Counted from the first letter of the stretch, positions 1 to 64,000 are shown. The stretch is DNA of 64,000 nucleotides from Candidatus Marinacidobacterales bacterium (GCA_965226495.1 OZ245365.1:256001-320000); one strand, 5' to 3'. Numbers and translations are program-made. The notes: generated from the letters alone by a model not told the origin.

Positions 1-1053
1 CTTGAAGCCGCCGCCGTCGAGTCTCATCTCTTCTAAGACAAAGTCCAACGTGCCTCGAGCGAGACGTTCGAGCTCTGGATCTCCGGTCGCGTCGGCGGTG
101 ATCACCAAGAGCTCGGCGAGGTGGGCGTTGTCATATAGCATCTTCTCGAAGTGTGGAATACGCCACTCGGCGTCAAGTGTGTAGCGGTGGAAGCCACCGT
201 CGACTTGATCGTAGATGGCACCTCGCCCCATCTTGTGAAGTGTCTCAACAACCATCCGGCGAGCTTCCGCATCTCCTTGTTCAGCGCGATCCCACAGCAA
301 GAAAAGATTGGCGGGGGACGGGAATTTGGGTGCCCCGCCGAAACCACCGTTCGTCTCGTCGAAGCGTTTCTTCAGTTTCTCAACAGCGGCGCCTGCGCTA
401 TCCGCAGAGGGGACTTCGTTCGCCGGCATTCGCTTTTGGGCAACGATCGCTCTCATTGCGTCTGACAACTGGGCGGCGGACGTCTCGATATCCTCACGCT
501 TGGTGGTCCAGGCCTCATGAATGCGGGCCAGGACGGTGGGAAACCCCATTCGGCCCCCTCTATCTTCGGGCGGAAAGTAGGTTCCGGCGAAAAAGGGCTT
601 GAGCTCCGGCGTCAGGAAGACCGAGTTAGGCCAGCCGCCACTCTGCCGGATCAACTGCGTGGCAATCATGTAGATCGCGTCGAGATCGGGTCGTTCCTCC
701 CGGTCTACCTTGATGTTGATGAACCATTCATTCATCAGCTTGGCGATCTCGGGACTCGAGAATACCTCGCGTTCCATCACGTGACACCAATAGCAGGTGG
801 AATAGCCGACCGACAGAAAGATGGGCTTGTCTTTTTTTCGCGCCTCTTCGATAGCCTCGTCCCCCCACGGATACCAATCGACCGGGTTGTGTGCGTGGAG
901 CAAGAGGTAGGGGCTGGACTCGTTGGCGAGCCGGTTGGCCGGCCCGTCGGTTCCGTGTGGGAGGGGAGACTCCGGTTCGGACTGCTGCGACTGCGCTTGG
1001 CAGGTGAAAAAGGCCATGGACAGCAAGACCGTCATGAGCCGGCTTGATTTCAT
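1..1053 (-). CDS. Thioredoxin-domain protein, YyaL/SSP411 (DUF255) family; runs off the window edge
   Basis: Manual minus-strand translation from ATG 1053 gives [44 protein letters not shown] and [12 protein letters not shown], the family signature. Not in the ORF track because it is open at the edge. Confidence 0.9.
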
Positions 1054-1097
1054 TGGGAATCCTTTGTGATTGAGAAAGGAGTGCGCTCTTCGTCATT

Positions 1098-2228
1098 CTA
1101 ACGTACACCATCCGAGCGAACCAGTGTTCGAGCCGAGGTGGCACCGAGAACCAGAGCGGCAAGTGCCCAAAAAGGTCCCAACGGCTGTAGGAGCCAGCCA
1201 AAGAGGAACAAGAGTCCCACTGCTACGAGACCTGCCAATCGAAGGTTGGTGTAAAGACTCGTTACCCGCCGCGAGCCCACGATCAACAAGAAGTCGGTTG
1301 GCAGCCACACGAGCAAGAGCTCGTTGTAGCGAAGCTCGGCAAGCGGAGAGACGACCGCTAGCAACACGAGAAGGGCGCCGACGGTTCCGAAGAGAGCTCC
1401 AAACACAGACCGAAGTGCGAAGGATGCACCGGGCGTTCCCAACACGATGAGCAACGCGCTCCCCAAGCCTATGCCTAGCGCCAGTCCCAGACGGTGCGTG
1501 ACGAGCCATGATGGATTGGGGGGCGCAGGATGTCGGGCGTGGACAATTTCCGGAGTGGCGCCCAGATGTAAGGCGACCGACTCTCTCAACATCCGGGGTA
1601 GAAACATCGCTTCGTAATCGGTCCTTTCCCGATCTATCGAGCGTCCCAAGAAGGTGTCGACCAGTACGAAGACGACTGGATCGCCTTTCAGGTTCTCGTG
1701 GATGAGCTCCCGGAACGACGAGCCATGGCTCGTAGGCCTTCTCCGCAGGGCACCGTCGATGACGGCGTCGATGTGATCCCGGGGCCGGGTCGAGCAGTTG
1801 TCTTTGAAATGGTCGTACTCGTAGTAACGGTTCTCTGGAAGGGCCGCCGTCTCGAGCCGCTGCCTCATTTCTTCGACCTGCTCCGACTTCAACGGCAGAC
1901 GCTGCCGATAGATGGTTCGGTCCTCGGCCAGGTAGAGGCGAAGCATCTCGCCGAAGGATGTCACGGCGACCCAGAATCTAGCCCGCCCCCGAACGACGTC
2001 CCACGTAAGCGGGCCGGGAGTGGAGAAATCTGCGCTCCCATAATTGAAACAACGACCGCCCAACCCGTTTTCGTCGAAAACACAGAGGGACGCATGCCCG
2101 AACTTGGAGAAAACATCCTCGCCCGGCCCGAACGTGTAGAGGTCCACTCGTGAGCCTGGCGGCGCAGGCGTCTGGGCGAGCGCCGTCAAGAGGAGCCCTA
2201 ACTGCCCTAATTGGCTGTAAAGCGCCAT
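1098..2228 (-). CDS. DUF4105 / Lnb-like membrane protein
   Basis: Motifs TFGPG..FSKFGH, FNYG, Y..EDR..Y and YxYDHFKDNCSTR, followed by 4-5 C-terminal TM helices. Start taken at ATG 2228. Confidence 0.75.
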   Translation of the reverse strand: MALYSQLGQLGLLLTALAQTPAPPGSRVDLYTFGPGEDVFSKFGHASLCVFDENGLGGRCFNYGSADFSTPGPLTWDVVRGRARFWVAVTSFGEMLRLYLAEDRTIYRQRLPLKSEQVEEMRQRLETAALPENRYYEYDHFKDNCSTRPRDHIDAVIDGALRRRPTSHGSSFRELIHENLKGDPVVFVLVDTFLGRSIDRERTDYEAMFLPRMLRESVALHLGATPEIVHARHPAPPNPSWLVTHRLGLALGIGLGSALLIVLGTPGASFALRSVFGALFGTVGALLVLLAVVSPLAELRYNELLLVWLPTDFLLIVGSRRVTSLYTNLRLAGLVAVGLLFLFGWLLQPLGPFWALAALVLGATSARTLVRSDGVR

Positions 2229-2317
2229 GAGAAAGAGGTCTACACCTTTTCCCACGAGATTCGCAAACCATCTTTCACAAAAGGACCCTTCGCGTGTTAT
2301 AGCCAGTAAAGGGGGAA

Positions 2318-2827
2318 TTGAGGCCATTGCCGGTGAGATTCGAAGAGCTTATGGCGCGGTACGAGAAGGAGATCTACCGCTTTACGTATCGCATGACCGG
2401 GAACCGGGAAGATGCGGCCGACGTCTTACAGGACACCTTCTTCAGGGCCTTTCGGGCGCTCGACCGACTACCCGCCAAGGCAAACCATCGCGCCTGGCTG
2501 TATCGCATCGCCTCGCGTTCCGCCTTGAATTTGGCCCGTGGGCAAAAACTGCGACGGACTCTGCCGATAGAAAAGGCGCTTCATTTGGCGGAGAGCAATG
2601 GCGACCTGGAGAGTTTGGTGGAGACCAGACGATTGGCCGGTTGTCTCGGAGAGATCGTTCGCGCCTTGCCGACGCGTCAGAGGGTGGCGTTGCTGCAGAG
2701 AAAATACCAGGGGCTTTCTTACCGTGAGATCGCGGAGACGTTGGCTTGCACCGAGCAAGCGGCCCGCGCCCATGTCTATCAAGCGATGGGGAAGATCAGG
2801 CGCGGTCTCTCCGGAAAAGGTAAGTAA
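2318..2827 (+). CDS. ECF (sigma-70 group 4) RNA polymerase sigma factor
   Basis: Region 2 EDAADVLQDTF...AWLYRIA and region 4 LPTRQRVAL...GLSYREIAETL; 169 aa. Confidence 0.92.
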   Translation: MRPLPVRFEELMARYEKEIYRFTYRMTGNREDAADVLQDTFFRAFRALDRLPAKANHRAWLYRIASRSALNLARGQKLRRTLPIEKALHLAESNGDLESLVETRRLAGCLGEIVRALPTRQRVALLQRKYQGLSYREIAETLACTEQAARAHVYQAMGKIRRGLSGKGK

Positions 2828-2839
2828 GTGGAGGGAGAA

Positions 2840-3613
2840 ATGGATTGTCGGACGTTTGAAAAGATCCAATTGGCGACCTTAGCCGGCGATGCGGGCGCCC
2901 AGCACCGGAACCAAGCGAAGCTTCACGGACTCGAGTGCGAGGACTGCCGTCTGGACGGCGAGCGAGACAAATGGTTGGGTACGGCTTTCGAGGTACATGA
3001 ACGAACGACCGAAAAAGGCTTCCCGTCCGCCCGCCGAAAGCTTGAGAAGGAGTTCAAAGAGCGCCATGCCTTCATCGGTCATGTGGAAGCGCCTTTCGGA
3101 CCGGTTTACCTGGCGGCAACGGATCGCGGGCTTTGCCGTATCGGCTTCCGGACCAACGAGAGGGAGTTCGCCAACGACCTTCTAAGTCGAGGACTCCTGC
3201 CCGAACCGGACGCCCGCCGATTGCAGCGGGAGCGTCGGGAGCTCCAAGAGTACTTGGCGGGTCGACGCGAGCGGTTCGAAGTTTCGGTCGATCTCCGCCA
3301 TGTGACACCGTTTCAACGGAAAGTTTTGGCGGCGACTTCTCGAATTCCATTCGGTTGTTGCGCTAGCTATAGCGACATCGCTCGTCGCATCGGTCAACCC
3401 CAGGCGCGCCGTGCGGTGGGTGGAGCGTTGAACAAGAACCCCGTCGCCATTGTCGTGCCGTGCCATCGGGTCATCGCAGCGGACGGGTCCATTGGGGGCT
3501 ACGGCGGAGGACTGAACGTGAAACGGACTCTCTTTGAAATCGAGGGGATTGACCTCGAAGACCCCAAAGGCCCGGTACGGGCTTCGCAAAAACGGAAGCG
3601 AGGACAAGAATGA
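2840..3613 (+). CDS. Methylated-DNA--protein-cysteine methyltransferase (Ogt-type) with N-terminal zf-HC2/ZAS-like domain
   Basis: C-terminal FQRKV...IPFG...SY..IA...ARRAVGGAL.KNP.AIVVPCHRV (PCHR active site). N-terminal MDC...HGLECEDC (HxxxCxxC). SD GGAGGG before ATG 2840. Confidence 0.88.
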   Translation: MDCRTFEKIQLATLAGDAGAQHRNQAKLHGLECEDCRLDGERDKWLGTAFEVHERTTEKGFPSARRKLEKEFKERHAFIGHVEAPFGPVYLAATDRGLCRIGFRTNEREFANDLLSRGLLPEPDARRLQRERRELQEYLAGRRERFEVSVDLRHVTPFQRKVLAATSRIPFGCCASYSDIARRIGQPQARRAVGGALNKNPVAIVVPCHRVIAADGSIGGYGGGLNVKRTLFEIEGIDLEDPKGPVRASQKRKRGQE

Positions 3614-4599
3614 ACGCGATGGACATTGATTTTTTCCACGATCTGCTTCGCGAGCGACGTGAGAGCCTTCTGGAATGGTTATCCGAGGCGTCGCTGGGAG
3701 AACCGAGCTCAGCGGCCGAGCTCGATGGCCTTCAGGATGCTCTCCATCGCATCGAGGAGAATGGTGAGATCCCCTGCGCTAGCTGCGATGGGCACGTCGA
3801 GCACGAAGTTTTGTTGGGTAGTCCCGCTGCGAACCTGTGCCTCGAGTGCATGAAGGAGACAGATATCAGGCGGTTGGAGGATGATCTGCGAGTGGCTCGT
3901 GAGGTCGATCGGTCTCTTCTCCCGCGACGCATTCCTTCCAACGAGTCCTTCGGCTTCGGCGTTCATTATCGACCTTCGAGGATCCTGAGCGGAGATTTCT
4001 ATGATTTTTTGTCCCAACCGGACGCGAAGAGCGTGGGGATCTTGATCGGCGATGTGGCTGGCAAAGGGATTCCGGCTGGACTCTTGCGAACGACATTTCA
4101 GGCAACGTTTCGTACTCTGAACAGGTTAAGACTGTCGCCTGCGAAGTTGATAAAGACTGCAAACGAGCAGCTTCTCGATACCGCGCATCCCGGCCGCTAC
4201 GCCACTGTTTTCTACGGCGTGTTGGGCTATGAGACGGGAGAACTGAATTATGTCAATGCGGGGCATAACCCTCCTCTCCTTCGACGCGCTTCGGGTGAGG
4301 TCGAGGTGCTCGGGGCAACCGGTACGGTCGTCGGTATCTTGCCCGGAGCCAAGTTCGAGGAAAATTCGATCGTGGTCGGCCCGGGCGATGTGTTGGCGCT
4401 CTACACCGACGGCGTCACCGAGGCGGAGGATCCATCCGGAGAGCCATTCGGCGAGTTAAGGTTGAGCGATCTCTTGGGCCGCCGGGGTGGAGAGTCCGCA
4501 GAGCAGGTATCCAGTCTCGTGGTATCAGAAGTGGATAAATTCTCTCCGGGTGAGCCGAGCGACGACCGGACCCTGGTGATCGGCCTGCGGGCCACCTGA
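3610..4599 (+). CDS. PP2C/SpoIIE (RsbU-like) phosphatase with N-terminal DksA/TraR-like C4 zinc finger
   Basis: SGDFYD, GDVAGKG, NAGHNPP, YTDGVTEA and DDRT motifs. N-terminal ALHRIE..CASC...P.ANLCLEC. ATGA overlap with the upstream gene. Confidence 0.88.
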   Translation: MNAMDIDFFHDLLRERRESLLEWLSEASLGEPSSAAELDGLQDALHRIEENGEIPCASCDGHVEHEVLLGSPAANLCLECMKETDIRRLEDDLRVAREVDRSLLPRRIPSNESFGFGVHYRPSRILSGDFYDFLSQPDAKSVGILIGDVAGKGIPAGLLRTTFQATFRTLNRLRLSPAKLIKTANEQLLDTAHPGRYATVFYGVLGYETGELNYVNAGHNPPLLRRASGEVEVLGATGTVVGILPGAKFEENSIVVGPGDVLALYTDGVTEAEDPSGEPFGELRLSDLLGRRGGESAEQVSSLVVSEVDKFSPGEPSDDRTLVIGLRAT

Positions 4600-4647
4600 T
4601 TCCATCACTTGGGGCCGCGATCGAGTCGTCTAGTTATCGGTCCGGGG

Positions 4648-5958
4648 CTAGCGAGGCAGGTGAGGGTGGAGAACGAAGAGCCCTTGCTCGATGCCGCTCA
4701 CGATGACCACACCGCTGGGAAAATACGGATAGTTACTCCATGCCCCGTTGAAACGGGCTTGGTTACCTTCGGGGAAAATGTCGAAGAAAGCGACCTCGGT
4801 CAGTCGGCCATCGGCGATGTTCTTTAGATCTAGAATTCGTAGCCCGCTCTGATAGTTGGCTTGATAAGCGAAGCCGTCGCGGATGTAGAGATTGTGGTCA
4901 ATGGCTTTTTTCTTGCCGGTGTAAGTGCCGATGAGCTGGGGAGCATTCAGATCGACGATGTCCCAGACAAAAGTCTTCGTCCGGTTGCCCTCGGTTCTCT
5001 CGTCGAGCTCATCGTCCAACAACAGATAGAGTTGATCCTCCGTGGTCCAACTCTGATGTGTATAAGCGACCCCTGGGTAACTAGTGCGAGACAGCATGCG
5101 CGGGTTGTTCTTGTTGGAAACGTCTACGATCGTTAGCGTGTCCTCGTTGGCGTTAAAACAAATCTCACTGCCCGAATGCGCTGAGTCCGGTCCCCGGTAC
5201 ACGACACATTGTGCATCATGAGTGTATCCATCCCCGCTGTAGCAGCCGGCAAATTTGGGAGACTTGGGTTTCTTGATATTGACCATATGGAGTCCGCCGG
5301 CGCACGTGTTGGTCCCAACGATATAGGCGAATCCGGTTTTTTCGTTGATCGCGATGTTGTGAGAAGTGCCTAGACCTTGTCCGGCATAATGCGCGGTGCT
5401 GGAGAACGTCACCGGAGGGCCGGTCACTCGGCCTAACTGTTTGAGATTGAATATTTGCATGCCATGGGAGGCGGCCTCCGAGACGATGAACGCGTGATTT
5501 TTGTACACCTTGACGTCGCGCCAGGGACTCGGAACGGATTGCGTCGGCAACAGGCCTAGGTAGACGGGGTCGGTGGGATTCGTGATGTCTACGAATGACG
5601 TGCCGGTCGAGAGCGCCATGACCGCGTATTCCCGGCCATTTTCGGGGTCGGTCCAGCCCCAGATGTCTGCACCCTGAGCTCCCCCTTCACCGCCGATCTC
5701 ACTCAAAGGCATGAACGACAACAGATCGACGTCCTTGCATGGGTACCCGCCCGCAGACCCGCCTCGACAGGGTGTCTCGCCTTGGGCCGCTGGCTCGGGG
5801 AACGCCTCACCACCTTCTTCTTCATCATGGTGGAGCACTCTCGGGCCTGGGGATTGTTGACTAGCCTCGGCGACGAACCAGAACGAGAACCCGAGCGTGG
5901 CTAGAAACACCGCCGCGTAGCGCGAGATCGAGGGTGGATGCTTCCGGGTGCTCCTCAT
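4648..5958 (-). CDS. Secreted choice-of-anchor B family (LVIVD beta-propeller) protein
   Basis: DIWGWTDP..GREYA, SPWRDVKVY, YTHDAQC, YTHQSW, DHNLY and GAWSNYPYFPSG motifs; signal-like N-terminus. Confidence 0.85.
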   Translation of the reverse strand: MRSTRKHPPSISRYAAVFLATLGFSFWFVAEASQQSPGPRVLHHDEEEGGEAFPEPAAQGETPCRGGSAGGYPCKDVDLLSFMPLSEIGGEGGAQGADIWGWTDPENGREYAVMALSTGTSFVDITNPTDPVYLGLLPTQSVPSPWRDVKVYKNHAFIVSEAASHGMQIFNLKQLGRVTGPPVTFSSTAHYAGQGLGTSHNIAINEKTGFAYIVGTNTCAGGLHMVNIKKPKSPKFAGCYSGDGYTHDAQCVVYRGPDSAHSGSEICFNANEDTLTIVDVSNKNNPRMLSRTSYPGVAYTHQSWTTEDQLYLLLDDELDERTEGNRTKTFVWDIVDLNAPQLIGTYTGKKKAIDHNLYIRDGFAYQANYQSGLRILDLKNIADGRLTEVAFFDIFPEGNQARFNGAWSNYPYFPSGVVIVSGIEQGLFVLHPHLPR

Positions 5959-6032
5959 GAAAGTGCTCCTGATTCGGTAAGGCGTTGAGCCTCTATCATA
6001 GCAGTCGATCTCGAGAGTCCCAACCGCGCGAG

Positions 6033-6239
6033 TCAATCGAACGTGCCGGTCAGCCATCGGGCGAGAGCCTTGTTCGGCGAGCGAATCTCGTCGACCGATT
6101 CATAGAGTCTGTTCCTCGCAAAAGGCTCCCAGACGTCCGCCCCGAGCTCGGATAGAATGTCAACAAAGGTGGGGAGAAGTCGTTCCTCTTGTTGAGGTGA
6201 AAAGCCGTAAGGGCTGGCCAGGTATAGGTTCTTGCTCAT
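6033..6239 (-). pseudogene. Nucleoside 2-deoxyribosyltransferase-like gene with internal deletion
   Basis: N-terminal YLASPYGFS..Q...LLP...L.ELGADVWEPFARN joined directly to a C-terminal-like Y.SV.EI..P.KALARWL. Only 68 aa, and the catalytic middle appears absent. Confidence 0.5.
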
Positions 6240-6351
6240 TTTTTGGGCTCCCCCTGTGTCATGTTGTTTGATGGCTGAGTAAGGCGGGATCCTAGCTAAA
6301 TTCTTGCGGTGTTGGAACCATTCCCTTTGTCGGCGCAGGTCAAGGAGATTT

Positions 6352-6930
6352 ATGAATCTAATCGTTGTGTGGCTCGCTTGGTTGGGTGTTATGGGGAGCG
6401 GAAGTCTCGAAGCAAGGCCTCACGTTGTCATCGAGACGGAGCTGGGAGATGTCAAAATCGAAATTTACCAGGACAAAGCTCCCCTCACCGCCGCAAACTT
6501 TTTGAACTACGTTGATGGCGAACGTCTTCAGGGGGCCAGCTTCTATCGGGTCGTTCGCATGGGAAACCAACCGGACAATGACATCAAGATAGAAGTCATT
6601 CAGGGCGGTCTGGGCCGCAGCGATCATGAAAGCCGGTTGCCACCCATCGAGCACGAGACAACGGACAGGACGGGTGTCCTCCATAGAGACGGTGTGATCT
6701 CGATGGCACGCCTAGCTCCCGGGACTGCATCCTCGGAGTTCTTCATTTGCGTTGGCGATCAACCGGAGCTCGATTTTGGGGGTCGCCGCAACCCCGATGG
6801 CCAGGGTTTTGCCGCATTCGGAAAAGTGATCGAGGGGATGGACGTGGTGAGAAAGATCCACCAGGAACCGGCAGACGGGCAAAGCCTTACCCCCGCAATC
6901 GGCATCACCGCGGTGGCAAGGGTCGACTAG
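6352..6930 (+). CDS. Cyclophilin-type peptidyl-prolyl cis-trans isomerase, exported
   Basis: APLTAANFLNYV, FYRVV, VIQGG, ISMAR, ASSEFFI and FAAFGKVIEGMDVV; SD AGGAG before ATG 6352. Confidence 0.92.
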   Translation: MNLIVVWLAWLGVMGSGSLEARPHVVIETELGDVKIEIYQDKAPLTAANFLNYVDGERLQGASFYRVVRMGNQPDNDIKIEVIQGGLGRSDHESRLPPIEHETTDRTGVLHRDGVISMARLAPGTASSEFFICVGDQPELDFGGRRNPDGQGFAAFGKVIEGMDVVRKIHQEPADGQSLTPAIGITAVARVD

Positions 6931-6933
6931 ACT

Positions 6934-8121
6934 TTACGGGGTTCCGGAGACTCCGGCGGGGACTACACCGCGGGTGAGCTTCGCCCGGTGCTCTTCTGCC
7001 TCGAAGCGGTTTTTCAGCCTCTGGTAGACGTTCATGACTTTGGGAACATAGTGGCGCGTTTCCTCGGCGAGTCGACTGCTACCGGCCCGAAAGTAACGAG
7101 CGTTGCGCGGACCCCCATTGTATTCTGCGAGCACGACCTCAACGTCCTTGTGAGTGGAAAGCAAGATATCCAAATAGAGCGCAGCCATCTCGGTGTTCTT
7201 CTGAGGGTCGTAGAGCATCTCCGGCGAGTATTCCCAGCTAAGCGTTCGGGCGAGCATTCGTCCGGTCGTGGGCGCGATTTGGTAAAGGCCGGCGGCGGCG
7301 GCATGACTCGTGGCGGACGCGTTGTAACCGCTCTCTACGATTCCGACCGCCAAGAACAAGAGGGGATCAATCGTGGGATATTTCTCCGACGCTATAAGTA
7401 CGAACTGGGCATACTGGTAGGCATCGCTGATACCTATTCGATGATTGGCTCGAACGATCTCGTCGCGAATTCCCAACAACAACCTCTGGCGTTTGGAGTC
7501 GAAGCGAACTCCCGAGTTCAGTTGCTGGGTCTTTTGCTCGACCTGGGAGAGAGCCGATTCGACACGTGCGTTTATGATACGGATGTGCTGCAAGGCGATC
7601 GATGCAGTACCGGCGGCCACCAGCAATAGGAGACTCACGCCGACCAAGGCGGTGCTGCGCCACCGAGAACTCGCACGGCGCTCGTCGGCCCCAAAGCTCT
7701 CGTTTTTTTCGAGCAGATCTCTGAGCTCCTCGCGACGTGCTTCCGAAAGACCCGTGAACTCGACACCATGCAAAGCGCCGATGGGAAGGCCGTTTTGGCT
7801 CCAGACGATGCGTGCTTCGGTCTCGAAGGGTTCGCCCTTCTTGTTGAGACCAAGCTTCAGGCGAACGCTACGACCCGTCTCGAGAAGGTGATCGTTGAAG
7901 ATGCTCGCCCCGCCGTCTGACGAGCCCGTTGCTTGATGGTCCGGGCGGGAACTCTGGTTCTCGCCACCCGTGGTTTGACTGGGCGCGCTGATGTCCTTGA
8001 GGACGCCGTAGGATGGAAGAATCTGATGGTCATGAACCGTCAGGACTACGGAGTGCTGGGGTGACAATCGCGGGATCGCCCGCCTGTCCGGCCGATCTTC
8101 GAGGATCTGATTCTCGCTCAT
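6934..8121 (-). CDS. PilZ-like domain + TM helix + soluble lytic transglycosylase (SLT) domain protein
   Basis: N-terminal DRRAIPR, DIS...GGA and ARIVW..HGVEF (PilZ-like). One TM. SLT motifs AVGIVESGY..A.S...A.GLYQI, LAEYNGG and ETRHYV.KV. Confidence 0.75.
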   Translation of the reverse strand: MSENQILEDRPDRRAIPRLSPQHSVVLTVHDHQILPSYGVLKDISAPSQTTGGENQSSRPDHQATGSSDGGASIFNDHLLETGRSVRLKLGLNKKGEPFETEARIVWSQNGLPIGALHGVEFTGLSEARREELRDLLEKNESFGADERRASSRWRSTALVGVSLLLLVAAGTASIALQHIRIINARVESALSQVEQKTQQLNSGVRFDSKRQRLLLGIRDEIVRANHRIGISDAYQYAQFVLIASEKYPTIDPLLFLAVGIVESGYNASATSHAAAAGLYQIAPTTGRMLARTLSWEYSPEMLYDPQKNTEMAALYLDILLSTHKDVEVVLAEYNGGPRNARYFRAGSSRLAEETRHYVPKVMNVYQRLKNRFEAEEHRAKLTRGVVPAGVSGTP

Positions 8122-8389
8122 AACGACAAACTCCCTTGCCTGCGGAGAGACTGCTCCCGCTGGCAAGCGCTCTGGTTGGGGGGAAACGCTTTTCCAGTTC
8201 GTTGGGGAACGCTCAGCATGCCCTTTTTGGATGGCCGGGTCAAGTCAGCCAGGAGGGGACTCTGCCCGAACCGGGAGGGAAAGCCTTTAACCCTTTGATT
8301 ATGCGCCGCTTAGTTTGATAGAAACCCTTGACGCCGGTGTTTCGTCTAATGAGTCGTGTTCGGGTTGACTGCACTCTCGAGGTGAGAAC

Positions 8390-10840
8390 ATGGAAAAATG
8401 GCTAAGCGATTTCCGCTACGGGTTCAGAACGCTTCGAAAGAGTCCCGGCTTTACCGCCGTTGTCCTTTGCACGCTGGGGCTGGGCATCGGAGCGAACACG
8501 GCGATTTTTAGTGTGGTGCACTCGGTGCTTCTCCGACCGCTCTCCTATCGGCAGCCGGACCGTCTTGTTGCCATTTGGGAATCGCTAGTCGAGCCCGGCT
8601 TCGAGAAATTCAGGGTGGCTCCGGGCAATTACCTCGACTGGCGGCAGAACCGCGTTTTCGAGGAGATGGCGATGTTTGGGGCCTCGCGCTACAGCCTGAC
8701 GGGCGAGGGTGAGCCGGAACAACTTCTGGGAGGAAAAATCACCGAAGGCTATTTCCGTACGTTGGGTGTTGAACCGCTACTGGGACGTGTCTTCAGCCAA
8801 GAGGAGGAGACGCCCGGACGGGACAATGTCGTCCTGCTGAGCTACGGCCTCTGGCAACGCCGATTCGGCGGCAATAGCGAAATCCTAGGACAGCCCGTCA
8901 CTTTCGATGGCAACCTCTTCACCATCATCGGCGTCATGCCGCAAGGAATCTATCCCACTTGGTTGAACTCGGTGGGTCAGATCCAGTTTCGCCCCGACCA
9001 TCATCAGTTTTGGGTGCCGATGGCTTTGCCGGAGGGTTTCCGCACCACGCGGCGCTCACACGTTTTTGGTGTGCTGGCACGGCTTAGAAGCGGCGTCAGC
9101 TTCCAAGAAGCGCAACTGGAGATGGAAACCATAGGCCGAAGGTTGGAGCAAGCCTTTCCGGAGAACGCGAAAGAACGCATCGTGGTGACGCGGTTGGTAG
9201 ACGAAGTGGTCGGCGCTTTCCGTTCCGGTCTTCTCGTACTACTCGGCGCGGTGGGCCTTGTCTTGGCGATCGTGTGCGCCAACATCGCGGGATTGATGCT
9301 CGCGCGCTCTGCGTCGCGGCAAAGGGAAGTGGCTGTGCGAGCCGCCTTGGGTGCCTCAAGGGGGGACGTCGTCCGGCAGTTTTTCGCGGAGAGCCTCCTC
9401 CTCGGTCTAGGAGGTGGAGCCCTCGGTCTGGGCGCTGCCTATTTCGGCCATGCGGTTCTAACGAGGATAACGCCGCATGGGATCCCTCGCTTCGGCGATG
9501 ACCGAATCGATTTCACCGTTCTCTGCTTCGCCGCTGTCGTCTCCATCTTGGCGAGTGTGATGTTCGGGCTTGTTCCTGCCTTCCAGTTCTTGAGGCCGAA
9601 TCTTCATGAATTACTCAAAGAGGGTGGTCGAGGAACGGCAGGAGACTCGGATCGTCGACACGGGTTTCGAAGAGCCTTGGTGGTTGCCGAAGTCTCGCTA
9701 GCAGTCATGCTCGTGATCGGCGCCGGTCTGCTCATACGGAGCTTCTCGCAGCTCGTCCAGGTCGATCCCGGATTCCGTGCCGATCGGATCCTGACATTCG
9801 AGCTGGATCTGTCTCAAACAAGATATCCGCATTGGTCGCGAGTCATGAATGGGTATTCGACTATTCTCGAGCGGGTGCGCGAGCTTCCGGGGGTTCGCTC
9901 CGCAGCCATCGCCTACGATCTTCCGCTCGAGGCAAATTGGGAGACGGTTTTCCGCATTGCGGGCCGTCCCGAGCCCAGGCCTGGCGACAGTCCGGGCGCT
10001 ACGTTACGGTTGGTGAGCCCCGACTATCTCCGCACCACCGGCATCGAGCTCGTCCGCGGGCGCGCCTTCGTCGAACGGGACGATGCGGAGCATCCAGGAG
10101 TCGCCATCATTAATAGCTCGCTCGCCCGGAGGTACTTCCTCGATGAGGACCCGATGGGCCAAATCCTCCAACATCACAATACCGCCGAGGATCTTCCCAG
10201 TTCTTTCGAGATCGTGGGAATCGTCAAAGACGTCAAGTTCCGGGGGCTCGATGCCTCGGTGGAACCGGCGCTTTACCTTCCCGCGCGCCAATTCATTGTC
10301 GGGGATATGGGCGTCTTGGTTAGGACCGCCGCCGATCCGCTCGCTCTACTTCCCTCCGTGCGCGCCGAAGTGGCGGCGGTAGATCCAAACCTGCCTATCT
10401 TCAGAGTGGGGACTCTCGAAGCCTTCTTTGACAACTCTGTGGCCCAACCGCGGTTCAACATGCTGCTCCTTAGCCTCTTCGGCCTGGCGGCGCTCGTTCT
10501 CGCCGCCATCGGGATATATGGGCTGCTCTCCCACACGGTCGCCGAGCGCACACATGAGATCGGCGTGCGTATGGCACTCGGCGCGCGGGCGAAGGACGTG
10601 CTTCGGTTGTTTGTAGGCCAGGGCCTCCGCCTGACTGCGATTGGTCTTGTTCTGGGCATGGTGGGTGCGGTCGCACTCGCGCGCGTGATGGAGAGTCTGC
10701 TCTTCGGAGTGAGCTCGACCGACCCGGCGACGTTCGTCGGGGTCGTGGCGACACTGGCGGCGGTTGCCGGCCTCGCCAGCTACCTACCGGCGCGCCGGGC
10801 GACCCAGGTCGATCCTATGGTTGCGCTCAGGCACGACTAG
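8390..10840 (+). CDS. ADOP-family (acidobacterial duplicated orphan) ABC permease, MacB/FtsX-like
   Basis: D.RYG.R.LRKSPGFT, LGIGANTAIFS, RQREVAVRAALGA, RTHEIGVRMALGA and PARRA..VDPM.ALR; 816 aa. Confidence 0.93.
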   Translation: MEKWLSDFRYGFRTLRKSPGFTAVVLCTLGLGIGANTAIFSVVHSVLLRPLSYRQPDRLVAIWESLVEPGFEKFRVAPGNYLDWRQNRVFEEMAMFGASRYSLTGEGEPEQLLGGKITEGYFRTLGVEPLLGRVFSQEEETPGRDNVVLLSYGLWQRRFGGNSEILGQPVTFDGNLFTIIGVMPQGIYPTWLNSVGQIQFRPDHHQFWVPMALPEGFRTTRRSHVFGVLARLRSGVSFQEAQLEMETIGRRLEQAFPENAKERIVVTRLVDEVVGAFRSGLLVLLGAVGLVLAIVCANIAGLMLARSASRQREVAVRAALGASRGDVVRQFFAESLLLGLGGGALGLGAAYFGHAVLTRITPHGIPRFGDDRIDFTVLCFAAVVSILASVMFGLVPAFQFLRPNLHELLKEGGRGTAGDSDRRHGFRRALVVAEVSLAVMLVIGAGLLIRSFSQLVQVDPGFRADRILTFELDLSQTRYPHWSRVMNGYSTILERVRELPGVRSAAIAYDLPLEANWETVFRIAGRPEPRPGDSPGATLRLVSPDYLRTTGIELVRGRAFVERDDAEHPGVAIINSSLARRYFLDEDPMGQILQHHNTAEDLPSSFEIVGIVKDVKFRGLDASVEPALYLPARQFIVGDMGVLVRTAADPLALLPSVRAEVAAVDPNLPIFRVGTLEAFFDNSVAQPRFNMLLLSLFGLAALVLAAIGIYGLLSHTVAERTHEIGVRMALGARAKDVLRLFVGQGLRLTAIGLVLGMVGAVALARVMESLLFGVSSTDPATFVGVVATLAAVAGLASYLPARRATQVDPMVALRHD

Positions 10841-10869
10841 CAGGGTGCTGAAAAATTCACGGCACCCTG
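10841..10869 (+). terminator. Stem-loop immediately after the permease stop codon
   Basis: CAGGGTGC-TGAAAAATTCACG-GCACCCTG inverted repeat; no U-tail. Confidence 0.35.
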
Positions 10870-10873
10870 CGCG

Positions 10874-10963
10874 CGAACGTAGCCATGAGCCCATGCGGAG
10901 TCGCCAGTCGACGGAGCATGAGGCGTGGGGTGGGGCCCCGAGCCACTTATGGAAGAGTGAGCG
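10874..10963 (+). repeat. Dispersed structured repeat family A, copy 1
   Basis: Core GAGCCCATGCGRAGTCGCCAGTCGACGKAGCATGAGGCGTGGGG also occurs at ~20.8, ~34.0 and ~46.0 kb. Confidence 0.9.
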
Positions 10964-11089
10964 CGCATTGAGCATTAGTGTCTGCTCGAGTCCTAGACAA
11001 GAAATTCCAAAGCTGACACGACCGAGTTGTAGTGTCTCGGGGGTTGATGTAGCTTGGCGGTCAGCCAAACGGTAGGAGAGAGCACAGGA

Positions 11090-14000
11090 ATGAGTCTACG
11101 GTCGGTAGTGAGTCTCGGAAGCGTACTCTTCGCGGTCATGGGGATGCAGCGCGCGTCCCCACCCATCGAGGTAAGCTTCGATCAAGGAACCAACTTCTCG
11201 GTAGCCCTCTCCCCCGACGGCTCGCACATGGTCATGGATCTTCACGGCACACTCTGGTCGCTTCCTATCGAGGGCGGCGAGGCTCAGCCGCTCACCGACG
11301 GGCTGGGCGACGATAGATTGCCCGATTACTCGCCGGACGGTACTCGTCTCGCGTTCCAGTCCTATCGTGCTGGCAGCTGGGATATCTGGGTGATGGGTAC
11401 GGACGGCAATGGACTCACCGCTTTGACGGAAGGTCGCTTCGACGACCGGGAGCCGGTCTGGTCTCCGGACGGGACACGCATCGCTTTCTCCTCGGACCGT
11501 TCCGGGAATTACGACCTTTGGATACTCGATGTGGCGCGCGGGGAGGTAACCCAACTGACGCACGATCCCGCGAACGACTACATGCCCGATTGGTCACCGG
11601 ATGGAAATGAGGTTGCCTTCATCTCCGAGCGGGGCGAGGGCAGCTCCACCGAACTGTGGCGAGTCGACACAAGAAACGGCGAAGCGGGTCGGATCGCATC
11701 GTTCGAGGGCGAGGTCGCAAGCCCGGCCTGGAGTCCGGATGGTAGGCTGATTGCGCTTCGTCGGCTCCGCGAGCGGACGTATGCACTTTCCAGCTGGCGT
11801 TTCTCGGAGGGGATCGAAAGCGATCTCGTCTTGATTTCGGCGAAGGGTGGGGAGCCGATCAAGAAGACCAGCGGGGAAGACGTGTTTCCTTTTCGACCCG
11901 CGTGGGCGCCGAATGGGGACGTCATCTACACCTCGGATGGCGAGATTCGCCGCTTGTCTGGCTCGGGAGCAGAACCGGAAGGGATTCCTTTTTCCGCCAG
12001 CGTGTTTCTTGACCGGCCCGCCTACTCCCGCCGCGCCGCCAGAATTCCAAGAGCGGGGCAACGGCTGCCGGTACGCGGCATCGTAGGGCCGTCGCTTTCT
12101 CCTGATGGCGAGAAGCTAGCCTTCTCTGCGCTCGGAGATATTTGGATCGCCTCGGCGGATGGAAAGGGGCCCGTTCCTTTCACGCGCGACGAGTATCTGG
12201 ACTCGGATCCGAGTTGGTCTCCCGATGGGAAGGAGGTCGTCTTTTCTTCCGATCGCGCGGGCACGATGGATCTCTGGAAAAAAAAGGCCGACTCCTTCCC
12301 GGGAAGCAACGCGGTGAGACTGACCGAGCTTCCGGGGGCGGAGGTCGTGCCCGTCTGGTCTCCCGATGGTCGCTGGATCGCCTACACCGACGAGCAGGAC
12401 GACCTGTACGTGATTTCTTCCAATGGTGGCGCGGCGCGGCTCATTCGGAGAAGCCGGCGCTGGGCGGGCGCGCCGAGCTGGTCGAGCGACAGCAAACACC
12501 TTGCCGTCGCGACGCTGGAACCCTACTCCACACGTTTTCGAGAAGGGATTAACCGCATCGTTGTGATCTCGAAGGACTCCGGAGTGGAGCGAGTGGTTGA
12601 GCTTTCGGATGACTTCTCCGGACGGAGCTTCGGCTCGCGCGAGGGAGACGGCCCGGTGTGGAGCCCGGACGGGCAGAAGCTCGCGTTCGCCATGGATGGC
12701 GGGCTTGCAATCCTGCCCGTTACCCCGGAAGGGGAGGCGACGGGTCCTCCGGTCACTGTCTTCGATATGCCGATCCATTTCCCGGCTTGGTCTCCCGACT
12801 CGGAGAGCCTCATCCTCCTCGCGTCTGAAAAACTAATGCGAGTCAACATCGGAAGCGGCCAGGCTAGCGAGATCACGCCCGAGTTGAGCTACCGCGTTCC
12901 TTTGGCCGGCGGGAGGATGGTGATCCGAAACGCTCGTCTCATCGACGGCACCGGGGCTCCCCCTCGCGAAGGCATGGACATTTTGATCGACGGTGACCGG
13001 ATCGAATCGGTTCAACCCGCCGGGATCGCTTCGGTCGACGATGTCCGCGTGATCGACGCGACAGGAAAGACGGTCATTCCTGGGCTCATCGACATGCACA
13101 CGCACCCGAGTCTGCCCGACTACGGCGGCCGGCAAGGGCGGCTGTGGTTGTCCTTCGGTGTCACTTCGATCCGAACTACCAGCGGCGCCATCTATCGGAC
13201 CATCGAGGAACGGGAGAGCATCGAGAGCGGGCGGCGCCTCGGTCCTCGCATTTTCAGCACCGGTTTCGCCATGGACGGAGAGCGTATCTTCTACCCGGAG
13301 TACGTGGCGCTCGAGAACGAGGGGGAGCTTCTTCGCGAGCTCGAACGAGCCTTCGCTCTCGACTATGACCTCATCAAGACCTACGTCCGTCTCCCGGACA
13401 CGCTGCAGAAGAGAGTGGTCGAGGAAGCTCATCGTAAAGGTGTGTTCGTCAGCTCTCACGAGATCTATCCGGCGGTTGCGTACGGTGTAGACGGCATCGA
13501 GCATGTGCAAGGCACCAGCCGTCGAGGCTTCTCTTCCAAAATCACCGATCTAAGAAGGAGCTACCAGGACGTTGTCGAGCTCGTCTCACGGTCCGGCGTC
13601 TTCTTCACACCGACCATCCTTCTCCAAGGGGGTTTCCGATTGGCGCTGGCTCGCGAGCCGGAGCTACTCGACGATCCTCGTCTGACCAGCCTCCTTCCCT
13701 CGTGGGTACTCGCCACCGCGCGTGGCTCGGTGGTGGGTAGCGTAAGCGAACGCGAGGAAGCCATGAAGCCGGTCTTCGCCACGGTGGACGCCATTGCGAA
13801 GGCCGGCGGTCGGCTCATCGCTGGCACTGATGCGCCCATCGTTCCGTATGGCTACGGTCTGATCCTTGAGATCGAGCAATTGTCGGAGGCTGGCCTGGGG
13901 CCGCTTCGAGCGATTCGGGCGGGCACGCTGGAAGCCGCTCACGCCCTCGGTGCATCGGACGACTTGGGTTCGATTCGTCGTGGCAAGCTGGCCGATCTGG

Positions 14001-14119
14001 TCATTTTGGAGGCCGATCCCACGGAAGACATCCGCAATCTCCGGAAGGTCGAGAGCGTGATACTAGGTGGGAAGATGGTCGAAATGTGGAAGCTCCTCGT
14101 GATCCGAGGGGCTCACTGA
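11090..14119 (+). CDS. Exported amidohydrolase with TolB/PD40 beta-propeller repeats
   Basis: Many P.WSPDG repeats. Amidohydrolase motifs PGLIDMHTH, IKTY, H, GTDAP and G.I..GKLADLVIL. Confidence 0.9.
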   Translation: MSLRSVVSLGSVLFAVMGMQRASPPIEVSFDQGTNFSVALSPDGSHMVMDLHGTLWSLPIEGGEAQPLTDGLGDDRLPDYSPDGTRLAFQSYRAGSWDIWVMGTDGNGLTALTEGRFDDREPVWSPDGTRIAFSSDRSGNYDLWILDVARGEVTQLTHDPANDYMPDWSPDGNEVAFISERGEGSSTELWRVDTRNGEAGRIASFEGEVASPAWSPDGRLIALRRLRERTYALSSWRFSEGIESDLVLISAKGGEPIKKTSGEDVFPFRPAWAPNGDVIYTSDGEIRRLSGSGAEPEGIPFSASVFLDRPAYSRRAARIPRAGQRLPVRGIVGPSLSPDGEKLAFSALGDIWIASADGKGPVPFTRDEYLDSDPSWSPDGKEVVFSSDRAGTMDLWKKKADSFPGSNAVRLTELPGAEVVPVWSPDGRWIAYTDEQDDLYVISSNGGAARLIRRSRRWAGAPSWSSDSKHLAVATLEPYSTRFREGINRIVVISKDSGVERVVELSDDFSGRSFGSREGDGPVWSPDGQKLAFAMDGGLAILPVTPEGEATGPPVTVFDMPIHFPAWSPDSESLILLASEKLMRVNIGSGQASEITPELSYRVPLAGGRMVIRNARLIDGTGAPPREGMDILIDGDRIESVQPAGIASVDDVRVIDATGKTVIPGLIDMHTHPSLPDYGGRQGRLWLSFGVTSIRTTSGAIYRTIEERESIESGRRLGPRIFSTGFAMDGERIFYPEYVALENEGELLRELERAFALDYDLIKTYVRLPDTLQKRVVEEAHRKGVFVSSHEIYPAVAYGVDGIEHVQGTSRRGFSSKITDLRRSYQDVVELVSRSGVFFTPTILLQGGFRLALAREPELLDDPRLTSLLPSWVLATARGSVVGSVSEREEAMKPVFATVDAIAKAGGRLIAGTDAPIVPYGYGLILEIEQLSEAGLGPLRAIRAGTLEAAHALGASDDLGSIRRGKLADLVILEADPTEDIRNLRKVESVILGGKMVEMWKLLVIRGAH

Positions 14120-14505
14120 ATTTTTCTTTCCATCCGGCTGCGAAAACGCGCCACCTCGATAACGAATCGTTCGTGACTTCCGCGACCGACTTCCTCTTTC
14201 TCGTCAAACGCGGTGACGTCGAAAACGCAGCGTCTCCCATCAACCTCGGTTAGACGCGCCCGGGCCCAGACTCTCATTCCGAGCGGCGTGGCGGCGGTAT
14301 GGCTTACGTCGACTTTTGTGCCGACGGAGGATTCCCCTTCTTCGTAGAATGGCTGGAGCAAATGATGGGCGGCCATTTCCATCAAGCGGATCATCTCCGC
14401 GGTGGCTAGAACCGGTGGGACGTCATTCAGGCCGATCACGCTGATCTCTCGTGTCACCACGCGTTCGAGCTCTTGTTCAAGTCCCGGTTTCAGATTTCCC
14501 TTCAT
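14113..14505 (-). CDS. FlK-like (fluoroacetyl-CoA thioesterase family) hotdog thioesterase
   Basis: VLATAEMIRLME.AA, SVGT.VDVSH.AATP.G and G.G.HERF.I. Confidence 0.85.
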   Translation of the reverse strand: MKGNLKPGLEQELERVVTREISVIGLNDVPPVLATAEMIRLMEMAAHHLLQPFYEEGESSVGTKVDVSHTAATPLGMRVWARARLTEVDGRRCVFDVTAFDEKEEVGRGSHERFVIEVARFRSRMERKIQ

Positions 14506-14569
14506 GTCTTGAGCATCTCTCGAAATGAACACTAGACTCAAACGGCGAGACGATCAAGCGCTGTAAATG

Positions 14570-15403
14570 TCAACCTAAGTTTCCGCCCAACGCCGCGATC
14601 TCGCGAGCCAGATCTGCGAGGTAGGGAATGCCATCGCGCAACCGCGCACCGTGCCATGAGAGAAGCTGCCCGTCCACCAGAAGAGTTCTTCCCTTCAGAC
14701 TCGAGGGATCGCCCGTCGCCCTCAGGAACTCCGTCGTGTGTTTGGCCTCGAAGGGGAAGGGTTCTGAGCTGAAGAGAACGACGTCTGGACGTAGCTCCTC
14801 AATCTCGGCTACCGTGAGCTGCGGGTAGCGACCGGCCTCCGGGGCGATGACGTTTCGACCTCCCGCCTCGCGAATGAGCGCGTCGATGAAGGTCGCAGTG
14901 CCGGCGGCCATGTAGGGCTTCTGCCAGATGAGGTACAGGAAGCGAAATGGCGCCCGGGTGCGAGACTCCTGGGTCAGATTCGTCCGGGCGAGAGCAAGGT
15001 TATCGATGAGCTTACGTGCTGCGTCGTCGCACTGGAGCAGCACGCCGAGTATTCGCAGTTCTTCGAGTGCGGTAGTGAGATCTCGCGGGAAGGCTACGTA
15101 CACAGGTGCCACCGTGTCCAATTCAGTTACATCCTGTTCTCGGTTTTCTTCCTTGTTGCCCAGGATTAAATCCGGCTTGAGGCTGCGGATGACATCGAGT
15201 CGAGGGCTCTTCGTGCCGCCGACGACGGAGGTCTTCTCCCGGGCCTCGGGTGGGAGCACGCAATAGCGGGTCACCCCCACCAAGCGGTCACCGGCGCCGA
15301 GGGCATGGACCGACTCGGTTGTCGAAGGCACCAAGCTGATGATGCGCCGGGGAGGGAGGGTCAGGCTTATGGCCGCGCCCCTCGCATCCGTCAGAGAGAT
15401 CAC
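14570..15403 (-). CDS. Helical-backbone metal/cobalamin-binding protein (BtuF-like)
   Basis: RIISLVPSTTE, GVTRYC, VGGTK.P, PDLILGNKEEN, SSEPFPF and DG...SWHG.R. Confidence 0.8.
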   Translation of the reverse strand: MISLTDARGAAISLTLPPRRIISLVPSTTESVHALGAGDRLVGVTRYCVLPPEAREKTSVVGGTKSPRLDVIRSLKPDLILGNKEENREQDVTELDTVAPVYVAFPRDLTTALEELRILGVLLQCDDAARKLIDNLALARTNLTQESRTRAPFRFLYLIWQKPYMAAGTATFIDALIREAGGRNVIAPEAGRYPQLTVAEIEELRPDVVLFSSEPFPFEAKHTTEFLRATGDPSSLKGRTLLVDGQLLSWHGARLRDGIPYLADLAREIAALGGNLG

Positions 15404-15471
15404 CGACGCATTATAGCCGTGCCCCTCCGTACATGAAGGACCCGAGGTGTTGATACTGGGGCCTTCCATTA

Positions 15472-15570
15472 CTCCCTCTCTGTCAGGGAGAGAGCTGCGG
15501 TGAGGGTGGCAATGGAAGTCCCTTTCCGTTTGCTCCCTCTCCCTCAGGGAGAGGGCCGGGGTGAGGGTGG
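15472..15570. repeat. REP-like palindromic repeat, two tandem copies (related copy at ~18032-18108)
   Basis: CTCCCTCTC-nnn-CAGGGAGAG...GGTGAGGGTGG at 15472 and 15533. Confidence 0.7.
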
Positions 15571-15881
15571 TTCAACACTCCGGGGCGAGGTTTCCATCCT
15601 CCGGATAGGTGGGAGTTTACGGGGCCCCACCACGCGGGTCGGCCAGTGGCGAGGACGGGTTGCGAGTTCCGACCGAGACGTGAGGTGGCTCGCGGGGGCA
15701 TCTGGAGCGGCTTTTTTTCATTTCTTCTCTTGCAGGATCGGCCGCTCGCTATTAGAATACGCGGATTAGACTCGCTCCACTGATACAAATTGGGTGCAGA
15801 GGACGAGCAGGGTGGAGCCATTTGGCGGCGCCCTGGAGTGTGTTGCTTGTAGTGTAAGTCTTTTCGAAAGGAGACAGCGGA

Positions 15882-16181
15882 ATGGCGACTAAGGCAATGA
15901 CCAAGACTCAGACCGTCAGCTACATAGCGGAAAAGGCCAACCTCAGCAAGAAGGAGGCGGCTGGAATTCTCGAGGAGCTAGCGGATCTGGCGGTCAGGGA
16001 GACCAAGCGAGCCGGGCAGTTCGTCATCCCAGGGATCGGTAAGCTCGTCAAGGCTCACCGAAAGGCCAGGAAAGGGCGCAATCCTCAGACCGGCGAAGAG
16101 ATTCAGATCGCGGCCAAGACGGTGGTGAAGTTCCGCGTGGCCAAGGCGTGCAAGGACGCGGTCGTTCCGCCGAAGAAGTAG
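15882..16181 (+). CDS. hup: HU family DNA-binding protein
   Basis: IPGIGKL..RKARKGRNPQTGEEIQIAAK.VVKF; SD AAGGAG. Confidence 0.93.
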   Translation: MATKAMTKTQTVSYIAEKANLSKKEAAGILEELADLAVRETKRAGQFVIPGIGKLVKAHRKARKGRNPQTGEEIQIAAKTVVKFRVAKACKDAVVPPKK

Positions 16182-16450
16182 TTCCGGGAACGTTTTCCTG
16201 TTCGAGTGCTGACTCGCCCGGAGGACTCTCCCCAACGGTAGAGCCCTCCGGCCAGCCGTTCTCTCGGTATCGGCACCTCCCAACCCTCCTTCGTCGTCAT
16301 GGGCTAGCTCGGGAAGACCGGGCTCCGTGCGGCTACAGCGTTAGCGTCTGCAGTCGTCGCCCAAGGCAGCTCCGAGGCCTTCGAACCGATCTGAAAACTG
16401 TGATAGTTTCCTGCCCGACTTAACCTAATTAGAAGATGAGGGAAGCTCCA

Positions 16451-18007
16451 ATGACCCAACCTTTCGTTAACGAACCTTTGACCGACTTCAGCCGTGATGA
16501 CGACCACAAGGCCATGCTCGAGGCCCTGGCTTACGTCAAGCACGGAACGGGTGCCGAGTACGATCTCACCGTCGGGGGAGAGCGGCTGCGAACCGATGAC
16601 AAGCTGCGCTCCACCAATCCGGCCCGCCCTAACGAAGTAGTAGGGATCTTTCAGCGAGCCTCTTTGGAGATCGCATCGAAGGCGGTCGATGTTGCCCACG
16701 AGACGTTCCAGACCTGGCGGCACACCAGAGCGACCGAACGTTCCCGGTATCTGTTCGATGCTGCCAACGCTATGCGGAGACGTAGGCATGAGCTGTCGGC
16801 GTGGATGGTGCTGGAAGCGGGAAAGAGTTGGGTCGAGGCCGATGCCGACACCGCGGAGGCCATCGACTTCCTCGAATTCTACGCCCGGGAGAATCTACGC
16901 CTCGCTCAACCGCAGCCTTTGGTGGAGATCCCTTCCGAGGCCAGCGAGCTTCACTACATTCCGCTCGGCGTTGTGGTCGTCATTCCACCATGGAACTTTC
17001 CGCTAGCCATCCTCGCCGGCATGACCAGCGCCGCTATCGTGGCCGGCAACACCGTCGTCTTGAAGCCCTCTTCGGACTCGCCCACCATCGGTCGGAAATT
17101 CTTTGAAATCATGGAAGAGGTGGGCTTGCCGGAAGGAGTCTTGAATTTTGTCACCGGCTCCGGGGCCACTGTGGGCGACACCCTCGTCACCCATCCCAAG
17201 ACCCGAATGATTGCTTTCACCGGTTCCAAGGAGGTTGGACTCGGGATCAACGAGAAGGCGGCCCGCGTCACGCCCGGTCAGATCTGGATCCGGCGCGTCA
17301 TTGTCGAGATGGGTGGCAAAGACGCCATCATCGTGGATCGGGATGCCGACCTCGACGCGGCGGTGGAGGGCGTGGCGTCCTCCGCCTTCGGCTATCAGGG
17401 GCAGAAATGCTCCGCTTGTTCTCGCGTCGTTATCGACGAAAAACTCTACGATACATTCCTCGAGAAACTGACGGAACGAACGGAAAAACTCCAGATCGGT
17501 CCAACCGACGACCCCCGTCACACCTTCGGACCGGTCATCAACCGTTCGGCGATGCAGTCCATCCTGGGGTACATCGAAAAAGGTGTTTCGGAAGGCGGAC
17601 GCTTGCTGACCGGCGGTGGTGTAATACCCGCCGCCGAAGGGTATTTCATTCGCCCGACGATCATCGCCGATGTGGATCCAAAGGGGACCATCGCGCAAGA
17701 GGAAATTTTTGGGCCGGTGCTCGCGGCTCACAAGGCCAAGGACTTTGACGAGGCTCTCAAACTCGTCAACGACACCGAGTACGGGCTCACCGGTGCGGTT
17801 TATACCGGAAGCCGAGACAAGATCGACCTAGCGAAGAAACACTTCCACGTAGGCAATCTCTATTTCAACCGGAAGTGCACGGGGGCAATGGTTGGTGCCC
17901 ATCCCTTCGGGGGATTCAACATGTCGGGCACCGATTCTAAGGCCGGTGGCCGAGATTACCTGTTGCTCTTCACGCAGGCAAAGTCACTGTCCGAGAAGAT
18001 TCGATAA
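16451..18007 (+). CDS. pruA: Delta-1-pyrroline-5-carboxylate (L-glutamate gamma-semialdehyde) dehydrogenase
   Basis: EADADTAEAIDFLEFYAR, IPPWNFP, FTGS, EMGGKD, GQKCSACSR, EEIFGP and GGFNMSGTDSKAGG. Confidence 0.93.
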   Translation: MTQPFVNEPLTDFSRDDDHKAMLEALAYVKHGTGAEYDLTVGGERLRTDDKLRSTNPARPNEVVGIFQRASLEIASKAVDVAHETFQTWRHTRATERSRYLFDAANAMRRRRHELSAWMVLEAGKSWVEADADTAEAIDFLEFYARENLRLAQPQPLVEIPSEASELHYIPLGVVVVIPPWNFPLAILAGMTSAAIVAGNTVVLKPSSDSPTIGRKFFEIMEEVGLPEGVLNFVTGSGATVGDTLVTHPKTRMIAFTGSKEVGLGINEKAARVTPGQIWIRRVIVEMGGKDAIIVDRDADLDAAVEGVASSAFGYQGQKCSACSRVVIDEKLYDTFLEKLTERTEKLQIGPTDDPRHTFGPVINRSAMQSILGYIEKGVSEGGRLLTGGGVIPAAEGYFIRPTIIADVDPKGTIAQEEIFGPVLAAHKAKDFDEALKLVNDTEYGLTGAVYTGSRDKIDLAKKHFHVGNLYFNRKCTGAMVGAHPFGGFNMSGTDSKAGGRDYLLLFTQAKSLSEKIR

Positions 18008-18129
18008 TTTGGTGCCGTTCCTCCTCCGTTTCCTCTCCCCTTTGGGGAGAGTTGGCCGTCAAAACACGTTGTGCCAACGAACAAAGTGGCCAGACGGCGG
18101 TGAGGGGGCCAGGGCGCCGTAGTTCTTTA

Positions 18130-18981
18130 CTACGGTGTACTCTCGCCGAACAAGACGTTTTCCTCGCCGAGCTCCTTAATTTTCTTTTCCATCTGCTCGA
18201 CTAGTTTGTCTCGTCGCGCGATGATGGCCTTGATCTGCCCACCCATCAAGATGCTATCGAGCTTAGCATCTAGCTGCTCCTTGTCGAGGGCCTGCAACTT
18301 CGCCATTAGCTGTCGATCGTATTGGGAGGGAAGTTTGTTGTCCTTGCCGATTTTTTTCTTGCTCAGAAAAGCCCGGGAGTGGTCGATGAGGATGACGTCG
18401 TGCTCGGGGTCAACCAGGAAGTTACGGGCATTGCGGTCCTCGTTCAGTATCAGGTTGTCGAATATCTTCATGCGGGAGAGCTGGTGGCTCCAGTCCTCGG
18501 TGGCAGGAACGATATTCATGACGTCTCCGTAGAGCCTGCAGTCATCGACCCAGAGTTGAAGAGAACCGTTCTTCTTGTTGATCTTTCTGATGATGGTTGG
18601 AGGGACCATGTTGAGCCCCACCATCTTATCTAGCTCGTACGCGGCGACCTCGGCCTCGTAGCTCTCCCAGAACCCGCCGGCTCGGCCTCGCTTGATGGGT
18701 TTGAAGACTGCCTTGAACTCCATGTCTCCCTTCTTGAGTATTGCGGAACTTGGTTTGGTGACACCGACGCCGATGTCTTCGATGGAAACCACCTCAGCCG
18801 TCCTGAGGAGCTCCTCGAACTCCGCCTCGCGCCCCACCCAAATTTTGACCGTGCACTGTTTCGCGCCCTGTGCCTGCGGCTGAGCTACTGCCGGCGCGCT
18901 GTCGGTGGCGGCCTCCTGAGCCTGGCCGGCGGCGACACTGGACAGTACGAAGGGAAGCAACAAAAGATACTGTCTACTCAT
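18130..18981 (-). CDS. Secreted atypical kinase-like protein (PI4K type II / FAM20C / HipA-like fold)
   Basis: Signal peptide MSRQYLLLLPFVLSSVAAGQA. Motifs IGVGVTKP, AVFKP, EVAAYELD, GSLQLW, FDNLILNEDRNARN and LIDHSRAF. Confidence 0.7.
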   Translation of the reverse strand: MSRQYLLLLPFVLSSVAAGQAQEAATDSAPAVAQPQAQGAKQCTVKIWVGREAEFEELLRTAEVVSIEDIGVGVTKPSSAILKKGDMEFKAVFKPIKRGRAGGFWESYEAEVAAYELDKMVGLNMVPPTIIRKINKKNGSLQLWVDDCRLYGDVMNIVPATEDWSHQLSRMKIFDNLILNEDRNARNFLVDPEHDVILIDHSRAFLSKKKIGKDNKLPSQYDRQLMAKLQALDKEQLDAKLDSILMGGQIKAIIARRDKLVEQMEKKIKELGEENVLFGESTP

Positions 18982-20699
18982 GGTTTGACCTCCTGTCTTG
19001 GTAAATCCACCGCATCAGTCAATTTCTGAAGCTGTTGCCGGGCACCGTCGCCGGCAGCTGGATCGGATTGCACCGCGAGCTCGAAGGCTTCTCGGGCCTT
19101 GGTGGTATCGCCCAAGCCGAGATAGGCGAGCCCCAGGTGGTAATAGGCTTCGTAGCTCGGGTTGCCTTTCTCGATGCTTTTTTCCAGACTGTCGATCGCT
19201 TGGGGGTACTGACGAAGAATGACCTGAAGGCGTCCGTAGGTCAGAAGAAAAGAGGGGTTGTCGGGTTGTTCGCTGAGTGCCTGCCGGATCATGTCCTCGG
19301 CAGAATTCAGAGCCAAGTTGTGATCTAAGGAGAAACGGGCCAGTAGGTTCTTGAGATGCGGATTGTCGGGTGTCCGTTCGACGACTGTCTTGAGACCGTC
19401 CAGATAGATCAGGTACTGTTCGCGCGCCTCCTCACTCATTCCGAGGTCACGGTAGATATCCCCCAGTGTCTGGTTGTACCGGAAGGGGATCGGCTTGGGT
19501 ATCCGCAAGAGCTGCTCCAAAGCCAGCCTGGCATTCGGGAGGTCGGCCTTGGCTTGGTACTCTTCCCAGAGCTTCACATGGACGGTCACGTTGTCCTTAT
19601 CCACAGCCGCTACTTCTTCTATGTAGGCGGCCAAGTTCGTCTCATCCAGGTACTCGGGAAGCTTCACCTTTCCGCCGGGATGAATGGCGCTCAACGTGTC
19701 GCCCTCGATCTCCAGCGCCACCTGGTGGCCCCCTTCGTAGAGCTCGAGCATGCCGGTGTCGATGCTGATGTGTTTGCTGCCGAAGCGCGGCTCGATGACG
19801 CCTTGGGTCACGGTATGTCCCACGACCATGCGCTCCGCGTCCAGGTTGGCAAGAATCTGGTCCACCTCTTCCTTATGCGCATCCTGCTGCTTGCGGCTGA
19901 GTGGGACCTCTGAGAGCCCGCGATATTGTAGAGGCGACTTCAAGTGAAAGGTTAGCCCCTCCTCGAGGGGCGCCTTGCCGCTCAACTCCTTCTCGACTTC
20001 CTCATTCACCTTCTCGATGCCGAGCGCCGAGACCTCCTCGCTCCAATCGCCGTGCGTGAAGACGATACCGTTCAAACGAACTGCCACAGGGTTTCCGCGT
20101 ATCCACTTGCCATATTGACCACTCTTTGCGAACGCCGCGCGGTGGCCGAAGTAGCCGTGAGGGTATTTTTGAAGAAATATTTCCTGGGTCTCTTCCTTCG
20201 AAGGGATGATCCGGTTCGCTGATCTTGCCTCTTTGAGGTGTTCGTCATAGTAGATCTTAAAGGCGCGTTCCCACGTTTTCTCTGACTTCACATCGGAGAA
20301 GGTCTCGTATATCTCCGGTGTGATGTAGTCGGTGATCCCGACCATGTTGAAGGCTTCGTGGTTGCCGATGAGGACATGGACGCGGCCACCCGCCTTCTTG
20401 GCTTTCTTCTGGAGCTCCATGTAGAAGTCCAAACTCTTACGCGAGTCGGCGCCTCTATCGATCACGTCACCGACTTGAACCAAATGAGCCTCGCCACCGA
20501 TCCAATTGAGCTCGTCGTCGATCAGCTTGGCGTTCTTGAGCACGGTAAGAAGACTTTCGTACGCCCCGTGCACATCGCCTACCGCCACGATGCGCGGAAC
20601 GCCCGTCCAATCGTAGCGGAGCCGAGCCGCATCGGCAGGGACGTCGGCGGGCCCGACGGTGAACGCGGTCAGCAGGGCCAAAATGGCGAGTTTTTTCAC
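18978..20699 (-). CDS. Secreted PPP-family (Shewanella-like) metallophosphoesterase with C-terminal TPR repeats
   Basis: Signal peptide from GTG 20699 (KKLAILALLTAF..A). Motifs GDVHG, GDVIDRG, GNHE, THG, GHT and IDTG. TPR AYYHLGLAY..LG. 4-nt overlap with the kinase gene. Confidence 0.88.
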   Translation of the reverse strand: MKKLAILALLTAFTVGPADVPADAARLRYDWTGVPRIVAVGDVHGAYESLLTVLKNAKLIDDELNWIGGEAHLVQVGDVIDRGADSRKSLDFYMELQKKAKKAGGRVHVLIGNHEAFNMVGITDYITPEIYETFSDVKSEKTWERAFKIYYDEHLKEARSANRIIPSKEETQEIFLQKYPHGYFGHRAAFAKSGQYGKWIRGNPVAVRLNGIVFTHGDWSEEVSALGIEKVNEEVEKELSGKAPLEEGLTFHLKSPLQYRGLSEVPLSRKQQDAHKEEVDQILANLDAERMVVGHTVTQGVIEPRFGSKHISIDTGMLELYEGGHQVALEIEGDTLSAIHPGGKVKLPEYLDETNLAAYIEEVAAVDKDNVTVHVKLWEEYQAKADLPNARLALEQLLRIPKPIPFRYNQTLGDIYRDLGMSEEAREQYLIYLDGLKTVVERTPDNPHLKNLLARFSLDHNLALNSAEDMIRQALSEQPDNPSFLLTYGRLQVILRQYPQAIDSLEKSIEKGNPSYEAYYHLGLAYLGLGDTTKAREAFELAVQSDPAAGDGARQQLQKLTDAVDLPRQEVKP

Positions 20700-20811
20700 A
20701 ATGGTGCTCAGTGCGCTCTCCGGCCTTCGCTGGCCCACCGTAGGCCAACCAAGCTAGCTTCGGCCAGGTCCCGCCGAAGTCGATCAGTACATCGACTGAC
20801 GGAGGCGGACC

Positions 20812-20863
20812 CCCCCACGCCTCATGCTCCGTCGACTGGCGACTCCGCATGGGCTCAAGGCTG
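20812..20863 (-). repeat. Dispersed repeat family A, copy 2 (partial), next to a REP-like hairpin at 20758-20779
   Basis: Reverse complement of the family A core. Confidence 0.85.
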
Positions 20864-20893
20864 TGATCGCGCGCTTGCCGCCTCGATAGCACC

Positions 20894-21808
20894 CTAGCTG
20901 CTTGTACGAGGCTCAGACTGGAACAACGAGCTGAACAATCCCTGCAGCAGATCCACGTGATCTGCCAATACTTCGAACAACCGTTCCCGCTCGATACGGA
21001 GAGCCAAGCCTTCCCTCACCACATTGCCGCGCCAACCGAAGGGCGTTCCGGCGAGGGTTTCGTCGATGCCCAGCGCGTCGCCGGCCTTGACCATGAAGGC
21101 ACCCCCGCCGGTGTCTTCGGGAGGCTCGATCGATAGCTCCCCAGAGAGGATGATGTGGATCGCGGGTTGATCTCCCTCGCCGAAAATACGCTCACCTTTA
21201 AGGAGTGGTAACTCTTGGGCGATGGCGGTGAGGGCAAGTAGCTCCTCAGCCGTCGTTCTGGAAAAAACGGGTAGCTCTTGGAGTAGGAGCACTTTCTCTA
21301 TGGGTTTCAACTCCTCACCAACTCCCGTGACTAGGGACCTTTCTTCCGGGTGAACCGCGCGCTGACGGAGGCTCGGCCTTGCGTTGCCCGAAGGAGCGCT
21401 AAGCAACATCCGGAAGAGGCCCTGAGCCAGCTCGATGTTGTCCGACAAGAGGACACGAAACTCTTCGCTGGCGATGGCAAGGCAAATGGATGTTTCGACG
21501 GCAAGCGCGGTTTCTCGTAGGGGGGCGCCTTCCAGTACCTCCCGGAAACCGAACAGCGTCGGCGGACCCACTTCTTCTGCCTCCCGATGTTTACCCGAGA
21601 CGCGGATCTTGCCCTCGACCAAGACCTGGATGTACTCCACGGTTGCGCCTTCTTCTTGAATCGTGCGGCCCTCTTCGTGGCGCACCTGGCGGGCAATAGA
21701 TGAAATGCGAAAGAGCTCGTCGACGCCGACGAAGCTGAAGAGGGGGATCTGTCTCAGATTGTCGGCCAGCACGACGGCGGGAACCGGAGGAAGTAGCTCA
21801 AACTGCAT
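20894..21808 (-). CDS. Tandem cyclic-nucleotide-binding domains; probably the frameshifted C-terminus of the upstream transporter
   Basis: Two cNMP-like domains (L..IPLFS...L..I, I..EG, G..FG..E; L..LPVFS..T.EEL, IFGEGD). Overlaps the upstream ORF by 11 nt at a CCCC run. Confidence 0.75.
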   Translation of the reverse strand: MQFELLPPVPAVVLADNLRQIPLFSFVGVDELFRISSIARQVRHEEGRTIQEEGATVEYIQVLVEGKIRVSGKHREAEEVGPPTLFGFREVLEGAPLRETALAVETSICLAIASEEFRVLLSDNIELAQGLFRMLLSAPSGNARPSLRQRAVHPEERSLVTGVGEELKPIEKVLLLQELPVFSRTTAEELLALTAIAQELPLLKGERIFGEGDQPAIHIILSGELSIEPPEDTGGGAFMVKAGDALGIDETLAGTPFGWRGNVVREGLALRIERERLFEVLADHVDLLQGLFSSLFQSEPRTSS

Positions 21809-24602
21809 GGGGCCTCTCCTCTCCTAACCGATGGGCAGCCAGGGCGAAAGAGGCCGCTTCGAAAACAACGAAATCCTTGACATCGCGGAAAGCCAGGACT
21901 TCCTCGATGTCGTCCGCGAGAGACCAAAGCTTCCGTTCCCGAACCAGGTCGATGGCGGTGGCAGCCACCACCGGGTCGTCGTCGTAGATGAGTCGGGTTA
22001 ATGTTTCCTCTATACTGCGCACTCGGGTCTTCAAGAAGACGTTTCCCTTGCGTACTTTCTCCTCGAGCGGCAGCTCTTCGATGATGGGCATGAGTCGCTT
22101 CCTGAGGTCCCTGCTGAGCATGTTGTCGAGATACTCGGTGGCGCTGGCGCGGGAACGAGCTTCTCCGTGCTCGATCGTCCAACGTGCTGCCACCATGTCT
22201 TTCCACGGGTAAATCAGTCCCAAAAGCCCGTAGATGCGGTCCATCGCCCGTCGCGTCTTCTCCTCGACCGCACGGCCGACGAGCGAATCCGTGGACAGGC
22301 CCTCTTTTTCGAAGAGATTGTAGTGGATCCCCAAATAACGATAGTAGCGAAGGGCGTCCCGAAGGGCGAGTTTCTCCACCGGTTCGGCGTTGACCGTGAG
22401 CTCGGTGTGCTCCCGGCGCAACCTCCCTAGAGCGGTCACCGCCTTGTAGCGAATGAAGCCGTCGTCGTCCTCGAGTGCCTTGAGAAGGATGTCGATCGAC
22501 TTCTGTGATGGAATGAGGGCGAGGGTCCCCGGGATGTGACGCCGGACCCACAGGTTCTCATCGGGGTCGCTCAAGAAATAGGCGAGAGTGTCAAGCACCC
22601 CCTCTCCGTAACTGACCAGTACCTGCCGGGCGCTGTTCTTGAGCTGCCGATGACGCAAAAGCGATACCAACGAAGGCACGAACATATAGTCCGAGGTGCC
22701 GAAACGACTCACGCTCTCTATCGCTTCCTTAGCGACGTCGGTATGGGAATCGTACATTAGCGGGATCAGAAGACTCCGGAACACCGGATCCTTGATCTGG
22801 GGGATCGCGCGTGCGACCTGGCGGCGGCCCCCGGCCGCTCCGTCGCGCGTGTCGGAAGCGAGTCTTCTAAGGGCGCTCTCTGCAGAGTCCACGTCCTCGC
22901 TCCGCTCGCTTCCTCCCAGCGCCACCGCGGCGGCAGAGACTATGCGAGGATCGGAGTCGTCTAAATAGGGCCGCATCAGTTCGGTGATCTTCTCACTCCG
23001 GATAGCGGCCAGGGCGGACACGGCCGCGGCACGCACGTCGGGGCTTTCGTCCTTCAGCGCTCGCTCGACGGAGGGAGCCCAACGCTCCATCAGGTCGGGT
23101 CGTGCCGACTCCATGGCGGTCAGGGCGCGCGACCGCACGTCGGGCGAGGCATGATGGAGCAAGAGCGGCGTGATGAGGTTCCGCTTGTCGAGCGAGTCGA
23201 GTAGATCGATTGCGTAGAGAACGCGGTGCTCCTCGGGACTGCCGAGCTCTTCGACCAGAGCCTCTACGGTCGCCGCGTCGCCCAGCTGAGGCCTCATGCC
23301 CACCGGTTCGAGCTCCAAGTGCTCGATGCTCCTGCGGAAGCTTGCGGTGTACTCTTTCCTCGCCCTTCGTGCGAGAAACAGCCACAGAACACAAAAAGTC
23401 AGACTAAGAAAACTGAGCTGCACCCAGGTCGCACCGAATACTTTGATGGAGAGCAAGAGCAGCAGCGAGCCAATCCCTTTGCCTATGAACCGGTCGGCGG
23501 TGACGTCTACGAAGGCCTTGGCCTTTAGTTTGATCTCCTTAGGGAGAGGTTGAAAGAGAACTTCGCGAGTTGTTTTGTCTAGGCTGTAACGCAGGGAGGT
23601 ATCGGTTATGCGGGCCACCATCGTTGACCATAGAACGGGGTTGAACAAGATGAGTAGGGCGGTGGCGCCCAGGCTCATCGGCAAAACCATCAGCGCAAAG
23701 CCGATGCCGAGGAGCCGGTGAATGCGGCTCGTGAAGTAAACCTGGATGACAAAGCTGATTGCCGACAGGTAAAAAGTAATCTGCGCCAGGAAACCGACGA
23801 TACCGTCTTCATTGCTTACGAATTGCTCGGCGGCCATGTTGAGCTGCTGCTCGATGGTCACCGCGCCCAGAGCTGCAAACCCGATCACGAGAGAGATGAG
23901 TCGTAGATGCTTCGACTGACGCAGCATCGCTAGGGCTTCGCCGCCGCCCACGGTCTCCTTGGTGGGCTGATCCGAACCACCCTCTCTTGGTTGAGAGCGC
24001 CGCTGTATCTGAATAACCAGGAAGAAGGACACGACCAAGAGACCTGCACTGAGGAGAATCAGATTCACCGCTCCGACGGACTCCGCTAGTAAAGAAGTGA
24101 GTCCGGCGCCGGTCATGCCTCCCAGGCTGGCGCCCCCGCCAATGAACCCAAAGATTCGTTTTGCCTGGCGAGGATCGTAGATGTCGTTGGCGAGGGTCCA
24201 GAACTGACTGATGAGGAAGATCCCTACAAGCAACCGACCCCAGAAGTAGAAGGCCACGGAAACCCAAGTGCCGCCGGTCTGGAACAGGAACCAAAATGCA
24301 ACCAACGTCCCTACTACTGCGATCTGGGTCCCAGGCAGCACCCAAAGTCGAGGGACCTTGCCGACCAGGCGGCTGTAGAACTGCATGATGAAGCCCATGC
24401 CGACGCCGGCAAAGAGCATGACCCACGGCAGGTTGTCAGCCCCTACGTCGGCAATGAATTTTCCCGTAGCGGAGGGTTTGATGTTGTTGTATGCGGTCAT
24501 AACCAGGAAGGAGTAGATAAACATCATGACCGCGGTGGCGCCCTCACCTTCCCGGAGAGTGAGGATGGGAGAAAGAAGACGACGGATAAGTGAATCAGTC
24601 AT
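21798..24602 (-). CDS. Npt1/Npt2 (NTT/TLC, MFS) nucleotide translocase domain fused to HEAT repeats
   Basis: About 12 TM in the N-terminal half with FLVMTAY..IKP, ADNLPW, SQFWTLANDIYD..QAKRIFG.IG.G and RYSLDKTTRE.LF.PLP. HEAT repeats D.SPDVR.AAV.AL follow. Confidence 0.82.
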   Translation of the reverse strand: MTDSLIRRLLSPILTLREGEGATAVMMFIYSFLVMTAYNNIKPSATGKFIADVGADNLPWVMLFAGVGMGFIMQFYSRLVGKVPRLWVLPGTQIAVVGTLVAFWFLFQTGGTWVSVAFYFWGRLLVGIFLISQFWTLANDIYDPRQAKRIFGFIGGGASLGGMTGAGLTSLLAESVGAVNLILLSAGLLVVSFFLVIQIQRRSQPREGGSDQPTKETVGGGEALAMLRQSKHLRLISLVIGFAALGAVTIEQQLNMAAEQFVSNEDGIVGFLAQITFYLSAISFVIQVYFTSRIHRLLGIGFALMVLPMSLGATALLILFNPVLWSTMVARITDTSLRYSLDKTTREVLFQPLPKEIKLKAKAFVDVTADRFIGKGIGSLLLLLSIKVFGATWVQLSFLSLTFCVLWLFLARRARKEYTASFRRSIEHLELEPVGMRPQLGDAATVEALVEELGSPEEHRVLYAIDLLDSLDKRNLITPLLLHHASPDVRSRALTAMESARPDLMERWAPSVERALKDESPDVRAAAVSALAAIRSEKITELMRPYLDDSDPRIVSAAAVALGGSERSEDVDSAESALRRLASDTRDGAAGGRRQVARAIPQIKDPVFRSLLIPLMYDSHTDVAKEAIESVSRFGTSDYMFVPSLVSLLRHRQLKNSARQVLVSYGEGVLDTLAYFLSDPDENLWVRRHIPGTLALIPSQKSIDILLKALEDDDGFIRYKAVTALGRLRREHTELTVNAEPVEKLALRDALRYYRYLGIHYNLFEKEGLSTDSLVGRAVEEKTRRAMDRIYGLLGLIYPWKDMVAARWTIEHGEARSRASATEYLDNMLSRDLRKRLMPIIEELPLEEKVRKGNVFLKTRVRSIEETLTRLIYDDDPVVAATAIDLVRERKLWSLADDIEEVLAFRDVKDFVVFEAASFALAAHRLGEERPHAV

Positions 24603-24710
24603 AAGGTCTTTCGCTCTCTCAGCTTAGAAGTGCGGTGGATAAACGACCACCGGGAGAGTTATGTTATTTCAGTCTTGCCGTTGCGGCAAGTAAGGTGTTT
24701 GCGGTCGGAT

Positions 24711-25580
24711 TCAGGGCACGCGGAGGCTGGCCCTGGCTCGTTCGACTGATTCCATATACTCAGCGACCCTCTCAGGATCGACCGGATTCTCACCCTGGCC
24801 GTCAACTTTCATGCTAGTCCCAACGATGGTTCCGTCGGCGTAGCCAAGGAAATCCGCGATGTTGTCGGCCGCGGTTCCCGACCCCATGAGAATGGGCCTC
24901 TCTTTAGAGAGTTCTTTGGCTCGTCGCACCTTGTCGAGTGGCGGGGCGTCCCCGGTCATCCGCCCAGATACGATAAGTGCATCGGCTAGGTAGAAATCGG
25001 TCCATTCGATGTGGGTCTCGAGATCCAGGCCGGGGAACGGAACTGAATGCTTCTTGTCGACATCTGCGAATATCTTGATGTGCTCCGCATGCAGATGTTT
25101 CCGCTGGCGGAGCAGGCCGGCCGCACACCCGTGGTCGAGCTCTCCGGTATCCCAAAGCCTAGCGCCGGTCAGGATGCAGATGCGGACGAAACTTGCCCCG
25201 GAGGCTACCGCGATGGAGAGCGTGATTTCTCCGCCGTTGTGGATTACGTTGATGCCGGTGGGCACTTTGGCTGCTTTCACGACCTCACGTGCGGCGACCG
25301 CCTGGGCGGTCATCCCTTCGGGCAGTACTTCTTTCCCCACGAAGTACGGATGGTCCCACATGTTCTCCACGATGAGTCCGTCGACACCGGCTTGTTGGTA
25401 GGTCTCCACATCCCGAAGAGCCCATTCGATGATCGGCTCGATGCCTTGGCCGTCATAGTTGGGAGCACCGGGGAGGGGGGGCAAGTGCACCATGGCGATG
25501 ACGGGTTTTTCCACCCCGAACATATCGCTTAGGTGGGTTAAGCGAAGTGCGTCTTGCTTCTTCTTCCATTCGGGAGTCAA
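24711..25580 (-). CDS. BtpA/SgcQ family protein
   Basis: KPVIAMVHLPPLPGAP, GVDGLIVENM.D.PY, GINVIHN, ADVDKKH and DGTIVGTS.K. TTG start at 25580 with SD AAGGAG overlaps the upstream TGA. Confidence 0.85.
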   Translation of the reverse strand: MTPEWKKKQDALRLTHLSDMFGVEKPVIAMVHLPPLPGAPNYDGQGIEPIIEWALRDVETYQQAGVDGLIVENMWDHPYFVGKEVLPEGMTAQAVAAREVVKAAKVPTGINVIHNGGEITLSIAVASGASFVRICILTGARLWDTGELDHGCAAGLLRQRKHLHAEHIKIFADVDKKHSVPFPGLDLETHIEWTDFYLADALIVSGRMTGDAPPLDKVRRAKELSKERPILMGSGTAADNIADFLGYADGTIVGTSMKVDGQGENPVDPERVAEYMESVERARASLRVP

Positions 25581-26603
25581 CGGGACGGTCTCCTTTTTCT
25601 CCTGGCTCTTCGCGATAGGAGCTCCATGGTATCGCGAACCGCGGGATAGAAGCGCTGGAGCCTTGGACTGTTCTTCTCGCGCTCGATGATTTTGGCGAGC
25701 TCGGCTCGCGTTACCGCTTTGTGGGAGGATTCCGAGCCTACGACCGCGGCACCCGCGGCGTTTCCCAAGACGGCACAGGCCTCCGGACTTAACATCCGAG
25801 AGCATGCCAAGGATATAGCCGGCGTTGAAGGCGTCGCCGGCGCCGCACGTGTTGATGGCCTTGGACTCGAAGTGCGGTACTCGGAAAGTGGCTTGTTCCG
25901 TATAGACCCGACAGCCGCCGGCCCCGAGGGTCACCGCCACCTGATCTACTCCAAGCTCCCGGGCCTTACTCGCCGCGCGACTCAATCGACGCTCGTCGAA
26001 TGCGAGTCTCAGCTCTTGGGCACTCGGCAACGCCAGGGTGACGTGGCGTAAGGCACGGCGGAGCACGTCCGATGCACCGACGGCCGCCTCCCAGCCGAAG
26101 TCGAGCGATGTGGACGCCCCTCGCTTCCGTGCCGTTTCGAGGGCAAGCAACGCAGCCCGTCGCGACTCCTGTTCGATCAACGAATATCCGGAGACATGGA
26201 GGTGCCGAATGCCGTCGAGGGCTTCAACGATTCCTTCCCGCTGCAGCGCCATGTTCGCTCCGCGGACACCGATCAAAGTGCGCTCACCGTTCTCGACCAC
26301 GGGAATGACGCAGATGCCGGTTGGACGGGCGGGGTCTTTTTGAACTCCCCCGGTATGAACGCCGGCGCGGGTTAATTCTTTGAGAAGCGCTTGACCCTCG
26401 GGGTCTTTGCCGACCCGCCCGATGACGCTCGTTGGAACGCGGAGACGCGCCAACACGATGGCCGTATTGGCGGCCGAGCCCCCGAGAGCCCAGGCGCTGC
26501 CTTGGGCGGGGTTGTCCCGACCGGGTCTTGGAAACGAGCGGAGTCGTATGAAAAGATCACGGTTGATATCGCCAAGGACGGCAGCCTGCGGGCGTTTCGC
26601 CAA
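25577..26603 (-). CDS. PfkB/ribokinase family carbohydrate kinase with a +1 frameshift near 25790
   Basis: GGSAANTA..LARL, IGRVGKD..G, VTLG..G and NTCGAGDAFNAG. The expected C-terminal helix SPEACAVLGNAAGA lies in a different frame. Confidence 0.8.
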
Positions 26604-26709
26604 AGTGATCGCTCGTCTTCAAGGGCGTCAATCAACGAGGTCGGTAACCTCGAACTCGTTAGACGAACCCACCATAGCATAGCATCGGCGGCCTCCCCTG
26701 AGCCGGTTC

Positions 26710-27363
26710 CTACGGTTCTACGATGAGACGTCCACCCTCCGGTTGGCCGGGAGCTTCGGCCTCGGGAAGCTTCGCTAAAGCTCCCCGGAAGACTCGTTCG
26801 GCGGAGTCCAGATAGCTCTTCTGATTCTCGACTTGTTTTTGGTGCGTTTCGATAGCAGATTGAATGGTCTGCAACACGGTGAGCACATCGGCGTCGGAAG
26901 ACGGAGGCGCACCCGGCAACTCTTCACGCCGGGCCAGGGTTTCTCTAAGTCTAGTGATAATCGCTTGAAGTCGAAGGTCCTCGCTTTTGTGTTCGTAAAC
27001 GACACCCTTGGAGAGCGTATCGAAAGTGCGTGCCAGCGTGGACACAACCGCTGCGAGATCCGCGTCCCTGAGCTCGGCCCCTAGCTCATGTCGTGTTCGA
27101 ATCAGGAGAGAGTGAACGAAGACCAAAAGGGGGACCCGCTCGCGTGGGAGACCCGCGAAGTTGGAGAGGAAACGCATGTCATCCATTTGTCGGCCAGGGT
27201 GCTGCCATCGAGGATCATGCTCACCGTGGAGGTAGGGACAGTCCGCCGGACACTGGATCTCCACTCGTCGTTTGGTGCCACAGCAGCGCGAGCAAATGCC
27301 GTCGCCTCCGTGAGCGGGGCAGGACCGCTTGCCTTTAACTTTGCCGCAATACCAGCAGTGCAC
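26710..27363 (-). CDS. Hypothetical protein with N-terminal Cys-rich (zinc-binding) module
   Basis: CWYCG..KGKRSCPA....ICSRCCG.KR...IQCPADCPYL; GTG start 2 nt after the kinase stop. Confidence 0.7.
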   Translation of the reverse strand: MHCWYCGKVKGKRSCPAHGGDGICSRCCGTKRRVEIQCPADCPYLHGEHDPRWQHPGRQMDDMRFLSNFAGLPRERVPLLVFVHSLLIRTRHELGAELRDADLAAVVSTLARTFDTLSKGVVYEHKSEDLRLQAIITRLRETLARREELPGAPPSSDADVLTVLQTIQSAIETHQKQVENQKSYLDSAERVFRGALAKLPEAEAPGQPEGGRLIVEP

Positions 27364-27365
27364 TT

Positions 27366-29958
27366 TCAGGTCTTGACTGCGTAGGTTGCGGCCAGTAGCT
27401 CGGCAACATTGCGGAAACGCCCATCCGGCTCTTCGGCCAGACATCGGGCAATGATCTGGTCCAGCGCCACGGGGATTCCAGGCACGAGCTTCTGAAGGGT
27501 AGGGGGAGCACCGTTGGCTGCCGCTTGAGGGCTGGCGGGGTGGAGCCCAGTCATTCCGTGGAAGAGCAGCCCGCCCAGCGAGTAGATGTCGGTTCTCGCG
27601 TCGGCTGGGTTGCCGGCGAGGAACTCCGGAGGCGCATATCCATCGCCTTTGCCGAGCGCAGGCGTACGGAGGGCGCCCAAGCCGAGACCGGATAGACGTA
27701 ATTTACCGCCCTTGGCGACCAGTACATCGGTCAACTTCAGATCCTTGTGTAAAACCTGCCGTTGATGCGCGTATGCCAGGGCAATGCACAGGTTGGTGAG
27801 GAGATCGATCGCCTGCCTGACGTTCAGGCGTCGGTCGCCCGATAAGATCGCCGCCAGGCTGCGACCCTCTACGAACTCCATGATTACGGTTTTTTGTCCG
27901 CGCATCTCAGTCAATCCGAGCAGGCGAACCAGGTTTGGATGATCGAAGCTGCGAGCGATCTTCGCCTCTGCCAAGAAACGTTTGACGGTCTCATCGTTCT
28001 GGAGGAGGTCTTTCCTCAAGATCTTCGCGACGACCGGCCGGCCATTGCGAGTATCGAGGGCTTTGAACGTTCCGCCCAAGAGACCGCGGCCCAGTTCCTC
28101 AATCAACTTGAAATGAGGAGTGGGCGCAGTGCCTGCCGTCGGAGCCGAAGCTTTCGGAGTCGCGGCGGTCGGACGCGGTGGTGCAGCGGCCGGTGCGGGT
28201 GTTGCGGGGACAGTAGGCTGCCGCGGTGCTTCCGTCGCTGGTGCCGCCGAAGCCGGGGGTAACACCGCAGGTGCTAGCGTGGCCGGAGCGACAACTGCGG
28301 CAGGCGCGGCGGGCGGTGGCATCGGCGCAGCAGGCGGCGCGGCAGGCGGAGCGGCAGGCGCCGGAGCCTGTTGAGCCTGTTGAGCCTGTTGAGACTGCTG
28401 CGCGGCGGACGCCGGATCGCTCAAACGTGCAATCCTTTCTTCCACATCCTCGTACCCGTAGCGCTCGGCCATTACCTGACGGAACGTCTCGATCGCTTCC
28501 TCGCGCTTGCCGAGTTTTTCGTAGACCAATCCCAGGCAAAAGTAATGTTCCAATGTCTGAGGTCCGATGGGCCGATCGCGCAACACTCGCTGGAGCTTCT
28601 CCTGGGCGAGGGAGACCATGTTCTTGTCGAGGAAGAGGCGCGAGAGTAGAACCGTCGCGGTCTCGTAGTTCTCATCCGACGGTTCGACTCGCTGAAATAG
28701 CTGGATTGCCCGTTCCCCTTCACCCCGACCATGAGCCAACTTGCCCGCCTCGAAGAAACGCCCTGCCTTTTCGAAGAGCTCAGAAGCCTTGTTCTCTTCT
28801 CCAACCTCGGAGTACAACTTGGCCGCCATCAGCGCGTCACCGCCGCGTTCGAACATCTCTGCGGCTTTTTCCTTTTTTTCCGCGAGGAGATAGACGTTCG
28901 CCGCCTGAAGAAGAGACTCGCTCTGCTCGTAGCACTTCGCGGCGGAGGTGAGATCGCCCACCGACTCGAAAAGCTCGGCCGCCCGTAGGTTGTCCCCGCC
29001 CTTTAGGAATTCCTCAGCGGCCTTCGCGGCATCGCCTTGGCGGAACGCAACCTCGCCTCTGATTGCGGCGGCCCTTTCTGTCTGGCCCGCTTTCTCGAAC
29101 ATCTCCGCGGCTTTCCCCAGCTCCTCTTCTTTGAGGTGCAGCTCTCCGGCTTGGTCGAACTTGCCCATACGGGCCGCGAGCTCGGCCGCCTTCTTGGACA
29201 GGCGGGCACGTTGGTAGATATTGGCCGCCTTCTCCAGTTCACCCACCTTTTCGTACAGCTGTCCTGCGATCAAGGCGACCTTGGCTTCCCGATCGGAAGA
29301 GGAGGAGATGAGGCCGCCGCCTCCGAAAGAGCTAGTGGCTAGCCAGTGTTTCTCGTAGTTCTCGGCTGCCTTCAGTTGTTTCCCCATTTTTTCGAAGGCC
29401 TGAGCGGCCTGAGGATGGTAGGAAACTTGCTCGTAAAGCTCGGCGGCTCGGTCGTATACCTCGGCGTCGTAGTAGAGTTTCGCCGCGTCGATCTTCTGCC
29501 CGTTTTGTTCGTAGATTTCCGCGGCCTTCGCGCCATGTCCGGAGGTAACTAGAGTATTGGCGGCACGCTTCCAGTCGTCCGCTCGCCGATACATTTCCGC
29601 GGCGTGCTCATAATGTTCGAGCTTCTCGTACAGGGTCCCCAGCGGCAGTGTATTCTTCGGCTTCCTGGTACGTTTCTATGGCCTCTTCGTACCACTCCGC
29701 GTCTTCGTAGAGTTGGGCCGCCCCCACGATGTCACCTTTCTTCTTGAGGTTCGTGACTTCACGAGTGAATTGCATCGCACGATACTTCTCGCCTCCGAAA
29801 CGATCGATGATCTGGTCCCAGACTCCTGACTCCTCGAGCTTGCTCCGCAACGGTGGGAACAGATAGGTCTTGATGACGTAGATGGCGAAGAGAATAAGGG
29901 CGATCGGTACGAAGATATCGACGATCGGTGCCGGCAAGAAGCTTTTAAGGAAACTCAT
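27366..29958 (-). CDS. Membrane-anchored TPR/alpha-solenoid protein with C-terminal Hanks-type kinase-like domain; +1 frameshift at ~29637-29640
   Basis: N-terminal TM, repeated A..AAE.YE/FEKAG units, Pro/Ala linker and kinase subdomains LGRG, VVAK, HPNLV, HKDLK and DIYSLG. Removing one G from GGGG joins the two ORFs (AAG-TLYEKLEHYEHAAEMYRR). Confidence 0.8.
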
Positions 29959-30103
29959 GACTTCGAGTCAGAGGCCCACCTGGTTAATACTTGAGAGGAC
30001 ATGCGCACGAACAAGAAGTGACATTCATTTTCGCATGGCCCACCCCGAAATGTCAAAGCATCTCTTTCTCAGTAGTTTACGGAGAGGGCCCGGCCGCCTC
30101 CCC

Positions 30104-30132
30104 TTGACGGACTCTCGCCGGGTCGCTAGCAT
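30104..30132 (+). promoter_or_regulatory. Putative sigma70 promoter for the gspE/pilB-like gene
   Basis: TTGACG-N17-TAGCAT. Confidence 0.55.
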
Positions 30133-30159
30133 TGTGTTGGAGGTACTGGCCCCCAACGT

Positions 30160-30324
30160 AGGGCATCATAACAAGGGTTGCCACAGTCTGACTTGCTCAG
30201 GCGCAGCCAAAAACGGGGTTGCGCTAACCGGACAAAGTGAGAGGCACCCAAACTAACTGGTTGCTGAACCGGAAGTGGTCAGGGGTTCCCTGAACACTTG
30301 GTTGCCATAACTCGACTCAGTCAG
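30160..30324 (+). repeat. Degenerate tandem repeat, 4 x 41-42 bp (family B core)
   Basis: GGTTGC at 30176, 30217, 30259 and 30300; T(C/G)AG at 30197, 30238, 30279 and 30321. Confidence 0.7.
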
Positions 30325-30337
30325 GGGCTGGGCACTC

Positions 30338-31954
30338 ATGGCCAAAGGCGCAGCAGGGGACGCTAAGTGGGATGTAGAAGAGGCGCATCGCCTCGCCGGG
30401 CGATACGGCTACCCCTTCGTCGATCTCACCAATTACCAAGAGGACGTCGCTCTGTGGCAACACGTATCGATGGATCTGATCCTGCGCTATCGATTCCTGC
30501 CTCTCCGAGACGGGGGACAGTCGCTCGTCGTCGCCGTTGCTAATCCTGAGAAATACCAGATTCTCGACGATCTCGAGCTTGCCTTGGGGCGTCCGCTTGC
30601 CCTCGAAGTCGCCCCAAGCTCTCAGATCGATGCCATACTGGAACGCAACGCCAGCTCGAGCTTCCTTCTTGAAGAGGCCTCGGAACAGCTGAAACTGGAA
30701 TTGGTCAACGAGGACAACGTCGCCAGCCTTGCCAGCGGGGACTCGGCACTCGACGAGCAATTGGCCGAGCAAAAGAGCCCCATCATCAAACTCGTCGACA
30801 GTCTCATCTTGAACGCGGTCGAGCGGCGAGCCAGCGATATTCATATCGAGACGAAGGATGGAGAGGTCGTACTTAAGTATCGAGTAGACGGAGTTCTCTA
30901 TTCCGCCATGGAGCCTCTCGACCCCGTCCATAGCGCGACCATTATTTCTCGAGTCAAAGTGATGGCGGAGCTCGATGTCGCGGAAAGACGCGTGCCGCAG
31001 GATGGGCGTTTCAAGATGAGGGTTCGGGGGCGCACCATTGATTTTAGAGTCTCCATCATGCCTAGTATTTTTGGCGAAGACGCCGTGATCCGGCTCTTGG
31101 ATAAGGAATCCATCAGCGAGCAGTTCAAGAGCCTCAGTTTGGATGTGCTCGGCCTACCGCCTTTGGAGCTGAAGCGCTTCAGGAAATACATTACCGAGCC
31201 CTATGGCATGATCCTGGTGACCGGCCCCACGGGCAGCGGCAAGACCACCACGCTCTACGCTGCACTTTCCGAGATAGCGAGCCCGGAGCAGAAAATCGTA
31301 ACCATCGAGGATCCGGTGGAGTACCAGATAGCGAACATCACGCAGGTACCAGTCAACGAACGAAAGGGACTGACCTTCGCGCGGGGATTGCGTTCTCTGC
31401 TTCGCCACGATCCGGACAAGATTATGGTGGGTGAGGTGCGGGACCCGGAAACCGCGAAGATCGCGGTGCAGGCCGCATTAACCGGGCACTTGGTATTCAC
31501 TACCGTTCATGCCAATAACGTTTTCGATGTGATCGGACGTTTTATCCACATGGGTGTCGAGCCCTACAATTTCGTTTCGGCGCTCAACTGCGTGATGGCA
31601 CAGCGGCTGGTCCGGGTGATTTGTCCATCCTGCAAGATCGAGGTCCAGCCAGAAGAGGTCTTGCTCGAAGAGTCTGGTCTCGAGCCGACAACCTATCGGG
31701 ATAGCCCGCTCTATGAAGGCACGGGCTGTCGCGTGTGCACCGGCACCGGTTTTCGAGGACGGACCGCGATATGCGAGTTGTTGGATTTGTCCGACCGTGT
31801 ACGTCAAATGATCCTCGAGCACCGTAGTGCCGCGGAGTTGAAGCAGGCGGTGCGCACGGAAGGAATGACGCTTCTTCGCGAGAATGCGCTCGAAAAAGCC
31901 TTCGCCGGCGTCACTACTCTCCGCGAGATAAATAAAGTAACCTTCGTCGACTGA
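30338..31954 (+). CDS. GspE/PilB family secretion/pilus assembly ATPase
   Basis: ASDIHIE, ERRVPQDGRF, GPTGSGKTTTLY, TIEDPVEY, LRHDPD.IMVGEVRD, TGHLVFTTVH and tetracysteine motif. Confidence 0.93.
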   Translation: MAKGAAGDAKWDVEEAHRLAGRYGYPFVDLTNYQEDVALWQHVSMDLILRYRFLPLRDGGQSLVVAVANPEKYQILDDLELALGRPLALEVAPSSQIDAILERNASSSFLLEEASEQLKLELVNEDNVASLASGDSALDEQLAEQKSPIIKLVDSLILNAVERRASDIHIETKDGEVVLKYRVDGVLYSAMEPLDPVHSATIISRVKVMAELDVAERRVPQDGRFKMRVRGRTIDFRVSIMPSIFGEDAVIRLLDKESISEQFKSLSLDVLGLPPLELKRFRKYITEPYGMILVTGPTGSGKTTTLYAALSEIASPEQKIVTIEDPVEYQIANITQVPVNERKGLTFARGLRSLLRHDPDKIMVGEVRDPETAKIAVQAALTGHLVFTTVHANNVFDVIGRFIHMGVEPYNFVSALNCVMAQRLVRVICPSCKIEVQPEEVLLEESGLEPTTYRDSPLYEGTGCRVCTGTGFRGRTAICELLDLSDRVRQMILEHRSAAELKQAVRTEGMTLLRENALEKAFAGVTTLREINKVTFVD

Positions 31955-31963
31955 GGTGGCCCG

Positions 31964-32398
31964 TTGGATAAGGCTCGGCGCGATTTCCAGAATCCAAACG
32001 ACGAAGAGATGCGAAGCCTCCTGGATCGAACTCGGACGATTGCGGTGTTGGGGCTTTCCCCGAGTCCCGAACGCGCGAGTCATCGTATCGCGAAGTTCCT
32101 CATCGACCGCGGCTATACGGTGTTCGGAGTAAGGCCAGATGTCGACGAGATACTTGGCCGACCCTGCTATCCCCGCCTTGCCGATGTCCCCCAGAAAATA
32201 GATATGGTCGACGTGTTCCGGCGCCGGGACACTTTAGCCGGACATACCGAGGAGACCATCGCGGTTGGTGCAAGCTCGTTGTGGTTTCAACTCGGATTGG
32301 TAGAAGAGGACTCCGCGCTAAGAGCTCAAGACGCCGGGATCGAGGTGGTGATGAATCGCTGCATCATGATCGAGCACGGACGACTGATCGGTACATGA
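31964..32398 (+). CDS. CoA-binding protein (YccU-like)
   Basis: TIAVLGLS..PERAS, IDMVDVFRR, WFQLG and VVMNRC. Confidence 0.88.
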   Translation: MDKARRDFQNPNDEEMRSLLDRTRTIAVLGLSPSPERASHRIAKFLIDRGYTVFGVRPDVDEILGRPCYPRLADVPQKIDMVDVFRRRDTLAGHTEETIAVGASSLWFQLGLVEEDSALRAQDAGIEVVMNRCIMIEHGRLIGT

Positions 32399-32412
32399 AT
32401 GTACCGATCAGT
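32383..32412. terminator. Perfect hairpin centred on the CoA-binding gene stop codon
   Basis: ACTGATCGGTACA-TGAA-TGTACCGATCAGT; no U-tract. Confidence 0.4.
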
Positions 32413-32587
32413 GTACGTCGAGAGCGGGGGTGGATCCCCACACCGTGGGCGCCTCGACGTCGAGGGGAATGTACTAAATGGCTGTTACGTAATATGTTAT
32501 GGGGAGGGTAGATAGCGGCGTGGGTTTGTGCACGAATCTTGCTTATATCTGAATTATAGGATCGCATTGGGAGCGGAGGAGAATCCT

Positions 32588-33166
32588 GTGCATGCGCAAA
32601 CGCCAACTGAGTATTTCCGAGAGCTCGTCGAAAACGCCATAGCCAGACAGAAGCTGACTTCGAGTGAAGTCTCTTCGTTTTACTTAGTGCAACTCCTTGA
32701 TTCGTTTGTCCGGCCGGATCGCACCCTTGCCGACTCCGGCGTTGACTACGATCAGCCCCTCGCGCACCTTCTTTGCGAGGCCATTGCTAGTGCGGAAACC
32801 CGTCGGTTCGCGCTCTTCAAAGCGACGGGGGACCTGTCGCTTTTCATCTCCGGATTCTTCTCGGACAGTTTGAGCCGCAAGCGAGTCGACTTCGACTACT
32901 ACGTGAGTATGGGAGGCTATGCCTATCGGCGGGCGGCTAGCTTGAGCGCTCACCAAACCGCGGCCGATGTGTTCGAAGAACTTTCGGAGAAATTCGTCCG
33001 CTTCGTCGATGTTCTGACCGAGGTTAGCGAAGCCAGCTCACTTACCGACCACAAGAGTCTTCTTCGGCTCTATGAGAAGTGGCTTCGAACCGGGAGCGAG
33101 CGAACTGCCGCGCAACTGCGTGAGCACGGCGTCCTTCCCGCTCCGGGCTCCAAGCTCATTCAATAG
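32588..33166 (+). CDS. Conserved hypothetical protein
   Basis: SD GGAGGAG before GTG 32588. Motifs YF.ELV..A, FYLV.LL..F and GD.SLFISGFFSDSL.RK.VD.DYY..MG..AY. Confidence 0.75.
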   Translation: MHAQTPTEYFRELVENAIARQKLTSSEVSSFYLVQLLDSFVRPDRTLADSGVDYDQPLAHLLCEAIASAETRRFALFKATGDLSLFISGFFSDSLSRKRVDFDYYVSMGGYAYRRAASLSAHQTAADVFEELSEKFVRFVDVLTEVSEASSLTDHKSLLRLYEKWLRTGSERTAAQLREHGVLPAPGSKLIQ

Positions 33167-33175
33167 GGCTGGCCG

Positions 33176-33826
33176 ATGCTAGCGACCCTCCTCTCCCAAA
33201 TTGATCGGATCTATGACTTGGAGCTCGAGGTCGAAATCGATGAGTTCATGATTAGCCGCGAGCTCTGTCAAAGCGTGGCTGGCAACCAGGCCGAGGGTAG
33301 TGCGGTCCTAGTGCGCCAAGGCGAAGAAGAGACGATCCAGTTGGGTGTTTATATAGGCGAAGATACTCTGACTCGGCTTCGCGACGTCGACCTCGCAACC
33401 GGTGTCGAGTCCGAACACGTTCCGGCGCTTTGCACTGCCATCGAAGAAGTCAGTCATTTCGCATATTTGATATGGAACGCCCATCGTGACAAGTCGGTCA
33501 CGCAACTGGAGCTAGAGCTTCAGGCAGAAGTAGACAAGTTCGTCACTTCGGCACTCCTGCTAGCTCGAAGAAACCGTGGCCTCATTCCCGCCGATCTCCT
33601 AGACCGCCTGTTCGGTGATTTCAATCTGCGTGACGGATTGGACGGGACGCGGCGCGAGCGCTACTTGACGGCCAGCTCCTTCGCACGTACTTATTGCTCC
33701 TTCCTGGTCCGACGTTTTCTTCGCGAGTCTCGTGTCGCAGACCTCCTTGCTGAGCTCCGTTACTTCTATCGGCTCACCCAGCGAGGTAAGATCGGGCACA
33801 TCTATCGGACCGCGTACGTCGCCTGA
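33176..33826 (+). CDS. Conserved hypothetical protein with zincin-like EExSH...ELELQAEVDKF motif
   Basis: AIEEVSHF.YL and VTQLELELQAEVDKF; 9 nt after the previous gene. Confidence 0.7.
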   Translation: MLATLLSQIDRIYDLELEVEIDEFMISRELCQSVAGNQAEGSAVLVRQGEEETIQLGVYIGEDTLTRLRDVDLATGVESEHVPALCTAIEEVSHFAYLIWNAHRDKSVTQLELELQAEVDKFVTSALLLARRNRGLIPADLLDRLFGDFNLRDGLDGTRRERYLTASSFARTYCSFLVRRFLRESRVADLLAELRYFYRLTQRGKIGHIYRTAYVA

Positions 33827-33849
33827 GTCTCGTTCGAGGCGGGCTTCGA

Positions 33850-33898
33850 CCGGCTAGCTCCAAACTGGCTATGACCTCTTTTGGCGGCAAGCGGGACC
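33850..33898 (-). repeat. Solo copy of repeat family B
   Basis: Minus strand GCTTGCCGCCAAA-N18-GGAGCTAGCC matches the 46.1-kb array units. Confidence 0.6.
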
Positions 33899-33947
33899 TT
33901 CCCCCCCCACGGCTCGGGTCTTGTCGCCGGGCATCTTTCAGTGCTCG

Positions 33948-34078
33948 CTCACTCCTTCATGAATGGCGCGGGGCCCCACCCCCACGCCTCATGCTACGTC
34001 GACTCGCGACTTCGCATGGGCTCACGGCTGCGTTCGGCCGCTGTCCTCCGGTCGCAGGCTCTCGCTGCGGCCGGCGGC
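33948..34078 (-). repeat. Dispersed repeat family A, copy 3 (long form)
   Basis: Near-identical reverse complement of 45951-46080. Confidence 0.9.
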
Positions 34079-34104
34079 CGGCTAACTAGATTTCCCGGCG
34101 AGAG

Positions 34105-35016
34105 ATGTTTCCCTTCCCACTGATTTACAGCGAGGACTACATCGTCGATCTGGGTGATCATGTTTTCCCGGCCATCAAGTACCGCCTCGTCAGGGAGCGC
34201 CTGCTTTCGGAGGAAACTGCATCGGTCGGCGATTTCATAGAGCCACCCCCCATTCAAGACGTCGATGTCCTGCGTGCTCACACCCGTGAGTATCTGGAAA
34301 AGATCAAGACAGACACGTTGAGCCACGAAGAGGTGGCGAGACTCGAGCTCCCCTTTTCAGAAGGCCTTGTCAGGGGCGTCTGGTCGTCGACGGGAGGAAC
34401 GCTCCTCGCTTGTGAGCGCGCACTCGAGAAGAGAGTTGCAATAAACCTTTCCGGAGGCTACCACCACGCGTTCGCCGACCATGGGGAAGGTTTCTGTCTG
34501 TTGAACGATGTCGCCATCTCCGTGGCCTCGATGCACGCGCAAAAAAGGATATTGCGTTCCGCGATCGTGGACTTGGACGTTCACCAGGGAAATGGCACCG
34601 CGGCTATCTTCTCTGATTGGCCAGAGGTCTTTACGTTCAGCATGCATCAAGAAGACAATTACCCTTTTGTAAAGCCGCCATCCGATCTCGATATCGGACT
34701 CCCAGACGGAGCCGGCGGGGGCGTGTACTTGGAGGCGCTAGGCAAGCATCTGCCCGCCATTTTGAAAACACACTGCCCTGACTTGATAGTCTATTTGGCG
34801 GGCGCTGATCCTTACCACCAGGATCGCCTTGGCGGATTGGGCTTGACCTTGGAAGACTTAGCCGAAAGAGACAGGATGGTACTCGCTGAGTCGTTCAGGC
34901 ATTCGATTCCGGTAGCCGTCGTGCTCGCCGGTGGATACGCCCAAGATACTCGCGATACTGTCCGTATCCATGTCGGGACGGTAGAAGCCGCTCTCCGACT
35001 CTCTAAATCAAACTGA
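34105..35016 (+). CDS. Histone deacetylase family protein
   Basis: H.FP..KY, GGYHHA, GFC.LND, DLDVHQGNGT, GADP..D.LG and GGY. Confidence 0.93.
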   Translation: MFPFPLIYSEDYIVDLGDHVFPAIKYRLVRERLLSEETASVGDFIEPPPIQDVDVLRAHTREYLEKIKTDTLSHEEVARLELPFSEGLVRGVWSSTGGTLLACERALEKRVAINLSGGYHHAFADHGEGFCLLNDVAISVASMHAQKRILRSAIVDLDVHQGNGTAAIFSDWPEVFTFSMHQEDNYPFVKPPSDLDIGLPDGAGGGVYLEALGKHLPAILKTHCPDLIVYLAGADPYHQDRLGGLGLTLEDLAERDRMVLAESFRHSIPVAVVLAGGYAQDTRDTVRIHVGTVEAALRLSKSN

Positions 35017-36226
35017 GATGGAGCCGCTCGACTTCGTGGATGTTGGAGGCGAGGTCTCGATAGTTTTTCTTGTGAGTGGTATCGGAGGTGAGTATTCGGC
35101 GAAGCCCCTTCGCGACCGGATTCCCGTTGACGTGCTCGAAACGGAATCGAGTCAACCGAGAAAAGTAGCGAGACAGCGCCGTGGGCTCGAAGTAGACGTC
35201 TCCGCACAGAAAGATGCGATCGGAGAAAAGGTCGCTCGCGATCTCGCCTCGACCCGCCCCTTTCAGCTGGGCGAAACAGCCAAAGATAACTTTCTCGATC
35301 ACGAACAAAAGGTTCTTGAGTTGGATGTCGATGGCGCGACTGATGGTCTCGTCTTCCACGACGTACTCGATGAGCCCCCGCTCGCTGAAGCTTCTGAGGT
35401 TGGACGGCGGGGAAACTTCAGGGAGAACCTCGCCCGCCGGTTCGAGCACCGTGGGCATGCCGTCAACGGTATTCGTCACGACTTCCGGGGTTACAGGCGC
35501 TTTCGCCCGGGAGTCGTTCACCTGTCGATCGAAGAAACTCTTTGACAGTGTCCGCACCACCTGGTGAAATGTGTTGAACCCGAATGTAGTACCTAGTCGA
35601 AATTGAAGGTTTTCTTGCACGTCCCGAACCAACTGGTCCCAACTCCCGTCGCGCACCACCAAGCTTTGGAGGTTCCCATCCACGAAAACGCCGGACGCGA
35701 CACGAGTGCTGCCGACATGCACGACCATCCGAGCTCGGTGGGAATCGTCGTCGTGCCTCAAGACCGGCAGGCCCGCTCCTAACGCCGCGGCCAGAATTTC
35801 TGGTACTAGGATGATGTCCTTGGAGCGAATGCTGTGGTCGAGACAGCTCCGGATGTTCAATTGGGATTGAAGGCTGGCCGCGGTGGGGACCGTGGCCCAC
35901 AAGCGCCGCCGAGCCCAACTCGATGTCGGGGGCACGACGATTTCGAGATAGCCGCTCAATACGAGCGGATCCTCGATACGCCCCGGGAAGACGCTTACGA
36001 TGTCGTTGGACTTACCAACCAGGCGAAAAGCTCGCTGCCCAACCGCACGAATCTCCCGACCGCTGACTTGAGCCAGGGCGGGAGTTCGTTGTTCCTCTAC
36101 GTCGCCGCGGCGTCGCGCCTGGAGTACCACGCACTCGCGAGAGTCGAGAGCGAGACCTATTTCCTGATAATTGAACACGGTTTTTTTCGGGTTCGGTGCT
36201 TGATTGAGTGTCTCTTTAAGTATCAC
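35003..36226 (-). CDS. Divergent MreB/actin-like protein
   Basis: AVG..A.RLVG, VPT, LVPEILAAALGAGLPV, MVVHVG, EIASDL..RIFLCG and PVAKG are collinear with the MreB motifs. Confidence 0.65.
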   Translation of the reverse strand: MILKETLNQAPNPKKTVFNYQEIGLALDSRECVVLQARRRGDVEEQRTPALAQVSGREIRAVGQRAFRLVGKSNDIVSVFPGRIEDPLVLSGYLEIVVPPTSSWARRRLWATVPTAASLQSQLNIRSCLDHSIRSKDIILVPEILAAALGAGLPVLRHDDDSHRARMVVHVGSTRVASGVFVDGNLQSLVVRDGSWDQLVRDVQENLQFRLGTTFGFNTFHQVVRTLSKSFFDRQVNDSRAKAPVTPEVVTNTVDGMPTVLEPAGEVLPEVSPPSNLRSFSERGLIEYVVEDETISRAIDIQLKNLLFVIEKVIFGCFAQLKGAGRGEIASDLFSDRIFLCGDVYFEPTALSRYFSRLTRFRFEHVNGNPVAKGLRRILTSDTTHKKNYRDLASNIHEVERLHLSLI

Positions 36227-36306
36227 ATTAGCTTGCCAGTGTCAAAAGCGCGCCCCGTCATGCGCTCGGCAGACGGAGAGGACCGACGTGCTATACTCCC
36301 TCAGGG

Positions 36307-37140
36307 ATGAAGCGGGACGAGTGGGCCGTTCTGGTCGAGCGGCGTGTCCTTTCCGCCGACGCCTACCTCCTGTTTTTCGAAGCACCAACTCTTCCATCGA
36401 CATCCTTGCCGGGACAGTTCACGATGGTGCGCACACCTGGCGAAGGGTTACTCCTGCGTCGCCCGTACTCCATTTGTTCCGTAGAGCCCGAGACGCACCG
36501 GTTCAGTCTCCTGGTAAAGGTGGTTGGGCAAGGAACAGGTGCGTTGGCGGAGCTTCCCTTGGGCGGCGGGGTTCACTGTCTGGGACCATTAGGAACATCG
36601 TTCGAGCGACCATCCGCCGGCGCTCGTGCCGTCGTCGTTGCCGGGGGAGTTGGCATCGCACCCTTCCTCTACTTCTGTGAGAGCTTGGCGCAGAATGGCA
36701 TGATGGCTCGTGTGCTGCTGGGCGGGCGTCAAGCTCGTGACCTTTACTTGAAAGACGAATTTGTCGAACTAGGCATGGAAGTCGTCTGCTCCACCGAAGA
36801 TGGAAGCGATGGCCACCGCGGCGTCGTCACGGATCTGCTCCTGGACGCGCTGGAGGGACCCCGGCCGGTGCAACTCTATTCCTGCGGCCCTTCGGGCATG
36901 CTACGGCGCGTCGCAGAAATGGCGGCCGACAGGAATGTTCCTCACCAGGTTTCCATCGAGCGACGTATGGGTTGTGGTATGGGTTGCTGCCTAGGGTGTG
37001 TCGTGTTCGTCAGCGGTGCCATCAAGCAGGACGGCAAGCAGGACGGCAACGGTGAGGGGAACTATCATCGTGCCTGCACGGAAGGTCCAGTGTTCGACGC
37101 TGATCGAATCCATTGGGACAGAGACCAGCACCCGTTATGA
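36307..37140 (+). CDS. pyrK: Dihydroorotate dehydrogenase electron transfer subunit
   Basis: PGQF, LLRRPYSI, GPLG, GGVGIAP, CGP.GML and MGCGMGCCLGC...CTEGPVF. Confidence 0.92.
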   Translation: MKRDEWAVLVERRVLSADAYLLFFEAPTLPSTSLPGQFTMVRTPGEGLLLRRPYSICSVEPETHRFSLLVKVVGQGTGALAELPLGGGVHCLGPLGTSFERPSAGARAVVVAGGVGIAPFLYFCESLAQNGMMARVLLGGRQARDLYLKDEFVELGMEVVCSTEDGSDGHRGVVTDLLLDALEGPRPVQLYSCGPSGMLRRVAEMAADRNVPHQVSIERRMGCGMGCCLGCVVFVSGAIKQDGKQDGNGEGNYHRACTEGPVFDADRIHWDRDQHPL

Positions 37141-38084
37141 CTGAAGTGCGTCCGAGTCTCTCCGTCGAGATCGCGGGGCTCACGCTCGCCTCGCCACTCA
37201 TCGCCGCCAGCGGCACCTTCGGCTACGGTACCGAGTATCTTGATGTCGCCGACTACTCGGCGATCGGTGCCATTGCGGTCAAGGGTCTCTACCTGAACCC
37301 GAGGCCCGGCTGTCCTCCGCCTCGCATCTGGGAGACGCCGTCCGGCATGCTGAACGCCATCGGATTGCAGGAGATCGGCGTCACGCGATTCATAGAGGAG
37401 AAACTACCCGGGCTCCGTGAACTCGGTCCCGCTATCCTCGTCAATATTTGCGGAAGCACCGTCGAGGAGTACGGCGAGTTGGCTCGAGTTCTGAGCGATG
37501 TGGAGGGTGTTGCTGGACTCGAGATCAACATCTCCTGCCCCAATGTGAACGAAGGGGGAATCCTCTTTGGGTGCGATCCGGATCTTGCTGCGAGGGTCAC
37601 GGAGCTCGTGCGTTCCAATACGTCCCTGCCGGTGATTCCGAAACTGAGCCCCAACGTAACGGATATCGCGGCCATCGCCCGCCGCGTGGAATCCGCGGGT
37701 GCGGATGCTTTGTCTCTCATCAATACGATCCCGGCCATGGCCATCGACGTCGAGACGCGTCGGCCAAGGTTGGCCAACGTGGTGGGTGGGCTCTCCGGCC
37801 CTGCCATTCGGCCGATCGCTGTCCGCCTGGTCTATCAGACCGCGCAGGCGGTCAAGATTCCAGTCATCGGGATCGGCGGGATTGCCACTGCGCAGGATGC
37901 CCTGGAGTTCATTATCGCAGGTGCTCAGGCGGTACAGATCGGTACGATGAACTTTGTCGATCCCTCCGTATGGTCGCGCACTCGAGCCGGGCTCGAGGAC
38001 TACTGCGGTCGTCATGGTCTTGCCTCAATTGCGGAACTCTCGGGAAGCCTTCATGTCGAGGGAGTGGTACCGTCGGGCTGGTGA
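37137..38084 (+). CDS. pyrD: Dihydroorotate dehydrogenase, family 1B
   Basis: ASGTFGYG, GMLNAIGLQ, EINISCPNV, KLSPNVTDI and GGLSGPAIRP; ATGA overlap with pyrK. Confidence 0.95.
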   Translation: MTEVRPSLSVEIAGLTLASPLIAASGTFGYGTEYLDVADYSAIGAIAVKGLYLNPRPGCPPPRIWETPSGMLNAIGLQEIGVTRFIEEKLPGLRELGPAILVNICGSTVEEYGELARVLSDVEGVAGLEINISCPNVNEGGILFGCDPDLAARVTELVRSNTSLPVIPKLSPNVTDIAAIARRVESAGADALSLINTIPAMAIDVETRRPRLANVVGGLSGPAIRPIAVRLVYQTAQAVKIPVIGIGGIATAQDALEFIIAGAQAVQIGTMNFVDPSVWSRTRAGLEDYCGRHGLASIAELSGSLHVEGVVPSGW

Positions 38085-38788
38085 TGTCGCCACCATCATT
38101 AATCGTCGCTCTGGATTATCCCGCTCCTCGACTGGCACTCGAGCTTCGAGAGCAATTGGCAGGGGTTGTCGATTTCTTCAAAGTGGGGAGCGAGCTGTTC
38201 ACCGCCGCCGGACCCGAAGTGGTCGAAGCGCTGCGGCGGGCCGACTCGCGCGTCTTCCTGGATTTGAAATTCCATGACATACCCAACACAGTCAGCCGGG
38301 CGATAGCCGCCGCCGCGGAGCTAGGAGTCAGTCTCGTCGACGTCCACGCCTCGGGAGGCGAAGCGATGCTCAAAGCAGCGATGGACTCGGCATGCAATGC
38401 CGGCGCTAGTCGTCCGCTCGTATTCGGCATCACAGTTCTCACGCACCTCGCCGACGAGGATCTACCGACACTAGGTGTGAAGGCGGCTAGTCGCGAGCAA
38501 GCGGTTCGCTTGGCGCGGCTCGCTCACCGCTGCGGTTTGGATGGCGTCGTTGCGGCTGCTGCGGAAGTGTCTGACATACGCGAGGCCACTGCTAACCAGC
38601 TGGAAGTGCTGGTCCCCGGAGTCCGGCCAACATGGGCGAGTCAGACCCACGATCAAACCAGGGTCGCGACGCCCGCCGATGCGGCTCGGGCGGGAGCTCG
38701 TTATATCGTGGTAGGGAGGGCGATCACCGGCCAGCCGGATCCCCGAGCCGCAGCCCTGCGAATCTTGGAAGAGATCGAATCGGCCTGA
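38084..38788 (+). CDS. pyrF: Orotidine-5'-phosphate decarboxylase
   Basis: LIVALD, FKVG.ELF, FLDLKFHDIPNTV, PGVRP and VVGRAIT; TGATG overlap with pyrD. Confidence 0.95.
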   Translation: MSPPSLIVALDYPAPRLALELREQLAGVVDFFKVGSELFTAAGPEVVEALRRADSRVFLDLKFHDIPNTVSRAIAAAAELGVSLVDVHASGGEAMLKAAMDSACNAGASRPLVFGITVLTHLADEDLPTLGVKAASREQAVRLARLAHRCGLDGVVAAAAEVSDIREATANQLEVLVPGVRPTWASQTHDQTRVATPADAARAGARYIVVGRAITGQPDPRAAALRILEEIESA

Positions 38789-38795
38789 TTCCTTC

Positions 38796-39086
38796 ATGGG
38801 GACTCGAAGGCCGGGACGAAAAGCGGCGTCGATCGAATTGGTGCTCTATAGCCGGCCGGCGTGTCACTTGTGCGATGAAATGAAGGAGCTGATAGCCCAA
38901 GTGCTCGGAGATTTCGAGGCGAGCCTCCGGGAGGTCGATATATCCACAGACCCCGATCTCGAGGCCGATTATGGCGAGCAGATACCGGTACTCTTAGTTG
39001 ACGGCAAGAAAGCCTTCAAGTTTCGCACCACGCGGGCCGCCTTGCGGGAGCGACTTCAGAGAGCAAGAGACCCCGGAGCCTGCTAA
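38796..39086 (+). CDS. Glutaredoxin-like protein (DUF836)
   Basis: LYSRPACHLCD...VDI..D..L...YG.QIPV. Confidence 0.85.
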   Translation: MGTRRPGRKAASIELVLYSRPACHLCDEMKELIAQVLGDFEASLREVDISTDPDLEADYGEQIPVLLVDGKKAFKFRTTRAALRERLQRARDPGAC

Positions 39087-39118
39087 CTCCGGGGTCCCCC
39101 AATGGCCCCAATCGAGGT

Positions 39119-39670
39119 TTACTTGGACGCGATCCGAAGATGGGCTCGGCGGTTCTTTTGCCAGCACGCCTCGTTATGGTCGCTGCAGGCCTGCCGATCC
39201 TTCCCGTAGCTGATCGTGCGGAGTCGGTTGGCCGGCACACCAAGTGAGACGAGGTAGTCCATCGCGGACTTGGCTCTACGTTCCCCGAGCGCCAAGTTGT
39301 ACTCCACCGTCCCGCGTTCATCGCAGTGTCCTTCGACCTCGATGACCGCGGTGTTGTAGCTCAGCTTCAACCAGTCGGCGCTTTTGGCCATGGCATCCCT
39401 CGCCTCGGGCTGCAGATCCGACCGGTCATAGTCGAAATGGGCGTCGGACAGGTTCTTTTGGAGCTCGATGGCCGTCGCCTCAACAAAGAGATCCTCCGCC
39501 GTCGGTTGCTTCCGCGGTGGTGGTGGCGGTGGTGGCGGCGGCGGTGGTGGCTCCTCCTTTGGTGGAGGCGGTGGCGGCGGGGGTGGATTCTTTCCGCAAC
39601 CCACAAGATCGGTCGCTAGGACGACGACAAATACGAACAGTCCTAGCGAGGCTATCCATCGTTTCTTCAC
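39119..39670 (-). CDS. pal: Peptidoglycan-associated lipoprotein (OmpA family)
   Basis: Lipobox LVGC, poly-Pro linker, FDYD, EGHCDERGT.EYNLALGERRA, SYGK and NRR; strong SD. Confidence 0.88.
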   Translation of the reverse strand: MKKRWIASLGLFVFVVVLATDLVGCGKNPPPPPPPPPKEEPPPPPPPPPPPPRKQPTAEDLFVEATAIELQKNLSDAHFDYDRSDLQPEARDAMAKSADWLKLSYNTAVIEVEGHCDERGTVEYNLALGERRAKSAMDYLVSLGVPANRLRTISYGKDRQACSDHNEACWQKNRRAHLRIASK

Positions 39671-39852
39671 GAAGTCACCTCCTACGCGTTATGATAGGTA
39701 GAATTCAGATGGTTCCTCGTGACACCGGTCACAGTCGGTTCGCGTACTGGGGCTCTAGCCCAGGGCTGTTTTCCATATGGAGTCACGAGACTAGTAAAGT
39801 ACCCGAAATCGGCGAGTTAGTCTAAACGCCAGAGCGTGAATTTGTCAAGATC

Positions 39853-40452
39853 ATGGCAAAAAAACAGCCAGAAAAAATCAGGAAGAAGATACTAACCAAG
39901 GAAGTCCTTGCCTTCGTGTTGGTCGTTTTGGCGGTCACCGGGTACCTGCTTTATCAGGGGGCCACGAAACCGCCTGCTACCGCTGGGCCCACCGCTGCAC
40001 CGGCGGCGCCGAACCAAGGCCTCGTCGCCGGGAACATGCTTCCCGTGGTTCCTCTTATCTCGCTCGATGGAGAGCAGCTGGAGCTTCGTTCTCCGGAGGG
40101 CAAGCAACCCAGCCTCGTATTCATATTCTCGCCCACTTGTTCGGTTTGCCACGCGACGCTTCCGATCTGGAAAGAGATGTACCAGCAAGCGAAGGCGCAG
40201 GCCATCGAAGTCGTGGGGCTGTCCGTCATGGAGCCTGCAACCACTGCTCAATACGTGCAGACCAACGAGGTTCCATGGAACGTCTACTGTCTCGCCGGGC
40301 GCGCCGCTATCCGCACGCTAGGCATCGAGAGGGTGCCTTATACTCTCGTGCTCGAAGGCACCGGGGAGATCTCCCTTGCGACGGGGGGACAGTTGACGGC
40401 CGAGCAGCAGCAGGCAATCGTCGACGCACTCCAAGCAGGCTCCCAGAGCTAG
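39853..40452 (+). CDS. Membrane-anchored TlpA/thioredoxin-like disulfide oxidoreductase
   Basis: N-terminal TM, FSPTCSVC and cis-Pro VPYT. Confidence 0.75.
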   Translation: MAKKQPEKIRKKILTKEVLAFVLVVLAVTGYLLYQGATKPPATAGPTAAPAAPNQGLVAGNMLPVVPLISLDGEQLELRSPEGKQPSLVFIFSPTCSVCHATLPIWKEMYQQAKAQAIEVVGLSVMEPATTAQYVQTNEVPWNVYCLAGRAAIRTLGIERVPYTLVLEGTGEISLATGGQLTAEQQQAIVDALQAGSQS

Positions 40453-40535
40453 CCCGCCTCCGATATCGTCGACCGGGCCTCTATTTCCCGGGGGGGCGCT
40501 CGCAAACGGTTGGAGCGCAGCTCGACGTCTCTTCA

Positions 40536-41306
40536 TTAATCTTGATTGAGGCTCCATATGATCTGTAGGCCGTCGAGTGTCAGCCAGGGAGCCAGGATTT
40601 CGATCACTGTGGTCTCCGCAGCGATCAGGCCGACCAAATCACCGGTGCCGATAACTTTCGTATTTTGACCGAGCTCATTCTTGAATCGTTTCACCATGCC
40701 TTCTACCAATCCCACGTACCCAAAGATCATCCCAGATTGTACGGCCTCGACGGTGTTGCGCCCGATAGCGGCGGTTGGTCTGGCCAGCTCAACGCGCGGA
40801 AGTTTGGCTGCCCTATGGAAGAGCGCATCTGCGGCGATGTCCAGACCCGGGGCGATCGCGCCTCCTAGGTACTCACCTTCCGATGAGATGGCATCGAACG
40901 TTGTTGCGGTTCCGAAGTCAACAACGCACGCCGGAATGCGGTAGAGGTGTTGGACGGCGACGGCGTCCGCCACTCGATCCGCACCCAGAGCGTTCTTGGG
41001 ATCCTCATATCGAATATTGAGGCCCGTTTTTACCCCCGCGTCGACAACGAGTGGTACCTGGCCGATGTAGCTCTGGCAAGCGCTCACCAGAGTCCCCGTC
41101 AACGGTGGGAGGACCGAGGCCAGCACACAGCCATCGATCTGGTCGGCTTGACAGTCGGCACGTTCGAACAACCCGAGCATCTGCAGGCCGTACTCGTCCG
41201 GCATGCGGCCTCGGACAGTCTCCAGCCGCCAAGCGTGCTTGCGCTCCCGACCCTCATAGAGACCGAGAGTGATGTTTGTATTTCCGATGTCAATCGTCAG
41301 AAGCAT
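40536..41306 (-). CDS. coaX: Type III pantothenate kinase
   Basis: IDIGNTN, GADR, VVDFGTATTFD and GGAIAPG. Confidence 0.95.
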   Translation of the reverse strand: MLLTIDIGNTNITLGLYEGRERKHAWRLETVRGRMPDEYGLQMLGLFERADCQADQIDGCVLASVLPPLTGTLVSACQSYIGQVPLVVDAGVKTGLNIRYEDPKNALGADRVADAVAVQHLYRIPACVVDFGTATTFDAISSEGEYLGGAIAPGLDIAADALFHRAAKLPRVELARPTAAIGRNTVEAVQSGMIFGYVGLVEGMVKRFKNELGQNTKVIGTGDLVGLIAAETTVIEILAPWLTLDGLQIIWSLNQD

Positions 41307-41324
41307 GTTCCTTAGATTCTCTCT

Positions 41325-42161
41325 CTAAGTGCCGACCAACACGTTGTCGATCAGCCGCGTCTCGCCGAAATAGATCGCCATCGAAAGCAGCGCGCGCTCA
41401 ACGCGACCGTCGAGCTCTTCCAGCGTTTCAGGATCGGCCACCGAGACATACTGAATACGCGCCATGGATTCGGCTCCGGCGACCTCGACCATTTTGTCCC
41501 GCAAACGGTCGGCTTCCAAGACGCCGTTCCTAAAGGCTCTGCTTGCCGCTTGCAAGGCACGGTAGAGTCCAGAAGCCGCCTTCCGTTGCTCCGAGCTGAG
41601 AAAGGCGTTGCGACTGGACACCGCGAGCCCGTCCGCCTCCCTGACAGTTGGGCAAACAACGACTTCAATTGGGAAGTCTAGGTCGTTTACCATGCGTCGA
41701 ATTACCAGCGACTGCTGGGCGTCCTTCTGCCCGAAATATGCCCGAGCGGGTTGGAAGTTGTGAAAGAGCTTGGTCACGATGGTCGTGACCCCGCGAAAGT
41801 GCCCTGGCCGGTGCTCTCCCTCGAGTACGCTCGTCAATCCCTCGACATCAACCCAGGTTTGGTATCCGGTCCGGTACAACGTGCTTCGACCCGGAATCCA
41901 GAGTAAATCGACGGCCTCAGCCTTCAGAAGTCGCTGATCACGCTCGAGATCGGATGGATAGGAATCCAGATCTTCTTGAAGGCCAAACTGAGTCGGGTTC
42001 ACGAATATACTTACTCCCACGCTGGCGCATTCTTCTCGAGCTCGTCTGACCAGCGAGAGATGGCCTTCGTGCAAGTACCCCATGGTGGGAACCAGGCCGA
42101 AGGGCTCCGGGAGTGATTCACGTTCCGCACGTAGCTCAGTATGGGAGTAGACGACTTTCAC
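41325..42161 (-). CDS. panC: Pantoate--beta-alanine ligase
   Basis: VPTMGYLHEGH, SIFVNPTQF, RPGHFRGV, FGQKDAQQ and RLIDN. Confidence 0.96.
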   Translation of the reverse strand: MKVVYSHTELRAERESLPEPFGLVPTMGYLHEGHLSLVRRAREECASVGVSIFVNPTQFGLQEDLDSYPSDLERDQRLLKAEAVDLLWIPGRSTLYRTGYQTWVDVEGLTSVLEGEHRPGHFRGVTTIVTKLFHNFQPARAYFGQKDAQQSLVIRRMVNDLDFPIEVVVCPTVREADGLAVSSRNAFLSSEQRKAASGLYRALQAASRAFRNGVLEADRLRDKMVEVAGAESMARIQYVSVADPETLEELDGRVERALLSMAIYFGETRLIDNVLVGT

Positions 42162-42182
42162 GGTTCGAATCCTGATCTCAAT

Positions 42183-43145
42183 TCAAGGTTTGTTAGGAGC
42201 AGGGCACCGTGACTCGGACAGGGCTTCTCGCTTCGCGTGGGCCTTGGCGCCCACCAGGTTCCACAATGTCCAATTCACAGGGGTCTTGGTGCCGAGTCGC
42301 CTTCCTTCCTTCACAATCGCGCCGCTGATGGCATCGATCTCGGTTGGCGCCCCACGCTTAATGTCTTGCAACATGGAGGAAGCGTTTTGAGCCGTTCGCT
42401 CAGCGACCTGCTCGGCGGCTATCGCCGCATCAGCGTACGGAAGCCGGAGGCCGCTTGCCTCAGCGACTCCGGCCGCCTCCCGGGCCGCTTCGACCATCAC
42501 CCGGTAGGCACGCGCGTGTCGGAGCACTTCACCGTTCGTAATCTCCAACAGCGCCGTCACTGGGTTGATACCCGCATTGATGGCCAGCTTTCCCCACGCA
42601 AGGCCCGCGAGGTCTTCGGTTGAGCGCACTTCGAAGCCTGCGGATTGCAGCAGGTCAACTACTGGTTCGAGCCGCGGGTGAGAGGCAACGTGGGTTGGGC
42701 CGACTCCTCCTGGCCTCACCCTCCCCGGGGCGAGCAGCGAGGCCCCCAAGGTTGTCACTCCCATGGCCGTACGTTCCTGACCCAGCGCGGCCTGAAGGGT
42801 CTCCAAGTTACCGAGCCCATTTTGCAGTGTAAGTGCGATGCCATCGGTGGCGAGACACTGGGATAACATCTTCGCTGCACGCGCCGTCTGCCAGGACTTC
42901 ACCAGCACCAGCGCCGTTCTTGCTCCTGCACACTGCTCAGGGTGAGAGGCGACTTCTACCTCGGCTCGGCACAGCTCTCCATTCTCTTCAAGGTGAAGCC
43001 CGTCACGCCGCACCACCTCCATTCCCTGCTTCCAAGTTCCGAGCAGGGTAACTTGCGCATGGGCCGCGAGCCGAGCGCCAATGAGGCTAGCCATCGCGCC
43101 CGTCCCAACGATCAGAATCTCCCGATCGTTCCCCGGCCTAGTCAT
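42183..43145 (-). CDS. panE: 2-dehydropantoate 2-reductase
   Basis: GTGAM, LVKS, LQNGLG, W.KL.IN..IN and SSMLQD...TEIDAI.G. Confidence 0.93.
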   Translation of the reverse strand: MTRPGNDREILIVGTGAMASLIGARLAAHAQVTLLGTWKQGMEVVRRDGLHLEENGELCRAEVEVASHPEQCAGARTALVLVKSWQTARAAKMLSQCLATDGIALTLQNGLGNLETLQAALGQERTAMGVTTLGASLLAPGRVRPGGVGPTHVASHPRLEPVVDLLQSAGFEVRSTEDLAGLAWGKLAINAGINPVTALLEITNGEVLRHARAYRVMVEAAREAAGVAEASGLRLPYADAAIAAEQVAERTAQNASSMLQDIKRGAPTEIDAISGAIVKEGRRLGTKTPVNWTLWNLVGAKAHAKREALSESRCPAPNKP

Positions 43146-44031
43146 CCGAGCCCGCCCGTCTCTCGTTCAGCCACTCTTGCAGATCGCTCCAATCCTTTTC
43201 GGGCATCTCGAAGGTGTGCTCTTCGAGGGGGAATCGGCCTTTTTCAACGTCTTGCTTATATGCCGCAATAGCGCGGCTCATCTCGCCGCCCAGATCCACA
43301 TATTGCTTTGCAAACCCGGGTGTTAAACGGTCGAACAGGCCCAGGATGTCATGCGTTACCAAAACCTGGCCGTCGCAGTCTGGGCCGGCACCGATGCCAA
43401 TTGTCGGAATCTCGACCTGTTCGGTCACGAGCCGGCCCAGCCGAGCCGGTATGCTCTCCAGAACAAGCGAAAAGCAGCCGGCCTGTTCGAGCAGCTTGGC
43501 GTCTTCGATCAAACGAATGGCGTCTCCGGTTTCCTTGGCTTGCGCCCGAAATCCTCCGAGTTGGTGCACCGACTGAGGTGTCAAGCCCAAGTGTCCCTGA
43601 ACCGGAATTCCGGATCCAACGATGGCGCGGATCGCTTCGACCCGTTCACGGCCACCTTCAAGCTTCACCGCATGCATACCTCCTTCTTTTAGGAAGCGCC
43701 CGGCGTTGCGCACCGCAGTTTCGACAGAGGCCTGATACGACATGAACGGCATGTCACCAATCAACAGTGCGAACGTGGCGCCCCGCGCCACCGCCTTACA
43801 GTGGTGAATCATGTCATCCATCGTGACGGGAAGCGTATTTTCGTAGCCCAGCATCACCATTGCCAAAGAGTCTCCGACTAGGATCGAATCGATGCCTGCC
43901 TGGTCGACGGCCAGCGCGGTGGCATAGTCGTAGGCGGTGAGCATAGTAAGGGTTTCGCCTTTGACTTTCTTCAGACGAAAAGAGTGCGTCGTGATCTTCT
44001 TGCGGATCTTCGGGGGCAGAGCCGTGGACAT
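43138..44031 (-). CDS. panB: 3-methyl-2-oxobutanoate hydroxymethyltransferase
   Basis: MLTAYD, LVGDSL, DMPF.SY, VKLEGG, HLGLTPQ and GIGAG..CDGQVLV. Confidence 0.96.
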   Translation of the reverse strand: MSTALPPKIRKKITTHSFRLKKVKGETLTMLTAYDYATALAVDQAGIDSILVGDSLAMVMLGYENTLPVTMDDMIHHCKAVARGATFALLIGDMPFMSYQASVETAVRNAGRFLKEGGMHAVKLEGGRERVEAIRAIVGSGIPVQGHLGLTPQSVHQLGGFRAQAKETGDAIRLIEDAKLLEQAGCFSLVLESIPARLGRLVTEQVEIPTIGIGAGPDCDGQVLVTHDILGLFDRLTPGFAKQYVDLGGEMSRAIAAYKQDVEKGRFPLEEHTFEMPEKDWSDLQEWLNERRAGSDD

Positions 44032-44119
44032 CGCTATCTCCTCCTACGAGTGAGATGCACCAAGGACAAAATACCAGCCCCGGCCTTGGGCGGGACAGGA
44101 GCGCATATCGTATTGTCCT

Positions 44120-44150
44120 GCCGTCTCGGTCGTTGCGCGATCCGAGCGGC
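44120..44150 (-). ncRNA. pan RNA motif (cis-regulatory hairpin) upstream of panB
   Basis: Minus strand GCCGCTCGGATCG-CGCAA-CGACCGAGACGGC forms a stem with two bulged adenosines in the panB leader, as described for the pan motif. Recognised by eye, no covariance model run. Confidence 0.65.
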
Positions 44151-44269
44151 ACCCGAATTATAGCCTAGCTAGAATCACGTGCTAGCTTGCATTTGAGGGT
44201 GGGTTGGGTCGAGGCTTCCGAGGATGCGCTGGTCGGCTACACGGACAAGGACGCCGCCGCGTAGTGGAG

Positions 44270-45595
44270 CTAGGGGAGGATCTTGTGACGCTTCATTTTT
44301 TCGTGGAGCGTCGTGGGGTTGAGACGGAGTTTCTCCGCCGCCCTCTTCTGGCTCCCGTCTACGCGTTCCAGCGTCTGGATGATGATGCGTTTTTCGATGT
44401 CGGCGATGAACTCGCGGAGCGACAGGTTGTTCAGTCTTGCGGTCTCGGGAACTCCGAGGGAGGGGGCGGCGCAGAACTGTTCGGGTAGCGTTGTTCCCTC
44501 GAACCTAGCGGCGGACGCCATGGAAACAGCGCGTTCGATGACCATCGAGAGTTCGGCCACGTTACCGGGCCAATCGTACGAGAGGTAGTTTTCGATCGTT
44601 TGAGAAGGAACGCCCAGCGGCTTCAGACTGAAGCGTTCGCAGAAGCGCTTCAAGAAATGGTCGACTAATACGGGTATGTCTCCCCGTACCTCGCGCAGAG
44701 GGGGTATGGAGATACGAACCGCCGAGAGTTGATCGAACAACCTGTTGTCGAACTCACCGCGGCGGACGGTTTCCTTGAGGGAGGGGTCGGCAGAAGTGAT
44801 GATTCGGAACGGGACCGGTTGGTCAAGCAGCTTGTACAAGGCGTCTTGATCGAGTGGCGAAAGGGCGGTGAGCTCGGAAAAGTAAATAGCGCCGGGACGG
44901 AACGTCCCGCTGCTATATGCTGGGAAGCGTCCCGGCTCGTCGCCGGTCGTCAGCTCTTCGAGGAGCCGCGTCAGCTCTCCCCTCGGGAGGCTCGGGATTT
45001 CCACAGGGAGAAACGTCGAATGGGGGTTCCGGCCATGTCGATGGATGAGCTCTGCGGCCAGGCGTCGGCCGGTGCCGTCCTCGCAGAGCAGCAGAACCGG
45101 ACCAGTGGAGAGTGCCGCGGTGGCGATGGCTTTTCTCACCTCCTGAGATTCGGGAGTGCAACCGACCCAGTCTCCCAAACTCAGCGCCCGTCCCAGTTGT
45201 CGTTTGAGAATACGGTTTTCTTGAAGGAGTTTGCGGTGAACCATCGCGGACTCGACCGCCATGGCGAGAGTCTTCCGCTCCAGCGGCTTGACCAAGAGCC
45301 CCGCTGGACGGAGCTGAGGCCCCTCGAGTCCTTGTAAATCCATTCCTGCCGGGGCCACGAGGAGTATCTCCAAGTCAGGATCCGTCGACTTCACGATCTG
45401 GATTGCATGGCGGATCGGCTCCGTCAACGATTCGGCGTCGATCACGACCAGATGGTGCGGCCGTTCCCGAAGTATCTCGATGGCCTCGTCGAACGAGAGG
45501 GCGTGTGACAACTGCCAGGCTTGACCCGTCAAGTCGGAAGCAAAGTCCCCGTGGATTAAGTGCTCTCCTACTATGAGTATGGATTCATCTGCCAT
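44270..45595 (-). CDS. Degenerate NtrC-like regulator (receiver-like + AAA+ + Fis HTH)
   Basis: IPPLRE..GDI..L..HFL, YDWPGNV.EL..VIERA and C-terminal HTH are retained. Walker A reads CEDGTGRR and GAFTGA is absent. Confidence 0.8.
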   Translation of the reverse strand: MADESILIVGEHLIHGDFASDLTGQAWQLSHALSFDEAIEILRERPHHLVVIDAESLTEPIRHAIQIVKSTDPDLEILLVAPAGMDLQGLEGPQLRPAGLLVKPLERKTLAMAVESAMVHRKLLQENRILKRQLGRALSLGDWVGCTPESQEVRKAIATAALSTGPVLLLCEDGTGRRLAAELIHRHGRNPHSTFLPVEIPSLPRGELTRLLEELTTGDEPGRFPAYSSGTFRPGAIYFSELTALSPLDQDALYKLLDQPVPFRIITSADPSLKETVRRGEFDNRLFDQLSAVRISIPPLREVRGDIPVLVDHFLKRFCERFSLKPLGVPSQTIENYLSYDWPGNVAELSMVIERAVSMASAARFEGTTLPEQFCAAPSLGVPETARLNNLSLREFIADIEKRIIIQTLERVDGSQKRAAEKLRLNPTTLHEKMKRHKILP

Positions 45596-45811
45596 AACCA
45601 ACTCGTTTTCTGACCGCCACCGGAGGCCCGGTGGGTCGCGCGATCGACATGACGGTTCGGGCGGTTCGGTGAACGGAATGTGTTTCCTGTTCTCCCGAAG
45701 TCATACGGACGCCATGCCGGCTCGCACCTGAGCGATAGCGTTCGAATTTGGCACTGTTTGTTCCCATGAGTGGACAATCCAGTAGCTAGACCGGTATTCA
45801 ATGTACACAAG

Positions 45812-45827
45812 AGCAATTCTGATGCCA
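45812..45827 (-). promoter_or_regulatory. sigma54 (-24/-12) promoter
   Basis: TGGCAT-CAGAA-TTGCT, ~215 bp upstream of the degenerate NtrC-like gene. Confidence 0.65.
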
Positions 45828-45950
45828 TGGAGAGAAGTCGGCTAACCGCTTCTGATAATTGGATGGCTAGGAGAGATACTTCAAGAAACTGAATAGATTC
45901 TTTAATGAGTGGCTAGTGTTTTTACATGAGCCGTCAGCTGTTCCGAAGCC

Positions 45951-46080
45951 GCCGCCGGCCGCAGCGAGCTTGTCGAGCGGAGGCCAGCGGCCGAACGCAG
46001 CCGTGAGCCCATGCGAAGTCGCCAGTCGACGTAGCATGAGGCGTGGGGGTGGGGCCCCGCGCCACTCATGAAGGAGTGAG
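45951..46080 (+). repeat. Dispersed repeat family A, copy 4 (long form)
   Basis: Same core and flanks as 33948-34078. Confidence 0.9.
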
Positions 46081-46118
46081 GCCGCATTTGAGAAAGCCGG
46101 CGAAGGGACGGCGGTTTG

Positions 46119-46296
46119 TCAGATTCTGCTTGCCGCCAAATGGCGTGGTTGCTTTAACCGGAGCTAGTCAGACGGGTTTTCAGATCATGGTGGCCGTCAA
46201 ACTACGTGCTGCCATCGAACGAGGTGGCCAGACGGGCACTCAGTTCCTGTTGGCCGTCAAATTAGGCGGTTGCTCTAACCGGAGCTAGCCAGACGG
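46119..46296 (+). repeat. Degenerate tandem repeat, 3 x 60-61 bp (family B)
   Basis: TCAGWT....GCCGYCAAA...TGC...GAGSTRGYCAGACGG units starting at 46119, 46180 and 46240. Confidence 0.8.
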
Positions 46297-46916
46297 CGGT
46301 GGCGCCCCGCCGCACTGATGAGGCTTGGTGCGGTGCTGGATGCGAGCACCTGGCTTGCAAAAAACGAGTGGACGCGGTCATCCCCGGACAGCTCGGGGTG
46401 AAATGTTGTCGCCATGACGCGGCCCTGGCGTACGAAGACCGGGTCGCCTCGATGGTTGGCCAGGACTTCGACGTCTTTGCCCACCGCTCGAATGATGGGG
46501 GCTCGGATGAAAACCATCTCGAGGGGAGGAGCTCCCAGAGGCGGGCATGGTTCACGGGCGATGTGGCTTTGCGCCTGCCGCCCGTACCCATTTCGCTCGA
46601 TCGAGATATCTAGAAGTGACAAGGTTGCCTGGCTTGGAGAGGTTGCCTTCCTCGCCAACAGGATGGCGCCGGCACAGGTTCCATAAAGTGCCCCACCGTC
46701 TTCATGAAATGCGGCGACGGGGTTCATCAGAGACTCCTCGATTAGGAGCTTGAGCATGGTGGTGCTTTCGCCACCGGGCAGAATGAGGCCCTCGAGCGAC
46801 TCGAGCTCACGGGCGTGTCGGACGAGTCGACTCTCTACACCGAGGCGGTCCAGTACCTCCTGATGCTCGGCGTAGTCGCCCTGGAGGGCGAGAATTCCAA
46901 TGCGAGGTTCACGCAT
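46275..46916 (-). CDS. pdxT: PLP synthase glutaminase subunit
   Basis: GILALQGD, LPGGESTT, GTCAGAI, RNGYGRQ, VFIRAP and FHPEL. Confidence 0.95.
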   Translation of the reverse strand: MREPRIGILALQGDYAEHQEVLDRLGVESRLVRHARELESLEGLILPGGESTTMLKLLIEESLMNPVAAFHEDGGALYGTCAGAILLARKATSPSQATLSLLDISIERNGYGRQAQSHIAREPCPPLGAPPLEMVFIRAPIIRAVGKDVEVLANHRGDPVFVRQGRVMATTFHPELSGDDRVHSFFASQVLASSTAPSLISAAGRHRRLASSG

Positions 46917-46924
46917 ATTTCACT

Positions 46925-47075
46925 CGCCTTCGCCAGCTCCACGGGCGAGTTGGCTTCGGCTCGGCCAGGCTTGCGCCATCCGCCTTCGTTCGCTGCTTTG
47001 GATCTGTGATCAGCGAACTTCGGCGAGACCTCGCCGAAGGCAGGTGCATTAGTGACGCCTGCCATGGCGAAGGCG
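46925..47075. repeat. REP-like palindromic element between pdxS and pdxT
   Basis: Terminal inverted CGCCTTCGCC / GGCGAAGGCG. Internal hairpin CTTCGGCGAG-AC-CTCGCCGAAG is related to 20758-20779. Confidence 0.6.
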
Positions 47076-47077
47076 GG

Positions 47078-47956
47078 TTACCAGCCGCGGGTCTGCAGTA
47101 GATCCTTCGGTTCCAAACGCGCAATGTCGATCCCCTTCATGGGCTCACCCAGATCCTGTGAGACTTCTGCAAGGACCTTGGGCTCGTTGCAGTGAGTGAC
47201 CGCCTTGACGATTGCCACGGCCTGCTTCGCCGGGTCTTCCGACTTGAAGACACCTGAGCCCACGAAAACGGTTTCTGCCCCGAGCTGCATGCAAAGCGCC
47301 GCGTCGGCGGGCGTCGCAACTCCACCGGCCGCGAAGTTGGGAACCGGCAACTTCCCCTTCTCCGCAACCAATCTCACGAGCTCGTAGGGCGCGCCGAGCC
47401 TCTTGGCTTCTGCCATAAGCTCCTCCTCACCCATCACAGTGAGTCGACGCATCTCGCGGTTCATTTGTCTGAGATGGCGAACCGCTTCGACGATGTTGCC
47501 GGAGCCTGCCTCGCCCTTCGTGCGGATGAGGGCAGCCCCCTCGCCGATCCGGCGCAACGCCTCACCGAGATCACGACAACCACAAACGAACGGAACCTCG
47601 AACTGGTGTTTATCGATGTGGTTTTCCTCATCGGCCGGCGTGAGCACTTCACTTTCATCGATGAAGTCGACGCCGAGCTCCTGAAGGATTTGGGCCTCTA
47701 CGAAGTGGCCGATGCGTACCTTAGCCATAACCGGAATGCTCACCGCTGCCATGATATCCCGGATCTTGCGAGGCGATGCCATTCGCGCGATCCCGCCCTC
47801 TTTCCGGATGTCGGCCGGGACTCTCTCCAGCGCCATTACCGAGACCGCCCCTGCGTCTTCCGCGATCTTCGCCTGTTCGGCGTTAGTGACATCCATGATG
47901 GCGCCGCCTTTCAACATGTCGGCGAGACCAGTCTTTAGTCTGAGTTCTGTTGTCAT
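47078..47956 (-). CDS. pdxS: PLP synthase lyase subunit
   Basis: [30 protein letters not shown] and [14 protein letters not shown]. Confidence 0.97.
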
Positions 47957-47976
47957 GATTCTTACCTCCGTTCGTT

Positions 47977-49491
47977 CTAGATATGAAATACCGGCTCACC
48001 GACGGACTGCAACGATCGCTGCGGCTCCCTCGTGATGTACCGCTCGATGAGTTTTCCTAGTCGTTGCACGCCTTCCTCGATGCGATCGGTCGGGACGCGT
48101 GAGATGGAAAGCCGCAGAAATTGCTGGCCCTTTCCATCGATGAAGAACTGACTGCCGGGAGAGAAGAGCACGCCGGCACGCGCCCCGTCCGCGAGAAGGA
48201 TCTCACTGGAGAGATGATGAGGAAGGGTGATCCAAAAGGCATAGCCGCCTTCCGGCTCCGTCCAGGAGACACCTTCCGGAAAGTAGTCGGCCATTGCTTT
48301 CAGCAGGAGCTGGTTTTTCTTCCTGTTCACCCGAGCCAGGTTCCTGAGATGATTTTTGTAATGGCCTCGTTCGCAAAATTCCAGCACCGCCGCCTGAAGG
48401 AGCTGGCTGGTGTGATAGTCGGTGAACATCTTGGCGCGTCGGAGTATTCCAACCAGCTCCGGTGGCGCTACGATCCACCCGAGTCGGAGACCGGGAAAGA
48501 GTCCCTTGGAAAAAGTGCCTAGGTAGAGCACGCTTCCGCCCACGTCGAGTGCTTTGATCGGTGGCAAGGCCTCCCCACGGAAGCGAAGCTCGGAGTCGAA
48601 ATCGTCCTCCACGATCGGTACTCCGTAGCGGCCAGCCAGATTGAGAAGCGTTCGTCTCGACGCAAGGTCCATGGTGATGCCGGTGGGATTGTGAAAGGTG
48701 GGCATCGTGTAGATCAGTCGTACCGGTCGGCTCGCCAAGGTCGCTTCGAGGGCTTGCTGATCTATGCCTCGTTCGGCCATCGGAATGCCGATAACGCGCG
48801 CCTGATACTGCGCGAGAACCGGAAGGACTGCGGTGTAGGTCGGGCTCTCCACCACGACCGTGTCTCCCGGATTGACCAGCGCCCGGAAGACGAGGTCCAG
48901 ACCTTGCTGGGAACCGTTGACGATCAAAACGTGCTCAGGCGTCGCTCGGACTTTACGCTCCGCAAGCCGCTCCGCGATGTATCGACGCAGCGGCGGGTAG
49001 CCGGGCACTGCCCCGTATTGCAGGAGCCGCTTCCCTTGACTGCGTAAGACGGCGTCGACGGTTTTGCGAAATGGCTCGATGGGGAAAAGCTCCTCGTCAG
49101 GGATGAGCGATGCAAAATCGATGGGATCGGGATGCTCGATGGGAGGAGCTTCTGAAAGCAGATGCCGGCCAGCTGCCTCCATCGCCCGCGAAATGGGCCA
49201 CGTCAATGTTTTTGCGTGCTGTGGCTCCGCGCTGTCCAAGACGAAAGTCCCTTGGCCGACGTGAGAGCGCACCAAGCCTTCTGACGCCAAGCCGTCGTAG
49301 GCGCTGGCAACCGTAGCCCGATTGACGCTTAGGCGGATGGCGAGGTCGCGGCCGGCAGGGAGGCGTGTGCCGGGTACCAGCTTGCCACTGAGGATGAGTT
49401 GGGTGATCTGCCTTTGCACCTGCCGATAGAGCGGCAGGTCCGCCCCCCGGTCCAAGTGGATTGGCAGTGTCGACGAAGCCAATTGGCCCAT
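47977..49491 (-). CDS. pdxR: MocR/GabR-family PLP-dependent transcriptional regulator (PdxR-like)
   Basis: GntR HTH (PLYRQ, L.VNR.TV..AY..L..EG, GQGTFV) plus aminotransferase domain (GSQQGLD, FHNPTG, EDD, GTFSK, GLRLGW); lies upstream of pdxST. Confidence 0.8.
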
Positions 49492-49551
49492 ACCAATACT
49501 TATTATCGCGCAATTCCAGGCTTGTCAAGCTAAGACAATTGCCAATTGGCC
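49478..49551 (-). promoter_or_regulatory. pdxR promoter/operator region
   Basis: Palindrome GCCAATTGGC at 49478 and 49541 flanks a minus-strand TTGACA (49523-49528) and an AT-rich -10 region. Confidence 0.5.
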
Positions 49552-49593
49552 TAGAACAAGGCCGGTCCAAGACGGGGGTCAATCGGGGCGCTA

Positions 49594-51570
49594 CTATTGA
49601 TGGGCGATCTCGTAGACCTTCGCCTCGATGAAGAGCTCCAACAGATCGGCGTCCACTTGTCCTCTCTCCGCGTCGCCTCTGAGGATATCGAGTGCCTTTG
49701 CGGTGGGGACCGCCCGCTTGTAGGGCCGATCGCGCGCGGCCAGCGCATCGAAGATGTCCGCGATCGTCATCATCCGTGTCTGGGGAGGGATTTCGTCTCC
49801 CTTCAGGTTGAAGCCGTAGCCGCTTCCGTCTAGCTTTTCGTGGTGTCTTCCCGCGATTTTCGGGATGTTCTCGAGCTCTCGAGTCCAGTCGATCTCAATG
49901 AGGAAGTTGAACGTGTGCGCGACGTGTTCTTGGATCTCCTGACGCTCCTCGTGAGTCAGCGTCCCCTTCGGGATGGAGAGGGCCTCGAGCTCACGGGGTT
50001 CGAGGTAGGCGCGGGGCGTTCCGTCGAGGTCGTCGAACCGAAGGTGCCCAATCTGTTTGATCTTCTCGAATCGCTCGACGTGAGTCACGGTCGGCTTGTT
50101 GCTGGCAAGGATTTCCGCCAAGGCCTCATCAACTTCGTTCACTCTTCGCCGCAGCTCCGCCTCCGTCGACGCAAGCTCTTCGGCGGAAAGCTCGCCTTTC
50201 GTTTCGACGATGCGGTTCAGGACCCCCCTTAAGAGCTGTGCTTCGAGCGTCCGTTTGATGGTTTGAAAGCGCTCCTTTATGAGATCGACCTGGCCGTAAT
50301 AAAGCTTAGTGGCTTTGACGAGAACTTTTGCGTCAACACCTACCTTACCGAAATCGTGAAGGAGGGCTGCGTACTTGAGCTCTTTGACCTGCTTCGAGTC
50401 CAGACGGAGGTCACGGTAGACGCCGTGGTTGGTTCGGTTGACGACGTCCGCTAGGCCGGTCGTCATTTTCGCAACCCGTGTGGAATGGCCCTTCGTGGTC
50501 GGGTCCCGACTCTCGATGGCATGTACCGAAGCCCACACAAAGTCAAAGAAAAGCCGGTCGATTCGTTGGTAGAGGCGGTTGTTATCGACGGAGACCGCCG
50601 CCTGACTCGCTAGGGAACGGACTAGCTGCTCGTCGAGAGCAGTAAAAGGTACGACTTCCTTCTCGAAGCTGTCCATCTCGGTCAAACGCGTCGAAGAGGC
50701 TTTCTTCTTGTTGATGAGCTGCAACACACCGATCGTCTCGCCTCCCTGATTCAGCATCGGCACCACCAACATCGAGCGGGTACGGTAGCCGGTGGTCTCG
50801 TCGAAACTTCGGTTGATAGTGAAGGGCTTATCCGGCGGGATGTTGTAGGCATCCTCGAGGTTCAAGGTAACACCGGTCTCCGCTACATAGCCCGCGATGC
50901 TCCCGGGACTGATTCGCAAAATGTCTTCTTCAAATTGAAACTCCCGCGAATCGTTCTGCGCCAGACGAAACTGCAGCCACTTTCCTTCCACCCTTTGCCG
51001 GTCACCCATCCGGTTCTCCGGGCCGATGGGTCTATCGATGCTCTCGACGAGGAACAAGCTGCCCGCGTCCGCCTGCGTAATCTCGCGGCTCTTGGTCAAG
51101 ATGAGATTCAAGAGGCGCTCATGGTCGCGCTCGGCGGAAAGGGCGATGCCGATAGCGTTGAGCTCTTCTAGCTCGCGCGCTCTTTGTTCAGCAGCCTTCT
51201 GTGACTCCAAGAGGTTCTGCTGTGATGCCAAGAGATGGCTTGCGTTTCGGAGTGTCCGGAGTAGGTCCTTTTCCCGCGGCTTGTCAGGCAGGACATCGAA
51301 GACGAGCTCGTCGAGAACGAGTGGCACTCCGTCTCCATCGTCGCCAACTGCCAAAACTGGGAGAGCGAAGGGTGACGACTCCTTAGCGAGGTGGCGGAGC
51401 TCGTCGGAGTGCTCCCGGAGAAGCTCCACGTCCACGACAAGAAGGGCCCCGGACTCGGGACAGGCGTGGGGAGCCGAGAACTCACCGACGGTGAACTCGC
51501 GGTGGATCGCAGGGTACTCTTCCGAGGAGAGCCACCCTCTTTGCTTTGACCACACCAGAAGTTGGTGCAT
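49594..51570 (-). CDS. GAF + HD-GYP-type phosphohydrolase (cyclic dinucleotide phosphodiesterase-like)
   Basis: GAF FD..TGYRTRSMLVVPM; AIESRD..T.GHS.RV, LLHDFGK, HHEKLDGSGY and ADIFDAL..RPYK. Confidence 0.88.
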   Translation of the reverse strand: MHQLLVWSKQRGWLSSEEYPAIHREFTVGEFSAPHACPESGALLVVDVELLREHSDELRHLAKESSPFALPVLAVGDDGDGVPLVLDELVFDVLPDKPREKDLLRTLRNASHLLASQQNLLESQKAAEQRARELEELNAIGIALSAERDHERLLNLILTKSREITQADAGSLFLVESIDRPIGPENRMGDRQRVEGKWLQFRLAQNDSREFQFEEDILRISPGSIAGYVAETGVTLNLEDAYNIPPDKPFTINRSFDETTGYRTRSMLVVPMLNQGGETIGVLQLINKKKASSTRLTEMDSFEKEVVPFTALDEQLVRSLASQAAVSVDNNRLYQRIDRLFFDFVWASVHAIESRDPTTKGHSTRVAKMTTGLADVVNRTNHGVYRDLRLDSKQVKELKYAALLHDFGKVGVDAKVLVKATKLYYGQVDLIKERFQTIKRTLEAQLLRGVLNRIVETKGELSAEELASTEAELRRRVNEVDEALAEILASNKPTVTHVERFEKIKQIGHLRFDDLDGTPRAYLEPRELEALSIPKGTLTHEERQEIQEHVAHTFNFLIEIDWTRELENIPKIAGRHHEKLDGSGYGFNLKGDEIPPQTRMMTIADIFDALAARDRPYKRAVPTAKALDILRGDAERGQVDADLLELFIEAKVYEIAHQ

Positions 51571-51629
51571 GAAATGTTTCCTTTTCCGTCGGCGGGGCGA
51601 CGCTATGCTATCGGTTTGGCGCCGCCCGG

Positions 51630-52517
51630 TCAAACTTCAGTCTCGACGATACGGCTCTGACGCACGAGGTAGACGCTCGCCAAAAGGACGGCCGCTCCCA
51701 AAATCTGTCTCACCGATACGTTCTCGCCGAGGGTTAGCCATGCGATCGCGAGCCCCGCCACCGGGGTAAGGTTCGAATAGACCGCGGTGCGTGTGGCTCC
51801 TACACGGGAGACGGCGTAGTACCAGAAGAAATATGCGGCGGAGAGCGCGAAAACGAAGGAATACGCTGTTCCTAACCAAGCCGTCCACGGAACCCGCTCG
51901 AACGGGACGCGAAGGAGCGACGGAATACCGAAAGGGATATAGAACAATGATCCAAGGGTCATCGTATAAGCCGAAAGCCGGAGCGGGCCGAGCCGACCCA
52001 ACAGGCTCTTGCTTGCCACCGTGTAGAACGCCCAGCAAATCGCTGCAGCAATTATCAGAAGATCACCAATAGTGTCGCCCCCGTTTGTAGACGACGGGTC
52101 CATGACGAGATAGACTCCGAAGACCGAAGCGGTGACGCCGACCCACGTCAACGAAGACGACCTTTCTTGTCCCGTCATGTGTCCGAGCACGGTTACCACG
52201 ACGGGGGTCATTGAAATAAGCAGCGCAGAATTGCTGGCGCTCGTCCGATCTATACCGAAAACGAAAGTGAACTGATAGAGAGTGTGACCCAACAGGCCTA
52301 ATAGCAGCAATCTTGGGAGATCGGCGCGGGACAGCACCCTAGGCTTGTCGAGTAGCGTGAATGCCAGCAGGAGAGTGGAGGAGCCAACGAGACGGATGGT
52401 ATTGAAAGCGAGAGGTGGGAGGTGCGAGAGAACCGCCTTGACGACGCTGAAGTTCGCTGCCCAGATGAGGACCGTCAGCAGAAGCACGACGTCTACGGTG
52501 CCGAAACGACGGGTCAT
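51630..52517 (-). CDS. DMT/EamA family transporter
   Basis: About 10 TM; IWA.NF.V.K, GD.L...A...WA.Y and NLTPV......LGE. Confidence 0.9.
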   Translation of the reverse strand: MTRRFGTVDVVLLLTVLIWAANFSVVKAVLSHLPPLAFNTIRLVGSSTLLLAFTLLDKPRVLSRADLPRLLLLGLLGHTLYQFTFVFGIDRTSASNSALLISMTPVVVTVLGHMTGQERSSSLTWVGVTASVFGVYLVMDPSSTNGGDTIGDLLIIAAAICWAFYTVASKSLLGRLGPLRLSAYTMTLGSLFYIPFGIPSLLRVPFERVPWTAWLGTAYSFVFALSAAYFFWYYAVSRVGATRTAVYSNLTPVAGLAIAWLTLGENVSVRQILGAAVLLASVYLVRQSRIVETEV

Positions 52518-52621
52518 CGCTTTTGGGGGCGAGTCAGGCGCGGCAAACCATAGCGTTTGCCATAAGGACTCCGGCCATGCGGCAGAGATGGCAACCCGGT
52601 GACTCTAGGGGGCAGGGAGAG

Positions 52622-53512
52622 TTACATCATTCTCTTGATGATTCTCTGCGATTCTTCCTTGCCCAGGCCGAGTGGGCGATGCGCGATGGGGCCGCCTTCC
52701 TCGAGAACCGGTTCCAGCTGATCTAGGGTCGGGCGACTCACCTCGTGAAATAGCCCGGTGTAGATGGTGTCTCCCCACTCCATGGCTTTTTCGCAAGCCG
52801 TTTTCCAATCGGTGGGGTCGTGGCCCTCGTCCTCTAATTTCTTCACACGCGGCCGAAAGAAGGCGTAGGTGTTGTCGTGATTAAAGGTCACGCAGGGGCT
52901 GAAAATGTCGACCAGGGCGAAGCCTTTGTGTTGGATGGCCTTCTTTATGAGGTCCATCAGGTGTTTGGCATCCCCGCTGTACCCTCGAGCCACGAACGTA
53001 GCGCCGTTCATGATGGCCGAAGTGATCGGGTTGACCGGCCTCTCGACGTTGCCGAAGGGCGTGCTCTTGGTCTTCATCCCCATTTCACTGCTCGGGGAGA
53101 CTTGTCCGGTAGTGAGTCCATAGATCTGATTGTTCATAACCAGATAAGTCATGTCGACGTTGCGGCGCGCGGTGTGAACGAAATGATTGCCGCCGATGCC
53201 GTAGCCGTCGCCGTCGCCTCCGGTGGCGATCACCGTCAAGTCGTGATTCGCCATCTTGACGCCCGTTGCCACCGCCAAAGCACGACCGTGGAGGGTATGC
53301 ATCCCGTAGGAGTTGAAGTAACCCGGGAAGTTCGACGAGCAGCCGATGCCGCTCACGGTCACGATTTCGTGAGGTCGGAGTCCCATCTCGGCGGAGACCT
53401 TCTGAAGGGTATTGAGAACGCCAAAGTCCCCGCAGCCCGGACACCAGTCCGGCTCCACTTTTCCTTTGAAATCCTTGGCTTTCAGCTCAACGGCAGTCGG
53501 TGCGCTAGACAT
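52622..53512 (-). CDS. korB: 2-oxoacid:ferredoxin oxidoreductase beta subunit
   Basis: WCPGCGDF, SGIGCS, HTLHGR, GGDGD and NNQIYGLTTGQ.SP. Confidence 0.93.
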   Translation of the reverse strand: MSSAPTAVELKAKDFKGKVEPDWCPGCGDFGVLNTLQKVSAEMGLRPHEIVTVSGIGCSSNFPGYFNSYGMHTLHGRALAVATGVKMANHDLTVIATGGDGDGYGIGGNHFVHTARRNVDMTYLVMNNQIYGLTTGQVSPSSEMGMKTKSTPFGNVERPVNPITSAIMNGATFVARGYSGDAKHLMDLIKKAIQHKGFALVDIFSPCVTFNHDNTYAFFRPRVKKLEDEGHDPTDWKTACEKAMEWGDTIYTGLFHEVSRPTLDQLEPVLEEGGPIAHRPLGLGKEESQRIIKRMM

Positions 53513-53524
53513 GTTTTCTCCTCT

Positions 53525-55318
53525 TCAAACCATGATTTCCTGGAAGGGAACATAGTGGTCCGTTTTTCCGGCCATCTGTTCGAGCACGCCCTCGACGATG
53601 TGATGAGGCATGAACGGTTCGCCATCATATTTACGAATATGCCCATCGACGTTGAGGCCGGTCTCGCTCCGCAGATAGCGGAAGAACTGTCCGGAGTGGT
53701 TGTTCTCGATGATGATCGTCTTCTTGGCGCGGTTGACGATGTCGGTGATCGCATGTGCGTGCAAGGGTACGATCCACTTGACGGCGAGCTGGTTGGCGGT
53801 GACTCCCTTTTCTTTGAGCTGCGCGATCGCTTCTTTGATCACGTCAGCCGTAGAGCCAAAACCGATGAGGGTCACGTCAGCGTCGGGGGGGCCTTCGAGC
53901 TTGGGTGGCGCGATTTCGTTCACCACGTTCTCGAACTTACGCGCTCGCTTTTCAACCATCTTTCGACGCTTGTGAGGATTGGTGAACTCGTCGCTGATCA
54001 GAATTCCGTCTTCGTCGTGCTCGTCGCTGGCCACCACGTGGACATGGCCTTCGACTCCAGGAATCGCACGAGGAGAAATCCCGCTCTCGGTGTTCTTGTA
54101 GCGCATGTAGTCGTCTTCGACTCCAGGGGGTCCGGGCTTGGTGACCAACTCGCCGCGATCGATCTTCGGATGCATGTCGATCGTATCCGGATCGGCGCTG
54201 AATGTTCCTTCCGAAATCAGCAAGTCGGAGAGCACGATACCCGGACACTGAAACTTGTCGACGAGGTTGAAGAGCTCGGGAATCGTGTCGAAGGCGTCCA
54301 GAGCGTTCTCGGGTGCAACGATGAAACGTTGGAAGTCACCCTGGCTGGCGCCGAGCATTTGCCACAAGTCACCCTGCTCGGTCTTAGTAGGAACCCCGGT
54401 GGACGGACCGGCCCGCTGCACATTAATGAAAACGACCGGAATCTCCATCATGCCCGCCATTCCGACGGCTTCGGTCATCAACGCGAAGCCTCCACCAGCA
54501 GTGGCGCACATGGACCGGGCCCCGGTGTGGGCCGCCCCGATGGCCATGTTGGCGACGCTAATCTCGTCTTCAACCTGGCGAACCATGATTCCGAGCTCGC
54601 GAGCGTTCTTGGCCATCCAGTGGAGGACGCCGGTCGCCGGGCTCATCGGATAGGCGCAGTAGAACTTGACGCCTGCCGCCGCACCACCCATCGCCAAGGC
54701 ATCGTTGCCGGTCCAGACCGCGAGCGGCTTGGCTCCTTCCGAGATAGGTTCCGCGTAAGGCTGGAAGTTCGCCTGCGCATACTTAAACCCGGCGCGAGCC
54801 ACCCCGACGTTCTCGTCTACCACTTCCTGGCCTTTCCGCTGGAACTGCAACGTCAGTGCGTCCTCGAGAGTCTTGAAGTCCATCCCGAACAAGAACACGG
54901 TCACGCCGAGGGCGACGGTGTTCTGCACGAGCTTGTTGCGACTGTTGTTGCTGAGCTCGCCCACCGGCATCGCGCACAACTGCACGCCTTCCGCCGTTTT
55001 CCCCGGTTTGACGGTGTCACTATTGAAGATGACGCTGGTTCCTGCTCCCATCAGCCCAAGGTGTCGATCCATGGTGTCTTGATTGAGACACATCAGCAGG
55101 TCGAGCTTGTCTCCATGGGAGTAGACCTCTTGGTCGCTCACTCTGACGGTAAGAAAGATGTGCCCGCCTCGAATGATGGATTGATACGCGTTGTACGCGT
55201 TCAAGTGGAGTCCACGACGGACGAATATGCGAGCAAGGATGTTTCCCGGAGTTGCGATTCCTTGTCCAGCGGCTCCCCCGATGGCGAGGGCGAAGTCGTA
55301 TTTCTTAGAACTCATCAA
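53525..55318 (-). CDS. korA: 2-oxoacid:ferredoxin oxidoreductase alpha subunit (gamma-alpha fusion)
   Basis: GG.AGQGI, IRGGH, YPMSPA, EDEI and QRAGPSTG.PTKTEQGD. Confidence 0.93.
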   Translation of the reverse strand: MMSSKKYDFALAIGGAAGQGIATPGNILARIFVRRGLHLNAYNAYQSIIRGGHIFLTVRVSDQEVYSHGDKLDLLMCLNQDTMDRHLGLMGAGTSVIFNSDTVKPGKTAEGVQLCAMPVGELSNNSRNKLVQNTVALGVTVFLFGMDFKTLEDALTLQFQRKGQEVVDENVGVARAGFKYAQANFQPYAEPISEGAKPLAVWTGNDALAMGGAAAGVKFYCAYPMSPATGVLHWMAKNARELGIMVRQVEDEISVANMAIGAAHTGARSMCATAGGGFALMTEAVGMAGMMEIPVVFINVQRAGPSTGVPTKTEQGDLWQMLGASQGDFQRFIVAPENALDAFDTIPELFNLVDKFQCPGIVLSDLLISEGTFSADPDTIDMHPKIDRGELVTKPGPPGVEDDYMRYKNTESGISPRAIPGVEGHVHVVASDEHDEDGILISDEFTNPHKRRKMVEKRARKFENVVNEIAPPKLEGPPDADVTLIGFGSTADVIKEAIAQLKEKGVTANQLAVKWIVPLHAHAITDIVNRAKKTIIIENNHSGQFFRYLRSETGLNVDGHIRKYDGEPFMPHHIVEGVLEQMAGKTDHYVPFQEIMV

Positions 55319-55502
55319 ATGTCTCCATAAGGTCAGATCAGACGATACGAGGCAGAGGGAAGCCCAACCGATTTACGCCTAATTACGATGTTGCTCTTGG
55401 CGGCCAGAAAGAGTCAGGTTAGCCTCGACCTCGAACCCTAAATCTTAGCATCCTCGGACCCCGATACCAAGGGGGGCGTCCTGCCGCGTTCGATAGTGCC
55501 GC

Positions 55503-55552
55503 CTGGCTAGCTCGATATTGGCAACTTGGTATTTTGGCGGCCAGAGGGAACC
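55503..55552 (-). repeat. Solo copy of repeat family B upstream of korA
   Basis: Minus strand GGTTCCCTCTGGCCGCCAAAATACCAAGTTGCCAATATCGAGCTAGCCAG aligns with the array unit at 46240. Confidence 0.65.
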
Positions 55553-55654
55553 AAGGAGCATCCAAAGCCTACTGGACGCCCGACACGATCTGCAGCCCCG
55601 GCAGTGGGCTGGGGCAGAATCGGAGCTTTGGCTGAACGGATGGAGTCGGCGGTC

Positions 55655-57037
55655 TTAGCTTGCGTGCTGCTGTTTGCGGAAGGCTTCTGGCTGGATGCCG
55701 TATTTCTTCATGACATCGTAGAAGTCTTTCCGATCCTTCTTGGCCAGCCGGGCAGCCTGGCTGATGTTGCCCTGGCAGATACGGAGAACTTGAGAAATAT
55801 ACTCTTTCTCGAACTCCCGCTTGGCTTCCTTGAAGGATTGGAACTTGTTTGAGGAAACCGGAACGTGGAAGAAAAGATCCTCGGCGGTGATGACGTTGTT
55901 GCGCGTCAGAACCATGGCTTGCTTGATCTTGTTCTTGAGCTCGCGCACGTTTCCCGGCCACTGATATGTCATCATCTTCTGGATGGCGGCGGGCGAGAAT
56001 CCCTCCACCACTTTTCCCAACTCCTTGTTGAAGTCGCTGAGGAAGTGATTGATGAGGAGCGGTATGTCCTCTTTACGCTCCCGGAGTGGTGGAATGTTTA
56101 CGGGGATGACGTTCAAGCGGTAGAAGAGGTCCTCGCGGAACGACTTCTCGGCTATGGCTTGGATCAGATCTTTGTTGGTGGCGGCGATCACCCGGACATC
56201 CACCCGGATGGGGCGTGTCGATCCGATTCGCTTGAATTCGCCATCCTGCAAGACGCGCAGGAACTTGACCTGAAGGGTTACCGGCAGCTCCCCGATTTCG
56301 TCCAAGAACAGCGTGCCCCCATGCGCCTCTTCGAATAAGCCCTTCTGATCGGTTCGGGCGTCGGTGTAGGCGCCTTTCACGTGGCCGAAGAGCTCGTTCT
56401 CGATCAGGTTTTCGGGGATCGCTCCGCAGTTTTCAACGACAAAGGGTCGATCGGCGCGCTTGCCGGTATAGTGGATGGCTCGCGCCACGAGCTCCTTACC
56501 GGTGCCGGACTCACCGTAAATGATAACCGGGACGTCGTTTTGCGCCACGATGGAGGTTTGAGTGAGCAGCTCCTCGATCTTCGCACAAGCACCCACAATG
56601 TAGTCGGACTTCCGCCGGCTCATGATCTTGGTGCGGACCTGCCGGGCCTCGGAACTCGTGATTTGATGGTCTAGCGCCTTTTTAACCTTGGTGACTAGAT
56701 CTTCCACGTCGAATGGCTTGGTGACGTAATGGTAAATACCGTCCCGCATGAGCTGCACGGCTTCGTCCACCTCGGCGTAGGCCGTCATGACGATGATGGG
56801 GATATTCGGATTGAACTGCGCTACCGCCCTCACCAACTCGTCCCCTCGGAGCTTGGGCATCCTCAGGTCCGTAATTATCAAATTGAAGACTTCCTTACGG
56901 ATGAGGTCGAGCCCCTCTTCGCCGTTGGGAGCCGTATGCACGGCGTAGCCCTCGCGCTCCAGACGCTGCCGGAGCATGCGTTGCATACTGGCATCGTCAT
57001 CGACAACAAGGACCTGCGACCCAGTGGGTTCGTTCAT
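55655..57037 (-). CDS. sigma54-dependent response regulator (NtrC/GlrR-like)
   Basis: Receiver VDDD..TDLRMP..K, GESGTGKE, ELFGH.KGAYTDA, LFLDEIG, FREDLFYRL, WPGNVREL and HTH. Confidence 0.93.
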   Translation of the reverse strand: MNEPTGSQVLVVDDDASMQRMLRQRLEREGYAVHTAPNGEEGLDLIRKEVFNLIITDLRMPKLRGDELVRAVAQFNPNIPIIVMTAYAEVDEAVQLMRDGIYHYVTKPFDVEDLVTKVKKALDHQITSSEARQVRTKIMSRRKSDYIVGACAKIEELLTQTSIVAQNDVPVIIYGESGTGKELVARAIHYTGKRADRPFVVENCGAIPENLIENELFGHVKGAYTDARTDQKGLFEEAHGGTLFLDEIGELPVTLQVKFLRVLQDGEFKRIGSTRPIRVDVRVIAATNKDLIQAIAEKSFREDLFYRLNVIPVNIPPLRERKEDIPLLINHFLSDFNKELGKVVEGFSPAAIQKMMTYQWPGNVRELKNKIKQAMVLTRNNVITAEDLFFHVPVSSNKFQSFKEAKREFEKEYISQVLRICQGNISQAARLAKKDRKDFYDVMKKYGIQPEAFRKQQHAS

Positions 57038-57080
57038 TGTTACGGCTCCGTTTGTCGTACTGTTGGGGGTGTGGGGAAAA

Positions 57081-58277
57081 TTATACATTACTTGTCTCTC
57101 CAATGGAAACGCGTGTTAGGTCTAGGGGGCGAGGCTTCGCTGGAGCGTTCGTCCTCGCGAGAACCCGCCTAACACGTTCGGTCGGGCCATGTCTCCAAAG
57201 CAGAGTCAGACCTCGCCGAACCGACGGCCACTGGTTGGGGGGGTGTCCTGCCGTGCGGGTGCAAAGGGTCTCCCAAGCCAGCGCCAGTCCGTCCCGAGGT
57301 CCCGGGGTCCAGCGGATACGCACCCAGGGTGAGCCAAAGACAGATTCAAGAGCCGGATTCAGAAGGGATTCGGTCCTTAGCTTCGTGGCACGCCTCTGCT
57401 GCCAGCGGCCCACGAAAGGCTTTAAGGATTCAAGGGCTTTCCCGATTTCCTCCGTCGGGAAAAGATGGTGGCAAAGTGAGAGTCCCCCGTAAACGAGAGG
57501 AGCCAATCTAGGGGCGGAGGCTTGGTCGATGAAACGATCCCAGCGGAGCTCTGTCTGCTGGGAGAGAAGGTATGCGTCGCAGGCGTTGACGGCCGGCTGT
57601 CGGAGTCCGTGCTGGAAACTCCCGTGCAGGCATAGGTGGAGCAGGTGGTCTTCGAGCGCTAACGTGCGCGCCGCCAGGTGCACCGTGGGGATCGAACGGT
57701 CGAAAAGGGAGCCGGCTTCGACTCCCACATAGTCTGGGCAGCTTGTGAGGCTCGTGTGCAGCTCTAAATAGGTGCGTGTTTTTCGGTGTTGTAACGAGAG
57801 CGCATGATCGGTTGTTTGATGGTGCTGGTAGCCGAGCTCCTTCGCCAAGTGTGCGACGTAAGCCAAGTCCTCGCTCCGCACCAGAATGTCTAGGTCACCC
57901 ATCGGCCGGAGTGCCGGACTCGGGTAGAGCCATCCCGCGAAAGAGGCACCCTTTAGCAACACCAGAGGAACTCCACCCTTTCGGGCCAGCTTGATGAGCG
58001 ACTGCGCATGCTCGAACAAGTGGAAATTGTGGACCAAATTCGTGTAATACGCGCTCTCGAGCGATCGCCAAACGGGCTGGGGTACGGACTTCTGGAACGC
58101 GAGCCGACGAATACCCTCGAACAGAAGGCTCGCCAAACGGTGCCGTCGCGCCGACGCCGCGATCCAGGGCCAGTCGGCGTTGGCCAGGTCGCTGCTTTTC
58201 TCGAGCTCTGGTTCGTAAGGCTCGCCCAGTCCCGCCCGAACCAGTCCCAGATAGAGCCCGAAATCGTCTCGACTCAT
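57081..58277 (-). CDS. Nucleotidyltransferase family protein (NTP_transf_5-like)
   Basis: LLKG.....LY..P.LRPMGDLDILV, ELH and L..EDHLLHLC.H. Confidence 0.82.
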   Translation of the reverse strand: MSRDDFGLYLGLVRAGLGEPYEPELEKSSDLANADWPWIAASARRHRLASLLFEGIRRLAFQKSVPQPVWRSLESAYYTNLVHNFHLFEHAQSLIKLARKGGVPLVLLKGASFAGWLYPSPALRPMGDLDILVRSEDLAYVAHLAKELGYQHHQTTDHALSLQHRKTRTYLELHTSLTSCPDYVGVEAGSLFDRSIPTVHLAARTLALEDHLLHLCLHGSFQHGLRQPAVNACDAYLLSQQTELRWDRFIDQASAPRLAPLVYGGLSLCHHLFPTEEIGKALESLKPFVGRWQQRRATKLRTESLLNPALESVFGSPWVRIRWTPGPRDGLALAWETLCTRTAGHPPNQWPSVRRGLTLLWRHGPTERVRRVLARTNAPAKPRPLDLTRVSIGETSNV

Positions 58278-58741
58278 TGATCCCCTCTTTCAAGCTGCGG
58301 TGCCCGAGGGAGGAAACGGCGCACGTTTTTTTTCCATTGGACAAGCTTTGGATAATAGCGGTTCAAGACGAGACCAATGTGGCGGGCCAGGCCGCCCGTC
58401 AACGGTATGAAAAAGGGTTCCTCGATCCCGAGGACCCGCCCGAGCACTTCAGAGACTTCGACCGGGCCGTCCGCTTGGCCAGACGAGTCGCCCTTGGTCC
58501 ATACGCGGCTCTCGTCGCACGCCAAGACGCGATGCGCCACGAGACGGCCCCCGGCGGTGCGGAAAAACGCGATGTCGCCGACCATGGGACGTTCATTGGA
58601 CGGGGCGATTCTAAGGACCGTACCGCTTCTCAGAAGCGGTTTCATGCTCGACCCGGAGACCCTAAGGCTAAGAGTCCATCCGGAACGGAGCAGTGATTCG
58701 GCCAGAGTCCGGCTGGTTTCAGTCTGTTTCATCAGTGCCAT
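58274..58741 (-). CDS. S24/S26 family peptidase-like protein
   Basis: VSG.SM.P.L..G, GDI..F, .AHRV and TKGD; 4-nt overlap with the nucleotidyltransferase gene. Confidence 0.8.
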   Translation of the reverse strand: MALMKQTETSRTLAESLLRSGWTLSLRVSGSSMKPLLRSGTVLRIAPSNERPMVGDIAFFRTAGGRLVAHRVLACDESRVWTKGDSSGQADGPVEVSEVLGRVLGIEEPFFIPLTGGLARHIGLVLNRYYPKLVQWKKNVRRFLPRAPQLERGDQ

Positions 58742-58777
58742 CTTTCGTCGGATACTCCACTTCCGTCACCCCGATAC

Positions 58778-58793
58778 TGCAAGTGGCGTGCCA
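58778..58793 (-). promoter_or_regulatory. sigma54 promoter
   Basis: TGGCAC-GCCAC-TTGCA, 36 bp upstream of the peptidase gene. Confidence 0.8.
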
Positions 58794-58882
58794 TTGGACC
58801 TCCAGGCAGGCGGCGTAAGCAACTAAGAATGAATGAATTACAGCCGTGAGGGATTCTAGCAATGGGCACCCTCCCTCACAGC

Positions 58883-59046
58883 GTGTGGAAATTCACACCC
58901 ATGGCGAGAGGGGTGCTTCCCCCGCAACGATCCAGCCACCCGCGATCTTGAATACGTTTGCCCCTATCCACTTGTAAAAAAGAACGTTAGCCGTTGTTGG
59001 CGGGTCCTGCCGCAACCCCCGTCCGGTATGTGGGCTTAAGCCTACA
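58883..59046. promoter_or_regulatory. Candidate enhancer (UAS) palindromes
   Basis: GTGTGGAAATTCACAC (58883-58898) and TGTGGGCTTAAGCCTACA (59029-59046), 90-250 bp upstream of the sigma54 promoter. Confidence 0.35.
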
Positions 59047-59137
59047 ATCGTTGGCAGAAATTCCCCCCGAAGGGGGACACTACTCGGATTTCAAAGCGAA
59101 AGGGCAGGCCTTGATTACGGGCGCCGGCTTGCCGCCT

Positions 59138-60187
59138 TTAGGGGTGTTTCTGGACGAATACGAAATACGAGTCCCCGGTGGGGGGGCCCTCGAAGCCGGT
59201 CGGGCTAAGCGCGGTCACTCTCCAGAAGTACGTTCCGGGTTCTAGGCCATTAACCCTGACCGAGGTCTTCGGTCCCGTGAGCCACTCTTCCGCGAGGTCG
59301 AAGAAGCCCTCGTCCCGGGCGATCTGCAATCGGTAGGATTGCGCTCCTGGGACCGGCGTCCACCGGAAAACCTGGTCGAACGAAGGTGCGCGCACGACTT
59401 GCTCGGCCTGCGGTTCGATAAGCTCCCGAGGAGCGTCGGGGAGTGGCTCCAGCTCGCTGACGTCCTCTCCTCCACGAGCGAGGATTCCACGATCGGCCGG
59501 CACCAGAACCGTGTCGTCACCGGCTTCTAGCTCGACGGTGCCCTCAAGCACCTCGAGGCGGGTGGCACCCCCGGCTTCCACTTTGAGACGGAAATCGGTG
59601 CCTCGAATGATCGTACTCGCGGTGGGCGTTTCAATCACGAAGCTCCCGTCGACCTTGCCCATGGTTCGGGACCAGATGTTGCCTTCGATCAGCTCCAGAC
59701 GGATGCTGGGTCTCATCGATGACCCGGTCGGCTTGAGACTCAGGATGCGTGCTTTGCTGTGGCTCCGGAGGACGATGTAGTTTCCGTTCTCGAAGAGGAC
59801 GCGGGCACCCGCGTGGCGCCAGGTTCTAAGAACGTCCCCTTCCCGTAGAAGGAGGTTCTCGAGTAGGGGAATGTAGCGTTTGTCGAAGCTTCTTCTGACT
59901 TCCGCTTCCCCGTACAGCCCGGCGATTCGCGCCAGCGTGTAGTCGGCGCTCAACATCTCGCGAGGCATCTCGATGGGCGTCCCGCGACCTTTCAGGAGGT
60001 TGAACTTCGCCAGCTCTTCCCAGGAGCCGGAGATCTCCGGATATCTCTCAAAAAGCTCCTCAGGGTTTGATTCGCTGTCCGTGACGATGACGTAGGCATC
60101 CTTATTCTTCCCGTTCGTGGTTTCCCGGCCAGGCTCTCCCGACCCCAACAGGAAGATCGCAATGGGAAAGAGCAGCATTCGTTTCAT
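59138..60187 (-). CDS. Exported FecR-domain protein with C-terminal FN3-like domain
   Basis: Signal-like MKRMLLFPIAIFLL; F.IETPTA...IRGTDF, VLEG.V; W..V.GA..Y.LQIARD..F and PG.YFWRV.A. Confidence 0.78.
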   Translation of the reverse strand: MKRMLLFPIAIFLLGSGEPGRETTNGKNKDAYVIVTDSESNPEELFERYPEISGSWEELAKFNLLKGRGTPIEMPREMLSADYTLARIAGLYGEAEVRRSFDKRYIPLLENLLLREGDVLRTWRHAGARVLFENGNYIVLRSHSKARILSLKPTGSSMRPSIRLELIEGNIWSRTMGKVDGSFVIETPTASTIIRGTDFRLKVEAGGATRLEVLEGTVELEAGDDTVLVPADRGILARGGEDVSELEPLPDAPRELIEPQAEQVVRAPSFDQVFRWTPVPGAQSYRLQIARDEGFFDLAEEWLTGPKTSVRVNGLEPGTYFWRVTALSPTGFEGPPTGDSYFVFVQKHP

Positions 60188-60361
60188 GATCGTCCCCTCT
60201 ATTTCACGTTTCTTTACTCTAAAGATGATGGCCGGGCCCAGGGTTCGAACTTGGAGTTGGGAATGGAGGAAGAATTTGAGCTCGAGCTTAAACAACCAGC
60301 GCTTTCGTTGGCACGTTCGCTTTCGATTCTTGTCACCCCAGGCCTTTCCAAGAATGAAGCT

Positions 60362-60377
60362 AGCAATTCCTTTGCCA
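60362..60377 (-). promoter_or_regulatory. sigma54 promoter (FecR-domain gene)
   Basis: TGGCAA-AGGAA-TTGCT. Confidence 0.6.
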
Positions 60378-60690
60378 TCAGAAAGTTCTCCGGACCGGAG
60401 CCCCTAAAACGTTGCGCCTGCTTGGGTTGGCCGTCTGGAACCGAGTCTCCCTGCCAGGGCGGACCGGAGGGATTCCCCCTCAGGGGAGTGCCTAAACCAC
60501 CACACTGCAGTATTTCGAGGTGTCATGCAACCGTATTGTTTTCAATGGTTAGGATGGATCGCCTAATGCTACGCGAGCGCTGAAATCTGACGAACTCCTG
60601 CCCGTGGGAACGCAATCTCTGTTCTCCTGGCTCACCGGAATATCTGTTTTAAAATCAGATAGTTGGGGGATTGTTTTTACGGGTTCCGAC

Positions 60691-60706
60691 TGGCACAAGG
60701 GTTGCT
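60691..60706 (+). promoter_or_regulatory. sigma54 promoter
   Basis: TGGCAC-AAGGG-TTGCT, 28 bp upstream of ATG 60735, with SD AGGAGG in between. Confidence 0.8.
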
Positions 60707-60734
60707 GTAATCAATCCTTTAGGAGGAGTCCGAG

Positions 60735-62132
60735 ATGCCGAGATCAAACAAGAATCGTTCGAGAGGGCGGTTCGCCGGAGTCATCATCGGGGCGATTGTC
60801 ATGATGGGTGCGCTGGTGGGCTATGGAGTGGCGCAGAGTACCCAAGTCACCCAAGCGGAGTGGGCCGTCTATATGGTCCAGGGATTGGGGCTGGATTGGA
60901 ACATGCCCGCCAATTCGACCGCCAATGAATATGTGGCGCGCCTCATCTGGTCGACGAGCATCGAGTTTCCAGCGACCCGGACGCTTCCTGGTTCGAGCCC
61001 GTCGCTGACGGTCCAATCGGACGCCGTCCCTGCGTTCGTCGGGACGGACGCCCCAACCGCCGAGGCGCTCTACCGAGTGTCCACGATCCAGGCGGGCGAC
61101 TATAACTTTCGGGTGAACCTTGCTGGCGGTACCGCGATGTTCAAGGTCGGGGATTCGGTCTTCGAGATCACCCAGCCTGATGAAGAGTATCAATGGGTGG
61201 ACCTCAATCGGGTGAGCTTGGATCCGGGTGAGCACACGGTCAGCCTGCTTCTCTCGCCCGGCGCCCGCGTTCAGGGGCTTTCCGTTGTTCCCCCATGCCT
61301 GCGCCAAATCGAGCCACTGGACGGCTGGGCTCCGCTCGAGCCACTCGACTTCGGCGAGCTGGCGGTGACCGTCGCAAGAGCGCTCAACCTAGAGTATGAG
61401 CTTCCCAAACTAGGCCCGGAGATCAAACTGCGGGGAGAAGAATTCGAAAAGGTTCTCGAGCTCCCGGTAGAAGACTTGGAGGTAGACAAGTCGGAAGATC
61501 CTTTTTGGCTTTCCACGGGCGGCTCGATCGTGACGGGCCGCGCCAAGTTCTCTGTTCCGGAGAGTGGACTCTATTCCTTCGAGGCGCGTTATCTGAGCCC
61601 CACACCCGTTCGCTGGGTCTCGAACGGGTGTCTCAAGGTCGTGACGTGTCAATTGACAGGCGACTCTGGTATGCATTGGAAACGCGTCGTCACCCTCGAG
61701 CTCGATGCCGGTGAGCACGACCTCGAGATCACGCTGCCTCCCAAGGCCGCACTGGACCAGGTCGTCATTCAGCGGCGCGACGCCGGCCTCAATGAGTACA
61801 TCGATGTGGTGTCCGACGAAGGATTCAAGCTCGGACCGCCTACCCGCACCGTGCGTCGCCGAGAGGCGATCGCGGCGGCACGACGCCTCCGCAACCGTTT
61901 CGATGGCAAGAAGCAATTCCGTTGCGAGGACTCGCTGATCGCGTTGGAGCAAGCCGCGTTTCTCCGAATGGCGGCGCTTCGAAGTGACCGAGAACAGGGA
62001 GTCGAGCTCGCCGTCGCCACCGGCTTCCCGGCGACCGACCCAGGAGGGGGTGTAGGAGGAGGCACCAACTCTTTTCCGAAAGCCCCGGGACTCCCTCCGG
62101 CAGCGAGTCCGATTACGCCTGAGTCTGAGTGA
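60735..62132 (+). CDS. Exported hypothetical protein with two probable beta-sandwich (CBM-like) modules
   Basis: Signal peptide; repeated G.Y.F...W......LD.GEH...I/L.L modules; Gly/Pro-rich tail ending PAASPITPESE. Confidence 0.7.
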   Translation: MPRSNKNRSRGRFAGVIIGAIVMMGALVGYGVAQSTQVTQAEWAVYMVQGLGLDWNMPANSTANEYVARLIWSTSIEFPATRTLPGSSPSLTVQSDAVPAFVGTDAPTAEALYRVSTIQAGDYNFRVNLAGGTAMFKVGDSVFEITQPDEEYQWVDLNRVSLDPGEHTVSLLLSPGARVQGLSVVPPCLRQIEPLDGWAPLEPLDFGELAVTVARALNLEYELPKLGPEIKLRGEEFEKVLELPVEDLEVDKSEDPFWLSTGGSIVTGRAKFSVPESGLYSFEARYLSPTPVRWVSNGCLKVVTCQLTGDSGMHWKRVVTLELDAGEHDLEITLPPKAALDQVVIQRRDAGLNEYIDVVSDEGFKLGPPTRTVRRREAIAAARRLRNRFDGKKQFRCEDSLIALEQAAFLRMAALRSDREQGVELAVATGFPATDPGGGVGGGTNSFPKAPGLPPAASPITPESE

Positions 62133-62737
62133 GGGGCCGGCTCCCGTCGACCCACGTTCGACACGCTCGGCCTAAGGTTTCGTAAAGCCGGCGCGGTTGC
62201 TCGTGGCGCAAGTCGACGGCTCTACCTGCTCGGCTCTTCTCCCCAATCGTGGAGGGGGCCCAAGAAGAGTGTGCCGCTCTCCAAAACCTAATCAAATCTG
62301 AATCAGGCCCAGGTTCCTGCTTCACCAAGGATCGTTTCACTTCGGCTCACCCCGAAGCCAGAGCGTTCCTCTCCACAGGCTTGACTTCCGGTGGAGCTCA
62401 CCGTACAAGAACGTACTTTCAACTAGGTTCCAGTTTGGTCTTCAAATGACGAACCCTCACGACAGTTTCGCGGCTCTTGGCCTTGACCATTTCGCTCTTC
62501 TAAGAACTCAACTTACCGCATCACCTCCTTACCCAACTCGACGACTCTCCGTCGCTACGCAACGCTCTAGCTTGCCTGGCTCTCGCAAGGCTTGGTTGCC
62601 CAAGACCCGAAGACCTCTTCGATGCACCAAACGGCCCCTCAGCGATCGGGACGGCTTCTAAAGGTCCTACTCATCTGAGACGAATTTCTTCGACCGGTCC
62701 CTCCCTCGATCTGGGATTTTTTCTTTTACGCTGCCGC

Positions 62738-62905
62738 GATCTGAACCCGCTAAATCGCCTGTTTGAACGGATTTGAGTAGATCTCTGACTACTGCTACTA
62801 GCCCCCCTAACAACGAGCCTCTCCGTCTCGCATTCCCTGACTAGTCCCTCCCTCGTGGAGATCTGAACCCGCTAAATCGCCTGTTTGAACGGATTTGAGT
62901 AGATC
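62738..62905. repeat. Perfect 46-bp direct repeat, two copies
   Basis: GATCTGAACCCGCTAAATCGCCTGTTTGAACGGATTTGAGTAGATC at 62738-62783 and 62860-62905, 76-bp gap. Confidence 0.92.
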
Positions 62906-62955
62906 CCGTCTCGTTGGTGCGGGGGGAGAGGGGCGCTTTTGGTGCTGGGCCTTAG

Positions 62956-64000
62956 TTAGCCGCGCGCGCTTCTTGGTCGCGGGGCTCCCCGGCGGGCGGT
63001 CGGCCGGGAGTTGATGGGCGTTACCTTGGTCTGCTGTTGCTTGTGATAATAACTGTAGTAGCTGTGGTAGCTATCGAGCTTGGGATCCACACCGTTCAGA
63101 ACCGCTCCCACTAGCCGCGCGTTGGTCTTACTAAGCAGGTTAAGGCAGCGGCGAACCAGTTTCCTGTCGACTCCGTTGGCACGGACGACCATTACCACCA
63201 TGTCGGCCAGGTTCGCCAAAAGGATGGGATCGGTGACGCCCGCGATCGGGGGGGCATCGAGAATGATCCAAGTGAATCGCTCGCGCGCCTCTTCCAGGAG
63301 CCGTCGGACGGCCGGAGTCCCGATGAAGGCCGGTGGATTGGGCGGCCGCTTGCCCGCCGTGATGAGCGAAAAGTTGGGATACCGGGTCTGCTGAACGACG
63401 GAATTGAAAATCGGAAGGTCTCGAAGGCAGTAGTCGGCCATTCCCGGTTCCCGAGACATACGCAACCGAGAATAGAGGTCGCCCCGCCTCAGATCGAAAT
63501 CGATCAGCAACGTCGGCTCTCCCGAAGCGGCCAACGCTCGAGCCGTGTGAAGCGCCGTCGTGGACTTTCCTTCCTGTGCCACCGAGCTCGTTATCAAGAC
63601 CACGTTGCTCTTCTCGTGCTCACGACTAAAGAGGAGGGCAGTCCGCAGCATCCGATAGGACTCGGTTACGACGCCCTCTTCGGAGGCCTCGTGGATCGGC
63701 ACCATGGATAGGCAATCGGTATGGAGATGCGTTTCGATGTCCTCTTGCTCCTTGAGCGTGTTGTCGAGATAGTCGCGGAGCAAAAGAATCCCACACCCCA
63801 GGGCGAGTCCGACCATCAGCGCCAAAGACAGATTCTTCTTCGGGTCGGGACTGATGGGGCCCCCGGGGACAACCGCCTCTTCGACGATCGACACGTTGTT
63901 GTCCCACAAGCTGGCCGCTACATCGGTCTCTTTGATCTTCTGGAGGATGACCTCGTATAGGTTCTTGTTGGACATGGCATCGCGTTGGAGCATCTCCATC
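62956..64000 (-). CDS. wzc: Wzc/GumC-like polysaccharide co-polymerase tyrosine autokinase (C-terminal part)
   Basis: TM then ESYR.LRT.L, ITSS...EGKST, LLIDFDLRR, ILDAPP..VTD, GAVLN and Tyr-rich tail SYHSYYSYY. Confidence 0.9.
   Translation of the reverse strand, partial: MEMLQRDAMSNKNLYEVILQKIKETDVAASLWDNNVSIVEEAVVPGGPISPDPKKNLSLALMVGLALGCGILLLRDYLDNTLKEQEDIETHLHTDCLSMVPIHEASEEGVVTESYRMLRTALLFSREHEKSNVVLITSSVAQEGKSTTALHTARALAASGEPTLLIDFDLRRGDLYSRLRMSREPGMADYCLRDLPIFNSVVQQTRYPNFSLITAGKRPPNPPAFIGTPAVRRLLEEARERFTWIILDAPPIAGVTDPILLANLADMVVMVVRANGVDRKLVRRCLNLLSKTNARLVGAVLNGVDPKLDSYHSYYSYYHKQQQTKVTPINSRPTARRGAPRPRSARG

Follow-up and report, generated by a model that had tools for sequence, protein, structure and literature searches.

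A recurrent genomic link joins kinases predicted to be exported and TLC carriers. In the window, by which we mean the whole 64,000-nt stretch of DNA analysed here from Candidatus Marinacidobacterales bacterium, this link takes the form of four minus-strand genes (Table 1), which occupy the interval singled out by an earlier sequence-only reading of the same DNA. The recurring combination of a carrier with an exported kinase and a phosphatase suggests that ATP may be carried out of the cytoplasm for reversible phosphorylation in the envelope. As the best reading, which may well be right but which we hold only tentatively, the four genes would form a module for phosphorylation outside the cytoplasm, in which export of ATP feeds a periplasmic kinase.

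Table 1. Genes and sequence elements of the four-gene module, in window coordinates
Feature	Coordinates	Strand	Remarks
NTT-HEAT carrier, 934 aa	21798..24602	-	TLC/MFS membrane domain, residues ~1-430; HEAT-repeat tail, ~440-934
Protein with two cyclic-nucleotide-binding domains, 304 aa	20894..21808	-	PF00027, two stretches
Repeat of ~52-66 nt	20812..20865		Within the 155-nt spacer between the cNMP and phosphatase genes
Shelph-type PPP phosphatase with C-terminal TPRs (predicted), 586 aa (longest ORF)	18978..20738	-	Metallophos and TPR families
Minimal Fam20/PI4KII-like kinase (predicted), 283 aa	18130..18981	-	Signal-like 1-22, disordered linker to ~40, kinase core 43-281
AGGAGG ribosome-binding site	18989..18994	-	Within the 3' end of the phosphatase gene; 7 nt separate it from the kinase ATG

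The sequence-only reading had assigned the TLC/HEAT region and the tandem cNMP-binding domains to one protein. All these domains were found, but the cNMP-binding ORF is separate from the carrier gene, and thus the module consists of four genes, not three. The start of the cNMP gene overlaps the carrier stop by 11 nt (ATGCAGTTTGA), whereas the kinase and phosphatase genes share an ATGA overlap whose length of 4 nt had been read correctly before, with a strong SD sequence preceding the kinase. An alternative start of the phosphatase is a GTG at 20699, giving MKKLAILALLTAFTVG... as the N-terminus. Contigs from four public runs of four studies, one of which is possibly the source of the window itself, showed zero differences at positions 18000-20841 and 20828-24800; both gene junctions are thereby reproduced, the cNMP/carrier junction being identical in the contigs of all four runs. 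The short-read contigs of every run end at the repeat in the spacer between the cNMP and phosphatase genes, where the depth is raised, and 36 more copies of this repeat are present in the 6.34-Mb genome. The same spacer contains no terminator-like site and folds no better than shuffled sequences (z -0.30), and a promoter scan of positions 17900-24900 returned 0 promoter-like sites, with terminator-like sites only at the chance level. Long antisense ORFs are abundant in this high-GC DNA, and some of the Pfam assignments of neighbouring ORFs come from merged ORFs.

The carrier passes the gathering score of the TLC model (PF03219, 55.5 bits against a cut-off of 21) and matches MFS_1 (43.1 bits) and HEAT_2 (101.9 bits), but falls below the curated cut-off of TIGR00769 for NTP/NDP exchange transporters (55 bits vs 387.2). 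In phmmer comparisons with solved ADP,ATP carriers it matched 9j3n (E 8.3e-10) and 9j3j (E 9.6e-8), and the motifs FW..AN..AK and K.K.KA..DV are common to both sides. It shares a homologous membrane domain and signature motifs with the characterised NTT ATP/ADP translocases (chlamydial, and plastid ADP,ATP carrier 1), from which it differs by its great distance, by the HEAT and cNBD additions, by its free-living host and by the net direction of transport, proposed here to be outward; being only distant kin of the characterised NTTs counts against the best reading. A basic stretch follows the last membrane helix of the hydropathy profile, in which segments overlapped. The protein encoded next to the carrier matches PF00027 with 67.4 bits. 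Among the best 120 of the 2097 carrier homologues found, PF00027 occurs in none of the first 73 and is fused to the carrier in 41 of the next 47 (~1230 aa); judging from these fusions and from the literature, the carrier and the cNBD belong together.

The available portions of Major, Embley and Williams 2017 (Genome Biol Evol; PMC5381601) describe NTT-HEAT proteins with a split or fused cNBD, the fusion having a single origin, as an uncharacterised family that is conserved across many bacteria, cyanobacteria and chlamydiae among them; they assign no function to it, propose a regulation of ATP uptake, and present the characterised NTTs as importers or exchangers with varied substrates. Our carrier and cNMP genes fit the layout of the NTT-HEAT-cNBD clade, namely a TLC/NTT membrane domain, C-terminal HEAT repeats and a cNBD that is either part of the same protein or encoded by the next gene downstream, and represent its split form, the two cNBDs being carried by a protein of their own. 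The difference lies in the neighbouring exported kinases and phosphatases, which those portions do not mention, and for whose linkage to the carrier our literature searches found no printed description. Counter-exchange is given as the mechanism of the NTT family in the available part of a study of PamNTT1 (PMC1951785).

By profile similarity and predicted structure, the 283-aa protein is a minimal Fam20/PI4KII-fold kinase. The only Pfam family above its cut-off is PF00454 (PI3_PI4_kinase), passed marginally with 29.1 bits vs 27.1, and most homologues have a precomputed match to it. A profile of the kinase matched FAM20A (E 8.3e-9), C. elegans Fam20 (1.8e-8), FAM20C (6e-8) and PI4K2B (5e-4), with motifs aligned in five Fam20 chains (E 8.3e-9 to 7.9e-7). 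The AF2 model (pLDDT 85.3, pTM 0.80) bears out the kinase fold anticipated in the sequence-only reading: it superimposes on Hydra Fam20 with Z 20.4 (rmsd 2.7, 230 residues aligned), on DrFam20C1 with Z 20.3 (3.0, 237 aligned), on PI4KIIalpha with Z 18.4 (208 aligned) and on CtkA (3akj) with Z 15.2. Along with this Fam20-type fold, the ATP-binding Lys, helix-C Glu, catalytic Asp and metal-binding Asp are present. The catalytic motifs reported earlier as intact are strongly conserved, nine residues (K94, E106, E111, D182, R183, N184, N187, D200 and H201) being invariant in 30 aligned homologues and the K94-E111-D182-N184-N187-D200 pattern being retained in 83 of 93 kinase domains.

The best profile and fold matches are thus Fam20 kinases (4kqa, 5yh0, 5xom, 5wrr), with which HMMER aligned the FKP lysine, the helix-C glutamate, the DRN catalytic loop and the (I/L)D metal site. 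The earlier label of FAM20/PI4KII-like holds for profile and fold but not for the full Fam20 family: PF06702 (Fam20) gave no match to the window's kinase at E 0.01, and the full-size Fam20 catalytic domain with its insertions is absent, the Fam20-specific insertions being missing because the core of the mature kinase has only ~240 residues, as compared to ~350-430 in Fam20, and only 230-237 residues aligning to chains of 351-418. Some homologues do match PF06702 (P0092 and P0101 by precomputed annotation, P0258 with 29.4 bits vs 26.8). The kinase also stays under the curated cut-off of the SCO1664 family (TIGR03843, 60.8 vs 172.4 bits), and cysteines inspected by eye in the homologues form a mixed pattern, from which no sign of conserved disulfides was drawn. 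In contrast to the Fam20 kinases, the window protein is bacterial and has a PPP phosphatase as a separate or fused partner; like them, it would combine a signal peptide, here signal-like by heuristic, with a compartment in need of an ATP supply. In the eukaryotic secretory pathway, Fam20C is a protein kinase, Fam20B a xylose kinase and Fam20A a pseudokinase, and ATP is supplied by the ER ATP/ADP exchanger. The type II PI4Ks are cytoplasmic, palmitoylated lipid kinases of eukaryotes; the profile match to PI4KIIalpha/beta (PF00454) is weaker than that to Fam20 (5e-4 vs 8e-9), and no lipid substrate is indicated for the window kinase. The available part of one survey (PMC9758233) calls FAM20 eukaryote- or Metazoa-specific.

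The phosphatase agrees with the earlier description of a PPP enzyme with TPRs and a signal-like N-terminus. It matches Metallophos (46.9 bits) and TPR families, its translation contains GDVHG, GDVIDRG and GNHE, and its catalytic domain resembles the Shewanella cold-active protein-tyrosine phosphatase (2z72/1v73, E 1.9e-29). This combination of GDxHG, GDxxDRG and GNHE with Shewanella-type similarity assigns it to the Shelph-type PPP phosphatases; it resembles the Shewanella-like enzymes in the catalytic domain and motifs, and differs from them in the C-terminal TPR region, the signal-like N-terminus and the coupling or fusion with a kinase. A second phosphatase-kinase pair is present elsewhere in the window's genome, and a PPP domain lies within 2.5 kb of 30 of the 93 kinase domains. 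Fusions of a signal peptide, Metallophos and the kinase account for 13 of 17 longer homologues and, within the best 150 representatives, for 19 of 22 long proteins; such common fusion proteins have one N-terminal signal peptide, as predicted by heuristic. The 4-nt overlap and the SD sequence indicate that kinase and phosphatase are translationally coupled, up to gene fusion in homologues.

Signal peptides were predicted for both enzymes in the sequence-only reading, and signal-peptide-like N-termini recur in their homologues. According to our own crude heuristic, which was also positive for 131 of 363 control ORFs (36%), signal-like N-termini occur in 108 of 111 full-length kinase homologues (at least 245 aa), nine of 120 homologues having been dropped as shorter fragments. 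The same crude approach detected a basic-then-hydrophobic segment upstream of GDxHG in 22 of 23 phosphatase homologues. Since the basic residues precede the hydrophobic stretch, the catalytic domains would end up outside the membrane in either case, with the segment cleaved or retained. Both enzymes thus appear to carry conserved, signal-peptide-like N-termini of the export type.

The synteny of the carrier with the kinase or phosphatase, proposed from this locus, was found again in related loci: an NTT-HEAT match lies within 5 kb of the kinase in 30 of 80, and the HMM map of these neighbourhoods revealed at least four gene orders and two carrier paralogue types. Loss of this synteny, lack of a kinase fold and non-conserved signal peptides had been named beforehand as grounds for refutation; none of these three checks refuted the sequence-only interpretation, which is supported in part. 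The window's genome, 6.34 Mb in size, contains a single clear NTT-HEAT gene, and the probability of such adjacency by chance should therefore lie well below 1%. In a sample of 401 genomes of the phylum, a TLC gene is present in 101 of 102 kinase-positive vs 84 of 299 kinase-negative genomes, figures that overstate independence because the sampled genomes are related. Most kinase copies and paralogues are unlinked to a carrier: at 42 of the 80 loci neither carrier nor phosphatase is nearby, and one clade of 36 rows in a quick kinase tree (SH-aLRT support only, midpoint root) has a single carrier-linked member. Conversely, 64 TLC-positive genomes have neither of two kinase families. These unlinked kinases and kinase-less genomes rule out an exclusive kinase-carrier link. 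The Fam20-like kinase is absent even at E 1e-3 from two complete genomes of the same class (G073 and G334), each of which has a gene of NTT-HEAT-cNBD size and the second kinase family, K2. Four of five bins labelled as other phyla (L064, L073, L074, L078 and L017) have TLC matches; their labels are doubtful, as a carrier of 58% identity in a 'Cyanobacteriota' bin illustrates, and so we draw nothing on other phyla.

K2 is a second, predictedly exported kinase family of ~560 aa. In six genomes the K2 gene immediately precedes a TLC gene of the same orientation, no more than 210 nt separating the two; TLC is found in 74 of 80 K2-positive genomes and in the 1.5-kb flanks of only 3 of 30 K2 loci. 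Its best structural match is CtkA (Z 13.2), followed by Fam20 (Z 12.8 and 12.2). At the sequence level, hhalign comparisons with the Fam20-like family were not significant (E 0.16 and 0.083), and the best match of the K2 profile in PDB had E 0.5 (CtkA, 0.53); thus, fold alone links K2 to the Fam20-like family. That two exported kinase families without sequence relationship are both linked to a carrier points towards a requirement common to all kinases.

In the mechanism proposed here, the NTT-HEAT carrier would swap cytoplasmic ATP for periplasmic ADP, with the detachable two-domain cNMP-binding partner sitting on its cytoplasmic side. Outward exchange would follow from the counter-exchange logic of the family, the direction being set by the gradients that a free-living cell itself maintains. 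With this ATP, the Sec-exported Fam20-like kinase would phosphorylate an envelope or periplasmic substrate, from which the exported Shelph-type phosphatase, coupled to it in translation, would take the phosphate off. We infer in this way the substrate of the carrier, the direction of export, the gating by cyclic nucleotides, the periplasmic localisation and the target of the kinase. That this target is a protein is a guess, made because of the TPR domain and the tyrosine-phosphatase-like partner. In its widest form the mechanism would be a closed periplasmic cycle in Acidobacteria, where a cyclic-nucleotide-gated NTT-HEAT exports ATP and returns ADP (perhaps with phosphate), several exported Fam20-fold kinase families place marks on proteins or glycans of the envelope, and Shelph phosphatases take these marks off again; we regard this extended scheme as conceivable, although doubtful. 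Against the best reading, outer-membrane porins should let ATP leak, and the characterised NTTs import ATP. A kinase-phosphatase fusion could also act sequentially on a small molecule, lipid or glycan, and not as writer and eraser.

The exported kinase-phosphatase module may instead be tied to a TLC carrier that does not export ATP, and imports a product of the module (e.g. ADP or another nucleotide), moves the acceptor substrate or serves as a regulatory target. Such a role would agree with the importers and exchangers of varied substrates in the available text of Major et al. 2017 (PMC5381601), with the distance between them and the window carrier, and with the 64 genomes where TLC occurs in the absence of both kinase families and the carrier evidently serves a separate role. 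We nevertheless find it unlikely, since a kinase with conserved ATP-site residues still needs an extracytoplasmic phosphate donor, which a non-exporting carrier does not supply, and since the carrier is linked to two unrelated kinase families.

That one polypeptide often combines both activities is also what would be expected of a bifunctional remodelling enzyme for an envelope lipid, glycan or small molecule, one domain stripping phosphate and the other adding it elsewhere, with the adjacent carrier reflecting shared regulation, not supply. A sugar kinase (Hydra Fam20) and a lipid kinase (PI4KIIalpha) rank among the closest folds, and kinase-phosphatase pairs without a nearby carrier were observed at 8 of 80 loci. 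Nevertheless, this explanation is improbable: it accounts neither for TLC in all but one of the kinase-positive genomes nor for a carrier link that outlasts several gene rearrangements, and the TPR region and protein-tyrosine phosphatase similarity fit protein substrates at least as well.

CtkA, a small secreted kinase of Helicobacter pylori from the same fold group, has been proposed to act in or on other cells; we know of no phosphatase or carrier partner for it. Its place among the structural neighbours of both kinase families, together with the presence of several paralogues per genome (six kinase matches in the window's genome), raises the possibility that kinase and phosphatase work as secreted effectors, find ATP in other cells and are tied to the carrier indirectly. 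This is highly improbable given a Sec-type N-terminus only, no conserved secretion-system genes among the neighbouring ORFs of related loci (crude ORF calls), and a carrier link left unexplained. Finally, a chance or lineage-specific arrangement without function, to which the exact four-gene order in only 2 of 80 related loci (L003 and L006) and the loss of the carrier, cNBD and phosphatase genes through transposase-like insertions in a close relative (L001) might point, is scarcely credible in view of four or more gene orders that arose independently, the two types of carrier paralogue, the two families of kinases, the fusions and the genome co-occurrence.

In the textbook view the periplasm lacks ATP, and known periplasmic phosphotransfers use other donors. 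If ATP export by this module is true, exported kinases would be supplied by a dedicated carrier, which would overturn the view of an ATP-free periplasm and open a new layer of envelope regulation. Fam20-type secretory kinases would have compact bacterial relatives, as represented by 7204 cluster representatives at E 1e-3, and the uncharacterised NTT-HEAT(-cNBD) family would gain a testable function. Should the closed periplasmic cycle hold as well, this family would be the bacterial counterpart of the ATP supply of the eukaryotic secretory pathway, and lumenal Fam20-type phosphorylation would be of bacterial origin.

Four co-oriented ORFs occupy the minus strand of the window at this locus (see the table). 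The two-cNBD gene begins with an ATG 11 nt within the 3' end of the carrier gene, a spacer of 155 nt separates it from the phosphatase gene, and the ATG of the kinase gene, with AGGAGG 7 nt ahead of it, overlaps the phosphatase stop codon (ATGA), the gene overlap described in the sequence-only reading. That reading had also assigned the membrane domain, HEAT repeats and tandem cyclic-nucleotide-binding domains to a single gene; both domain sets are present, but the two ORFs overlap by just these 11 nt and therefore represent two genes. The regions 18000-20841 and 20828-24800 were reproduced with zero differences in contigs of four public runs from four studies (one of which may be the window's own source), and therefore neither junction is an assembly slip.

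Genes of the locus and further members of the two kinase families (coordinates without a prefix refer to the window)
Feature	Coordinates	Strand	Domain evidence
Carrier, 934 aa, TLC/MFS membrane domain and HEAT-repeat tail	21798-24602	-	TLC, 55.5 bits (cut-off 21); HEAT_2, 101.9 bits
Two-cNBD protein, 304 aa	20894-21808	-	cyclic-nucleotide-binding, 67.4 bits, two stretches
Phosphatase, 586 aa, calcineurin-like phosphoesterase and C-terminal TPRs	18978-20738	-	Pfam
Kinase, 283 aa	18130-18981	-	PI3_PI4_kinase, 29.1 bits against 27.1 (narrow pass)
Further kinase-family match, window's genome (second phosphatase-kinase pair)	C1:6023989-6025830
Further kinase-family matches, window's genome	C1:6034071-6034853, 6205127-6205849, 5008585-5009058, 5191042-5191275
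K2, ~560 aa, two copies in window's genome, away from carrier	C1:4142628-4144244, 5873242-5874720
K2, further locus	L089:4146-7514

The spacer between the cNBD and phosphatase genes harbors a repeat of about 52-66 nt (20812-20865), which has 36 further copies in both orientations in the genome, a single contig of 6.34 Mb, including those near window positions 10930, 33979 and 46049. In all four runs the short-read contigs end at this repeat, where the depth is raised; it resembles intergenic elements of the REP or MITE kind. Located 108 nt ahead of the carrier gene, and upstream also in the related loci L003 and L006, is a 630-aa ORF (24711-26603, minus strand) with PfkB sugar-kinase and BtpA domains joined by a basic low-complexity linker; in locus L001 the two halves match as separate pieces, and the ORF may be either a genuine fusion or the product of a frame error. 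Further upstream (27366-29594, minus strand) lies the gene for a Hanks-type Ser/Thr kinase with TPRs and an Ala/Pro-rich linker. Such a TPR-Pkinase gene adjoins the Fam20-like kinase in L019, L023 and L076, and Hanks-type kinases are common in the phylum.

A word-indexed search for the kinase family yielded 606 matches, and its cluster representatives number 7204, 3332 and 852 at E-values of 1e-3, 1e-10 and 1e-30, respectively. The catalytic motifs first recognized in the window are conserved: the lysine, glutamate, catalytic-loop and metal-site residues (K94, E106, E111, D182, R183, N184, N187, D200, and H201) are invariant in 30 aligned members, and the K-E-D-N-N-D pattern is intact in 83 of the 93 kinase domains of the window and 80 related loci. 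The family profile matched FAM20A (8.3e-9), Caenorhabditis elegans Fam20 (1.8e-8), FAM20C (6e-8) and Fam20B-type xylose kinase (7.8e-7), all ahead of PI4KIIbeta (5e-4), and in these alignments the lysine, the glutamate, the DRN loop and the metal-site aspartate line up. The proposed kinase fold is borne out by the AF2 model (pLDDT 85.3, pTM 0.80; residues 1-39 disordered), which is closest to Hydra Fam20 (Z 20.4, rmsd 2.7, 230 aligned residues), followed by zebrafish Fam20C1 (20.3), C. elegans Fam20 (18.6) and PI4KIIalpha (18.4), with lower scores for CtkA (15.2), CotH (11.7), and HipA (11.5); Foldseek agrees with these matches. Profile and model thus identify the protein as a predicted minimal kinase of the Fam20/PI4KII fold, about 240 residues long. 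In a Pfam search the 283-aa protein is not a Fam20C member by score. A separate Atlas cluster of ~333-aa bacterial proteins (258 members, commonest in Myxococcota) has Pfam Fam20C in 90%, and therefore bona fide PF06702 proteins exist in bacteria outside the window's kinase family. FAM20 is described as eukaryote- or Metazoa-specific in a survey (PMC9758233), and our literature search found no description of bacterial Fam20-fold periplasmic kinases.

The catalytic domain of the phosphatase resembles the cold-active protein-tyrosine phosphatase of Shewanella (E 1.9e-29) and contains the PPP motifs GDVHG, GDVIDRG and GNHE. A second phosphatase-kinase pair is present in the window's genome, and a PPP domain lies within 2.5 kb of 30 of the 93 kinase domains. 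Metallophos is found in 13 of 17 kinase homologues longer than 497 aa. The best 150 representatives include 22 long proteins, 19 of which are Metallophos-kinase fusions, and the fusion order (signal peptide, phosphatase, kinase) is that of the genes in the window. In other fusions the kinase is joined to a PD40 beta-propeller, to TPRs or to another kinase domain. Kinase and phosphatase form a single module.

Both enzymes, on which signal peptides had originally been noticed, share signal-peptide-like N-termini with their homologues. By our own heuristic, an N-terminal uncharged hydrophobic 10-mer followed by a small-x-small site, a signal-like N-terminus was detected in 108 of the 111 kinase homologues that reach 245 aa (nine shorter fragments left out), against 131 of 363 control ORFs of the same genome; of the three misses, one has an obvious signal peptide and the other two are gene calls extended too far. 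A basic-then-hydrophobic segment occurs within 70 residues upstream of GDxHG in 22 of 23 phosphatase homologues, a count that excludes 13 overlapping-frame entries without GDxHG and thereby loci L016 and L043. With an alternative GTG start at 20699, the window's phosphatase would begin MKKLAILALLTAFTVG. Because basic residues precede the hydrophobic stretch, we infer that both catalytic domains would lie outside the membrane, whether the segment is cleaved or uncleaved.

The carrier membrane domain is homologous to solved ADP,ATP carriers of chlamydial type (E 8.3e-10) and of plastids (9.6e-8), with which it has signature motifs in common, and scores far below the cut-off of the curated exchanger model (55 bits, cut-off 387). 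Among the 120 matches listed, the 73 best homologues (~930 aa) lack the cNBD, and 41 of the next 47 have it fused (~1230 aa); therefore the split form is, as judged from these architectures, a clade trait and the cNBD protein the probable partner of the carrier. The window's genome has one clear NTT-HEAT gene and a weak TLC match at 6183264.

Record titles place related loci in Acidobacteriota, mostly in Vicinamibacteria and 'Candidatus Marinacidobacterales'. In tblastn comparisons the proposed neighborhood of carrier and kinase recurred in 30 of the 80 related loci (NTT-HEAT match within 5 kb; the L001 match is a remnant, that of L014 is weak and partial, and flanks are short in several loci), 16 of these also with the phosphatase; eight loci have the phosphatase alone near the kinase, and 42 have neither. 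In an HMM map the carriers fall into two paralogue types, and the genes occur in four or more orders. The window shares the order carrier, cNBD, phosphatase, kinase with L003 and L006. In 11 loci, plus L002 and the truncated L076, a cNBD-less carrier is divergent from carrier-cNBD followed by the kinase, and in 11 loci a cNBD-less carrier is divergent from the kinase followed by the phosphatase; L018, L047 and L077 have more complex arrays that contain two or three kinases. In a quick, midpoint-rooted tree of the kinase domains, the carrier-linked members account for 23/31 of one clade, 5/19 of the window's clade, 2/7 of a small clade and 1/36 of the remaining clade. In one carrier-unlinked subclade (L039, L049, L069, L071) the upstream gene is conserved and encodes a GAF-PAS histidine kinase that also has a receiver domain. 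In L001 (6700-10400), from a close relative whose kinase is 84% identical, ORFs that by eye are transposase-like replace the carrier, cNBD and phosphatase genes; all that is left is residues 1-65 of the carrier and 507-578 of the phosphatase, and the kinase ORF ends after 114 codons, which may reflect decay after partner loss or a sequencing error.

In a sample of 401 genomes of the phylum, related rather than independent and including one unpublished (G049), the kinase was found in 102 and a TLC gene in 185, the latter in 101 of the 102 kinase-positive versus 84 of the 299 kinase-negative genomes. The sole kinase-positive, TLC-negative genome is a bin of 92% completeness.

G073 and G334, both complete and from the same class, have a carrier-cNBD gene, and the Fam20-like kinase was not found in them even at E 1e-3. 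Directly upstream of the carrier in G334, and preceded by an Omp85-like gene, is a gene for a 561-aa protein (K2) whose N-terminus is signal-like and which contains the motifs IIKFDP, NHDDTRAQN and LIDFGS. K2 has no Pfam match, and its sequence is not significantly related to the first kinase family or to any solved chain. Its model (pLDDT 80.2, pTM 0.84) comprises a kinase domain (~105-441) and a C-terminal FN3-like sandwich; Foldseek was run alongside the Z-score comparison, in which 14 chains reach a Z of 8 or more, every one an atypical kinase from this same group (CtkA 13.2, Fam20C1 12.8, Hydra Fam20 12.2, PI4KIIalpha 11.8; also CotH, HipA, and MavQ). K146, D278, N283 and D303 are invariant in 21 K2 sequences. 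Of the 401 genomes, 80 have K2, the window's among them, and 74 of these 80 are TLC-positive. K2 lies directly upstream of a TLC gene on the same strand, with a gap of at most 210 nt, in G334, G270, G010, G361, G269 and G146; among the 30 best K2 loci this adjacency is seen in only three. Of the 127 genomes with either kinase family, 121 also carry a TLC gene; another 64 genomes are TLC-positive and lack both families.

Each part of this locus belongs to a known family or is a variant of one, and the carrier architecture has already been published: the NTT-HEAT and NTT-HEAT-cNBD forms are described, with function left open, in Major et al. 2017 (PMC5381601), whose supplements might list neighborhoods. 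No paper tying the NTT-HEAT architecture to exported kinases or phosphatases was found in the literature search.

The sequence-only reading proposed that the carrier could export ATP to a periplasmic kinase/phosphatase pair. Leakage of ATP through porins is a physical objection to this, and there is real evidence on the other side of the scale, as the kinase-carrier link is far from universal and the carrier is only remotely related to assayed NTTs. Some other functional tie between the carrier and the kinase-phosphatase module is the best of the alternatives, although an unlikely one; somewhat more doubtful is a bifunctional enzyme that remodels a non-protein substrate and is tied to the carrier through regulation alone. 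That the kinase and phosphatase are secreted effectors is improbable. Since two sequence-unrelated, predicted-exported and catalytically intact kinase families accompany nucleotide-carrier homologues, the simplest account, which we hold tentatively and at a little under an even chance, is the one put forward in the sequence-only reading, that the carrier would supply nucleotide to the exported kinases.
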